A stretch of 64,000 nucleotides of DNA, taken from the NCBI RefSeq assembly GCF_011386835.1, contig NC_088796.1, positions 51,398,001 through 51,462,000 on the forward strand. Direction: 5' to 3'. This DNA comes from Chrysemys picta bellii (taxonomy: Eukaryota). The translations under genes and the position numbers were made by a program. The notes under the pieces are model-generated. The model saw only the letters and a program-made list of their open reading frames with translations. It had not been told where the DNA came from and made no database searches. Shown one piece after another: positions 1 through 64,000 of the stretch. Every line of letters begins with the position of its first letter. Positions within the stretch are counted from its first letter, which is position 1.

Positions 1-11
1 CCGATTTGATG

Positions 12-165
12 CATTTATCCTTATAACATCCCTGTGAGTTAAGGAGGTATTAATATCCCCATTTTACAGATGGGGAACCCAGGCACAGAGAGCTTACGTG
101 ACTTACCCAAGGTCACAGAGGAAGTATAGAGTAGAGCAGGAAATTGAGCCTTGATCTCCTAAGTC
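12..165 (-). mobile_element. MIR-like CORE-SINE fragment
   Basis: ATCCCCATTTTACAGATGGGGAACCCAGGCACAGAGAG...GTGACTTACCCAAGGTCACAG is the reverse complement of the MIR core (recalled consensus). Confidence 0.8.
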
Positions 166-353
166 TCCGATCTTGTCTCCTCCTCAGCTTACCTCTGTTT
201 ACCTCTTGACTTGGTGTCCTGTTCCCCTTCTCTCCTCCAATACTAGTCTACTCTTCCTTACTCCTATTACCATGTGTTCAGTGCTTTAATTCTACCATTC
301 CTATATTTACCACTTGGTTTGCTTAGGAACATAAGATTTCCCATGATTTATTA

Positions 354-660
354 TGTCTGTCTGGAGTCCAACAAGGGTAGTCGGAACCAAGGGTCAGAGC
401 AGGGGCAAGCCTGAGGCTCAGAGTGGCAGGGAAGTTCACAGTCAGGTTCCAGGCCAGGGCTGATACCAAGGGTCAGAGTCCAAGTCAGGAGGCAAAATCA
501 AAATCAAGACAAGGTCAAAGCCAGGCATTTAGGAACAAGGAGCCAGAATGATCATAGCATCTACAAGAGAGCCACACTGTTGACTGAAAATTTCCTGAAG
601 CACCCCTTAGGTTTATATAGGTCAGGGAACCAATCACGAGCCATGAGGCTGCTGCTGTCA
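354..660 (-). mobile_element. Possible degenerate LTR fragment
   Basis: Iterated GGGTCAGAG/AGTCAGG motifs followed by TTTATATAG (TATA on the minus strand) and CCAATC resemble an inverted Gypsy-type LTR. No TSD found. Confidence 0.3.
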
Positions 661-929
661 AACCCCTTGAGGCAGGCCTGCCCATGGTCTGTGTCCACAG
701 CTGTAATGGACAGTGGAGCACAACCTTATTACAGCTGCCACTGGGTGGCCGTGTGGAAATGCCAGCTGCTTACCTGTTCTGTAGGCCTGTGTTCTGGACC
801 TCTGGGGCCTTCAAAAGTCTATTATCTTGCCTTTAGGAGCTGGGAAAACTTAATGCTTCTTGGGGAAAGCAGAAAACAAAAACTCACAATGCCCCTGGCC
901 ACTTGTGTAATGTTTTACATGAAATAATG

Positions 930-1150
930 TCTTCCTAAACTGTGCTTGATAACTTTGCAGCTTGAATCATGAGATTTACATAGCTACAGCACAGTGGGTC
1001 ATAAAATTTTCCAGCCCCTTTTATAATCCAGCTACAGTGATTTATCTCCATGCTCTCCTGCAACAGTGAATTCAACAGACTGCCTACAGATTGTTGTGAA
1101 GAATATTTCTTTATATTTGTTTTGAATTACCTGTCTTCCATTGAATCAAG
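930..1150 (-). mobile_element. Old CR1 LINE 3' region fragment
   Basis: ACAGTGAATTCAACAG...TGTGAAGAATATTTCTTTATATTTGTTTTGAAT resembles the antisense of the CR1 ORF2 3' end. Confidence 0.4.
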
Positions 1151-1166
1151 TTATTAGTTAAATTAG

Positions 1167-1522
1167 GAAATGTGTAAGGTAGATAAAGAGCTGGCTAACC
1201 GGCAGAGGCAATGGGTTGTGCTAAAAGGCAAATTATCAGACTGGAGGGAAGTTATTAGTGGAGTTCCTCAAGGATTGGTCTTGGGACCAATCTTATTCAA
1301 TATTTTTATGAATGATGTTGGCACAAAAAGCAGGAGTGTGCTAAAGAAATTTGCTGGTGATGCAAGTTGGGAGGCATCATTAATACAGAAGAGGATCTGA
1401 ATATTATACAGGAATATATGAATGACCTTGAAGACTGGAATGACAGAAATGGGATGAAATTCAATAGTACAAAGTGCAACATCATGCACTTAGGTTTAAT
1501 AATAAGAATTTCTGCTACTAGC
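1167..1522 (+). mobile_element. CR1 LINE ORF2 reverse transcriptase fragment (frameshifted)
   Basis: Translation contains SGVPQGLVLGPILFNIFMND and KFAGD (canonical SGVPQGSVLGP...FIND, KFADD), then DLEDW...GMKFNSTKCNIMHLG. Confidence 0.92.
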
Positions 1523-2040
1523 TGCAGAATTCCAGCCAGATGTCTTTAACAAAGGAGCCACTTATAATACCTGATCATTCATGGAGGAAGGTACACATGG
1601 ATTTATGTGTAGTAGGAAATCAAATATACCTAGTGATGGTTGCTTACTATTTGGGTTATTGAGAAAATAGATCCCTTACCTACAGCAACAGCAACCTTTA
1701 TTATTGAACACTGCAAAGCTCAGTTTGGCTGATATGGAATTCAAGAGACTGTTATTACTGATAATGAAACTCAGTTTTCCTGTTGGGAATTTGCAGTTTG
1801 CAGCATGAGCAGAATTCAAATATATCACAGCCTTGGTGCATACTGTGGATACGAATGGCAAGTCAGAAGCAGCTGTCAAGATTACCAAGAAACTATTAAA
1901 AAGGGCATACTGGGATAAAAAAGACCCATGGGCAGTGTTACTGGACTGGAGAAATACACCAAAAGAAGCTCAGTACACAGTTTTACATCACACTGCACAC
2001 AGAATCTACTGCCTACAGCAAATAACCTTTAAAGCCAGAG
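1523..2040 (+). mobile_element. Ty3/Gypsy integrase core fossil (stops and frameshifts)
   Basis: Across frames: KEPLIIPDHSWRKVHMDLC / EHCKAQFG*YGIQETVITDNETQF / NGKSEAAVKITKKLLKR...DPWAVLLDWRNTP / LPTANNL.KP. The D, D and E catalytic residues are all retained. Confidence 0.85.
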
Positions 2041-2150
2041 GGGGGCACTTAGGGATCTGGGGCAAAAGCAATACTTGGTCCTGCTAGTGAAGGCAGGGGG
2101 CTGGACTCGATGACCTTTCAAGGTCCCTTCCAATTCTAGGAGATAGGATA
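2041..2150 (+). mobile_element. 3' half of tortoise Pol III/SINE (CR1-derived tail)
   Basis: GGGGGCACTTAGGGATCTGGGGCAAAA...GGTCCTGCTAGTGAAGGCAGGGGGCTGGACTCGATGACCTTTCAAGGTCCCTTCC parallels the 3' part of the full SINE at 23936. Confidence 0.72.
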
Positions 2151-2381
2151 TCTTCATTAATTTAAATTTAAATTTAAAAAGACTGATCCCACATGTATAA
2201 AGATGCAGGAGAAAATGTCAATGACTATGAATGAAGTTCACCTCTGGGGTGACCCTTAGGAGTTAGCAAAGGTGATGGCAGAAAATCTAGCTGCACAGAA
2301 ATTTTCTGAGAGCAAAGAGCAAGAGAAGGAAGGGACTCAAAGTGGAACCATGTGAAGTGGAAGCTGTGAAGATGCCGAGTA

Positions 2382-2567
2382 CACCTCTACCTCCATATAA
2401 CGCGACCCGATATAACACAAATTCGGATATAACGTGGTACAGCAGTGCTCCGGGGGGGAAGGGGGGACTCTGGCGGATCAAAGCAAGCTCGATATAACGC
2501 GGTTTCACCTATAACGTGGTAAGATTTTTTTGGCTCCCGAGGACAGCATTATATCAGGGTAGAGGTG
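2382..2567. mobile_element. Tc1/mariner-superfamily (Tigger/pogo-like) MITE, copy 1
   Basis: TIRs CACCTCTACCTCCATATAAC / ATTATATCAGGGTAGAGGTG with TA on both flanks. Two more copies at 6782 and 36506. Confidence 0.85.
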
Positions 2568-4247
2568 TAGTTTCAGACTATTGAGTGAATTGAATTTACT
2601 CAGTTGTCTTCATAGGAAGAGATGTTACAAGAGAACTCTTATGTCTGTATATAGGTAAGTAGTTAATAGACAAGGTGCCAATAGATGGATGTCAAGAGTG
2701 TGTAGCATAGTTCCTGGGTTTTGTGGGACCAGTAATGAAACGTGTTGTGCACTGTAAATAGAGTCCTCTGTGCATCTCTTTACATCATCTCTTAACATAC
2801 CCCTTTTCTTACATGATGGGCCAAGGCAAAAAAGGAGGGGTTGGTGAATTTTTACTTTGTCCTTCATAATCTTAAAGGCCTCAGCTAAGTCTGCTTCCAG
2901 CCCCTTAGCTTATCTCAAAGCTTTTAAAAAATATCTCTTTAACTGCAGGCTTCCTTCTTACATTGGCACTTAACCACAAGTGGTGCCTGCTCCGCCCTCT
3001 CTCTCTCCTGTTTTCCACTTGTGAGCTGGGTCATGCACTGTTTATGTCAGTCCTTGTCAGGAGCATTTCTTCAATGATCTTTCATTGTTCAAATGTAGTT
3101 GGCAGAAGTAGGTGGGTCTGTTTCTTTAGTCTGAACTATTATCATGATAGGTACTCAAAGGATATAGCACTGAATTGCTCTGGTCACTCTCCACTTTCAT
3201 CTTTTGCACTGTCAAATTGTTTTCACCCAGGATGGCTCTTGTCCATCAAACATACCTTATCACTACCCTCTGGGAACTAGAAGAGATCCCCCCCTCCCAA
3301 CCGTCTTCAGAAGCTTATGAGCCCAATGAATTAACAGTGGTGAACAGTGTGCAGAACTAGGGGAAGGTACATCTGTTTTACTTTTATTTAAGTTTTCTGA
3401 GGGGATGCTACTAGGGTAGAACCACCCCTAAAACTCATCTTTAAGCAGCGCTCTCTTTGCCTGGATCTCACCTTAATTTATCATCTCTTAGCAAAAGGAA
3501 ATCTGTACTACACAGGTAGAGCACTGACATGAAATTCTCCTTCAGTGGTTCCAGGAGACTACTAAAATACATACTACAATGTAATCCCATAAAGCTAGAT
3601 ACCCTCTGGTCATGGCCCCTTTCTTGCCCAGTGTCCTTCATGTTTCCAGGGCCACTAATCCTGTGGGGAAAGAGAGATTACAACTGCCTTGGGCTGTAAC
3701 AATCTACTCTAGTGGATTTTTTTCCAACAGATGACCTGTGCTGTGACATGGACAACAGAAGATTGATTAAACAAAGAGAAAATCTGGCCTAAAGAATACA
3801 GCCTGGACTTGTTCCTGCTCCCATTAAAGGCAATGGGAACAGGATCAGGTTCTGGGTAGTATATATATGGTTTTTGCCATATATTTGCCTCAGTGAATTT
3901 TCTAATAATTTTTGATCAAATGTAAATTATGTGTATCTGAGGCAATTATCCAACAAAAAACAACTTTCTGTAGAGTACAGTGGGGTTACAAGATTTAATG
4001 CCTGTCATTTTTATTATAATTTCCTTCTGTCTTGTACAGTGACACCATCTGAATGTAATCAATATTGACATGGTAAGATGGAAATAGAAAAAGAAAGAGG
4101 TTATAGTTTAAAATGAAAAAGAAGACACTGTAATTAACAGTATGCTCTTTTGTATGTTTGTAACAGACTTTTTGGTGGAAGGCTATTTACAGTAGCTTGT
4201 TGACAAGGCACAAATGTTTATTAGGAGTGAAAATAATACCAACTAGT

Positions 4248-4272
4248 TCTCTCTCTCTCTCTCTCTCTCTCT
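4248..4272. repeat. (TC)n microsatellite
   Basis: About 12 TC units read directly. Confidence 0.95.
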
Positions 4273-4298
4273 GCAGAAACAGAAAAAACTGCAGTGAA

Positions 4299-4313
4299 TC
4301 AGCAGAGGGCGTC
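4299..4313 (+). promoter_or_regulatory. Candidate CTCF site
   Basis: TCAGCAGAGGGCGTC matches the CTCF core CCAGCAGAGGGCGC closely. Motif match only. Confidence 0.35.
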
Positions 4314-5799
4314 AGCAGCCTGTGTTTCAAAATGATTATAATGGAGGAACAGATCAGTAAATTTGCTAACAGAGTTTAATAGACCAATCATGAGTGGCAG
4401 CTTTTAACTAGCACATGGAGACTCTTAAAGCGTCTATATAACAGTGACAATTTACTGTGGGGAAGCCATTTAGATTGCAATTAAAATATATATAAATAAA
4501 GAAAACAATGACCCAGCACTAGAATACAGCAGACAATATCTAATGACTGTGACTGAGATCATTTTTGCAGGTCGCCTGCTGCTACTCTAGGCTGGGGCGC
4601 TTTCTGATGCCAATGGATACACGCTGGATTAAATGAAGCCATCTACTATTTACAATGTGGTTTGAGTTTGTGCTCTCTTAGAATTGTAGTGCCCCTATGG
4701 AGCAATAGCTCACTGAAGAGGACAAATGTAGAACAGCATACGAACAATGAACAAGCAATAATAGATAGCTGGGATGTTTTAATTTTTATCCAAAATTTAA
4801 CTCATTTGGTTTCTTAATGGAAAACAAAAAGCTTATGAAGCTTCTGGTATGTTGTAACCAGGCAAACAACATTTAGTGTCCTGGAAATTGAATTCAGATT
4901 TTTGGGAAGCTTCCTAGACTAGCAGGCTTCACAAAACTGGATTGTGCCAGACATTTCTCACATGGTGGCCATTGCCATTTACTTTAAAGGATCCTGTTAG
5001 AAGAGGAGAATTCTAAAGTGACTGCAATGTGAGCCACTCTAAACCCCACTTTCCAGATCTAGCTCGGGATAAAGAGTTTGGGGAGGGGGGAATGGAAAGC
5101 TAGGGTTTTTTTTTTACATGAGCTCCTTTTCTTGCTTTTCATATCTTCTGAATTAGACTAGAGAACCATTTCAGAATCCCAGCAATATTTCCCCAGTGCA
5201 ATTGCAATGGCCCTGCAGCCCGAGGGCAGGTCTTGTCATCGCTAGAAAGAAAAAGCGCCTTGACTTGTATTTGAAAGGCAATGAAATTCTCTTTGAAAGC
5301 AATGACCTTGGGCCTTGGTTGTGATAGATTTACTGTACTCTGACTGATGGATTATGGTTAATTTTTCTCCTTTCTCCTGCCTTTCAGGGAGGCAGGGAGG
5401 AGAGGGAAACTATGTGGTTGCTAAAATAGTGACCCCGTCCCCCCCAGCTAAGACACTATATTTCTTAACCCTTGCCCACCCTTGGGCTCATCAACCATCT
5501 GTCAGAATGTAACATTTTGAATTCAAGGGTAATGGTCAATGAGGGCAAGTAAAAAAAATGGACCCACAAATAACTAAGTATCTTCAGAGCCCAAGAAGAG
5601 CTTGCTTAGACACATGCGGATTTCCTTCTTGCTTCCTGTGCCAAGATCTCACTCAGTCACAAATTGATTTCCTCCTATAGCCTTGTGCTGGAGTTCTCAA
5701 TAAGATCTAGGAGGCAAAGGAGGGATGGTCAGCTTACCTTGCCCTGTCTTGTGTCTGCTGCCTCAATTTCTCCCATTCTTGGTCTCCCCAATAAATGAA

Positions 5800-6168
5800 C
5801 AACTGACATAGTACAAGTAACATCCCCTGCTTTGGGTCTGGTTTATTAACAAAATAGAACAGTTCAATGTGAACTCAGATACAAACCTTGCAGCCTAGGC
5901 TGTACAATTCATTCCTGAAATTGTTTCTTTTCCATCTGAGGCTTTCTCTCCGGCTCCCCGCCTCCCACTTGATTAGGGCAGAGAGCCCTCTCCTAGGTCC
6001 TTCCCCTGACCCTGGGTCCCCTCTCTATCTGAACAGGCTGCCTCTTGAAGTGCCGTCTCTGGTCTATCAGCATGTGACCCTTGGTCATCTGACTCACCCT
6101 CAGGCCAGAGTTTGGAAACAGAGTTTGGGATACATGCACTTGTCCAAGGACTTCAGCCCCCTGTTACA
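5800..6168 (-). mobile_element. Possible LTR fragment
   Basis: Ends in TGTTACA and contains TTTATT (AATAAA on the minus strand). Other end and TSD not found. Confidence 0.3.
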
Positions 6169-6781
6169 CACTGATACTTGTGTATTCCCTCAGGAAGAGA
6201 CAAAAAGAAGAGGTATAATAAACAAATGAGAGAGAAAGAGACTATGTTGAGATTTGTTTCTAAGTTCCGGTAAACCATCTGTAGTCACTCTACATATCCA
6301 TTGCAAAAAGGTCAAACCATGGGCTAATGCTGCACTTGACTACTATTCATACGTGCATGGAGATATTCATTTTCCGAATGCATGGGAGAGATTGCTGACA
6401 GTTTGAAAGCATGGGCCTCTCTGAATCATGGACAGGAAATAAAGCCTGGCATATTTTTCAAAGGTGTGGATAAGCAAAAAGATTTGAAACAGTTCATATC
6501 AGTCACTACCTTTTATCTGTGCTGGCAAATGATGCACCACTAAGATGGATGTGACTAAATTTAAATGCTTTCACAGCAAGTTTATCCCAAGAGATTTTTT
6601 GGTTTTTTTTTTTAAACAATTCTTAATAATAACTCCTTGGATGTGTTTCGTGGCTTTTTTTTATCAGAGTTGAGCCTTCCCTCTTTTTCTTTGTCATTAG
6701 CTTCCCCAAAAAGGCTTTCTCTTTGAAAACATCTTTAAAAGGATCTCCAGGTGGAGCTAAAAAAGAGACTTGCCATAGCTA

Positions 6782-6972
6782 CACCTTTACCCTGATATAA
6801 CGTGACCCGATATAACATGAATTCGGATATAACACGGTAAAGCAGTGCTCCGGGCCGGGGGGGAGGCTGTGCGCTCCAGCGGATCAAAGCAAGTTCAATA
6901 TAACGCGGTTTCACCTATAATGCGGTAAGATTTTTTGGCTCCCGAGGACAGCGTTATATCAGGGTAGAGGTG
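6782..6972. mobile_element. Tc1/mariner-superfamily MITE, copy 2
   Basis: TIRs CACCTTTACCCTGATATAACG / CGTTATATCAGGGTAGAGGTG, TA flanks, internal sequence matches copy 1. Confidence 0.85.
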
Positions 6973-7221
6973 TACTTCTAGCTAACTCCCAAGTTGATTT
7001 TTACGGTAGATATGTCAGTCTGATTTTATTCCTTCTTCTGTACAGTAAGTTGCTGACAAGAAGAAACTAATTTTTGACTAAGGCTAATAAAAGTAGAAGT
7101 CAAGCAAAATCATGTCCCATATTGCCAGGGTATGAATGGGGATGTTGTCCTCAAAGTCACTTCACTGCTATACTTGAATTTCGGTGGCAGTATTAGGGGG
7201 CTGCACTTTTGTTTTGCTCTC

Positions 7222-7598
7222 TTTTAATGTAGTGCTTTTGAGAGGTACTGGGAGTCACAGCCATGAGACTGAAATCCACAGAGCAGGTAGAGCACAGGCC
7301 ACAGCACTATCAGTGCACCTCATCCCGTAGCTGGAGAAGGTAGTTTAGTCTCCACGGACCATTCATTTGTTGGTCTCTCTGCTAAGCATGTCCACAAAGG
7401 TGCCAGTTGGTGTCAATTGCCACAGTGGCTTTTGTGATATACAGACCTGTTCTCTTGAAACTGGACTTAGACTGTAAAGCATTCATCAGATGGTAACAAC
7501 TTTTGTTCACTGCCACCCTGGACTAGATTAGAAAAGGCTGATTCAGAAGGGAACAAACCTTGGACCCAATTATCAGTTCTCTGTGCCAGCTGCTTTCT
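7222..7598 (-). mobile_element. LF-SINE, near full length
   Basis: The minus strand reads GTTACCATCTGATG...AGTCCAGTT...CAATTGACACCAACTGGCACC...AGCAGAGAGACCAA...GGAGACTAAACTACC...CCTGCTCTGTGGAT, collinear with the recalled LF-SINE consensus. Confidence 0.8.
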
Positions 7599-8422
7599 TA
7601 ACAGAAGAAATACAGTGACTTTGACTTTGTTACTGGCGTTCTTTTATTTAGTCTGACCTCCTATGCTGAGGGGGTAATGGGAGTCTTCTTGATTGAACTC
7701 AGGTGAGCCCTAAACTATATTTTTTTAAAAAGAAGAAAACTATGAAGAAAAATAAAGCCAGAGAAGTAGTTGTGTAGCTTTTGCTTTGTGCTGACTTACT
7801 AATATTCCCAGAAACAATCCTTTGGATACCAATGGATTAGCACATAATTTTGAAATATCGTGGATTCACTGACATCGTATTGTTTTGCTCAGGAAGTGGT
7901 TTGTTATTGTTAACAAAAATGTGACATGACTAAGTAAATTGAGTCAGTTGCAGGGATTTTTTCAATTTAACGTGAATTCGTTAGTTTGGGGGCTGTTTCA
8001 ATAAGCAAGCAGAGCCACTGGGAAAATCTGTACATAATAGCAATGGCTTCCCATACAACAATAAAGATGGTGGGTATTCATAGAGATTAATGGGAGCCAT
8101 TGGCAGGGCTGTGCCAAAAGGAGCCAGTGATTGGGCTGAAGTTGATAGCAAAAACCTTTTCAAAATCTGTAATAAAAGCTGAGATAGCAACTTTGATATT
8201 TTTGTCATTCAGAAACAATAGTCACTTGTAGAGCTGATTGACTCATTCTGTGTGAATAAATTATCGGAGAAATGTGGCTCTTATTTCTATTTGTGAGTTG
8301 TTCAGAATTGATACCCCTTCTGTGAATGTATTTATTTATATGTCTTTACCGAATAGATTCAACAAATGCCTTTCAGCCTGTGAGGTTTCTGAGAACTGTG
8401 GTGGATATTGCTGCGCCCCTAA

Positions 8423-8776
8423 GGCCATGTCTACATACAGGTTATACTAATTTAATTAAAACAGTTTAGAAAGTGATGTGGTTAAATTGGTGCAACCACC
8501 TCATGTGGACACTCTTCAGTTGCTTTAAAAGTGCCTTATATCAAAGTATCTGAAGTCAGTAAGAAATCTAAATCAATATTAGGCTCTTTGGGACAGGGTC
8601 TGCCTCTTTGTTATATGCTTGCACAGTGCCCACCATTGGTGCCCTGATCTCTAGGTGCTACCATAATACAAATAATAATTTAAGACTGTCCACACAAAGG
8701 TGTTGGAGTGATTTATCTGCATCAGTTTCTACAATTATATAGTTAAATGAGCACCACTTGCTTGTGTAGACAGGCC
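8423..8776. mobile_element. PIF/Harbinger-type MITE
   Basis: TIRs GGCCATGTCTACA / TGTAGACAGGCC with a perfect TAA TSD (8420-8422 and 8777-8779). Confidence 0.8.
8580..8679 (+). mobile_element. L2-type 3' tail nested in MITE
   Basis: AGGCTCTTTGGGACAGGG...TGCACAGTGCC...TAGGTGCTACCATAATACAAATAATAAT matches the amniote L2 3' end. Confidence 0.7.
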
Positions 8777-9321
8777 TAAATCACATGGTGTTGTTTCTGC
8801 TCCCTGTTTTGGGCACTGAAATTTTTCAAGCAATAGAATAATGAATAATAAATAGAAAATAGCAAACACATGAGTACTCATGTTCATAAACAAATGCCTT
8901 TGTTTGCTTGTGACTGTGGGGATTTGTATGAAGCACAGTCATTTGTGTGAAAAAACACAAATAATAAGAAATCTGAACATGCTCAGACCAAACAGCAACT
9001 GGAATCCAAACAAATGCCCACAATTTTTGGCGTGTTAGACAACTTCTAGTAATTGCTTAATTGCTGGCTCCGTCTTTTAAATTGTCTGAGTCCGAGTTAA
9101 TCCCAGAAAACGTCGAAGTTGGAGGTACAATTTAAAAAAATCATTGGATTATAACAACATTTAACAAACTTTGCTTTTTGAGACAATTTTTGCTCTTAAT
9201 TACCGTGGAGTTGAATGAGACCAGAATAACTTCACTGACTTCAGATTGACACCATTGTAATTTACATCAGAATTTCACCCTCTGTAATCAGAGTGTATTA
9301 GAAACATTAACTAATTCCAAT

Positions 9322-9410
9322 ACTCATAATGCCCCTGTGAATTAGGTAAATATTAGTATTCCCATTTAGGCTGCAGAAGGAGTCAGTGACAGAGTGCAAT
9401 TAGGATTATG
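9322..9410 (-). mobile_element. Degenerate MIR-like fragment
   Basis: CATAATGCCCCTGTGAATTAGGTAAATATTAGTATTCCCATTT resembles the antisense MIR 3' core. Confidence 0.35.
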
Positions 9411-10182
9411 TTTGGCAAAAAGAGAAACAATTTTTGTAGAAAAAATATCTGAAGGAGTGAGGGAATAGTTTTATTGAAAACCAGATATATGGATGAGCCT
9501 GATATTCTTCAGAGGTCTTTAGCTCTGCTTTCTGAACAGTTGGACCACAGTGATTGAATTTCTGGATTAAAAGACCTGATTATTTGGATTCTTTCAATCC
9601 TTTGTATTTTTTAAAGTGTTTTATGGTCTTGGTTCTTATCCTGTTTATTACAGTGTAAATTAGAAATAATGGCATTGAAGTCAATAGCATCACCCAGATG
9701 TAAAATGGATATGAGACCAAATGAGGCCCTATGTTTTTCTTTGGTGGGTAGGAATATTAAAGGCGGTTTCTTGAATAACATATCTAAACATTTTCTTTTG
9801 TAGTTGACTTTCTTGCAAAAGCAATAAAAAGAAATTAATAAAAGAAGATGACAATCTTTTCTTCAGTGGAGTGTTATTTTGCTGATGTAGTAAACCTAGC
9901 TGACATCCAGAATAGCTTATGTCTGCCAACTACAGGCTGATGTTGGCTGGCTGCTCTTTTCCCTCAGCTCTCACTGTAATGGAGAGAGTCTTAAGTCCTG
10001 TTCTGTCCTTTATGATCATGCATGAGGATGAATCTAAGAGGAAGGGGATGAAATTCAGAATGTGAAAGTGTAGGGTGAATAGCAGGAAAAAATCCTGCCC
10101 AGCAGGGGACTATTAGACTGTGGGCTGGACTCACAAGAAAAATGATGAACGCTCCATCACATGGGAAATTTGAAACTAGACT

Positions 10183-12555
10183 TGACACAATACCAGAGTG
10201 ACTGAAAGTTCCCCTGTATTTACACTGTACACATTATTGTAATAATCTTTCTGTAAAATATGCCATGTAGGGTATCATTTAAAAATGAATAACGAACTGA
10301 TTGTCAATATTCTTACTGTATGTATGAAACATATATTAAGAGTTATGAACATAACCTGAAATTATGACTACAGTGTGTTTACCAGACAAGTCTGGGGAGG
10401 GGATTAACCGGTTTCTCAAAGACAAAGGACAAGCTGATGTCTCCAGCCAGGTGTCATCAAAGTTGATTGGCAGTCACCTGTCAAGTGGCCATTCTTTGGC
10501 AATGAAGGGGGGCAGGCACAGATTGATCTACATTTTAGCAAACAACAACATGGAACCTCTTTCACCTTTAGACTCCATGTCTCCATCCTCTCAGCTGGAG
10601 TGAACGATATCTGCAGGTAACCCTCAGGAAAATGCATTTCAAAGGATGACTGGACTATAAAAATGAGGGGCAAATATACCTCACGATATCTTCCTTGCTC
10701 TCTTTTACTTAAGGTGACAAAGGAACCAGCCCTTTGACTTCGAGGGAAGATCCTGACCTGAAAATTTGATCAGCCATGTTGCAGGGAACCCGGGGTAAGG
10801 ATTTTACTTTGAACCAAGTCTAGCTTGTTAAGTTTTAGCTATTAGAAAGCATTTTATCTTTATTTCTTTTGTAACCATTTCTGACTTTAATACCTTGTAG
10901 TTTGTTCACTTAAAATCTCTCTTTGTAGTTAAATAAACTTGTTTTATTTTTAATCTAAACTAATCCAATGTTGTGTCTAAACAGAACTGTTTGGTAACTC
11001 CAGTTAGAGTAGCAAACTATTGAATATTGACCCTTTACAGGGGCAATGGATCTTAAATATTTGACTCATCAAGAAAGGGTTGGACAGTGCAGAACACATG
11101 TTTTGGAGAAAACTGGGAACTGGGAGTGTGCTGTGGTCACCCTGCAAATAGTAACCAAGGCTACTGGAAGCCAGAGTGTGACTGGAGTGGTGCTGACTGG
11201 GGTCAGAGACCAGGACTACAGCTATACACAGTGTGACAATGTATCCCATAATGCTTTATGGGAATATGACATAACTGGAGTATGTTTTATGCTACATGTG
11301 CCATGTAACTTATCTCTGTAAGGATTATGGTCTACTGAATCTATTCATCCTATTTGTACACATATATCATTTTTGTACTTGAAGTTATGAATATTGGCTG
11401 TATACTTGCTTAATTGCTAAGTAAACTTTGTAAGGCATTTGGTCAGCTTCTTTAGAAAGGAATTTGCAAAGTTAAGTGCCCAATCAAGAAGCACTTAAAG
11501 AACAGTGGATCTTGGAATGCTCCAATCCACATAAGAAGTCTACTTGAGGACGTTCAAGGTAGCATGTGAACCATGGCTGCTACCTGTAGTTCTGAGTCAT
11601 GCATGGACATGTGACTTGCCCAGGTGACTCCAAAATTCCATCTTGGAGCTAGACTTTGCATAGGAGTGAGGAGGTCTCCACCCACAAGAGAAAGTCTATT
11701 TAAACCCCTGGGAGACCCCTCCATTTTGTCTTCAGCTGGCTAAAGAGAGAGAGCCTCTCCACCCCCAAGGATACCTGAAAGGAACTGGAACAAAGGACAG
11801 TAACTACAGGGGGTGTGAGTAATTGCTGGACCCAGGAGACTAGTCTGTAAAAGGAAGCTTACTGGGTGAGGTTTTTATCTGTATTCAGTTTCTTAGACAT
11901 AGACTTGCATGTTCTATTTTATTTTGCTTGGTAATTCACTTTGTTCTGTCTGTTACTACCTGGACCCACTTAAATCCTACTTTCTGTATTTAATAAAATC
12001 ACTTTTTACTTATTAATTAACCCAGAGTATGTTTTAATACCGGGGGGCAAACAGCCGTGCATATCTCTCTATCAGTGTTATAGAGGGCGAACAATTTATG
12101 AGTTTACCCTGTATAAGCTTTATAAAGGGGAAAACTGATTTATTTGGGTTTTAGACCCCCTTGGGAGCTGGGCATCTGAGTGTTAAAGACAAGAACACTT
12201 CTGTAAGCTGCTTTCAGTTAAGTCTGTGGCTTTGGGGCAAGTAATTCAGACCCTGGGTCTGTGTTGGAGCAGACAGGCGTGTCTGGCTCAGCAAGACAGG
12301 GTGCTGGGATCCTGAGCTGGCAGGGAAAGCAGGGGCAGAAGCAGTCTTGGCACATCAGTTGACAGTTCCCAAGGGGGAACTGTGATCCAACCCATCACAC
12401 ACAGACACTCAGGGTGTGACTTGCATGCTGGCAGGCTATCGGTGAGTGGTCCGGGTTGTGAGCTACAACAGCAAAGCATTGTGAGGCCCCCAAGCTTGTG
12501 GGGCAGGTGGTCACACAACCCCTCACTGGTCTTGATTGCACCCCAAAATGTGAGA
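10183..12555 (+). mobile_element. Solo LTR (outer), interrupted by a second LTR
   Basis: TATAAAA at about 10657 and AATAAA at about 10932. The LTR-like 3' end (...GATTGCACCCCAAAATGTGAGA) resumes after the insertion. Ends are approximate and no TSD was seen. Confidence 0.65.
11232..12399 (+). mobile_element. Solo LTR (inner), 1168 bp
   Basis: TGTGA...TCACA termini, perfect 5-bp TSD CACAG (11227-11231 and 12400-12404), TATTTAAA at 11697, AATAAA at 11992. Confidence 0.9.
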
Positions 12556-12683
12556 TGGGAGATGGACTAGGGGTCAAATGAGGGCCAGTGCAAGGCCTAT
12601 GCTTCACTTAAACCCTCAAAATAGGGCATTGTGCCAGAGAGGCTCGGCAGTCTTTCTGAGTTATTGATAGCCACTGCCAATAT

Positions 12684-12994
12684 GGCATGTCTAGACTGCA
12701 ATCCAGGCATGTGATTGCAGTTTGAGTAGACATACCCGAGCTAGCTTTAACCTGTCTAGCTCGGGACCCTGAGCAGTGAAGCTGTGGCAGTGAGTGCTTT
12801 AGCGCAGGCTGTACAAGCCTGCCCAGAACCTTAGGTAACTCCTTGTGGAGCTAGCCTGTGCTGAAGGATGCACTGCTATAGCTTCACTACTCTGGGACCT
12901 GGCTAGCCACATTAAAGCTCGCTCAGGTAAATCTACTCAAGCTGCAGTTGCACTCTGTGATTGCAATCTAGTCACACAGCAATCTAGACATGCC
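12684..12994. mobile_element. Quasi-palindromic Harbinger-type MITE
   Basis: TIRs GGCATGTCTAGA / TCTAGACATGCC. Internal inverted pairs GAGTAGA...GCTAGCTTTAA / TTAAAGCTCGC...TCTACTC and AGTGAAGC / GCTTCACT. Confidence 0.7.
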
Positions 12995-13661
12995 AACTGA
13001 TGGCTTTGAAGCTTAAAGACCAAGGCTTTGAATTGGCAACAGAAGCAAACTAGGAGCAAACCTTGTTTTTCTGCTGGACCAGGCACACATTTACTTAACC
13101 AAGTAGATGAAGTCCGGGTTTTATTTCTCTCTTGAAAAATGAAGGTTATTAAAAAGGTGTGATCTAGGAGCTGGTCTCACTGCAAGGAGCAAGAGATGTA
13201 TGGACATTGCTAAGTTCAGGCTGCAGAAGTAATAGGCAATTTTTTGTATGTCAGAGATTGATTTGGCTGTTTAAGCTGAATCTAAAGTAAAACTTAATCA
13301 TGGCTACCCCTAGGTTTCTTCAAAGCTTTAGGATTTACTCTAGTTGTGAAGTCTGTCTCGAAACATTTTCACAGGGTTGAATACTGTGGAAATTTATTGT
13401 AATCTGAAAAGGAAAAAAAGACTCACATGAATTTTCTTCCAAGTCCTTTTCCAGATTTATTTTCTGCTCCGGTTTTCATGGGAAAATCCCTCTCTGTGGT
13501 TATACATCTATTTTAGTGCTGAAATAATGCTTTTCTTGTCAGCATTTTGTTTTCGTAGCTGCACTGAATCTATAACCGAGAAATTATTATGTATTTGTTG
13601 AGGGAAAATAAATGTTGTTGGAAATTTCAATGATGTAAAATTTTGTGACACTGCAAGTTAG

Positions 13662-14110
13662 GGGCTCAGATTGCCCCATCTCCACTATTGAGGGTGGGGA
13701 CTGTCAGGGATATGGTTATGACTCCTGATCCTGGGGCTGGCTTTATGCCAGACACAGCTTTGATCTTAAGGGGGCTGCTTTTAACTGTGCTGTCAGGTCC
13801 CTAGGAGACATCTGCCAGCTGGGGTTGGCCAGAGCCACAGAAAGGTCATGGAACAAGGGCCAGAACTTGGCCCAGAGTTTCCAAATAATTAGCAGAAAGT
13901 CTGCTTATAAATGGGGTTGCAGTAATCCAAGCCACCTATACTCCCATTTCCACTGGCAGGCTTGTACCAAGCTAATGCAGCCCCAAAAGTGAATGGAACT
14001 AGCTGCTTTGGGGGTGTGGCCAGGGCACAGGGGAATCCCCAATGGCACAACGGTCCTCCCTGGCTGAGAGAGCTTCAAACAAGCAGCCCCCAGCAGGGAT
14101 GAATCAAGCT
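13662..14110. repeat. Old GC-richer MITE-like element(s)
   Basis: Termini GGGCTCAGATT / AATCAAGCTC and similarity in style to 43718-44128. May be two adjacent elements. Confidence 0.3.
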
Positions 14111-14669
14111 CTTCATCTACAAGTTAGAGAAATGGCAGTTCAGACAATTCCCTCAGGCTTGGCTCTGTGAGACAACTGGCACCAGGAGGACTAAGAGAGG
14201 CAACCAAAGCAGCATTTGATTTTAATGAAAACAGAGAGGGTGTGGGAGAAAGTGTATTTATAAATATGTAAATGGATAAATCTTTTCCAAAATGACTTTA
14301 CCTCCCAAACAAATTATCTTTAAATGGAACTCTTTCTGTTTAATGTCTTTTTTATCCCCAATGTGAAACAGTTATGATCAGTTTTCCATTTTCACTTTGA
14401 GAAAAAAGGTCAGAATTAATTGATCTGTAATTGTATTGATGGCAAATGTTCTACAGGAATTGTAATTGAACCAAACCACCAACATGGGAAATATTAGGAC
14501 TCAAATCAGGTACTAGATAGAGCCCCTGAATTTCCATAAATCAGCTCAGCAGAAAAACTCATACAGACATTGAGAAAGAAAAGAAAATAAATTAAGTTTT
14601 CTATCGAATCCAAAATAATTGTTGGAGTGGAGGCACGCAAGCCTCGGTATTCAATAGAGATGGCTATAT

Positions 14670-15136
14670 TAAAACACATATTGGCTTGCCCAGTGATCCA
14701 GATTATTCTGTATCAGTGACCTGTCCTCTTCATTATTTGCCACTTTCCCAATCTTTGTGTCATCTGCAACCTTTATCAGTAATGATTTTATGTTTTCTTC
14801 CAGGTCATTGATAACAATGTTAAATCTGTGGCTAAAAGTGTAGGGCCAAGAACTGAACCCCGCTAGAAACACATCTGATGATGATTCCCCATTTCCATTT
14901 TCAGACTGATCATTTAGTCAGTTTTTAATCCATTTAATGTGTTACATGTTAATTTTGTATCATTCAAGTTTTTTAATTAAAATGTTACACCATACGAAGT
15001 CAAATGTTTACAGAAGTCTAAATATATTAATCAACCCTATTACCCTTACCAATGAAACTTGTAATCTGATTTGACAGGATCTATTTTCCATATTGATTGG
15101 CATTAACCCATATTGATTGGCATTAATTATATTACC
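14670..15136 (-). mobile_element. CR1 LINE ORF2 RT fragment
   Basis: The minus strand encodes MENRSCQ... and FNIVINDLEENIKSLLIKVADDTKIGKVANNEEDRSLIQ (CR1 RT domains, FADD motif mutated to VADD). Confidence 0.9.
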
Positions 15137-15670
15137 TGTAGGGAGCCAAGGTGGCTGCCCTCCAAACCTGAGGGTAAAGGGCCACTCTCTCAGCCTGAGT
15201 GGGCGGGGCCAGGCCAAGCTCTCTCCACCCCCCGGAAGGGGAGGGGTGGAACAGGAAGTATAAAGGGCGGGGCCCTTATCTCAGTCAAGGCAGCACCAGG
15301 GAGGGAGGCAGACGCAGACTGCGGGCTGCTCCCTTCAGACCCTGCTGCTACGCCAGGGGAGGCCCTGGACCAGTGGAAACCTCACCTGCAGGAAGGACTG
15401 GGGCTGCCAGGACTGCCCGCTGCCAAGTACCCAGAGGAGCTGGAGGAGCCTGAGCCCGAGGGGGAGCTGGAGCTGCCAACAGTGGACTATCCTGATGCAC
15501 TGGCGGGACCAGAGGGATTCGGATGAGCAATCGGGTAGGAAGTAGCCCAGGGACAGAGCTGCACCGTGGTGAGTCTATATAGCGGAAGGACCCATCTGAC
15601 CCAGTTGCGGGCCTCTCGTCCTGCCACTGTCAGGGCCCTGGGCTGGAACGCAGTGGTGTAGGGTGGGCCT
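15137..15670 (+). mobile_element. GC-rich Gypsy-type LTR, 3'-truncated
   Basis: Abrupt GC rise beginning with TGT at the CR1 junction, TATAAA at 15259, no terminal CA or TSD. Confidence 0.65.
15201..15274 (+). promoter_or_regulatory. LTR core promoter motifs
   Basis: GGGCGGGGCC (15201), CCGGAAG (15232), CAGGAAGT (15252), TATAAA (15259), GGGCGGGGCC (15265). Motif-level evidence only. Confidence 0.5.
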
Positions 15671-16666
15671 ATTAATAACCAAGAATTAATATGGCAGGCA
15701 GAGAGGCAGATAGCAGTGTTCAAAGGGCCATCACTAGCTATCACAATTTATTGAAAGTTTTGTGTAAAAGTTCTGTGTAGAGGACGATGCGCACCTTTTA
15801 AGTATGGCAGGCTGATGTGATACTGACAGAGTGAGCTCTGCATGACTGGGTGCTGACCAATTCTAAGCAGTGAAGTGGGTAGGGGGACTCCTCCTTCATA
15901 AGCTGTGGATCAACAACAGAACCACTGCATGGTTACTACTCCAGCCTGATGGCTAAAAGTGCTTGTCTTGTATTTACCCATTGCATGGGGATGTGGCAAA
16001 GGATCTATGCAGTAGTAGGCATTCTGGCTCTTGCTTCTAGTAAAGTATAACAGTGCAGAGGGCGTCCCTGTAGAGCTGTACCCATACTCTTCAGGGAGCA
16101 CACACCTGCCACCCCTCATGGACCAGAACCAAATCATTTGTTGCAATCTCCTTTTGATTATTCTGGCCCACATCCTCCATTTGGCTGCTAAAGTGGTAAT
16201 GCGTTCAGCAGTGACAGTTCAGTTGTAAGCGAATTAGTGGATCAGTCGTAGAGGACCAACAAGGTTCATTCTTTATTTAACTCCTTTGTAGGTTTGCAAA
16301 AACCTGTTCAGTAGAAGACCGTTTTCACACTGAAATTTCTACAGTCAAACACTGTCTATGGGGTGGAGGTCAGTGAATAAGACTGGACTGACAGTTTTAT
16401 AATTCAGTTGTGCTGACACATAGCATTGTCAGTTCTGGTAGTCAAAAGAAAATCCTGAAATTGGCTTAGAAAATGAAGATTTTTTTTTTAGGTTGAAATG
16501 TTGGTGTCTGAGAAAATAGATAAGATGTACAACTCAACATGTCCTGCTGTATTGAAGATTATTACATAAAGGAATTCCCATGCAATATTTCTAAACTGGA
16601 GCTTTTTCAAAAAGCAATATTTCAAGTAATCGTGGATGTCATCTTTTACTCTCCAGTCTCAAATGG

Positions 16667-16961
16667 GCATGCACAAGGTGGGGCAAGCAGGGGCATGGCT
16701 TCTCCCAATAATCGTTGGGGGGTATAGAACTTCTCCAGTCTCGGGGCCACAGAGGCAGGGAAGCACGAGTTCCTGCTGGGGCGGGGTGAAGAGCCAGGGC
16801 CAGTGGAGAAGGTAGAGCAAATTCCTGCCAGGGCCAAGGTGGTGAAGGAGGAATGAGCGAGCTCCTGCCGGGGTGGGGAAAGAGCAAGCTCCGTCTGGGG
16901 CTGGGGCAGTGGGGGGCAGTGAGCTCCAGGGAGGGGGGCAAATTAAAATTCCTGTGCATGC
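16667..16961. mobile_element. GC-rich MITE-like element
   Basis: Imperfect TIRs GCATGCACAAGG / CCTGTGCATGC bound a GC-rich block. No TSD seen. Confidence 0.4.
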
Positions 16962-17317
16962 AGGGAGAGGAAGGGATAGTATAATTCTCAGGCTTAGTCC
17001 TGAAAACCCTTGCCACCCACGTGAGTAGTCGTTGCTCAGATAAGAGTGGCTGTGGAATATGTGGGACTATTTGTGTAGGTAAAGGTTTGTGAGGATGGGC
17101 TCCTGGTAGGTGATGTGCTAATCAAATAGTATTGGTGTGTCCTTGAAAAGCTTTCAGATAAAAAGCATTTGAACTGCACCCTGTCCAAAGCTGCTGAAAG
17201 CAGAAAAACACTAGTTTACCATTGAACACAGTGGTGTAAATACAGGGTGAGTCCACTGACTTCTATGGATACCAGCTTAACAGAGATCAGAATTTGGCCT
17301 TTGGTGTACGTGGGTGT

Positions 17318-18793
17318 TGTCATAGTTTCAGGGCAACTGCACCTGTATTCGCCCTCCCTGCCCCCTTAAGCCACTTAAGCCACTCTGGGCTCCCAGCTCT
17401 TCAGTTATCACATCTCCAGGGTAGAGACTCGTGTCTCTCTTCCTCCTGACTGGGGTTTTTCCAGGCTTCACAGTTCCCTGCCTACACAGAGATGTGGTCA
17501 CCCCATCTCAAAAAAGATATTGGAAAAGGTTCAGAAAAGGGCAACAAAAATGATTAGGCGTATGGAATGGCTTCTGTATGAGGAGAAATTAGTAAGACTG
17601 GGACTTTTCAGCTTGGGAAAGAGATGGCTAAGGCAGGATATGATAGAGGTCTATAAAATCATGACTGGTGTGGAGAAAGTAAATAAAGAAGTGTTATTCA
17701 CTCCTTCTCATAACACAAGAACTAGGGGTCACCAAATAAAATTAATAGGCAACAGGTTTAAAAGAAAAAAAAGGAAGTATTTTTTCACACAATACACAGT
17801 CAACCTGTGGAACTCATTGACAGAGGATGTTGTGAAGGCCAAGACTATAACAGGGTTCAAAAAAGAATTAGATAACTTCATGGAGGATAGGTCCATCAAT
17901 GGCTATTAGCCAGGATGGGCAGGGATGGTGTTCCTAGCCTCTGTTTGCCAGAAGCTGGGAATGGGAGACACTTGATGATTACCTGTTCTGTTCATTCCCT
18001 CTGGGGCCCCTGGCATTGGCCACTGTCGGAAGACAGGATACTGGGCTAGATGGACCTTTGGTCTGACCCAGTACGGCCGTTCTTATGTTCTTACACTGTG
18101 AGTTCCCCAGCAAGCCAGACTGCCTAAGTAGGCCTGTGTCTGTTCTTTGCTTTCTCCTCAGAGGCTGAACAGCATAATTGCCCACAGTTATAAATTACCA
18201 CACAGCTTTTTCAAATGAAACATATTTATTCTTAGGGTGAAAGCATTACAGAGGAAACATATAAAAACAATAAAAGAACATCCACCCATGCCAACCAGCT
18301 TACCAGAGATCACCCGCTACCAACTCCAACAAGGACTCTGGTAGGTGTCTGGTCTTCAAACCCCACAAATGAGTTTTTCTGTGGGTTACAAGTTCATAAC
18401 AGCTTTTGCTCAGAACAAGAATAACTATGAATAGTTCATTCTTTCCTTTATATAGCTTGGGCTTTTGGTCTTGTAATAGGAGATCAGCAGACAAAGATCC
18501 TTTCCTCAGGGCATAACTTCAAATGGCTGAGATTTTGCATAAATACAGAGGGATAAATTTGTATACACCTTTCCCTAGAGATTTTCACTTAATTCTGTTT
18601 GTACCATCATTCAATATTGCCCTTTGACGCTCATGACACTTCCCAAGGTTTATACTGGCCACATCCTTCCCCTGGAAAAGTTCCATACAATCCCACAATA
18701 ACACATAAAGTTTGCATTTTTAATACAATGCAAACTGAAGATACTTAAACTTAAATCAATAAAGTTTTCAAGGATATTGCCATATCTAGCACA
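17318..18793 (-). mobile_element. Solo LTR interrupted by CR1
   Basis: TG...CA ends, antisense AATAAA (TTTATT at about 18224) and antisense TATA (TTATATAG at about 18447). The sequence ...CCCTGCCTACAC / TACACTGTGAG... is continuous across the CR1. Confidence 0.7.
17488..18093 (+). mobile_element. 5'-truncated CR1 LINE (ORF2 C-terminus plus 3' UTR)
   Basis: ORF 17520-17909 [12 protein letters not shown]...LGLFSL...HNTRTRGH...FFTQ..VNLWNSL...FKKELD is the CR1 ORF2 C-terminus. It ends in TTCTTATGTTCTTA, with a candidate TSD TACAC. Confidence 0.93.
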
Positions 18794-19624
18794 TCGAATT
18801 CAATGGAGTTGCACCCACTAACGCTGGGTCTATATTTGGCCCTTTGTGCTTAGGCGCTGCTGAATACTTAGGCATCTCGAGAAAGCACAGTTTCTATCAC
18901 ATATATAGACTGACCCTGTTTCCCTCCTTACTCGGCATTATGGCATTATGACCACTTCATTTTAATGATACTGGCACTGGGAAAATAATGTTTAAAATAA
19001 TCGTACAAGAGGTATGGAATCCAGCAGTCCCAGAGACATTGCTTTAATACAGTATATGTGGAGCATCAAATGGTCTCTGGAGACATGCAGACTAATATAC
19101 CAAACAGGACAGTCCTATCATATTTATGATTATACATATTCCCCAAGGAAATAAAACTGCACAGCCATGGTTGGAGGCAGACAGTTATCAGCTGGAAACA
19201 GCTGTGGGACTGAAACACCGGGTGGCAAGCTATGAAAATATGGAGATACCCCAAACTCAGCTGTGTCTGTATTTATGTGTTTTGTTGACAGCTGAGGGGG
19301 TTGTCAAGAAGGCTGAGTTTGGAGAAATAGATGAGACGCAGGGATCTAGGAGTTAGAAGATTTTCTATTCATTTTGTTGACAACTAGTTTGTAAAAATGT
19401 GTACTGAAGAGAACCATCCGGCACACACGACTACATACTGTGGAAAGCCACTTAAGGTGTCACAAGTTCATTTTTAAAGTGGACCCATCAATTTTATGGC
19501 AGAATAATTGTGAGCAGATGTTACTCCAGAGAAGCTCTTCATTTATGAAGCTCTGGCTACTCTGAATATCACAAAAATACACTTCTGTCTACAATGACAA
19601 GCACAGATAAATCTCAAACTCCAA

Positions 19625-19863
19625 TGGCCTGATTCTCCTTTGCTTATACCAGTGTAAATCAGATGTAACTCCATTGAAGTTAATGAAGCCACATCTGCAT
19701 AAAACTATAGGTCCTGGAACTAGAAGTGCTGGGGGTGCTGCCGCTTGAAGTGGTTTCCATCATCTAGAGGATTCACAGTTTGGTTCAACGGCTCTCAGCA
19801 TCTCCACTATACAAATTGTTTCAGCACCCTTGCGTAAAACTGATAGGAGAAGAGAATCAGACC
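19625..19863. mobile_element. Short palindromic GGCC-ended MITE-like element (host)
   Basis: TGGCCTGATTCTC / GAGAATCAGACC termini with central ACTCCATTGAAGTTAATG. Confidence 0.55.
19706..19832. mobile_element. hAT MITE nested in the previous element
   Basis: Degenerate TIRs TATAGGTCCTGGAAC / GTTTCAGCACCCTTG. 8-bp TSD CATAAAAC / CGTAAAAC (7/8). Confidence 0.75.
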
Positions 19864-20294
19864 CCCAATGTTTTGACAGCTGTTCCAGTATTATACATAG
19901 AAACAAGTTCCCCCATCCTTGGCTATACAGGAGTTTCCAGGCTAAAATACAGAATAAGAAAACAATATTCCTGGCTTGAGTTCATGTGTACTTACTGATA
20001 GGGACGGTGAGGGGAAGAGGCAAGAAAACTTCCAGCAATGACTGAATATAATCAGGGGAGGGAAAATTCACAGAATCATTGTAAACACAGTTTCAGTTCA
20101 AGACCTGCACTTGTTAAAATGTATTCTTTCTGAGGACTAGTTATGCAAGAACATTTTTTATGCTTCATGATTTTACAAGTGCATTAAGGCCCTTTCTAGT
20201 TTTTTTGAAATGAGGAGATACACTTACAGTGCAGATCCACCACTCTCCCCTATGTTTCCAAAAGAATAACAATGACTAGAGCTATTTGGAGGAT

Positions 20295-20925
20295 TGGGGT
20301 TGCCAGGCGTCTGGTTTTCGACTGGAACGTCCAGTCAAAAAGAGACCCTGGTGCCTTCATTAAAAGTCAGGGAGGTTCTGTGTGTAGCCCCCACCCCTAA
20401 TGCTGGCTCTGCAGCTTCCATTGGCTGGGAGCAGTGACCAATGGGAGCTGCAGGGATGGCACCTGCGGGTGCAAGGGCAGCACATGGAGCTTCCCTGGCT
20501 GCCCATGCACCTAGGGGCTGCAGGGATCCCTAGGCTGCTTCCTGGGAGCTGTGGTAAGCACTGTCAGGACCCCACACCCCAAATCCCAACCACCTGCTCC
20601 AGCCCGGAGTCCCCTCCTGCACCCAAACTCCCTCCCGGAGCTCGCATCCCCCAACAGCCTGCCCCAGCCCTGAGCTCCCTCCTGCACACCAAACCCCTCA
20701 TCCCTCGGCCCACCCCAGAGCCTGCACACCCAGCTGGAGCCCTCACCTCCTGTCTGCATCCCAACACCCTACCCCAGCCTGGTGAAAGTGAGTGAGGGTG
20801 GGGGAAAGTGAGCAATGGAGGGAGGGGTGATGAAGCAAGCAGGGCAGAGCTTCAGAGAAGGGGCGGGGCATTGGGGAAGGAGCAGGGCTATTTGATTTTG
20901 TGCGATTGGAAAGTTGGCAAACCTA
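20295..20925. mobile_element. hAT non-autonomous element
   Basis: TIRs TGGGGTTGCCA / TGGCAAACCTA with a perfect 8-bp TSD TGGAGGAT (20287-20294 and 20926-20933). GC-rich, internally repetitive. Confidence 0.9.
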
Positions 20926-20933
20926 TGGAGGAT

Positions 20934-22445
20934 GGAAGTTCTGCTTCTCAAAGTTTTAGAATTTTGGCTTTGTTTCCCATTGGAGCAAAACTCTTTTTTT
21001 TTTAAATTTTCCATGAAGGGAAATTTAAAAAAAAATGTGGGCATTTGTGACATTATTTACATGAACTGTGACCACATAGATCATTGTTGCAACCAAAGTC
21101 CTATAGTTGTACCAAATGTTGTATAAAGAAGGTCAAGTAAGGTGTCTATGAAAAGGTAGTAATTGGCTAATTATGATTATGCTGTCTGTATGTGTGTATC
21201 ATTTTTGTATTTGAAGTTATGAATATTGGCTATGTATGTGTATCTCAATGTGTTTGATTCTAAGGAGCACCAGTGAAGCATTTGGCCAGGTTATTGAGAA
21301 GGAACTATTCTGAGTAAGTGCCCCATCAAGAAACACTTAACTGACAGTGGACCTTGGGAGACTCCAATCCACATGTGAGAAGCCTTCCTGGGATGTTCAA
21401 GGTATCATGTGAGCAATGGCTGCTGCCTGCAAACTGAGTCATGCATGGATGTCCATGTGTGTCTTGCCCATGTGACTCCAAACTCCATCTTGCTGTTGTG
21501 ATTTTCCACAGTAGGAACAAAGGGGTTTCCTTCCACATGGCAGAGGCCCTGGAAACCCCTCCATTTTGTCTTCAATCCTCTTTACTTCTGGAGGAACTTT
21601 GCTACAAACTGAAGCTCTGAACAAAGGACTGAATGACCCATCCAAGCTGTGGATGTACTCCAGAGAATTGATTTGAACCCGCAGTTTATTCCATCACTGC
21701 TACAAGCCTGAACCAAGAACTTTGCCATTACTGTATGTAATTGATTCCATTTAACCAATTTTAGCTCTCATCTATATTTCTTTCTTTCTATGAATAAACC
21801 TTTAGATTTTAGATTCTAAAGGATTGGCAACAGCATTATTTGTGGGTAAGATCTGACTGGTATATTGACCTAGGTCTGGGTCTGGTCCTTTGAGATCGGG
21901 AAAACCTTTTTTCTTTTACTGGGGTTTTGGTTTTCATAACCATTCATCCCCATAAGGAGTGGCTGCTGGTGGTGATACTGGGAACCTGGAGTGTCTGAGG
22001 GAATTGCTGTGTGACTTCTGGTTAGCCAGTGGAATGAAACCGAAGTCCTCTCTGTTTGGCTGGTTTGGTGTGCCTTAATAGTGAAGGAATCCCAGCCTTA
22101 GGCTGTAACTGCCCCGCTCTAAGCAATTTGTCCTGAATTGATACTCTCAGTAGTGTCCCGCCAAAGGCTGCATCGTTACAACATTCAAAATGTTTTGTTT
22201 CAACAAAACTGAAAGTTTTGTTTCAAGTTTGACTTTTCCAAAAAAGTATATATAAATATCTAAATATATAAAATAAAAAAAAATACTGAAAAGTCATTTC
22301 AGAACAGAAAACTGAAATGTTATGTTCTGAAATGGGATGTTTCAATATTGTAATAACTTTTTTTAAAATGAAATTCTGCCAACATTGTTTCATAAAGTGT
22401 TTCCATTTCGAGACAACCACAAATTCGGACCAAATATGGTTCTGT
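20934..22445. repeat. AT-rich dispersed repeat with AAAATGTTT/GTTTC motifs, split by an LTR
   Basis: Similar motif texture on both sides of the LTR and at about 58980-59200. Family not identified. Confidence 0.3.
21046..22180 (+). mobile_element. Solo LTR, 1135 bp
   Basis: TGTGAC...GTTACA termini, 5-bp TSD GCATT/ACATT (4/5), AATAAA at 21793. Shares blocks with the 11232 LTR (TGAAGTTATGAATATTGGCT, GAGTCATGCATGGA, CCCCTCCATTTTGTCTTCA). Confidence 0.88.
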
Positions 22446-23935
22446 TAAAGTTTCTCCAACAAGCTGTAGTAATTACATTCTTGATAAGAAAAGGGAAGCC
22501 AATGAAGAATTTCAGCTACGATAATTACAGCCCTATAGAGATTAAAAAATTATCTACCCCAGCTGCCTTCCCACTTCCACTATCAAGTCAGAGCTGTGAG
22601 CTGACTGGGATAGTAGATAGAGAGGGATTGGTAAGGTACTCACCTGAGTCAGTGGTGTCAGGATGGATATTGGCAGACTGCTCAGACTACACTTACCCCA
22701 GTGGCCACTATTCAGGTTTCAATTTATCTATTGTTGATAACTGTTTCTTCTCAGTGCTATACCATGCCATACCAACATCTTCCTTTGTCGAAACTATATA
22801 GTGAACTGTATATAATTAGAATAAGAGAGATGCTCTTAATCTATTTATTTACATTGTAAAATATTGATCCCCTCATGTTTTGCCTACCTCTTGGTCTTTT
22901 AATGTACATAAATATCACAAGTTACCAGTTAATAATATAGGGCCTGCTCCTGCTCCTATTGAAATTGGTGTCAAAAGTCCCATTGACTTGATGCAATTAG
23001 AACAGATACTTCATCTGGCAACCACTTTCTTTCCTGATGAATACGGCGTATCAGCCCATGCCTGGTTTGTCATGCATTTAGCCTGAGTGTGAAAGACTCC
23101 CCACATTATAAAGTAGCCCCATATAGTAAATGTGACCTTTTTAGGATTTTTTTAAAAATAAAAAATTCTCCAAATGTCATGTGGGATTTGTCCCAGGTAT
23201 CAGAGGGAAAGATTGGGTCCCAAACAATTAGGTTGCAGAGCTGCTGGAAACATTTTCTTGTTTGGTTTGCTAACTCTAGAAGAGATGTATGCAAATGCTT
23301 CACTTTCAGTAGTCCCAGGTGGTTAAAATTGAGCACATGCTTTAGTGCTTTGCTGGATCACAGCCTAAAGAATCTCAGAAAGTGTGTTTCTTCCTTCCCC
23401 ATCTCATTTATAGAAAGTAGTATATTGAAAATTGGGCAAAATAGTTCTACATGGTAGTTCTGACCCGGGAACTATCTAACACCACATGGAGGTCAATTGC
23501 CATCAAAGTGTACTCAGTGGCATTATAGCAGAGTGCATTAGTCAGGCTGTGTGTTTAAAGTAGCCAGAAGTATTTCAAGAGTTAGCAAGATGTGTGTGTT
23601 TTCTCTCAACGGCCAGTAAATCGCCATTAGTTTTTTTTGGCAATACTCATCAATCACCCCTATCTCTAATGGGCATATTATGTTGCGTATGAACAACTAA
23701 ATCCCATGATATTGGGGGATCCTAGGAACTAAAATGCTCAAAATACATTGTTCGGTGCATTTGTGTACCTCTAGGCACACGAAGGACACGTCTACACTGC
23801 CTCACAGTTCCCACCTTTGAATATCTGTATGCCTCAAAGTGCTGCGCTCTACCTTCCCCATGTGGATCCTGCAGAAACAAATGAAATGTTATCTAGTTCA
23901 TATTAATATAGTCCTGTCTGAAGGACTGTCTATAC

Positions 23936-24125
23936 GGGAGGAGGGAGAGCTCAGTGGTTTGAGCATTGGTTTGCTAAACCCAGGGCTCTGAGTTCAATCC
24001 TTGAGGGGACCATTTAGGGAAGTCGGGTAAAAATCTTTCCAGGGATAGCTCCTGCTTTGAGCAGGGGGTTGGATTAGATGACCTTCTGAGATCCCTTCCA
24101 GCACTGATATTCTATTCTATGATTC
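23936..24125 (+). mobile_element. Tortoise Pol III/SINE, full length (tRNA-derived head, CR1 tail)
   Basis: A-box AGCTCAGTGG (23948), B-box GAGTTCAATCC (23990), then the CR1-type tail CCTGCTTTGAGCAGGGGGTTGGATTAGATGACC...ATTCTATGATTC. Confidence 0.9.
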
Positions 24126-24236
24126 ATGCTCAGGGGGGAATCACAGCACAGCATCCTGTAGTCTGAATTGCAGGGCCTGAAGACTGGTGCTTTCGCTAGT
24201 AAAGCCCACAGAAAGTCCAAAGCTTACAATGTTGAC

Positions 24237-24415
24237 TAGTGGTGCCCAAACTTTTCCTATTGTGCCCCCTCTTACCAGTAATTGAATCTGTCCGTGCCCT
24301 CCCCTCACCTCCATTACAGCACAGTTGGCTCAGCAGAGGAGGTTGGGCTGAAGGTGGACTGGGTGGCAGCACTGGGGATGCGGGATGAGCTGGGGCTAGA
24401 GGTGGAGAGGGAATG
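24237..24415. mobile_element. hAT (Charlie-like) MITE, one end only
   Basis: Begins TAGTGGTGCCCAAACTTTT (Charlie-type TIR CAGTGGTTCCCAAACTTT). The other TIR is absent. Confidence 0.55.
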
Positions 24416-24512
24416 AGGGCATCTCTCACTATGTGTTTGTACAGCACTTAGCACAACGGGGCTCCGATCTTGGCTGAGGCATCTAGTTACTACTGTAATA
24501 CAAATACTTAGT
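24416..24512 (+). mobile_element. L2-type 3' tail
   Basis: ATGTGTTTGTACAGCACTTAGCACAACGGGG...TACTGTAATACAAATA. Confidence 0.7.
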
Positions 24513-27500
24513 AAGAACTATAATAGCGAGAGCTCTAGAGAATAGCTTTGATGTGCTGTAAATGCCGGACTGCTTAACAGGTAGAATTGTTTGGCAATGT
24601 TACTTTTAAACAATGCCAAATGCAAAATGTACTGATGATTCTGCAAGGCATTATACAGGACATTAGTGATGCCAGGGATCGGTGGGTGACATTTTTGCTC
24701 TTGCCTTTTTTTATTAGTTTGAGTAGTTCATTCTGCCAGGGCTGTCAAAAAGAAATAGAACAAATTCATGTGATAAATGAGCACATTTAGTTTGTCATTA
24801 ATGATCTATGTCAAAATAAACAGTAATAATTTACTGCATCAAGAGGAATATTTGGCTTCATTGTGATCACTAATTAATACAACGCCATTTATTTTAGAGA
24901 ACTGAGTCTGCAGAGTTAATCCAATTTTAAATCGAAACCTAGCACTGATTACAGTTAAGTTATTTTTAACATTAAGTTAAATTCTCCAAATTTAGTTAAT
25001 CCGGGGCCCCCAGATATAGAGGGTCACAGAACCAGTCCACGGCATGGGTGTAGGGGAGGATTTCAGGACCACATGGAGCGTAAGCTCCAGTCAGGGCTCC
25101 ATATGTACTGTTGCGCAGGTAGGATTGAGGGCAGGGTTGAGACAAGGAGGGGGCAAGAGGGTGGAGCTGATGGATCCACTGGCCCCCTGCAGAGCACATA
25201 GGCTAGATCTGGGAAGCATACTCCAACAGCATGTGTGTATCATCTCTGATGCCATGCCATTGACTCTTTTTGGTGATACTCATCAATCACCGAGTATCTC
25301 AGGCTGGCCACTGGGAACAGGATTTGAGGGAAAACGCATCTATATATAACTGCTAACATCTATACAAAATATCTGGGCTCATCAGCCTAACTCTCTAAAG
25401 ACTCTTTACACCTCTGAAAGATATTGGAAAGAGTTACTGCTGAAAGCAGATGTTTAGTTAGTGAAGCATTGCAGGAGATTAATGGACCAACCATCTCCAT
25501 ACCAGGACCAAGTACTGGGCTCAGGTATTAGATGAAGCCAAGGTCTATTGATACTGAACTTCTAATTTCAAATATGTTGTTGGCTTGCTACTTTTCCTTT
25601 TGATATCTTAATTATTTCTCTGACACTCTCTTCCTTTCTTGGTGCTGGTTAACATTAAGATTATACAGATGTCTGGTATTTTTAAATGCTCAGTCCATGG
25701 AATATAGTCCTTCCTGTGATACTACTGTATAATTACTGTTTCAAGTATCTGTATTGACAGTAATTAATGGCACAGTTAGTGTGAACTTGGGCAATGAATG
25801 TATCTATCCTATTCACAATCTTCAGCTCTTACCTAATTCTGGAAAAGGGAGTGGGCACTTTTGGGTCTGTCTAGACATGTCTTGCCTGTCTGATCACATG
25901 GATCACTCACTCCAGTAATATTAGTAGATGGGACTGAGCCAAATAAAAGACAGTTCCATTAAATTCTCTGGGCTTGCAGGGTGGTTATAAAGGCAACATG
26001 CTGTGCTACGTTAACATCTGACCAGTGAAATAGTTGTTTCCTGATCCGAGCTTTGGCTCTCAGCCACAAAAAACACAAGACAGATGTTATGCTTTATTAG
26101 GGTCAGGGTTATCAAAAAGATGTGATTAATAGCCAGTTGCTTTACTTTTTGATGCTTTGTTTTGTTGATTACTAAGGACACACAAAAATATTTTTAACTG
26201 ATTTGGTGGGCAATACAACTGCATGGGCAGAAGACAGGGCCATTCAGAATAAAAAACTCTCCCTAAAAATAATTTTCAGTATCTCAGTTTGGGCTGATGC
26301 TTTTCTTTGAACTTGTTTGATCTGGATACTACTGATACCAATATCTAATAGGGCAGAGAGGTTAATGCCTTCTTATAAAGATAACAATAGTAAATGGAAA
26401 CAAGGTGTTCTCTACTATTTAATGATTTCCTATCATACGATCAAGGCAAAAATGTTAGAGAATTGAAAACATTGATGTTCAAAATGCATCAAAGTAATTT
26501 GTTAGTTTTTGAAGTAGGAAGTTATTTATAGCCAAGACTGTTCTCTGATGGAATGATAGGTTTGCAGTATACATGAGTGATTCGAATCAGAACAAGGTTT
26601 CTATGGGAAATCAGGAAGTGAAAATTTGATGATGGTAACTGGTTACATTTAAATCACTCTTTCTTTTAAATGTTATGTTTTGTGATGGTTTAAAATAAAT
26701 GCACAGAGTCTAGGGGATATTGTAATTTTTAAGGCAAAGTCCCACCTTAGGGGCAGAGTGGGAGGTTCTGAAGGCATACGGGGAGGGGACAGTATCACTA
26801 TGTGCAGGTAGATGTACTAGGATCATGTAATTTTTGTCCTCAGTTTGTGCCAGAGCCACATTGTGCTCAGCACTTACACGGTTTCACAAAGGGAGCGGAG
26901 GCTGCGTACAGTCTCTCTCCTCTTGTTCATCCATACAAAGTTGAACACAAACTTTGCCCAAGTTCCATTAACCACTGAAGAATTCTTTTACTAAACCAAT
27001 CCTTCCTGAACCTACAGGACAAGAAGCAACTGATCTAGAGTCTAGACTCATCAGGGTCAATTTCAGTTGCATCCGCTTTACACAAGGTCTGAATTTGGCC
27101 CATCAGTATTCATCATCAATATTAAAATAGTCAAGACTTCTGGAGCATACACTTTCCCAACACTATAATTTCATTGTCAAAACTACTGATATTCTGCCTC
27201 CATTCCTAAACCAAGTCTTTAACATCTCATTTTAAAAATGGTGCCCTATCACCAACTGTGATTTCGCTGATGTGTCAGTGACAAATTCAAAACAAAATCC
27301 TAAGCAGAGCTCCACTTCCAATTTTATATCATCCATTAATACAGTTGATAACCCTCAGGGCAGAATGCTTATTAAAAACTCTATTCACTTGACTCAAGTA
27401 CCATTATCAACCAGAGATTTGTGTCACTGTAAGAGTCTTTTAACACTTCCACACTGATGCTCAAGATAGGGCTCGATCCCAAAGTCCTGTTTCATATTGA

Positions 27501-30500
27501 CTGTAGAAAACTGCAGGCCAAGTGCTTTAAGACTTTGCCCTTTCAAATCTGTAGATTGCCAGCAGGGTTGTTTCCCTTCATCCCTGTTTTACTTCCCTTC
27601 TCTTATATTTTAATGCTAGAAAATAGTCTATTCAATAATGTTTTCAGAGGGCCATTCAAAAATATTTTAGCTTATTAATGGGGTAGATTATGCCCTTGTC
27701 TTACTCAGCAAAGGGAGAGAGAGCCCCGCCTGTGTGCCACCTCATTGCTCTGCCTGCCTGGATCTTGGGTACCATCCTAGCCGAGAGTAGCCATGGCTCT
27801 CTCCTCGATAATCCTCCTGTCAGCAGGTGGACTGGGAATGTGTGGAACCTCGACTCTGTTATTCCCTCCACCTGCATATTCACTGAGCACAATAGCACAA
27901 GGTCAAGGGAAATAAGATGCAAATGTTCAAAGGCTTCAATAACTTACTTCCCCTCCCACCAATCCTGAGACCAAGAGGGCAGAAAGGGAGGAACTGTGAC
28001 ACCCTGAGTCTCCATTCCTTCTCTGGGCTGCTCCTGGGCTGGAGCAATTATGTACTTTCTTCTTACTCAGGGCTGAGCTAAAGGCACAGTTGAGCCCAAT
28101 GTGAATAGCATTGAATTTTATAGAATTTCTTTTGTTTTAATGAAAATAATCCTTGTTATTTCTCACTGGGCATCTGAATGGCGAAACATACATTAGTAAA
28201 TAATAATCATAATAATTTGCACCTGTGCAAGAGTTGCCATTGAAATGTTTACCTTCTGCCTAATTTATGTTACCATGGTATTTGCAGTGCTGCCTAAACT
28301 TCATTCCTAGGTCTTTGCTCCTTCCACCTTCAAATTTCCCACTATCCTGTTCTGTATTTTTTTGTCACCCATAGTTCATATTAATATCATAACTCATTGT
28401 TCCAATAAATAGTAGAGTTTCCCATGAGAGGGAGAATAATACAAATATTGCAGTCACGTTAATTATTTGCAAATGGTAATTGTAAAAATTGTAATGGTGA
28501 CCACTACGTGATTTTTTTTTTTAATAGGCTGGAATTTTCAAAGGGAAAGTCAGTGGGGATGGGGCACCTAGTCCCTCTGGCTCTTAGAAAATCCCAGTCT
28601 CAGTGTTTTAAAAACTCGTAATTTGGAATGTTAGTTCCTGTTTTTTGTTCTTCATTAAGAGAGATGATTAGGGAAGTTTTTCAATTCCAAAGAAAACGAT
28701 GTCTTCCTGTGTAACTGTCTGACCACCATTGGCCTCTTCAGTCCAATTGGCTCAAGAATGAGTCAGAGCATTAACAAGAGATAACATCACTGTGATGCCA
28801 TTTAGAAAGAACCACCATCCATAATCAGGCTTTGCCCTTCTCATGCTCTTTTCTATGGCTTAAATAAGATAAAATTCCAACTGTTACCACAAGAGAAGTT
28901 GAGTAACAGGTTCACTGGGATGTCAGGAGGAGTAGCTTAACAAGTGTCCTGGACCTAACCTTTCACTATCTAATCTGTTGATCTTTCTGGTTTCAGAAAT
29001 GTCATGCAAGAAAATTTAATTCCAGTAGTTGACTGTAGGCTGAGTCAGTTTCATTCACCATGAATGTTAGACTGGAAAAGTATCTAAGTCATTTTAAGAA
29101 AGAAAATGAAGTTATTGTAGATTTACTGCACACAACATAATAATAAAGGAGAAAAGGAAAAAAAATAGGAAAGAAAGGTAAGAAATAAATGGTGAAAAGT
29201 TTAAGAAAGTAATGAAACCCTATCAAATGTTGCTTAAAAGGAACACTGTATTACAGTAGTATGATTAAATTCTTAACACAAAAGTTACAGAAAGAGACAG
29301 TCGTGTCATTGAGAGAGTTTAGGTTGGCGTGGGAGAAGGCTGGAATCAAATTTTATGTGATTACAACATTAAGAGACCATAGTATTCAAATAATGTGCTG
29401 ATTGACATCTCTATGTATGCAATCTTACACCTGACATTGTTTGTTTGTCCTGCCCCTCAGACCAAAATAAAGTTTAAAAATGTGCAGCTCTTAGAAGCTG
29501 TTCAGAGATTTGGAATGAATAATTCTTGTAGGGACTTGGGTTGGTGAGAAGAGGGCAAATGAGGTGGTCAAAGGTGCATGATAAATTCAATGTAGTATTT
29601 AGCTCTGCAGTTTATCACAAGTATCACTATCACATTGTGGTGCATGTGTAGACACACACAGTCTGTCTGCCTATCAACAACAATTTATTCAATTTAAAGT
29701 TTTGCAACACAGGCCAGATTCACAAAGTAAAAAGGCTAGACTATGAACCAGGCCATGCCCCTGTGTAAGAGCAAGCAATGAACTGAGGTGTAGTAATCTG
29801 CGAGCACTGCTTGCTTGAAAAGAATTATGACCCACATGCAGCATCAGTGCATCCCATACAATAGGACTGAGAGTAGTGTGCAAGCTGGAATTTACGATCC
29901 AAGGAGTAAGATCATGCAATAAGTGCCCTCCACAGAATGAAAGGTATCTGTGAGGAGTGGGCCATGTAGAGGACTGAGCATTCCTGATGCAGCCAACCAC
30001 GCAGACACGACTGCCCCACTGGGCAATATAGCAGCTGTTATGCTGCCTAGGGGCAGAAATTAGGAGTGAGACAGAAAGGGAGAAAATAGTGTCTCTGCCT
30101 CCAGCGCAAGGTGGTGTTGTGAGTGCTATGGTACACCAGTCCCTCAGATACTTGGTAGCGTGGTGGGTAAACAATGAGCTTGGAGGCAAGCTCTGGAGGT
30201 GCTCCACACACTAGGCTCCAGACCTCGATGGGTTCCCCAGAACATTTGCACATTTTGAATAAGTACAAGGATTCTACAGTAGGGCTGCCAGAAATAGAAG
30301 GTGTAAATACCTTAGGCACAATTGCGTTGACAGTTACAACTATCAAAAGATAAACCCAACATTTCACAACCCACCCCAAGGAGGCAGTCCAGTCCAAAGG
30401 TATGACTGTAACAGAGCCCTGGTGTAACCCCTTGCAATGTCCTCTTGCTTAGAGATTGCAGCTTTCTGTTCACTGACTGAGGGCACTGCTGGCCCCCTGC

Positions 30501-31616
30501 CAGTAACCACGTACGTGTATGTGTATGTGCAGCCTTCTTCTCTGACTCTCTGGTTGCCTTCTGTCCAGCCTTGTCTCTGCAGCCAGCTCCTAGGCTACTG
30601 CCTCCAGGCTGCTGTTCCTGCTCACCTGCAGCCTCTGGCTCCCTCCAGAGCCAGGCTTCTGGTTTTACTGCCCTGCTCTGTACTCCAGATTCTGGAGCTC
30701 TTTACTGGCTGGAAGTTGAAGTGGGTTGGGGGTTAACACAGCACCCAGCAGTGAGGCAACAGGTTCATTACAATGGAAGTCAATTTTGAGATAAACTGGT
30801 TGACAGAGAGCGGCAGTGAAGTAGATATCATCAAGCTTAAGAAAAGCAAAGCAAATGGAACCTCAATAAAACCCCCAAAGAGAATTCTATCCGTGAATTT
30901 AGAGAAGAGAAAGAGCCACGATTGTGCTTTTCAATTTATCTAATACTATTTGTTCATTAGATGTATTCTCATGACACATCATTTGTCCTATCAGAGTTGT
31001 TTATCATTGGCACCCTAAGTTCTGTGACTTTCCAGATAAGCATTTCTCATCTCTATATAATAGTGGATTTATCCATATGTTTTTTGTCTTCATGGTTTTT
31101 GTTTTTGCTTGTAAAGACTTTAAATCCAGTTATCTGGATTTAAAGCAGCATCACTAGAATTATTTCTGTTGCACGTAATGAACATTGGCTGCTTTACTAT
31201 TTGCAGCTTCATACTCACTAGAAATACCAGAATTCTTCCAAAGAACACTTAGTTTAGAAATTATGATGTTGTTGTTTTCTTGCTTATTTCCCCAGTATAA
31301 ATGAACATCATGGAACTCCTAGAAGAAAACCTGGCTGTGCCTGGGTTATGGAGGCATTAAAACAGCTCCATAGTTGCAGTTGAGATTTGCATTTAAATCA
31401 GGGATTTCTCCAAAAATCAGCCAATTTTATTCGGATGCCTAAATATGGATTTAGGTGCCTAATTTAGAAACCTGAGTTAGAAAAAATTGGCTGTAGGAGG
31501 CTTGGTTTTCTTCCCCTCTCTAACAACATGTAAAGCATAATATTTTCAGGAACTGTGAAAAAGCAAACTGCAAATTCTTGAAGACACTTTTTTTTTATTT
31601 AATATCAGAATGATTC

Positions 31617-32773
31617 TGTGACGGATTTGGGACCTTTGGGGTGTCACTTGATGTGCTGGGATGCCACTGAGTCAGTCTATTCTGCCAATCTCGTCCCCTT
31701 TACCTGGCCTTGCTGGGCTAGGCTCACAAGCCTCTTCCAGTCAAGCACATAGGCAGGGCCACACCCAGCTGCACAGAGAGACCGAGATCCGCTCTAGAAA
31801 GATTCAGCCTTAGGGGCTTGCCCCAACACGCTGGTGCCCACTCCCTTTAAGGGGTACAAACCCAAAGGTTTTATGAAATTCGTCCCCTCCCTCAATGTGG
31901 AGGGAGATATGCACAACTTCTTGCCCCGCTAGGTAGAAATTACATAAACTGGGTTATATTATAAACAAGAAATAAATTTATTAACTACAAAAGGTGAATT
32001 TTAAGTGAATATAAGAGATAACAGACAGAACAAATCAGATTACTGACCAAATAAAACAAAATATGCAAGCTGGGCTCAATATACTCAAGAAACAGGTTAC
32101 AGAATGTACATTCTCACCCTAAATGTTATTTTAGGCAGGTTGAAAAGTTTCTGTGGTTCAGAGTTCCTGTTATATTCCTTTTCAGACTGGACCCCTGTCT
32201 TAGTCTGGACTCTCCCTTTGTCTTCCCTTCAGGTGGCTCTAGCAGTCTTTCTTCTTGGCCAGACAGGCCATGGAGAGGAGCAATCCAGTTTGCTTCCTCT
32301 CTACCCTTAAATAGGATTTAGATAAGGTGGGAATCCTTTGTTTCCCAAACTTGACCCCTCTTCCCTTCCTGAGGAAAGTTACAAGAAGTCCCAGGTAATG
32401 TTTAGTATCAGGTGACAAGACCACTTAACTCTAGATCACAGCGTCCATGAGTCAGTGGCAGTATGGAGGGTCCGCAGGAAGGCCAAGCTTATCACAGTCC
32501 ATTGTCCTCGCTGATGGGCCATCAGCTCTGTCTGACTTTTCCATTGTTGTACTTGAAGTGTTAGCAGTGGGCGTCACCCAAAGTAGCACAGCTGAAATAC
32601 AGATACACAGTCAATATTCCTAACTTCAGATACAGAAATGATACAGGAATAAACATTGGATAATCACATTCAGTAAATCATAACCTTTCCAATGATATCT
32701 CAAAGTATATCTTAGTTATGTGTATTCATATCATAAGCATGTTTTCATAAAGAATATGGAGTGAAATGTTACA
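31617..32773 (-). mobile_element. Solo LTR, 1157 bp
   Basis: TGTGAC...GTTACA termini, perfect 5-bp TSD GATTC (31612-31616 and 32774-32778). CAATATTCCTAACTTCAGATACAGAAATGATACA is the reverse complement of a block in the 11232/21046 LTRs. Antisense TATTTAA at 32307 and AATAAA at 31977. Confidence 0.92.
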
Positions 32774-32879
32774 GATTCCGTTGCTGCAATTTTCAAGTTC
32801 TACAGTAAGTGAATTGTGACATTATGTGCAATGATTGCCTACAGTAGAGAACAAAATGGAAAATTATAGATGAAATAGG

Positions 32880-33193
32880 AATATAGGATTTGCCATACTG
32901 GATTTGATCATTGCTCTATCGAGTCATGTATACTGCCTCTGGCAGTACATAATTCAAAATCATGATCTACTCAACCAGTTGTGCAATGCTGTACATTAAG
33001 GAAAAAATTCCTTTCCTGACCCAAGGGAAATCAGTTTACATCCTGAAGAAACATTTGATTACTCTTATCATTATTTTACCTGACATGACTACAAGTAGGT
33101 ATTAGAAATGATCCAGCAACTTTAAAAATCTAACCTGTCTCAAGATCTCCTGCACAAATATATCCTATAGGGTGACTATTCTGTATATCATGC
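32880..33193 (-). mobile_element. Old CR1 3' end (host of the next LTR)
   Basis: ATAGGATTTGCCATACTGGAT is the antisense CR1 3' terminus. It appears to resume after 34078. Confidence 0.5.
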
Positions 33194-34078
33194 TGTCAAG
33201 GCTGATTCCCCATTTTGAATGCAGAAGGTGGGGGCCCGCAAGGATTCTAAAAATTAATACTGGCTACTGCAGGCTTCTATTAAACTTCCAAGGTTACAGC
33301 TTTTCTCTGACCTTGGATGGGTAGATGCTGCCAACACCCAAGTGCACTTGGGAATTCCTTCCTGTGGGGTACTCTCAAGCCCTTTCACCCCCCCCCATCC
33401 GGGGAACAGCTGAGAAAGAAAACAAAGGAAATCAGCTGTTGCCACCAGCTAATTAAACAACATGTGCACAAACCTCTTAGGATACAAAAATCCAATCCTA
33501 TTCTTAAAAAAAGGTAAATTTTATTAAAAACAAAAAGAAAGAAAATACATCTGGAAACTTAGGCTATTGCTAGATATAAAAAGAGAAAATACAATAATTA
33601 AGCATCAAGAATGGTTTTCTTGAGGTCCAGCTTAATGGTTACAAACAAAACAAAAGCATTTGGGGTTAACACAGAGGAGTCCACAAGCCATAAAGAAATA
33701 AAAAGAGATAAACCTAATCGCATCTTCCTACACATTTCCTGATCTACTTACATATCTGGGGTTTCAAATTAGTCATTTCTAGGTATGAGCTGATGATTTT
33801 CATACCTGGCCCAAGTTTTCTTTCTGCCCTGTTCCCTCTCTCCCCGAGAACAACACAGACTGACAAAGGGGAAGTTTTTCCCCAATTTTTAAAAGTTCTA
33901 GCCTTCCCATTGGCTCTTTTGGTCAGGTGCCCACTCCCTTCCTTTTACCTATGCAGGGAGACTTTTTAACCATTTACAGGTAAAGCAAGTAGAGAACAAC
34001 TACTAAAAGGGATTTTATAGCTAACTGACTGGCTGGGTGTCTATAAAAGGGAGCTACCCCTGCCTTTCATTTATCACA
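33194..34078 (-). mobile_element. Solo LTR, about 885 bp
   Basis: TGTCAAGG...TTATCACA termini and antisense AATAAA (TTTATT at about 33520). Flanks CATGC/CGTAT are not a clean TSD. Confidence 0.7.
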
Positions 34079-34898
34079 CGTATAAATGAACTGAATATTT
34101 TTTTTTTGGTTCTACATTTAGTGTCCAGTAATTTCATGAGGTGTTCCACTTCTAAGTCACTGCAGAAGGTAAAAGGAATGACTGAAACTCTTTCACTATG
34201 CAATTCATAATTTTGAATACCTCAGTCAATGCTTCTCCTTTCCTACCTAAATAATCCTGTGGTTTCCACTCTCTCTTTTTATCACTGTGTTAAATTTATC
34301 ATCAGGCTCTAGAGAATCGCCTGTTTCAGGAAAATCCCTATTACTTCTGTAGTAAGAGTTCTGTCTCCATGATGGTTTAATAGACTTTATTATTTCCCAT
34401 ATTTTACTGAACCTTCTCCCAGCACATCCCGCACTAGGCATGATGATGTCATTGCATTTGTTTTCTTACAGTAATGAATATTACTTGTGTTTATTGTTGT
34501 ATCCACTGATTCATTTTATTATCTCATAGCAATAATACCTTTGGCAGGCAACAGTTTTCCTGTTTCATTTGTTTTGGTGGCAAGATATGCCGCTGAGCCG
34601 GATGCCATCAGCAGAAGCATGGCTGATTATGCACCTCCTTTTGGAACATTACCCCTCATGTTTTTCATCTTCTTGATGAATCTCTGGCCTGGCTTAGCTC
34701 TTCTCTTCATTTCTTCCATCTGGTTTCTTTCAGATCTGAACAGCTGTCTGAGACATACTTTTCTTGATCCATGACATTATTATCTATGGTGATCTTTTCC
34801 TTTTCATGGCTGAATTGAGCTTCTGTATTAACTCTTATAGGTCATGGCATGTTAGCTATGAAGACAAGACCATCTTGCAAATGTGAGTTGGTTCAACT

Positions 34899-35022
34899 TA
34901 GGGCGACCAGACAGCAAGTGTGAAAAATCAGGACAGGGGGTAGGGGGTAATTTGAACCTATATGAGAAAAAGACCCAAAAATCGGGACTGTCCCTATAAA
35001 ATCGGGACATCTGGTCACCCTA
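34899..35022. mobile_element. hAT MITE, 124 bp
   Basis: TIRs TAGGGCGACCAGA / TCTGGTCACCCTA with a perfect 8-bp TSD GTTCAACT. Confidence 0.95.
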
Positions 35023-35283
35023 GTTCAACTACTTCCTTCCAGTTGGTGATCAATGCTTTCTCCTCTCCATTCTCTCTTTTCAAGCAGAGGCCTGGGTAAT
35101 GTATCTTGTTTCTGCTCTTCTTACTGCATATACAGTGAAGACCAAGTTATGTTTTGGTAGAAACTAAATGTATCGGCCATATCTGTACTTCAGTTCTGAA
35201 GACCTGTCAATGGAAGGCGTTTCTTTTCCATTAATAGGTCACAAGCTTTTCCTGTTGTCAATAAGTGGTCTACACAGAGAGCG

Positions 35284-35715
35284 CAGGATGGCTCAGGTAA
35301 TCAAATGATAAGGTGGTAGGAGGGGGGAAAGGGGACAGAGCTTTTCACCTCCAGGTCTTTGGTTCAATGCTGACAAAAGTTGGGAGTGTTTGGAAGTCCC
35401 TACCATATACTCACTGTTTGGTGACCATTGTATTAGTGATTTCAGTCCAGTTCTTAGGCTCCAAAACCATGTTAGAAAAAACAACACTGCTACAGTTGGC
35501 ATGAATTAACTTTATGGCAGTCCCAGAAGAGAAACCTCCGCTGAATTCTCTTCCCACCCCCTCCAAAGGTGCTCCAGCCAGAGCTGGGATGTAACTTACT
35601 GGCTGGGTTGCATGTGGAAGCTTTGCCTGTGCCTATTCTATGGAAAAACAAAAGACTTCAGTCTTTTGGGCTATCAATCTGGCACCTTTCATGAGCAACT
35701 TTTTTAAATTAACTT
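35284..35715 (+). mobile_element. LF-SINE, near full length
   Basis: GGATGGCTCAG...GAGCTTTTCACCTCCAGGTC...TCAGTCCAGTTC...GACTTCAGTCTTTTGGGCTATCAATCTGGCACCTTTCATGAGCA follows the recalled LF-SINE consensus from head to tail. Confidence 0.78.
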
Positions 35716-36505
35716 TAAAAAGAAGGGAAAAAAAGGGAAAAATGGCCTGCATGGTGATAGATTATATTTGTGCATCTTTGTCAGTATTTCATTCAGCATT
35801 ATTAGTGTGCAGGACTGATTGAAAGCCTGCTCGTTCCTTTACTTGGTTGGAATCCAATTTGCAGTAAGTCACTTGCTCACTGCCAAGGTTAACAATTTGT
35901 AGGCTAGAGACAGGAGACTAATGGGACTTAGTCCTCCAATTGTCTCTGCACTTACCGTTTAAGACTAGCATTATTTCCCTTCTTTGTTTCTTCTCTCTCT
36001 CTCTCAAGCATTGTGAACATAATTTCCAGCTATTCTGCTTCGGCTCTCCCCATTGTCTTTTGCAATACTGATTACACCTTGTATATTTTCCAAAAAAAAT
36101 GTCTTCTCATGGTTTGTTTTCACTGCTTTTGAAAACATGGGTTAGTAAAAGATTGTTTGCTAGTCAAATGCACTTTTGAAGTGTTAAAGCTAAGCTTTAT
36201 GGACTCCCTGGTAGGTTAAAGATCACAGTCATCAAACTATCTTATAAAAACTAATGAGGTTAATGAAGCTGGTGGTACAATGTAAGACTTCTTTGTAAAT
36301 TCATTTAGGAAATATCAGAAGGAGAAAATACTCATTGTTACCCTTTAACAATCTTTGAATTTTATGAAGCATTCTAGCCATAACATGCGCCCCACTGTAG
36401 ATAATTGTCTCCTTGAGAAAGAAAGCCTTGTTGTTTGTTTTGCATAGTTCAGCTGCTGAGCAGCACTGTGCGCCCTGACTGTACTGTGGTTAGTAAATAA
36501 TAATA

Positions 36506-36681
36506 CACCTCTACCTCGATATAACGCTGCCTGATATAACACGAATTCGGATATAACGGGGGGGGGGGGGCTGGGCTGCGCACTCCGGCAGATCAAAGCA
36601 AGTTTGATATAATGCAGTTTCACCTATAACACGGTAAGATTTTTTGGCTCCCGAGGACAGCGTTATATTGGGGTAGAGGTG
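36506..36681. mobile_element. Tc1/mariner-superfamily MITE, copy 3
   Basis: TIRs CACCTCTACCTCGATATAACGC / GCGTTATATTGGGGTAGAGGTG, TA flanks, central G13. Confidence 0.85.
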
Positions 36682-37098
36682 TAGCTCTAGAACTATATTG
36701 ATTGGATTTCATTTCTGTGTTAGTCCTTTTTATACACTGCACTGCATTATACCGAGTTGCTAGGGGCCAGTTTGGCCCCATGTACATTAGAGAAGCCCTA
36801 ATGTTCCTCTAACTTTCAGTCACCTCCAACAGCTGCTAAGGGGCTGTTCCAGAAGTTAGGAGTTGCCAGAATGCAGTATGCTTCGGCTATGCACCCTCTT
36901 CAGTGCACCCCGAGCATGCTAACCTGAAGGCTGACCAGGGGGCTGGCAGAGACCTAGCTATACCAACTCTGGGTTGCGCTGGGGTTCACCTACATAAGGT
37001 GGCCATTTAGGACACCTTTAAGGCTTCTTTGTGTCACTCCAGTGAGTGGCACAAAGCCATTTCATTGGGCCAGAAAATGGCACCCACACTATTATCTA

Positions 37099-37100
<2 letters not shown>

Positions 37101-37156
<56 letters not shown>
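37101..37156. repeat. (GT)24(GA)4 compound microsatellite
   Basis: Read directly. Confidence 0.97.
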
Positions 37157-39430
37157 TAGATATGCAGGCAACTTTAAGGAGTATAACTTTAATGTGGGTT
37201 TTATTGTGCATTTACACTCAAAACCTTAATGCTGTTCACATATACTTTTCATAGACTATACCTTATTGTAATTTAAATTAAAACCTTTAGTTATAAATTA
37301 ATTACTTAGTGTGAAATAAGAGGAAGTTATTTCGTATTCTTTTTAGTTAAAAATGGTACCACACAACTGTTGAACTCTCTTACATACAAAAGATGGTCTC
37401 TCTTGACAACAGAATAATGTGGTTTAATAGTTTTGCATCAGTGTATGTAGATAGCTGTGTGCTTAACCTGGTAAAATATTGAAAGAGAGGCACCAAATTC
37501 CAGGTTTAAAGTTTAAATAAGAAAACGCTTCTTTACATCACCTTTCCCTCACAATTCAGGAAATGCAGAGCGTAAATGGGGTCAGAAAAGGGCTCATGAC
37601 TGAACTTCTTTGCAGCTGCTTCCCCAGTTACTTTTGCTGTGTTTTAACCGCTGTGATATCATTTGCTCTCCCACCCTGCCATCATCTTTACAGGTATCCC
37701 CACCAGGTCAGTATTGGTTTCAAAGAACCTCACATGCACAGATGTGTTGGCCCACGTGCTCCTATCTCCACAAATATGCCCTCACATGTTGCTACCCATT
37801 AAACGTCCCCCTTAGTGTCTCCTGTCCTTCCACATTAGATTTCTTGGGAGGGTATGGTTACAGCTAACTGTGTAGTGCTGCCACTAGAGCATAGTTTTTG
37901 TATCAGGAGTAGGTTCATTCTAATCCTAGCTTGGGGCAGACTTTTAAAAAAAAGTAAATACTTGTTCATGAGAATTAGGTCCAGCACTGAGCTATTGTTA
38001 CTTTAAGCAACATTGACTCTTTCCTGAAGGGTTCAGCACCATGATGCACATTGGCTACCAGGCTAATTGCTTTACATTGCAATCTATTTTCATAGGCAAA
38101 TGGTGCCCAAGGGTGAAATAACAAAAATACTGAGGCAAATTTTCCAACATGTGTTCTTTAAAATTCCCCCCTGAGTTGAAAGAGTGACCTCTGGTGAACA
38201 AATGTTCTTTCACCTTCAGTGTTCAAAACTATTAATGTTTTTGTATGCTTACATGATTAATTCACAGGCTTTCTTTTCAGCAGAGTGATTTCTAAACTCT
38301 GCTTTTCTTGCTCCCTCAGATTTAAGGCAATTTGTTTTATAAGACTGGAAATACTTTATTCTGTAAGACTATGTTTGATTATATGTTTAATGGTTACTGA
38401 GTAAGTGCTGCATTCAGTTACCTTGGCTTTAGTTTGAATAGCCTTTAAAGAGAAAGGTCTTCAGGCAGATTATTCTGTAACTGTGATCCTCTACAGCTGA
38501 CAGGTCTCACTGCAGATTCTGCAAGCTGGAGAGTTCCATTTGAAACATATCAAATTTCCCAGTAGTGTTGCTTGTTTACAGTTCTGCATGACAGTCTAAC
38601 TTAAGAGTGAGGCATTCTCTAGGCTTTGTACTATATTTGGGGTATCTTAAATAAACCTTTTACCAGGAAAGCCCCAGAAATTTTTCAGAAATGATTTGAA
38701 TATAAAAGAATATAACTGCCACTGGCACAGCTAAGAGTGAGACTACGGGGGCAAAGGACCAAGTCGACACTGTCCACATACGGTGATGATAACCCCATTT
38801 CCTGTTCTGACTTTGCTGAGTCCATACAATTCAAAGGGTATCTTAGCTTACCTAAGCATTGCTTTCCAGTAATGAATCCAGTTTGAACTTTCTTTACCTC
38901 ACCATTTGCTGTTCAGTGTCAAGGAGTGAGACTGATGAAAGGAAGTAGGTCCATCCACAGTGTTCCACCTCCTTGTGAAGCTGGGTGACTCAGGGCAGTT
39001 GCATCTTTGAAAATTAAAATCTGAACACAGATATTTTCCTGATTTTAAACAGTTGTTAACTCAGTCCCCCTCTTTGACTAAGGTGACCTCAAGGAGGTTT
39101 TTTCCTTGGACAACAAAATAATTCCTCCTCTTTTGTTTTGTTGCTTTCCTCAGGTGTTTATAAACCATGATGTTTCCTCATTTCTATTCACTCTGCTTAT
39201 GTTCATGAGGAATCCCATCCCATCTCCAGGTCCTTTTATAGTTTCACCCTAGTCTCCTCTGTGTTTACAACAAATTTGGAATCATCTGCAAATTTAGATG
39301 TATTGTACAGAATGACCTGCATTATTAGGGTATGACTGGATAAGTCTTCCATTTTTGATTTTCATGAACTAAGTAAAATTTCATTTAATACCTTCTTGAG
39401 GATTCTACTAAAATGTAGTTGTTTTATTTT

Positions 39431-39470
39431 GGCTGCTTGGGGCAGCCAAAACCCTGGAGCCGGCCCTGGG
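39431..39470. mobile_element. Isolated terminal fragment of a GC-rich hAT-like MITE
   Basis: GGCTGCTTGGGGCAGCCAAAACCCTGGAGCCGGCCCTG ends in CCCTG, typical of hAT TIRs. No partner end nearby. Confidence 0.4.
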
Positions 39471-40348
39471 TAGGACTAAGTGGATGATGGGCATTTACTT
39501 ACTCTATCCCTGGAGCAGGTGGGTGGGGACTGTCCCTGACTTGTTGATCAGCTAAATGGAGCATGATGTAATTTGCTATTAATATAGGCCAGCAGCAAAT
39601 TACTACAACTTTTCACAAGAAGGGGGAGTCATTGCGAATGCTAGGTGTGTCTCCAAGCCACAGTGGCTTTTGAAGTGGTGCAGTTTATGCATCACTTCTC
39701 ATTCAGGACTGTGCTTAAAGTCACAATCTAGCCTAAAAAAACAAACAACCTTCCCTGAACAACATAATTAATAATAATAAATAAACACAAAGATCCAGGA
39801 TAAGAATCACAGGTCTAGCAGATATGAGTATAGTAAAAAACAGTGATTTTTACCTCCTTCCCCCTCGCTCCACAGGAGGAACTTCTTGTTCCATTCACCA
39901 TTTTCATCTGACTCTTGTTTAGGAGAAATATAGTCTGCATTTGGGAAAGTGCAGGTGTGTTCAAGAAAAGAAAAGGAACTCAGGTTCAGAATGGAGAGAG
40001 GCTTCCTATTCCTGGCTGAGGGTCTCCTTCTGGTTCCAAAGTAATCCGCAGATGCCTGTCCCTTTGCACCTGGGTTTCTATCAAAGCTGTTGTGTAGGCC
40101 AGGATGTGGAGTAACCTCAGTCTCTTGTGACTATCCTTGATCACTCATGATTTCTTTCCTACTGAACTTGAGCTGCCTGATGAGAAAATCTTAAGAAATA
40201 ACACTTTACAAATCTGGAATGAATAATCTGAGAAATAATTATATTTATAATAATTATACATACACATACTTTCTAGATGGAGAGTATGTGAATTATATTG
40301 TACATACTTTTGGAGTGCTAATTAAATAATATATATGTACTTGTTTTG

Positions 40349-40640
40349 TACATAGGAATTGCCATGCTAGATTGTACCAGTGGCTCACTTAGACCCCTTC
40401 TATCTTCAAAGGTGATCAGTACCACCTATAAATACAAAAGTATAAGAACCATGCATGGATGACATCAGAAAGCAGGGATCATGAGTGGAACACGTCCTTT
40501 CCAAAGCATAATCCTTGAAAGTCCTTTGCATTACCTTGACTAATGGATCCTTTTATGTCTTATATCAGCATGTGTGATCCTTGCACTTTTGCCCATGTAG
40601 GAGGAAAATGTAAAAACCCTGTTAAATAGCATACTTATAG
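40349..40640 (-). mobile_element. Old CR1 3' end
   Basis: CATAGGAATTGCCATGCTAGATT = antisense CR1 terminus. Confidence 0.5.
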
Positions 40641-40664
40641 GGGAAGTTTCTTCAAATGGAAAAT

Positions 40665-40762
40665 ACTATATTATATTACAGGAGCACCAAGAGACCTCAG
40701 GCCCAATATGCTAGGCATTGTACAAAAATATAACAAAACTATGGTCCCTGTCCTGAAGAGTT
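40665..40762 (-). mobile_element. L2-type 3' tail
   Basis: TGCTAGGCATTGTACAAA...GGTCCCTGTCCTGAAGAG = antisense of the tail seen at 8580 and 24416. Confidence 0.6.
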
Positions 40763-43064
40763 AAGATAAGAGCTAAGAAGATGAATAATTATTAATAATA
40801 ATGAATTTGACTTATGATTGTCTTACAGTGTGGGTTATAATATTGCACTCTTCCTTTCTACGCACAATAATCCTTACATATCTGTTATTGGTAATGGAGT
40901 TTGGAGTTGAGGGTATTCAGCTATAAGGGGTGTGTGTGTGTCTTCAGACTATTTGAACTTTATTGATGCCAAATGAATATTACAAAGTTGTATTATAGAG
41001 CTGTATTCAGACCTTGCTAGTGTACAATATACTAAATTTAAGAAAAATGAACACACATTTATTGAAAAGAATTCTAAATACTGTATATTACTTTTCATTG
41101 CTTTAGAAGTAGTTAATGTATTCTCTGGCTTATTCAAGAAGTGTCATACACAAAACAATTACAAATAAGGGCAATGGTGATTGTTCCCTTTCTGTCCTTT
41201 CCTTGCATAGCTTGCTTGAATCCTAGTATCTTTACTGCTCCTCATGTCCCAGTCTGCACCCATCTCCTCTCAGATGGTTTGAGTGGCCAGTGTTTGGTTA
41301 CTGGTCCCCTTGACTGGCTTGTAAAAGTGTTTTGAGATGCCCCTTCCATTTACTACTAAGGATGGTCACATGCACAGTGACCACCTATTTTCTTTTTAGA
41401 CACCTCCCTTCTAGGATTTACAATTCATAGGACTTTATGCTCTTCTGCAGAAACTGACCTATTTATTGGAACATTTTTGAAGCAGAACATTTATCTCCAT
41501 GGGCTACTTAGAAATCTACAGAACAAGATGTTTTATGAACAGCATTTTTCAGTGTTGCAAAAGAAGCAGCAGAAGCACTTCATTATTACAGTTGTCTTTG
41601 TGGCTAACATCTGAAGTATTTCAGTTTTATTCTTTTTAGTGTGGTGACTCCTAGATTTAGAATGACCAAACATTTCCCCCCAACCTGTTTTACAGTTATC
41701 TTAAAGAATGAAAACATGGTATCTCCTTTGAACACACTGTATAGGTAATCCATGGCAACAATGGCAACTAATGGTTGGGCCTTTGGAGATTGAGATGGGT
41801 ACCATTTGTATTTATAAATTGAAAAAACACTTTGCTTCCTAGATTTTAATGCCAAAGGGCCTTATGGGGTGCAAGTGGTAACCAAGTGTTGCATAGGTCT
41901 TGTGCTGGCCCTCTGCATGGGGATGAATTTCACCCACTGTGACTACAATGGGTGAATAAGGGAAACAGAATTTGGCCCGTCATTCATGTTGGGTAAGTAG
42001 ATGTGGTGACAGATTTTCCCTTTCTAGTCTGTCACTGTGTAAGCAGTACCTAAGATTCCAGGTACAGAAGGTGATATCTATGCATTCAGCCAGTTCAGAG
42101 AAGGCAAAGCAGGAAGAATAAATTGTTTGACATTTTAGTCTTAGAAAACTGAGGAGAGAGTCTTTCCCCCGCTGCAACCCCTGTACACTACTCCAGTGGC
42201 AGACAGGGGCTGGAAAGGCACCAATAGGTTAGCATAAGCTCACCTTTAGCCCCTCTTCCTTTGGGGTGTGCATTCTCCCGGGAGGCATAGCATTAAATTA
42301 GACCACTGGTTTACTTTAAACTCTAAAAAAGTAATTCTTAGTCTCAGTTTTGTGTTTCTTTCTTCTCTAGGGCTTCCCCCTCATATATGGTTGATGGCTT
42401 GAGGCCATTGACTCTCACTAGAAGGGTATCAGTGTGATTCCCTAGGTATCTGAATGTGGAGCTTTGTTGATTTAGAGATCAGCTGCTAGGGAAAGTTGAT
42501 AGAACTAAACAGTAAACAGCTCTCTCCTCCCACCCCCTGTAGACTATTCTTTTGACATCTGTAACAATACAGGTCTCCTTCTCAGTACAAAACTGCTGTC
42601 TTTGGTATTAATGATTCCTTTCCATCTGGCTGACAATAGGAGTTTGAGCCTGCACTCGTTTTCGGATCCAAACTTTTGGACTTGACTGTGTATTCTCTCT
42701 TCTGAAAGGCACAGTTCCATGGGAAAACTTTGCCCATTCCATCTGTACAGCACAATCCCTGCAGAGAAAAATCTGCAAAGCAGCCAGTTGGTTAAAAAGT
42801 CAAACCATAAGTGTGCTTTATATTAAAATTCAAGAATACTTAGCACATCCAGGAATGAAGTTCTCAAAGCAGCCCCTAAAGATCATGAGACAATTCAATA
42901 GCCATATCCCATAGTATATGGGAAGTTCTTTTGTTATACTGGGATTTGTTTTTTGCCAGGAGGAATAGCAGGGATGAGAAAATGCAGAACACTTATACAA
43001 AGGCCAGGCCTTATTATACAGATTGGGCTCTGGAAGGATGTTGTGTAGGTCACATCTTTAGGGA

Positions 43065-43557
43065 CAGTGGTGCAAGTGGAATCCATTTTGTACTGGTTCG
43101 GGGGGTGGGGGGGCCACGGAGGGCATGTGACCTCCTCACGACTCCTCCCTGTCCCACCCCCAGCCTGGGGCCCCCATGCTTTCCCTGTCCCCTCCCCATG
43201 ATCCACTCCCCTTACTTGGGGAGGAGGGGCTCTGTCCTCCTCCCGCTGTGCCTTCAGAACTGCAGCAGTGAAAGGAGCAGAACATGGGGCCACCAGGTGG
43301 CCCCAAGCCTGCAGGTCCTCCAGTGTGGCTGTACCACCCCCAGCCTCACCCACCACCCTGTCCTCTGGTGGGGCTGCTGTACAGACGGAGGAGACTCTGC
43401 GTGGAAGGTTCTGGGGGTGATACATCTGCGCAGGAGGAGCTGCCAGCGTGGGGCCGCCCAATGACCCCACATTCTGCTGCTCCTCTTTCTGGTTCGCCAT
43501 GCCAGCTATAAATATCTTGCTGGTACGGCATACCATACCGCCCTACTTGCACTGCCA
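43065..43557. mobile_element. GC-rich hAT non-autonomous element
   Basis: TIRs CAGTGGTGCAAGT / ACTTGCACTGCCA with 8-bp TSD TTTAGGGA / TTTATGGA (7/8). It accounts for the overlapping 177-200 aa ORFs. Confidence 0.75.
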
Positions 43558-43717
43558 TTTATGGATCATCTGCTGCAGGAGGAGTTAATGTTATTCCCAC
43601 ATCTTTTGTAGTGAATTTGCAGGCGGGGGTTTAAAAAGCATTGAACTGGGCATAAATGAATATTCTTCATAAAGCACTATTATTTATACCGTTTTCTTCA
43701 TGCTTAACAACACTAGT

Positions 43718-44128
43718 GCTCAGATCCTCAGCTATGCCTGGGATGTGCATGGCCTAGGTCAGGATGGGTGGCCTTTGCTCTCCTCTGAGCCTAGGATTGC
43801 TGTGAGATGGGACAATCCCCTGGCATAATTTAGGGCACCCGGAAGCTGCTTTAAATTATTTCAGCTGCCAATCATGCTAAATTGCCAATATGGCAACCTG
43901 GCATCATTGGAGTATAGGGAAATCCTGAACACCACCGTCTTCCCAGCCATGTCCTCTTATGCTGGCATTAGGGAGAGAGTGGCAAAGAAGCCAGTCTGCT
44001 GGCTCTATGACATCCTAGGGTCCCTCTACACTGGGGTGGTCTTCCTGTAGCTGGCTATGCTGGCTTTACAGTTAAAATCCACCAGTACAGCAACACAAAG
44101 AGGCCACAGTGCATTAGTGAATCTGGTC
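43718..44128. repeat. Old MITE-like element
   Basis: Termini GCTCAGATCC / GAATCTGGTC. Family not identified. Confidence 0.35.
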
Positions 44129-44539
44129 TTTATGTGGATTATGTATTAATTCATGTCATGCTATGCTTTACACCTTATTTAATCTAATAAAAGGCACTGA
44201 CTAAATTGCCAAATCAACTTGTTTTAGTAAGTTTTACACAGAAAAAATGTTTAATGGTAATAGATTTCTGTGAAGTTATACATGGAATATTTAGGGTGCT
44301 GTATCCTTGAACAGATCATCTACCCACTCAGAGTCAATTTCTGTATATAAAATGGGAATCGGTTCTTCCTTATTTACCTACCTCATTGGTGTAGTTAGAA
44401 TTAACTATTTAGTGTGTGCAGAGTAATTTGAAGTTGGAGGCACACATTTCCAAAGTGACTTGTGATTTTCAGTGCCTCAGTTTTCAGATGGCCAACGTGA
44501 AACTTATTAAAAAGGGGCCTGAGTGAGAAGGCAGCTGCA

Positions 44540-44775
44540 TTGAGATAGACAGGATAGTCTAGTGTTTAGGGCCTATGCTAGGATTAGAGAGACCTGGGTT
44601 CAATTTCCCTGTTCTACCAATGTCTTCATTTGCGACCTTGGGCAAGTCACTAAACCTCTGTGTGCATCAGTTTCCCATAGTACCGCCCTGCCTCTCACAG
44701 GGGTATGTGAGAATAAATACACTGAAGATTGTGAGGTGTTCAGACACTACAGTAATGGGAGTCATATAAGTACCT
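44540..44775 (+). mobile_element. MIR-like CORE-SINE, near full length
   Basis: ACCTGGGTTCAATT (B-box)...GACCTTGGGCAAGTCACTAAACCTCTGTGTGCATCAGTTTCCC...GGGGTATGTGAGAATAAATACA. A further MIR 3' piece lies at about 44330-44435. Confidence 0.85.
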
Positions 44776-45058
44776 AAAATAGCTCACACTTTCTGAACAT
44801 CTGGTCCTTGAAAGATATTGAAGGCTGGGCCAAAATCACTAGCTACTTTCAAAAATGTAGGCCATGAAGTACTACATAAGAGCTAATTATTCTTTTAAAT
44901 AAATGTAGTGCTTGGTAGTTGGAGTTCCACCAAGAGGACCAGAGAGTCCTGTGGTGGATTAGATTGGGAACCAGTTCCTATTTATATACCACGGATTTGT
45001 ACTTTCAATTCAACACGTTAAGTGTGAAAGTGTATAGTTTAGAAATAAGATGATGAGG

Positions 45059-45214
45059 GGGCCTTGTTCCCATTTACACTAAGGCTCTTTATGTCACTCT
45101 GCCAGGATAAAAATGGCCTTAACATGAGTGTAAATGTAATTTACTCCACTATAAGGCTCCTTTACATTGCTGGAATGGTGTAAAGTGACCTTTGTGTAAA
45201 TGAGACTCAGGCCC
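45059..45214. mobile_element. Palindromic GGGCC-ended MITE
   Basis: 21-bp imperfect TIRs GGGCCTTGTTCCCATTTACAC / GTGTAAATGAGACTCAGGCCC. Confidence 0.7.
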
Positions 45215-45593
45215 AGTAGCTTTAGTTTCCTGGTTAGTTTTGTTTCCCAGAATATGATATTCCCCTGTTTTCTGTACACCTGCTATGGATCCAGAGGGGG
45301 CAGTTTCAATGAAGTGTTAGAAAAACAGAGGATACAGCCTCAGTTTGGTGAGTTTAGATGTTTATTTTAATTGTAGAGAGACGAGCAGGACTGTTTTTCC
45401 TCTTTGTTTCCTCAATGTACCACTCCACCCCTCCATCTTACGCCTTTCCACCTGCTCATTCAGGTGGATAGCACTTTGCAATTCCCTGCTGGGCTTCTGT
45501 ACTAACATATTCTGGGTATGACTTCCGAGACATTATGGGCTGAGTGTGGAGTGTTTTGGCACTCACACTCCTTTAATCTTTTTTTACATCTAA

Positions 45594-45866
45594 GGGTTTG
45601 TCTACATGTAAAACGTTACAGTGGCACAGCTGTGCTGCTGTAGCACTTCAGCGTAGACACTATCTGGGTGGATGGGAGGGATTCTTCTGGCAGCATAGGT
45701 AATCCACATCCCTGAGAGGTGGTAGGTAGGTTGATGGAAGAATTCTTCCCATTTTTCCATCGACCTAATGCTGTCTACATGGTTGGCTTAACTATGCCGC
45801 TCAGGGTATGGACTACCCCTGAGTGATGTAGTGTGGCTGATCTAATATTCTCGGGCAGACCAGGCC
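45594..45866. mobile_element. PIF/Harbinger-type MITE
   Basis: GGGTTTGTCTACA / GCAGACCAGGCC termini with TAA/TCA flanks. Related to 51778 and 52594. Confidence 0.7.
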
Positions 45867-48394
45867 TCAGGGTGCCTGTACATTACTCCTCTGGGTCCCT
45901 TTTGCTTCAACAACTGTATGATTTCAGTCCTTAGTAACTATATATTCCAGTTGGATTTTCCTAAAGCAACCTATATACCGATTTTTTTCGGCACAAACTG
46001 TATAGCTTAGAATTAACAGCACTTTCTGGCTATCTAATCATGCGATCACAATGTTTCACACAACATGTGTGTGAAACAAAATGTAAATGAAAATTTATAA
46101 TCTGTATGTTTAAAATAAACAGTAAAAATATTTACTTTATTATTACTTAATTCTCTATTAATCTTTGTTTCAGTTTTCACAGATGAGAGGAAGAAAAGGT
46201 TACCATTTCAGCTCTGAGCTGTCTTCAAAAAACTTTGAGTGAATGTGGTCCACAGGATGTGATAAATAAAATCCAACACAGTTAGGCCAATATAAACTTT
46301 GCAAAAATGAAACCTTTCATATTGTTGGAATCATCCCTAAAGCAGCTTTCCAAAAGTTCCAGGGAACAGTATTATATATGTCTGATTAACCCTCGAAGGG
46401 GCAGCAAGAGCTCTGTAAACTGATCACATGTATTGCTGCTAAGGTCTCTATAGTGCTCTAATTTTTATTCTGTTTTTAAATCTGTATTAGAAAGTCTTGA
46501 AAAGAACAAAAAATGCAGGATAAATGTAGATACTCTTCCCCCCCCCCGAGTTAAAAAGTTTGAGTCTGCATCCAGATCGAAACTTCCCCTATATCTACCC
46601 ATCTTAGCACACCTCATTCCTCAGAGTAGCATCTGATTGCCTCCAGAATATCTGAGCACCTGATTTTGTGAGGGGGACAAGTAGGAATGGAATTTTAATC
46701 TCTTGTGGAGAAATGAGTTGCTTTGAAGTTCAGATCTGAACTTTTCCAAAGATTGGGTATGATCAAATACAGGATTTTGGTTTGGTTTTACATCTAGTAA
46801 GTAATACACATAGAACCTAAAATGCTTCTGCAAAATAGAAAACATTATTGCACTCAGTTTCAATGAAAGTGACATATACCTTAAGGAAATCAGATGTGAG
46901 GTGCCTTACTTATTTAAAACAGCCTAGTATTTGAAATATTGAGAAATCAATTGAAGATATCAGGGAACTGAGACTCTGTCATACTAAACATGCTATACTC
47001 ATTTTATCTGAAATGATAATGGGTCACATTCATTTCTGATGGTTACTCCACTGAAGTAAACTATAGAATGAATTTGGCCCTTTCGTCCTGAAGCTGCAAA
47101 AACATTCCTTTCATTTCTTTGGCCTGGTTTTTTATCATAGGAACATTTGGAGCTTTCCATTTTCAGAAGAGTTAACTTTTTGGCAATCAGTATAGGTCTT
47201 CAGAGCCAGCCTTTATAAAAGTTCAAATTACTCAGGAGTGAAAAATAAGCAGAGTGTATAAAGGAGGATCATACTGGAGAAGGAAACTCAGCACTAAATG
47301 AATCCTACTGATGGTTCCTTCCCCAAAAGGGCTGATTCTATCACACTCCCAGACCATATGTGCTAATGTTCTAGGAACAGTGTTGAATCACCAGCATTAG
47401 CTTTAGCACCAGGACTAAACATTTTTCCTGGATTTCAATAGTCTCAGAAGATTGTTTTCTGCTGGAATAGCTGTAACCTTATATATATATATTTTTTAAT
47501 GCTAGAAAAATGTTATTCTACTGTGGTTGAAAAATAGTGTAATTAAAATCATTGTTCCAAAGCCTTCATAGGAAAATAAGAACATACACTACTTCTGACT
47601 ATAGGTGGGAACAGATATCAGAAACTCTCCCACTTAGCTAATGTTAACATATGTTTAGTTTTCTGTGTACTACTCTTTTAGAAGCAGTTTGGCTAGTGGG
47701 TTAAAGCTTCCTTCTTTCTTTGTGGTTAAGAGCGTGGGAGGGGAGGCTTTAATTTAACAATTATGTATCCTTTCCCAAAGGGCATTTTGCTGAGTTTTGA
47801 AGTTTTCCCCCACTTGGTAATTTAGTGACTGAACTGACATCATTGTTGGTTTATTGGCCTGAAGCAAAAGACATCAATAAGAGAATGAGTTATCTTCTCT
47901 ACATTTGCAATTTTCTTTCCATCCATGCAAATGGTGGATGGACTATAGTGCATGGTTCTGTTTAAAACTAAGCCTGTGGTTTAATATCACCGTGTGGGAA
48001 TATGATCTGTTGTATGCGATATGTTGCACAATATATTGAACATACAACTCCATTGCTTTGTTTTTGGAGATGTTAAAACTGGGCAGGCAATTTTAAAAAA
48101 TATGAACGAATTACCAGTATTCATCGAGCAGAGTATCTTTCAACAATGTTTTAGAGGGATTGATCTGAACACATTGCATATTTTTGTACTTCATGACAGT
48201 CATAACATGAGCTACATTACTTAAAAAACTAGTAATAAACCAGGGAGATGAGCAATAAAAGTCTACCAAGTTTGGGATTATTGCATAGAAAAGGTCAGCT
48301 AGGTATCTCTCTTCCAGGCACACAACTAATGATTAAACTGCTGATCATCATGGCAACTACAACTCACACCTGTTTGCCAACATAGAATTTACTG

Positions 48395-48477
48395 GGCAAG
48401 GTTCTGTGGCCCATGTTATGCAATAGGTCAGATTAGATCATCATAATGGGCCCTTCTGGCTTTATAATCTATAAAAC
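48395..48477 (+). mobile_element. CR1 extreme 3' end
   Basis: TCTGTGGCCCATGTTATGCAATAGGTCAGATTAGATCATCATAATGGGCCCTTCTGGC...AATCTAT. Confidence 0.7.
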
Positions 48478-48652
48478 ATCTCTTTGAAAACACAGGTATC
48501 CAACACAATCTATTTCAGTGCCTACCAGTAAGGTCCATCAATCATTGCCTCTTGGTTGCCACCTCTTCCTTGTACAAATCCTATCAAATTGTTCCTCTGC
48601 CTTTCCAAGAAATCATATGACTTTTACAAAGAAAATGGTCAAATGAATCTAT

Positions 48653-48848
48653 GAGTATATCTACACAGCAGCAGAGAGGGTGACTGCCAGCATAGACAGA
48701 TACATGGGTACGTACTCGGGTGGCTAGCCTGAGCTGCCACCTGTTCCACTGTGGCCACACTGCTATTTTTAGCATCAAGCTCAAGCAGAGTTAGTGTGTG
48801 TCTATCCACGCTGAAAAGCACCCTCCCAGTTGCTGTGGGGACATATCC
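48653..48848. mobile_element. Degenerate Harbinger-type MITE
   Basis: GAGTATATCTACACAGCAGC / TTGCTGTGGGGACATATCC termini. Contains CACACTGCTATTTTTAGC as in the 53116 family. Confidence 0.6.
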
Positions 48849-50059
48849 TTCCAACAAATTCACAAAGGATCTCCAGTGTGAAAATAGTGGAACAAGCACA
48901 GCCAATCCCCAAAATCTTTTGTCTCTCCTCAGCTCTATTTTGGAGAACACTTTAACTTTTGTAACATGGAAGAAAAAGCTTCTAAGACCTCAGCGAACAC
49001 TGTCTCATATTTATGAGACTCAGAAGATGAGGATGAAGATGTGTCTGAAACGTTCTGCTCCTCTTATGTCTGAACAGAATATGTGAAGAGCAAACAGCAA
49101 TCAAGAGAATTACAAGGAGGATAAAGACAACAGAAATATCTCACAAAAAGAGCTGAACAAATCCTCTAGTAAAAAAATTCATAACTTTTTCTCAGCTGTG
49201 ACTCATGTTCACAGTGTGGTCATGTACTGAAATACAAGCTGTTGTGTATTGCAATCCTGCTAAGTTGGGAACCACAATACTGCAGATCCAAAAAATATTC
49301 TTCAGACTTATTACTCGTTATTATTGTTACTGCAAAAAAAAAAATCTGCAAAAGTAGAAAAGAACAGTACACACATTGAGGGCCAAATTTTGCCCTGGAT
49401 GGGAACATGGGATTCACATTAAAGAATAGTGGAATCAAATATGTAACATCTGAGGGAATAATTTGGTCCCCAAAGAGAAAGAGGTTGTTCCTTATATTGA
49501 ATATATCCCTTTGGCATAAATATGACGTGAAATAGACCACAGCCAGGAATACAAAAATTTGCTTGGCCAACACGTGTGTGCAAGATGTAGGAGGGTTATT
49601 GGTAACTGCTCTGCCTCACACCAACAGGAGCCAAGATACAAAAATGTAAATTATAAGAAATTTTATAAGCAGGCCCAAATTGCTTTCAACACAAATAGAA
49701 AGCAAAGTAATATTACATATTTTAATGAGGGTAGCTCTTGATTCTCAGAATTTATGCAATACTGAAGACACTGGATCAGACTTTGCCCTCAGTTACACTG
49801 GTGTAAAGCTGGAGTAGCTCCATTGATTTTGGCAGACTGTTGGGGAATTTACAAGTCAAACGGAACATTCAGCCTTGCATTGTTTATTGTCTTGTAATCC
49901 CAATTATGCATGAGGATGTCAAAGTTGATATCTTGGCAATTTTGAAGCAGGTTGGAAGAGAATAATTTTATTACAAACAAAAGGACCAGACCAGCGCAGG
50001 TCAGAAAAAAAAATCAATATTTCCAAAGTCTCATTGGCTCTCTGGCTGATAAAAATCAA

Positions 50060-50200
50060 GCACAGTAGTTTGGAGTAACTACAACAATGCATGGATGACT
50101 GAGCTGAACTGGGTTGGATTTTGGTGAAGGCATGGCCAAGATGAGGGCATATTTTGACAATGGTCTGGAGATGGTGAAAGGTAAATTTACAGATGAGGAA
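50060..50200 (-). mobile_element. Highly decayed L2/CR1-clade RT C-terminal fragment
   Basis: The minus strand gives FHHLQTIVKICPHL...VIHAL..(frameshift)..YC, resembling the L2 motif FHLRNIxKIRPxL...HAxVxSRLDYCN. Confidence 0.4.
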
Positions 50201-51777
50201 GGTTCAAGGAATTTAGGAAAAAGAGAACATTTCAGGAACAAGGATGACTGAAAAAATCTGTTCCTGGGATTAAAGTAATGGTCTCATATAAGGAGGGTGT
50301 GACATTCTAATCAAGAGATGTGGGATAAAGTAAATGACAACTACAGCAGAGACATTTCTTCTTTAAACCATTTGATATTGGAGACTCATAAAATAGTCAG
50401 GAGCCCACAGAGTCAAGAGAGAGAAACAGATGGGTGTAAAAAGATCAGAGTCTGAGCTGAGAGAGAAAGAAAACATGTATCTGGACATTTTTAATAATGA
50501 AAGAATTGTTGGACTGTGACAGCATAAAAAGGGATGTGGTGCAAACTACTGTTCTTGCAATAAGTTGGTTTCATTGTACTTCAGAAATTAAGTAGATTTT
50601 TTATATTTTAAATTATATATTTTTTCTTTTAAACAGAGGTTATTTCATTGTATGGGAGCAATTGTGCTACTGAAATGTGTTACCAAAAAACCAAAGAATT
50701 TGAAATTCCATATGGAAAGTAAATCAAGGAGAGCCTTTTTGAAATAGAAACATGGGATTGTAGGAATATTTAAAAGAAAGGAATTGTATCAAGGCTAGGC
50801 CTTATGGGCCTGGGAACTTTTACCACATTAACCTGAGAAATTCATTTACAGGCTGCATTGTGATTATGTTTCTGTTGAGCTTTTTCTGGTATTGCTGAAT
50901 TTTAACCACACCTTTTCTTTAAACATTTCTGACCAAATTGTTTTCCTCCTGCTTAACTTCAATCCACAATATCCTGTTTTAAAATTAACTAAGATTCCAA
51001 ACAGCTGATTGGCAACAGTCTCCTCCTTTCCTTCCAGGATCATATAGGCCTCTAAGATATTCTTCCAATGTCATTTTTTCTAAGATATAGTGTATATGCC
51101 AAGTCCAGTTTATGATTTCAAAAAACATAGACATCTTCCCTATATTTTTATAGTTGCCTTTGCAATATCCTTGTTAAATGCGTGACCGCCATCTCATGCA
51201 ATATTCCAAATTACTATTCACCTGTGCTTTACCGAGTGCCAGACTAATTTCCCATATGCGCACACCACATGTAGACTGTATGCACCGTTGGCTGAAAAAC
51301 AGTTTCCTTTCATATAATAATCACCATGAATTTGTGGTCCTTTCCATGTGTCCTAGCTGTACTCTTTGGCACATTGTGTTTATTATAGGGGCTTCCTTGG
51401 CCAGTACTTTAATCCTCTCAAACCATTTTGGATTTCCAAAATCGGCTCCACCCTGTATGTTTGCAGCTCATTTTCCCCAGTGTTTGAGTCATCAGAAAAT
51501 ATAACCACCTGTGAATTTATACCTCTCCTAGGTCATGCAAGGTGAAAAATATTGGGGGTATAGTATTGTACTACCTTACTTCTCAATTTATTTATCAGCG
51601 ATTAAGGGTCTAATCCCGTGAGGTGCCTTGAAGTGCTAAGTGTCCCTCATTTGGGGAGATTTAAGAGCACTCAGGGTCAAATTGTCAATGGGGGTGCTGA
51701 AAGTGAGGCACTTAGGAACATAGAATTGCCATACAAGAGCAGACCCAATGATTCTTATAATTCAGTATCCCCTTTTA

Positions 51778-52023
51778 GGGCATGGCTACACTAGAGAGTT
51801 TACTGATGCAACTGTGCCGTTGTAAGCTCTCTAATGTAGACACTCTAAGCAGATGGGAGAGAGCTTTCCCATTGGCTTAACTACTCCAGCCCCCGTGAGT
51901 GGCAGAAGCTATGTCGGTGGGACTGGCGCTTATGTCGGTGTAACTTATGTCGCTCAGGGGGGTGATTTATTCCTCCCCACCGAGTTACGTAAATTATGCC
52001 AACATAAGCTTATAAACATAGCC
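51778..52023. mobile_element. PIF/Harbinger-type MITE
   Basis: GGGCATGGCTACACT / TAAACATAGCC termini with TTA on both sides (51775-51777 and 52024-52026). Confidence 0.75.
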
Positions 52024-52026
52024 TTA

Positions 52027-52157
52027 GACCCTAATTCAGGGAAATAGCACTAACTAGGAAAGCCCTTAAGGACACGCACTTCATACAATCAATTGGATTT
52101 AAGCACATTCTTAAAGTTAAGCACATGCGTTCCTAACGTGCTTTCCTAAATTGGGCC
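52027..52157. mobile_element. Short palindromic MITE
   Basis: GACCCTAATTCAGGGAAA / TTTCCTAAATTGGGCC termini with internal TTAAGCACAT repeats. Confidence 0.55.
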
Positions 52158-52210
52158 TCTGACAATGGCAGATACCAGATACTTCAAAGGACCATGCAAG
52201 AAACAACATA

Positions 52211-52409
52211 GGAGGGTGGTGAAGCACTGGAATGCGTTACCTAGGGAAGTGGTGGAATCTCCTTCCTTAGAGGTTTTTAAGGGCAGGCTTGACAAAGCCC
52301 TGGCTGTGATGATTTAGTTGGGAATTGGTCCTGCTTTGAGCAGGGGGTTGGACTAGATGACCTCCTGAGGTCCCTTCCAACCCTGATATTCTATGATTCT
52401 ATGATTCTA
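52211..52409 (+). mobile_element. 5'-truncated CR1 (PsCR1-like) 3' end
   Basis: Encodes [30 protein letters not shown]; 3' UTR ends in (ATTCTATG)2ATTCTA. Confidence 0.92.
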
Positions 52410-52593
52410 AACCTCACAGTGGACAATTTTGTAATAATCTCCCCTTTGGGGAAGTTTCTTCCAACTTCAAATACTTAGTAGTTTGTTTATGCCTGAGGCA
52501 TGAGACTTTATACCACTTATGAAAATTGATCCTATCTTGTGTAATCAGAACATCCACACTTACATATCTTTTTTGAATGCTTCTCAGCTTGGA

Positions 52594-52811
52594 GCCCTGG
52601 TCTACACTACAAAGTTAGTCAGGGGTATAGAAAACCACACCTGAATGATGCAGTTATAATGACTGAACTCCTGGTGTAGACAGCACTATGTTGATGGGAG
52701 AGGGAGGTGGAGTACCTATGCTGACAGGAGAATCTTTCCCATCAGCCTAGGTAGCATCTTCAATAAGTGTGACAGCATCGCAGCTGCACCGCTGGAAGTG
52801 TAGACAAGCCC
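52594..52811. mobile_element. PIF/Harbinger-type MITE
   Basis: GCCCTGGTCTACAC / GTGTAGACAAGCCC termini with TTA on the right flank. Confidence 0.7.
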
Positions 52812-53098
52812 TTAGTCTGTTATAACTTTTAGCAATGAAATTCACAAGTTAATAAGAAATACTTTTTAAACTATGCATTATCAGTTAATAACTGAATGCT
52901 TTTCAGATGCATTGGCTAGCCTCTTATTCTGGTATGATAATCTTTATTCTAGAAATCTTAAGTCTGTTGTTACAATTTAAGCACCTAAAAACCTGTCTTT
53001 GGTAAACAATTACTTGTTTTGGGGGCATTTATATTCACATTTAGGTGCTCCAATGTGAAGCTAGGTGACCAGTTTTAGGCACCCAAGTTTGAAATGTG

Positions 53099-53497
53099 TA
53101 TCCCTGCACCTCATAGGGTATGTCTACAATGCTAAACAAACATCCCCCTCTCTCCCACAAAAATCCCAACAAACAAAAAACAATGAACCCATGGCAGCAA
53201 ATCTCAGAGTTTGGTTCAACTGACTTGGTCTCATGCTACAGGGCTAAAAATAGCAGTGTAGATATTCCCGCTTGGGCTGGAGCCTGTGAGGGGGCAGAGT
53301 TTCAGAGCCCAGGCTCCAGCCCAAGTGGGAACATCTACACTGCTATTTTTAGCCCTGTAGCATGAGACCAAGTCAGTTGAACCAAACTCTGAGATTTGCT
53401 GCCATGGGTTCATTGTTTTTTGTTTGTTGGGATTTTTGTGGGAGAGAGGGGGATGTTTGTTTAGCATTGTAGACATACCCTATGAGGTGCAGGGATA
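53099..53497. repeat. Long inverted repeat: 165-bp perfect arms, 188-bp stem in total, 23-nt loop
   Basis: 53099-53263 is the exact reverse complement of 53333-53497 (checked base by base). The stem continues to 53286/53310 with two mismatches. It explains the twin 81-aa ORFs on opposite strands. Confidence 0.98.
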
Positions 53498-53608
53498 TCT
53501 ATACTGATATTTTTAGCCCTGCAGCTCAAGCCCAAGTCAGTTGACTCCGGGTCTGAGACTTGCTGCCGCAGGGTTTTTCTTTTTTTTATTTGCAGTGTAG
53601 ACATACCC
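53116..53608. mobile_element. PIF/Harbinger-type quasi-palindromic MITE containing the inverted duplication
   Basis: TIRs GGGTATGTCTACA / TGTAGACATACCC, flanks ATA/TTA. The original diverged right arm is retained at 53497-53608. Confidence 0.85.
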
Positions 53609-55195
53609 TTAGAATGCTCCCTGCACCTAGCAGTCCAGAATCACCACCCTGCTTGGCCCTGCACTGCACAATACTGACGCCAATGTTACATATTTATTAA
53701 AATTTGAACATCGGTGAGTCACAAAAATAAATACTTAGACTTTGTTAAACAGTCATTAAAAGTTAATCAGTATGAACATTAATATTTTTCTTGAGTTACT
53801 CAATATTTAGACTTGAATTCATGACAATGTCAATTAAATATAAAGACTATGCTTAGTTTTCACATTACTGAAATAGTTCTAGCTCCTGGCAGAGAGCTGG
53901 TAAGGGCATAAGACCTTGATATGGCTAAACCGAGACCCAGGCAAAAGAAGGGGGTGATTTATTGGCTTTGGTCCCAATCCTTCCCCAATTGATGTCAATG
54001 GCAAATCTCCTACTAACTTCAATGGAAGTTCAGACTTACATTTAAGTTGAAGAAGGCTGGCTCCATGAAGACAGAGCCCAATGAAGCCAGGACTGGGTTT
54101 TAATGGCTATCAGTGAGTTAAACTGCCACAGTGATAGCACTCTTTTATGCAGCAAATAACACATCTTGCCAGATTCTGAATAAGAGGCTGTGGTAGGTAA
54201 CCACATAGGAATTCCATCCTGACTATGTAAATGGAATTGAGGATGAAAGAAAAGAGAAAAGAAAAGAGCTAATTACAAGACAACTCATATTTTCATTTGG
54301 TTTCAGTTTAGCAAGACGAACTTACTTCTGATGTGACCTTTACAGTGGTGAAATTCTGCTTCCTACATGTCTTTCCATGTCATACTGTCCATCTGTCCTG
54401 TATTAGCAAGAACACCATATAGTCCCAGTAGCTTGCTCAGGAAAGGTTTCAACATAGAGTGGAGATTTCAACAACAGATATATATACACACATACATATA
54501 TAAATCCTTCTCCCTGCATAAACCATCTGCCAATTCTTATAAGTATCATATTTCTAGCTTTGCTTTATGAATGGAAATAAGAGAATTTGATTTAAATTGG
54601 GACATGACCTACTCTAATAAAGTATCCCCTTACTATCAGAAACTAGATAGTTCCTGCTTCAAATTGGGGTTGTGAAGATTATTTAATTGAAGTTTGCAAA
54701 GCACTTCAAGACCCTTGGAGGAAAGAGTGTTAGAAATATAGAAAAGCAAAGTACTTACTGTGAGCTTATGCCACTGTCTGTGAAATAACCAAGGTGATAC
54801 AGAAGTGTAACATGACTAAATAAGGGTGTGTTCATTTAATAGAGTGATATGTATCAGCACTATCTTTAATGACTCCATTTGCTCTGAGTGTCAATCTTTG
54901 GAATAGAATGGTGGTCTAGAATATCCATAAGTGAAAACTAAATCATCAAAACATACAGTGGAGCATTTAAGAAACTGCAGGAGGTGAGACGTTTCTCTCA
55001 AAAGTAGATAATTTTGGCTAAGATATTGTTATGTACTGGTGTGGCAGCATGAGATATACAAATGCTGCTTGAAATAAAAAGAGACAGACATTACTAAAAC
55101 AGGCAAAAAGAGACTGAAGAATCAGGATATGATTATATCTATATGGATTGGAACTAATTGACAACTGAAACCACTTTCTGAAATCCAAACCGGCC

Positions 55196-55215
55196 TTTTT
55201 TTTTTTTTTTTTTTT
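55196..55215. repeat. T20 homopolymer
   Basis: Read directly. Confidence 0.9.
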
Positions 55216-58200
55216 GAGGTTCAGAAATGTTTGGTTTATTTTTCATTTTCATGCACCTACCAGCAATGGAAATGGAAATGGCAAAATACTGCTGGAAGGA
55301 AGCCATTCTAAAGAGAATTCCAACCCAACCAGACTCAAAGTATAGTTTTTTACATAATTGTATGTGAAAAACGGTTCTTGCGAGATTTCCTTCTCAGTTT
55401 TGTAGAACCAAGAGATACAGATAGCTCAGATAAGGTTTGGATAAGCATCCAAACTTTGGGGTTCTTACCTGAACTGATTCTTTGAACTTTCTGTGGTTTG
55501 CTCATTACTAGTGGTATACTCTTCCCTTTACATACATGCACTATTTCAGTTTAATGTTAAGGGGAGTTGTAGGCTAGTACTCAGAGGATGCCGGTAAATA
55601 TTTACCTTCATTTCTTTATATGTGGTCATAATCTTTTTTCCAGAAACTTCATTTACTGAGGTAGAAAACTGTTCTATTCAACTTTAGGTTTACCACCACT
55701 CTAGATGAAGAATTTTGGCAATCCACCTGTCAGCAAAGCAAGTCCCTCTTCCATTCTAACTGGTGAAACTTTCTTCAGAGTCATGGTGCCTTGCTGAAAT
55801 GTGATGCCATAGAGAGTCACCTTTCCAGTGTATGCCTAACAAGGTCCTTGGTAGCCACTGGGAGATGAGCATCAATAAAGGTGCTAAAAGGATTAAGTCT
55901 GAGGGAGCTGCATGCATATCCAAGGGCAAAGTTTGGCCCTGGTGTTCTGATTATTTTTTTTTACCAGAAATATGCAGGAATGATGCTGCCAAGTAACCTT
56001 TGCCCTATCATGGCTTTGAAGAGCTGCAAAACTGTGTTCTCCCTGTTTCACTGGCTAGTACCTTATTGTGAAAAGTTCACTTTTGTGTTGCCTAAGATTT
56101 GCAGTTACCTCCTGTAAGGATCTTTTATCTAATTTTCAAGATACCTATGCACATGAAATGAAAGTATTTCATACAAGGTTTCATGCAGATGGAAATCAAC
56201 TTGGGACTCTCAGTAACAGATTCTAGAATCACTAGATGTGCTGCTAATCCTGGGAAAGCACTTACAGCTTTAAATTGAGAGAATTCACTTTTTAGTTTGG
56301 AGAAAAATGACCTCTCTTTCCACTTCTCTTGCTTCCTCTTTCACCCTGATTTTACCGTCTTGTAACTTTACTTCAGTGGAGTTACTCCAGTTTCCATGTG
56401 TCTAAGGAAAAGGAGAATCAGTCTCAACATCTCAGTTAAAAATATGAAAAGCAAATTTATGTCAGTGTTTCCACTTAGAAAAGCCTGAGAGATATGGACT
56501 TGACTGAGCGATTGACCTTGCTGAAGAGAGGATGAGACCCCAGCATTAAGTCTGGGCTTAGGCTTTGGCTGAGGCTCTCTTTTGGGCTCTTGCAGGCTGG
56601 ACCATTGACAGCAGGGGCAAAAAGAAAAGATAGGTTAGAAGAAAGAGGAACCAACTGTCCCAAATTGCTGTTTCCCAAGGAAAGGCAAACGGGATGGTTG
56701 GTTCCCCTTCCTCCTAATCTGTTAAGTGTTTTTTCCTCCCCTCCTCAAGCAATACTCAGCAGTCTAGTCTGCATTGCAGGGCAGGTTCATTGTTTCAGTG
56801 GCTTGAATGGGAGTCAACCATTCAGGAACAGGGAGAGGAAAAGGCCCTCAAGAACGTAGGAGAAAAGTGTTCTGCCCTAACTTCCTACTAGTTTCTTAAA
56901 TTCTTGAGGGTTTTCCCTCTTCCCCACTTCTCAATGGTTTCATCCCCACCACAGGGCAGACAGAATCTATCTCCCCAGCTTGCCCATGAGGAACTGCTTC
57001 TGTGGGCAGACAGATTATAAAATGACAGTTACTGCACAGAGAGTAAAATGGCAAGCTAGAGAAAAGTAGATGCAAACCAGGGAATATTTCTGCCAAATGT
57101 TTGCAGCATATAAATGGAACGTGACATGTCTAGTGATGTTATGCTTTTCACTGTGTACAACATTTTAGTTGACGATAAAATAATATCACCATGTAGAAGC
57201 CTCATTTCAGACAGAGGAGGAGAGAAAGCTTTATTCTGCTACACCCTGCTCATGAGAAAAATAGATGATTGTGCAGGAATTGTTTAATGTAAAAACAATG
57301 CAGTAAGGAACAAGATAAATAGTCCATTTTAATTTGGTGGAAGTGTTCATATCTGTACCAACCACTCCACTGGAAAACCCTATTCTATCTTCCTACCTAA
57401 AAGTAAACCTGAAATCTACTTGCTTACTGTAGAAGTTCAAGAATGTTTGTTGTTATACCCTAGTCAACCACTGATTCTTGGAATTTTCCAGAGTCAGATT
57501 ATAACAAGTTTAAAAGTGAGTGAAAATTCTTTGCATCTTTCTTCAGGTATTCAATGAAACATTTTCTAGATCTTTATATGATGTTGTTTGGTTCATATGT
57601 CCACTAAAATATAGATTTATGGAATTTGATGGTGCTGTTTTGAATAAATAAAACTTTAGGCCCAAATTTTGCTCTCAAATACTCCTGTGCAACTCCCCAT
57701 GGCTCTTACTGGTGTCCCAAAGGAGAAAAATATTGCCTTTTCAAACAGACTTGCTTGTTCTTAAAATCAAAGTTAATCTGTTTAGAACTAGTGCATCAAA
57801 GGATGTAAATGAAAGCACTTCTCTATGCCTTTGTTTAGCAGTTCAGCCTTTTGGAAATCTTTGCAATCTCATTTGTTTCAAGGTAGGGTGATGAAAAGCA
57901 GAAGTGCACTAGAAGCAGTGAAAAAGATCTGCTGACCTGGAACCAATCAAATTTTCAGAAGTATTTAGACAGAGAACTTCATAGGTCAGGAGTACTACTT
58001 AAAAAAAACATCAATTAAAGTGTCAGGAAACATCAATTTATCAAATGACAAGCTCTGCATAGAGCACCTGTCATTTATGAATGCTTAAGCATTCATAAAT
58101 GTGAAGCATTTTACTCCAAACCAAGGTCTAATGGCTTTTTAAAATTCATACATTTCAGTAACAAACCTTTGTGTGTGACTGATCAATTTATGCTGTTGAA

Positions 58201-59339
58201 GTAGATTGTAGAGTTCAGTTCTGAAATAGATCATAGGAAATTACTGTCTATTATTCTGGAGCTAATTTACTCAAGTTCTTATAGATCATAACTTGAGACT
58301 TTGTAGTGCATAAGTCACTTTTGAAAATGGGATTTAGATTCCTAAGTCATTTCCTTACAGAAAGAAACTCTTATTTCCATTTATAATGCTCCAGTGGATA
58401 AAACTCGAGCCTAGGATGCCTCAGGGCTTGAAGGGCAAAGATTTCATTCTGGGCCCCACTGAGAACCTTACACAGAGGTTGTCTACTTGGGGTTTGCACA
58501 GGGGTGATGTGTTACTAGTTGGGTCTATGTGTAATGCTTTATGTACAGTAGCATGTGTGTGTTGCAATGACAATTCACTGACTTCCATGCTACTCGAGTA
58601 GAGGCTCCTGGGCAGCTCATTAGTTGTTGACCATCCCCCACCCCTTTGTGCTAGCTTAGTCACCGCTGGCACAGAGGGCACCTGACCAGCAGGCAACATG
58701 TGCAGTGGCTGCCTTGCACAGGGACACTGCAAGAAAAGAGTGGGGTAGAGGCGCTTGTATGGGCACTCTACAAAGTGAATAAACCACAGGCCATGTTTAA
58801 TATAGGTATTATACTTGAGCTTCACTTTTGAGTACAGTATTGAGTACTGTCAGGAAGGTTTGAGATCAAATCAGGCATTGTGAAAAAGGTGATGCTGTAC
58901 TAAATGTAAATTAGATGTGAAATTTGCCTAAATGAGTTAGGAACCTGAGTCCCATTTTCAAAAGTGATTTTGAACACTATGGGGGTACAGCTATGAAAGT
59001 TTTTTTTAGCAAATAGTAAATTTGCTGAAAATGAATTTTTGGGGGTTCCGAAACTAGTCACCAATTTGGATTAAATTTGGTGAATAATTTCAGCCAACAT
59101 CCCTCCCCCCCCCCGAAATGTCAAAATGGTTTTGGTTCAAAACTCCCCTCCCCCCCCCCCAAGTCAGTTATTTGCTTAGCTCTACTCAGCAGCTCCCTAC
59201 GCATAGGCTTCTAAATCAATAAGATGCTTTTGAAAGTTTTGCCCTAGGCATCTAAAGCAGAACAGATACTTTGCCTTTCAAAAGCCTTTCAAATATCTGA
59301 ACTCCTGAATGTAATGTAGTAGAGTCTATTGGATCAAAT

Positions 59340-59510
59340 ATAGGGCTGAGAGGCAAGAACACCTGACTTTTAATCTTAACTCTGCCACTGTCTCTTTTGT
59401 TTCTGTAGCCTGACTTTCTCCACGTATAAAATGGGTGCCATAATACCTCCCTTACAGCAGTGTTGTGAGGACTGATTAGTTAATATTTGTACATTACTTT
59501 GAAAAATCTG
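59340..59510 (+). mobile_element. Degenerate MIR-like SINE
   Basis: CTCTGCCACTG...TATAAAATGGG...ATAATACCT...GTTGTGAGGACTGATTAGTTAATATTTGTA. Confidence 0.6.
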
Positions 59511-59960
59511 ACAACCATATGCTTGTTTCTGTCAGATATCTGAAGGCAATTTAAGCTGAATCTCAAAGGATATAGAAGTGTATACAAATGATTCAATTCT
59601 CACAGTGTTTAGAATAAACATCAGAGACTTTACATTTCACAGATCCTGAAGATTGGTATTTTTATTATTCTAGGCATTTGTATGGGGTTTATCACTGTAG
59701 CATCTTGATTTGACCCAAGCTTTGTTATTAAATATTAACCACTGGGTTCAATTCATGTTGTGGAAAGAGATGTTTGATATAGTAAAACTGAACCAGGACT
59801 TTTTCCATTATAAAGAGTTTGACAAATACTGAAAGACCTGGTTTAAAAGGACAGACTTTGGTTTTGGTCTTTTAATAAGGAACATTTTCTTTATATATGA
59901 GATAGATAAATGTACTGATTTTTATGCTAATACATTTAAAGAATAATTGATATAGCTAAT

Positions 59961-60106
59961 GGGCCAGATTCTGCTCTAATATACCCTGGTGCAAACCCAC
60001 TGAAATCAATAGGGCCTGATACACCACGTTTCCACTGCTGTGAGAAGAGAAACTCCGTTGACATCAGTAGAATTACATTAGTGTAAAAGAAAGGAGAGTC
60101 AGGTCC
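59961..60106. mobile_element. GGGCC-ended palindromic MITE(s)
   Basis: GGGCCAGATTCT...GAGTCAGGTCC with an internal GGGCCTGAT, possibly two fused copies. Confidence 0.5.
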
Positions 60107-60183
60107 AGTATATCACCAGTACTGCTTGAAACTCACATTGAAATCCATGTGTAATTGAGAGCAGAATTCGATCAGATACCTGT

Positions 60184-61079
60184 TGTGATACTGACAGACC
60201 AGCTCAGACCAGAGCCATAGGCCAATTCACTTGTGTGTGAATAGAGATGAAAGGAAATGTTAATTGTATTGTTTTTGCCCATCTATATCCTGTTTACAAT
60301 TATATTACATTAACATTATGCATCTTTGGTAATTAAATAATTCTAGATCAAAGTGTGTGTTAACCTAAATGTGTATTCAGGTGTTAAAACTTCTTGAAAA
60401 CTAATGGAATGCTACTTGCATTGTTTTCACTAATCTATTCCTATTATAATGTAATGGAAGGCATTTACATTATGTATATCCCTGTGACCAAATAACTCAA
60501 ATGCAAATGAAGAAGAGTGTTAACTTCAAAGCAAGGGTCATTGTGTTCAACAATCAGAATTCACAGACTCATCATCAAAAGGAAAGCCCATGTGGGTAAA
60601 TACACTGTTCAAATTGTTTTCTGGAGAAGAAGCTATAAATATGGATTCAAGGAATGGTCCTGTATATCTGGATTGTTTGGATTCTAACAGGATAGAATAA
60701 CTGAACAAGAAGATGGAGATCCCCAGAGTTATTCTGGGTAGCGCTGAAAAGGCTGTTGGGAAACTGGCAGATTATTATCTCTCTCCTATGATTTGGATTT
60801 ACAGACTTTGGCTCACCTGTTAATGCATTTTACCTGCTTTAACCTCTCAATAACTCATTTCTTTTTCTTCACTAATAAATCTTTAGTTAGTTTAGAGAAT
60901 TGGCTGCCAGTATTGTCTTTGGTGTGAGATCTGGAGCTTCAGTTGATCTGGGGTAAGTGACTGGTTTGGTGAAATCTAATTATAGAATATCCCACGAGCT
61001 TGGGATCTCAGTCCTGTTTTCTGATAGTCTGACCTAAGGTTGTCAGTCACAGTTGTGAGCCACTCCATACAGCATGACA
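60184..61079 (+). mobile_element. Solo LTR, about 896 bp
   Basis: TGTGATA...CATGACA termini, 5-bp TSD CCTGT/CCTTT (4/5), TATAAATA at about 60635, AATAAA at about 60874. Confidence 0.8.
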
Positions 61080-61712
61080 CCTTTAACCTGAATCTAACAT
61101 ATTAAAATTACTGATTCAGTCAAAGAAACCCTGATCTATCTTTTGCTCTGTAGTCACTGATAATTGACAAGAATACCTGCTTGTTTTCATATTTGGCAAA
61201 AAGTGATTTTTTTTTCATACAACCAGTCAGCTTGACATATATTGTACCAGAAATGGATAGCAAGGTCCTTGAAACACTTTTAAGCCAAGCCAGGAGGATT
61301 CTGCATTTTTTGTGAAGATTTTCTTTTACATCCCTGAAGAGAAACTGACCATAGACCTGTTTTGCTTTGACAATTTGGAAAGGGATTATTTTGATGGAAT
61401 TGGGTCGAATATTCTTATTCAATAGCCATTGCAGTAAAATTGTTCATTTCCACAACAGCTGCTGAAACATGAATTGGAAAACCTGTGCTGGAAAATTAGT
61501 TAATTTGCCAATAAATAAAATGCAATTTTTTTTGGTTAACTTTATAGCATATCCCAGTAAATGCAAAATAATACTGGATAAAGATTTCCTTTCTCCTGTA
61601 GTCACAGGGGTCACCCTTAAAAACGTGACTTGGATAATGAAATAATTTTACTTCACTATTTACACACCTATTGCTTAAAGGAAAACAGGCAAATTTTGAA
61701 GAGTAACCACTG

Positions 61713-61790
61713 TAGATTCATAGATTCTAAGGACAGAAGAGACTACTGTGATCATCCAGCCTGAACTCCTTCAGAACACAGGCCAGGGAA
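61713..61790 (-). mobile_element. CR1 extreme 3' end
   Basis: TAGATTCATAGATTCTAAGGACAGAAGAGACTACTGTGATCATCCAGCCTGAACTCC = antisense CR1 terminus. Confidence 0.7.
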
Positions 61791-64000
61791 TTCTGGGAAG
61801 TTTTATTTTTCAAATCAGAGAGAGAGAATTTTTCCTGTGACTAAAGGGAATGTAAATAGCATTTACAGCCCATTCAACCTTGTCTAGAGTACTAAATGAA
61901 ATGTTGACAATGGGCTTTATGACAGCTAGCTGAACCATTACCAAACATGGCTTGCCCTTGTCTACATTTACAGTTAAACCATATTCAACACTGGTTTAGC
62001 TGCCATCATTGTGACAACCATTGTTGGCAATAGTTCCATTTGGTAGTGGAGGCCTTAGTTCTGTTGGATCTTTTGTAACAGCTGATGAATTGGTGCTCAA
62101 GAGGTAAACAAGTGGCAGGCATTTAGAAGACTTGGCTAACAATGGTTTGTGTTTAGCTTATTTCTACCAAGTAAACTTGTTGAGTGTGCTAATGTTTTGA
62201 GCCAGAGATGTCAGAAACCAGTCTTTATTGGTCAAATATGAATGGACTGGTCATATTCTCTAACGGCAGGAAACCATTAAAGCTGGGCTGTTCTGGAAGA
62301 GGGGAAGAACAGACTTCCCGGTATCCAGCTATAAAAGGGGAATAACAATATCTACCTCCTGGGGTATAGTGTGAGTTAATTGGTTATTTTGGAAAGTTGC
62401 TGTAGGAGTGAAAGTGGGAACAATGCCACCTCAGTACTGTCTACACTCTATAGTTAGTCAAGGAGCTAAGTCTTTACAATTGGTCATCATAAGGGTTTGT
62501 TGGCCCTGGGGCAATCCTGCTTCTAGTGCTTCATGTTAATATGTTTACTTTATGGTAGTTTACACCTACAGTACAAATGACAAATTAGTGAGAGAACAGA
62601 GTAAAAGCCACTTGCAAGGTACCCTTTATATGATGTGTGCACATACACAATCAATCATTTCATGTGAACTGAGGAAATCACACAGAGAAGGTGCAGTTTC
62701 AGAAACAGGAAATGGGATATTTAAAAGGTCTTTGTTGTGCTAGGGCAGTGTGGGGGTCAATATAGCTGGAGAAGGCTTACTATATTAATAACTCAGGAAA
62801 CAGTAAATAAATAAAATGTGAGACAGCTAATCTACATTTAAGTGCCAGGGCTTGAATCCAGGTTTGGAGGATAACACAGGAAACTCCACAACATGTAGTG
62901 CTTTATGCAATGAAAGTTTAATCTCAATATCACTGTTTCGCAGTGAAGCATGAGAGGCCAAAATGCTAATAGTGTATACTATCCCAGAAGCAGAGATGGA
63001 CAAAGTTGTCAGCTGAGGTAAGTCAGCATAGCTCCATTGACTTAAATAGATCTATATCACTTTTACACCAGCTGAGGATCTGGCCCAAGATGTACAGAAG
63101 AATTATTTTGTGGGAAAGTGTAATAGCTTTCGTGAGAGGAAGCAGAATTTCATTTAAAAGATCCAGTACTTATCTGTGGTGGAAGCTTAAAGGGAAGAAA
63201 AAAATCTGCTTCAGTGAGATGCAATTCATATTTTTGCTGGCAGTGGCTTTGATTCTTAAATTAACATTATTGCATGGACATTTGTGCTTAATTAGCTGAA
63301 ACTAGCATCAAATATACTTTTGAGGTCAGTAGTAAAGAGAAATTTTAGTACATGCAGTGAGGCAAAGAGTTATAAATGCCTAACATAATAGCTCAGAAGA
63401 TTACATATACCACACACCAGTTTCTACAGACAATGCCATTTTAGTGAAACTCTTTGAAATGAACACCAAACACAGAATAAATCTATTACATACAACCCCC
63501 ACATAACACCCAGTGAGAATAAATGTCAGCAATAAGCATTCATTTTTGAAAGCTACCTGCAGATATAATTAACACCTTTTAAAGTAATAGCTCACAAAGG
63601 AATAAGCCCCTTTAAAAAGAAAAGCAATTTTATATCACATGTTCTCATTTAAGTGGTCTCAGGTGTATTTTATATATTGCTTTTGGATGGGGTTTTAAGC
63701 CTTTTTAGGCCCAATGGGTCCTAGTAATTTGGTAGTGTCCAACTGGCTGCCCACATTTTAAATCTTTAGCTGACATTCATTTTCACAACACGAAAAATGG
63801 CACTTTGTTTGTAGACCCTCAAATGATCTCTAATACTGAGTCTGAGAGGGCTGTTTTAGCCTTTTTATTTTGGTGTGGCCAGCTGCAGTCACTTGAGAAT
63901 TAAGACAATAACTAGGTTCCTGAAAATACTAAGAGTCACATGCTAAATCTCAATATGTATAAAAGACAACCAGAGGCCAAAATTGCTCCACTGGGATAAA

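What the first reader, a model, noticed from the sequence alone, without database searches (positions are those of the whole stretch)
53099..53608. Perfect 165-bp fold-back inverted duplication inside an old MITE: an apparent snapshot of palindrome regeneration
Seen: 53099-53263 and 53333-53497 are exact reverse complements, including 17 bp of non-MITE flank (53099-53115) and low-complexity A/C runs. Directly after, at 53497, the MITE's original right arm resumes (ATCTATACTGATATTTTTAGCCCTGCAGCTCAAGCCCAAGTCAG...). That arm differs at many positions from the new arm (ATCTACACTGCTATTTTTAGCCCTGTAGCATGAGACCAAGTCAG...). The inserted 164 bp sits exactly at the symmetric position, and the junction contexts are similar (GGGAAC|ATCTA vs GGGAT|ATCTA). 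Established: quasi-palindromes drive intra-strand template switching during replication. Inference: the nascent strand folded back on the MITE hairpin, copied the left arm past the TIR, then re-primed on the original template. Zero mismatches against a heavily diverged host imply a very recent event. The result is a MITE with two right TIRs (ending 53480 and 53608), a possible route by which these palindromic MITEs renew their symmetry or spawn perfect-hairpin derivatives, and a cruciform-prone fragile site.
Basis: partly seen in the sequence, partly recalled or inferred. Interest (0 to 1): 0.8.

Follow-up and report, generated by a model that had tools for sequence, protein, structure and literature searches.

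The report
Fold-back inverted duplication inside old MITE
A 164-base piece of an old transposon relic was copied backwards onto itself, making a perfect 188-bp hairpin-forming palindrome; the change is real and found only in this species, but it is an ordinary, unusually long case of a known copying error.

Summary
53099-53263 and 53333-53497 are exact reverse complements (165 nt). They lie outside an older 23-bp inner stem with two mismatches and a 23-nt loop centred on 53298. The diverged old right arm (53497-53609) follows directly.

It is not an assembly artefact. Words that exist only across junction 2 occur in seven runs from six samples in three studies, under two organism labels. One laid run gives a mismatch-free contig across that junction, and its arm contig has about twice the depth of the flanks.

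Contigs of three related species (0.6-1.7% diverged) run unbroken from the left flank through the left arm, so those species have no inverted copy. The insertion is therefore derived and specific to this lineage.

The best reading is self-templated fold-back synthesis primed on the element's central hairpin, with a 5-nt ATCTA overlap at the first switch and 1 nt at the return. This matches template-switch type 3-2-1-4. A fold-back repair of a double-strand break gives the same product and cannot be excluded.

Zero mismatches in 165 bp is expected (P about 0.4) for any date since the split from the nearest species. There is no sign that the perfect-hairpin derivative has spread, and the junction similarity is within chance. 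This is a new member of a known kind, of modest interest.

The parts
53099..53115 (+). 17 nt of host flank to the left of the element. It was copied as part of the template, and its reverse complement is 53481-53497.
   Evidence: Contigs of species B, C and F run through it from the unique left flank.
53116..53263 (+). Left arm of the old element, which served as template for the copy. It includes an arm-specific A/C-rich low-complexity stretch at about 53130-53185.
   Evidence: Perfect complement of 53333-53480. It is present, with 0-2 differences inside the arm (2-16 over the whole contig), in contigs of B, C and F that end at 53259-53269.
53264..53332 (.). Old centre of the element. The inner stems are 53264-53286 and 53310-53332 (23 pairs, 2 mismatches) and the loop is 53287-53309. 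This is the hairpin that primed the fold-back.
   Evidence: for the mismatch positions; with the ATCTA 3' end it folds at -31.1 kcal/mol, z = -9.8. It is the most repeated part of the family (table 2).
53333..53496 (+). The inserted 164 nt, an exact reverse complement of 53100-53263. The boundaries can slide right by up to 5 nt because ATCTA begins both the insert and the old arm. A at 53497 can belong to either side.
   Evidence: In run X17 the arm contig 53337-53497 has 0 differences and depth 31 against 15-21 in the flanks.
53497..53609 (+). Retained, diverged original right arm, ending in the original right terminal repeat at 53596-53609.
   Evidence: 76% identical to the new arm at an offset of 164. 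In species F, similarity to the window on this side begins exactly at 53497, after 15 contig letters that do not fit the window (record 7).
53468..53527 (+). Junction 2 (53497|53498), diagnostic of the derived allele.
   Evidence: Both of its sampled 31-mers are held by 7 runs, 6 samples and 3 studies under organisms A and G. X17 contig 53468-53612 spans it with 0 differences.
53468..53481 (+). New, second right terminal repeat created by the copy.
   Evidence: Perfect 14-mer.

Best explanation
This is a real germline insertion of 164 bp, specific to one lineage, made by self-templated (fold-back) DNA synthesis. A growing top strand had reached the end of the element's centre (...GGGAAC-ATCTA). 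It came off its template and its palindromic centre snapped into a hairpin: a 34-bp stem with two internal mismatches, the last 5 nt ATCTA perfectly paired. The polymerase then copied the strand's own left arm backwards, through the left terminal repeat and 17 nt into host DNA. The end then returned to the original template at the point of departure, with only 1 nt of strict microhomology, and went on through the old right arm. I take the setting to be a replication fork, which is template-switch type 3-2-1-4 of the four-point model. Shown: the structure, its reality in independent reads, its absence from three related species, and the hairpin's stability. Inferred: the order of steps, the exact ancestral junction, and the replicative setting.
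For: The copied segment is an exact reverse complement and stops at an old mismatch on its inner side. If the two mismatches were scattered at random over the 188 pairs, the chance that both fall in the inner 23 would be about 1.5% (own arithmetic). The centre hairpin with its ATCTA end is very stable. The first switch shows a 5-nt overlap and no ancestral base is lost. The C.A mismatch 6 nt from the inferred primer end was kept, which fits a primer end already extended into ATCTA. Junction 2 is present in independent read sets. In X17 the left-flank contig stops at 53128, exactly 30 nt into the arm, as a k=31 graph must at a repeat. In B, C and F the contigs run on to 53259-53269. Type 3-2-1-4 is an established class that creates inverted repeats and made up 31% of high-confidence human-chimp events (PMC5453318).
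Against: The ancestral junction was never read directly, because contigs of B and C start at 53503 and only 15 unseen letters precede 53497 in F. No listed contig spans junction 1. 164 nt is long for catalogued short template switches; the largest pattern in one survey was 59 bp (PMC8794818). The 1-nt return microhomology and the unremarkable junction similarity fit end joining just as well. Nothing in a single product tells a fork from a repair event.
Confidence: 0.5

Rival explanations
1. The same fold-back self-priming, but at a double-strand break. A break falls at the centre/old-arm boundary and resection exposes the top-strand 3' tail. The tail folds on the central palindrome and is extended for about 160 nt. 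The new DNA is then unwound and captured by the other break end through end joining (synthesis-dependent MMEJ, or the Pol-delta plus NHEJ hybrid). The break might even come from a transposase cut near the inner terminal-repeat-like motif.
For: In yeast, fold-back inverted insertions at breaks range from 2 to about 150 bp. They are primed by imperfect inverted microhomology with a 41-nt loop, and the second junction has 0-5 bp microhomology with a median of 2 (PMC11724301). Here the priming stem is 34 bp with a 23-nt loop, and the second junction has 1 nt. The junction similarity that would favour a homology-guided return is within chance. Each arm is bounded by terminal-repeat-like motifs, one of them 6 nt from junction 1.
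Against: Neither side of the site has lost a base. ATCTA is present on both sides of the insert. With a blunt break this needs extension from a terminal C.A mismatch, or a staggered break. There is no independent sign of a break or of transposase activity at this site.
Confidence: 0.35
2. The direction of change is reversed. The long palindrome is ancestral, and species B, C and F lost the new arm by deletion between the two ATCTA direct repeats.
For: Long perfect palindromes are unstable, and the 164 nt are flanked by 5-nt direct repeats, which would allow a precise deletion.
Against: F is the most distant species (24 differences in about 1450 nt, against 8-9 for B and C). B and C share changes that F lacks (table 3). 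Absence in both would therefore need at least two identical deletions. Perfect arms beside a 24%-diverged old arm also point to a young copy.
Confidence: 0.04
3. Assembly, polishing or library artefact, such as a chimeric fold-back read.
For: Perfect palindromes are a known product of chimeric reads. Two runs of one sample (X1, X5) hold neither of the two sampled junction words, while another run of that same sample (X4) holds both.
Against: The junction-2 words occur in 7 runs of 6 samples in 3 studies, four of the samples not flagged as a possible source. In X17 the junction contig has full single-copy depth (20) and the arm contig double depth (31). The duplication returns to the original orientation after 164 nt, which chimeric reads do not do.
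Confidence: 0.02
4. Transposition or nested insertion: a second, young copy of the element, or of one arm unit, inserted next to an old one.
For: Each arm is bounded by the family's roughly 18-nt terminal motif, so an arm looks like a mobile unit. The family is highly repeated.
Against: The copy carries 17 nt of host flank beyond the terminal repeat and ends 6 nt short of the inner motif. It has no target-site duplication. It is identical to the neighbouring arm, including that arm's private low-complexity stretch, whose words occur only at about 2x single-copy depth.
Confidence: 0.02

Closest known systems
Template-switch mutation, event type 3-2-1-4 of the four-point model (Loytynoja and Goldman 2017, PMC5453318). 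This generalises Ripley's quasi-palindrome model.
   Same: [quoted passage not shown] It is inserted where replication left the template, creating or extending a perfect inverted repeat. A pre-existing imperfect inverted repeat seeds the event.
   Different: The copied fragment is 164 nt, against tens of nt in the published catalogues (the largest pattern in PMC8794818 was 59 bp). The seed is the central hairpin of a transposon relic. The copy runs out of the element into host DNA. The event is a pure insertion that leaves the old arm in place rather than correcting it.
Fold-back (snap-back) templated inverted insertions at double-strand breaks: SD-MMEJ (PMC5728401, PMC2943611) and the Pol-delta plus NHEJ hybrid (PMC11724301).
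   Same: Priming occurs on an imperfect hairpin with a loop of tens of nt. Synthesis runs up to about 150 nt. The new strand is unwound and joined with 0-5 nt of microhomology, which lengthens an inverted repeat.
   Different: Those events were scored at induced breaks in yeast or flies and are mostly under 34 nt. Here there is a natural, apparently fixed germline allele with no evidence of a break.
Inverted-repeat expansion by template switching in yeast promoters (PMC13100816).
   Same: Lineage-specific lengthening of an existing inverted repeat, inferred by comparing related genomes.
   Different: Much shorter repeats, in regulatory DNA with tested expression effects. No function is known here.
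Large fold-back inversions or inverted duplications (PMC3907307, PMC7467729).
   Same: A hairpin of single-stranded DNA at short inverted repeats primes an inverted copy.
   Different: Those run on for kilobases to megabases, give dicentric or terminal rearrangements, and do not return to the original template.

Membership tests
Template-switch mutation, type 3-2-1-4 | The novel fragment is an exact reverse complement of nearby sequence | tested here: met
   165 of 165 pairs
Template-switch mutation, type 3-2-1-4 | Switch points ordered 3 < 2 < 1 <= 4 on the ancestral sequence, with the source upstream and the return at or after the point of departure | tested here: inconclusive
   The order fits the ancestral sequence inferred from the old arm. 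If the primer included ATCTA, point 4 lies up to 5 nt before point 1. The ancestral junction was not read directly.
Template-switch mutation, type 3-2-1-4 | Related genomes carry the state without the fragment | tested here: met
   Contigs of B, C and F run unbroken through 53099-53259, which a k=31 graph cannot do if an exact inverted copy exists. X17 breaks at 53128.
Template-switch mutation, type 3-2-1-4 | Arises during DNA replication | not testable with these tools
   One product cannot tell a fork from repair synthesis.
Break-induced fold-back inverted insertion (SD-MMEJ or Pol-delta plus NHEJ) | Inverted (micro)homology next to the break primes the synthesis | tested here: met
   34-bp stem with 2 mismatches and a 23-nt loop ending at junction 1
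Break-induced fold-back inverted insertion (SD-MMEJ or Pol-delta plus NHEJ) | Second junction with 0-5 nt of microhomology | tested here: met
   1 nt, the A at 53497. The wider similarity is within chance.
Break-induced fold-back inverted insertion (SD-MMEJ or Pol-delta plus NHEJ) | A double-strand break at the site | not testable with these tools
   No trace is expected in the product.
MITE (possibly PIF/Harbinger-type) | Terminal inverted repeats | tested here: met
   Perfect 14-nt ends. The same roughly 18-nt motif also bounds each arm on its inner side.
MITE (possibly PIF/Harbinger-type) | High copy number, small size, no coding capacity | tested here: met
   Summed word depth of 9,000-15,000 against 15-20 in the flanks in X17, and similar ratios in the three other species. 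The ancestral length is about 330 bp. ORFs elsewhere in the window had no Pfam hits.
MITE (possibly PIF/Harbinger-type) | 3-bp TWA target-site duplication | tested here: inconclusive
   ATA on the left and TTA on the right: one mismatch, in an old element. The superfamily was not established and the family name was not found.
Assembly or library artefact | Junction absent from independent read sets | tested here: not met
   Junction 2 is present in 6 samples from 3 studies and in a mismatch-free X17 contig.
Rfam miRNA families mir-3129 and mir-326 | Score at or above the family's gathering threshold | tested here: not met
   27-32 bits against thresholds of 66-90, on the centre hairpin only.

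The most novel reading that the evidence does not exclude
The central hairpins of these palindromic elements may prime fold-back synthesis repeatedly across this genome. That would produce long perfect palindromes that swallow host flank, and would be a steady source of new perfect-hairpin elements, hairpin-RNA loci and fragile sites. Three unchecked first-reader notes elsewhere in the same genome describe MITEs with inverted copies of host flank or locally templated inverted insertions. The family's own head-to-head two-unit build could have arisen the same way.
Probability: 0.12. Interest if true: 0.55.

Novelty: new member of a known kind. Interest (0 to 1): 0.3.

Why it matters
This is a clean natural example of an unusually long templated inverted insertion, with both junctions readable to the base. 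The seed hairpin, the template and the displaced old arm are all preserved side by side, and related species give the direction of change. It shows that a decayed transposon hairpin can still seed a 188-bp perfect palindrome. It could serve as a marker allele for this lineage and as a test case for template-switch detection tools, which are tuned to much shorter events. It does not reveal a new mechanism, and no function is indicated.

Tried and rejected
- **Other family copies in the window.** I looked for copies to build a consensus. There are none beyond short terminal-motif matches.
- **Junction similarity.** I tested whether GGGAT|ATCTA against GGGAAC|ATCTA shows a homology-guided return. 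It does not: 9% of possible stop points are as good, and 16 earlier ones were passed over.
- **Reading the ancestral junction in other species.** Looking up short ORFs of the locus in the public contig collection found nothing on record. The single read-laying run did not list a contig across the ancestral junction.
- **Rfam.** Only sub-threshold miRNA-like hits on the centre hairpin.
- **Pfam and ORFs.** Seven of the window's ORFs of 110 aa or more had no Pfam hits, and none of the 15 such ORFs lies near the locus.
- **Family name.** Literature searches for a named turtle or crocodilian MITE family with these ends found nothing usable.
- **Whole palindrome made at once.** I considered that 53099-53497 formed in one step and mutated later. 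I rejected this because both mismatches lie in the inner 23 pairs and none in the outer 165.
- **Arm-to-arm gene conversion.** Rejected, because it does not explain the retained old arm or the copied flank.

Full report
**Observation.** Pairing bases outward from position 53298 gives a 23-nt loop and then an inner stem of 23 pairs (offsets 12-34). That stem has two mismatches, 53270/53326 (G.T) and 53264/53332 (A.C). Beyond it lie 165 consecutive perfect pairs, 53099-53263 against 53333-53497, after which complementarity stops abruptly. The repeat finder reports the same thing as arms of 188 nt, 99% complementary, 23 nt apart. No other inverted repeat of this size exists in the 64-kb window. 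The copy includes 17 nt (53099-53115) that lie outside the element's terminal repeat. From 53497 a second right arm follows. It aligns to the new arm at an offset of exactly 164 nt, with 76% ungapped identity, or 83% over non-gap columns, and it lacks the A/C-rich stretch private to the left arm. The terminal 14-mer occurs perfectly three times, once on the left and twice on the right. The only refinement is that the palindrome continues through the old centre.

**Anatomy.**
- The same roughly 18-nt terminal motif (GGGWAYRTCTACAMTGC) occurs at the outer ends of the element and at the inner end of each arm, 16 of 20 identical to the outer one.
- The "old MITE" therefore looks like two units placed head to head around a 57-bp GC-rich hairpin.
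- Summed contig depth shows that the centre and the terminal motif are repeated hundreds of times in all four genomes laid. The left arm's low-complexity stretch is unique to this locus (table 2).
- The flanking trinucleotides are ATA and TTA. This is compatible with a decayed TWA target duplication of the PIF/Harbinger kind but does not prove it. I could not name the family.

**Junctions.** At junction 1, the insert and the old arm both begin with ATCTA. The first switch can therefore lie anywhere in 53333-53337. At junction 2, the copied flank and the old arm share only the A at 53497. I scored every possible stop point of a run-on copy against the departure site. 41 of 454 stop points are at least as similar, and 16 of them come earlier than the real one. 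The resemblance therefore carries no weight.

**Is it real?**
- A 60-nt query in which every 31-mer crosses junction 2 had two sampled words.
- Both words are held by seven runs from six samples in three studies, under the coded organisms A and G, which share a species label. Four of the samples are not flagged as a possible source of the assembly.
- Laying Logan contigs of run X17 (organism G) gave four results. The left-flank contig ends at 53128, exactly 30 nt into the arm, as a k=31 graph must at a repeat boundary. The arm contig 53337-53497 has no differences and depth 31. A contig 53468-53612 crosses junction 2 with no differences at depth 20. The flanks have depth 15-21.
- So the arm is present twice and the junction at single-copy depth. 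An assembly or library artefact is effectively excluded.
- No listed contig spans junction 1, because the centre is too repetitive for short-read contigs.
- Two runs of one sample (X1, X5) hold neither junction word although a third run of that sample (X4) holds both. I leave this unexplained.

**Direction of change and age.**
- In species B, C and F, contigs start in the unique left flank and run on through 53099 to 53259, 53269 and 53259. They show 2, 3 and 16 differences and do not break at 53128 (table 8). That is impossible if an exact inverted copy existed, so these genomes have only one copy of the arm.
- On the right, the contigs of B and C start at 53503. The contig of F fits the window from exactly 53497, and the 15 letters before that do not fit.
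- Flank divergence from the window is 8/1255 for B, 9/1265 for C and 24/1450 for F. B and C share changes that F lacks (table 3), so F is the outgroup. One gain in the window's lineage is more parsimonious than two identical losses.
- About 3-4 changes in roughly 1,450 nt are private to the window's lineage, a branch of 0.2-0.3%. An insertion at the very base of that branch would give 0.6-1.1 expected arm-to-arm differences, so P(0) is 0.34-0.55.
- Perfect arms therefore say only that the event is younger than the split from B and C. It also predates the common ancestor of the six sampled individuals. "Very recent" is not established.

**Mechanism.**
- The centre with an ATCTA 3' end folds into a hairpin of -31 kcal/mol, z = -9.8. 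The last 5 nt are paired and the C.A mismatch lies 6 nt from the end. That is a good self-primer, and it explains why the mismatch survived.
- Extension on the strand's own left arm yields exactly the observed insert.
- The product is type 3-2-1-4 of the four-point template-switch model. This is an established class that creates inverted repeats and accounted for 31% of high-confidence human-chimp events (PMC5453318).
- Expansion of existing inverted repeats by this route has been described in yeast (PMC13100816).
- The same product is expected from fold-back priming at a resected double-strand break, followed by capture of the new strand by end joining. In yeast such insertions reach about 150 bp, use imperfect stems with a 41-nt loop, and have 0-5 nt (median 2) at the second junction (PMC11724301).
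- The single nucleotide of microhomology here fits either route.
- The lack of any loss of ancestral bases, and the duplicated ATCTA, lean slightly towards an intact template. I put the fork model at 0.5 and the break model at 0.35.

- The new palindrome is a very stable hairpin or cruciform candidate, at -257 kcal/mol for the region. Fragility itself is untested.
- It is not a regenerated element. The old arm is retained and host DNA is included.
- The stretch 53116-53481 is formally a perfect-palindrome unit with identical ends. However, its private words occur at only about twice single-copy depth, so it has not spread.
- Only sub-threshold miRNA-like scores fall on the centre. Expression could not be examined.

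**Earlier notes of this scan.** Three unchecked first-reader notes elsewhere in the same genome describe MITEs with inverted copies of host flank or locally templated inverted insertions (s1-320944, s1-321047, s1-321048). A fourth describes a possibly intact Harbinger transposon (s1-312533). They suggest the process may recur, but I could not test them.

**Verdict.** The fold-back copying mechanism is well supported as a class, but whether it happened at a replication fork or at a break is unresolved. The claims of recency and of transposon renewal are unsupported. This is a long, well-preserved new member of a known kind of mutation.

Noticed in passing
window 53101-53111 and 53618-53628: An 11-nt direct repeat, TCCCTGCACCT, lies in both host flanks of the element, 4 nt from the left end and 8 nt from the right end. 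Only 10 of 3000 random 40-nt pairs from the window match this well. It is too far from the ends and too long for an ordinary target-site duplication. Unexplained.
   Followed up: partly
window 52594-52812: A second MITE-like element has a related terminal motif (GGGCTTGTCTACAC..., followed by TTA on the right) and an internal copy of the motif near 52668. It is highly repeated in all four genomes laid, with depth up to about 3,760 against about 20.
   Followed up: partly
window 53968-54039, minus strand: A hairpin with a sub-threshold match to mir-1677 (30.9 bits against a gathering score of 84). It sits in a short repeat with depth 234 against 15 in X17. Probably another repeat-derived hairpin.
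   Followed up: no
window 58312-58352 and 58930-58970: A 41-nt inverted repeat, 88% complementary, with arms 577 nt apart. Possibly the ends of another DNA-transposon relic.
   Followed up: no
runs X1 and X5 against X4 (same sample S1): X4 holds both junction-2 words. X1 and X5, from the same sample, hold neither, although X1 holds 93% of the words of the wider 1.3-kb stretch. This could be library type or poor coverage at the palindrome.
   Followed up: no
window 53040-53100 and 53620-53635: The left flank holds several copies of a TAGGTGC/TAGGCAC-like motif and the right flank holds its complement, GCACCTAG. Depth is mildly raised at 53013-53126. The element may sit inside an older repeat.
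   Followed up: no
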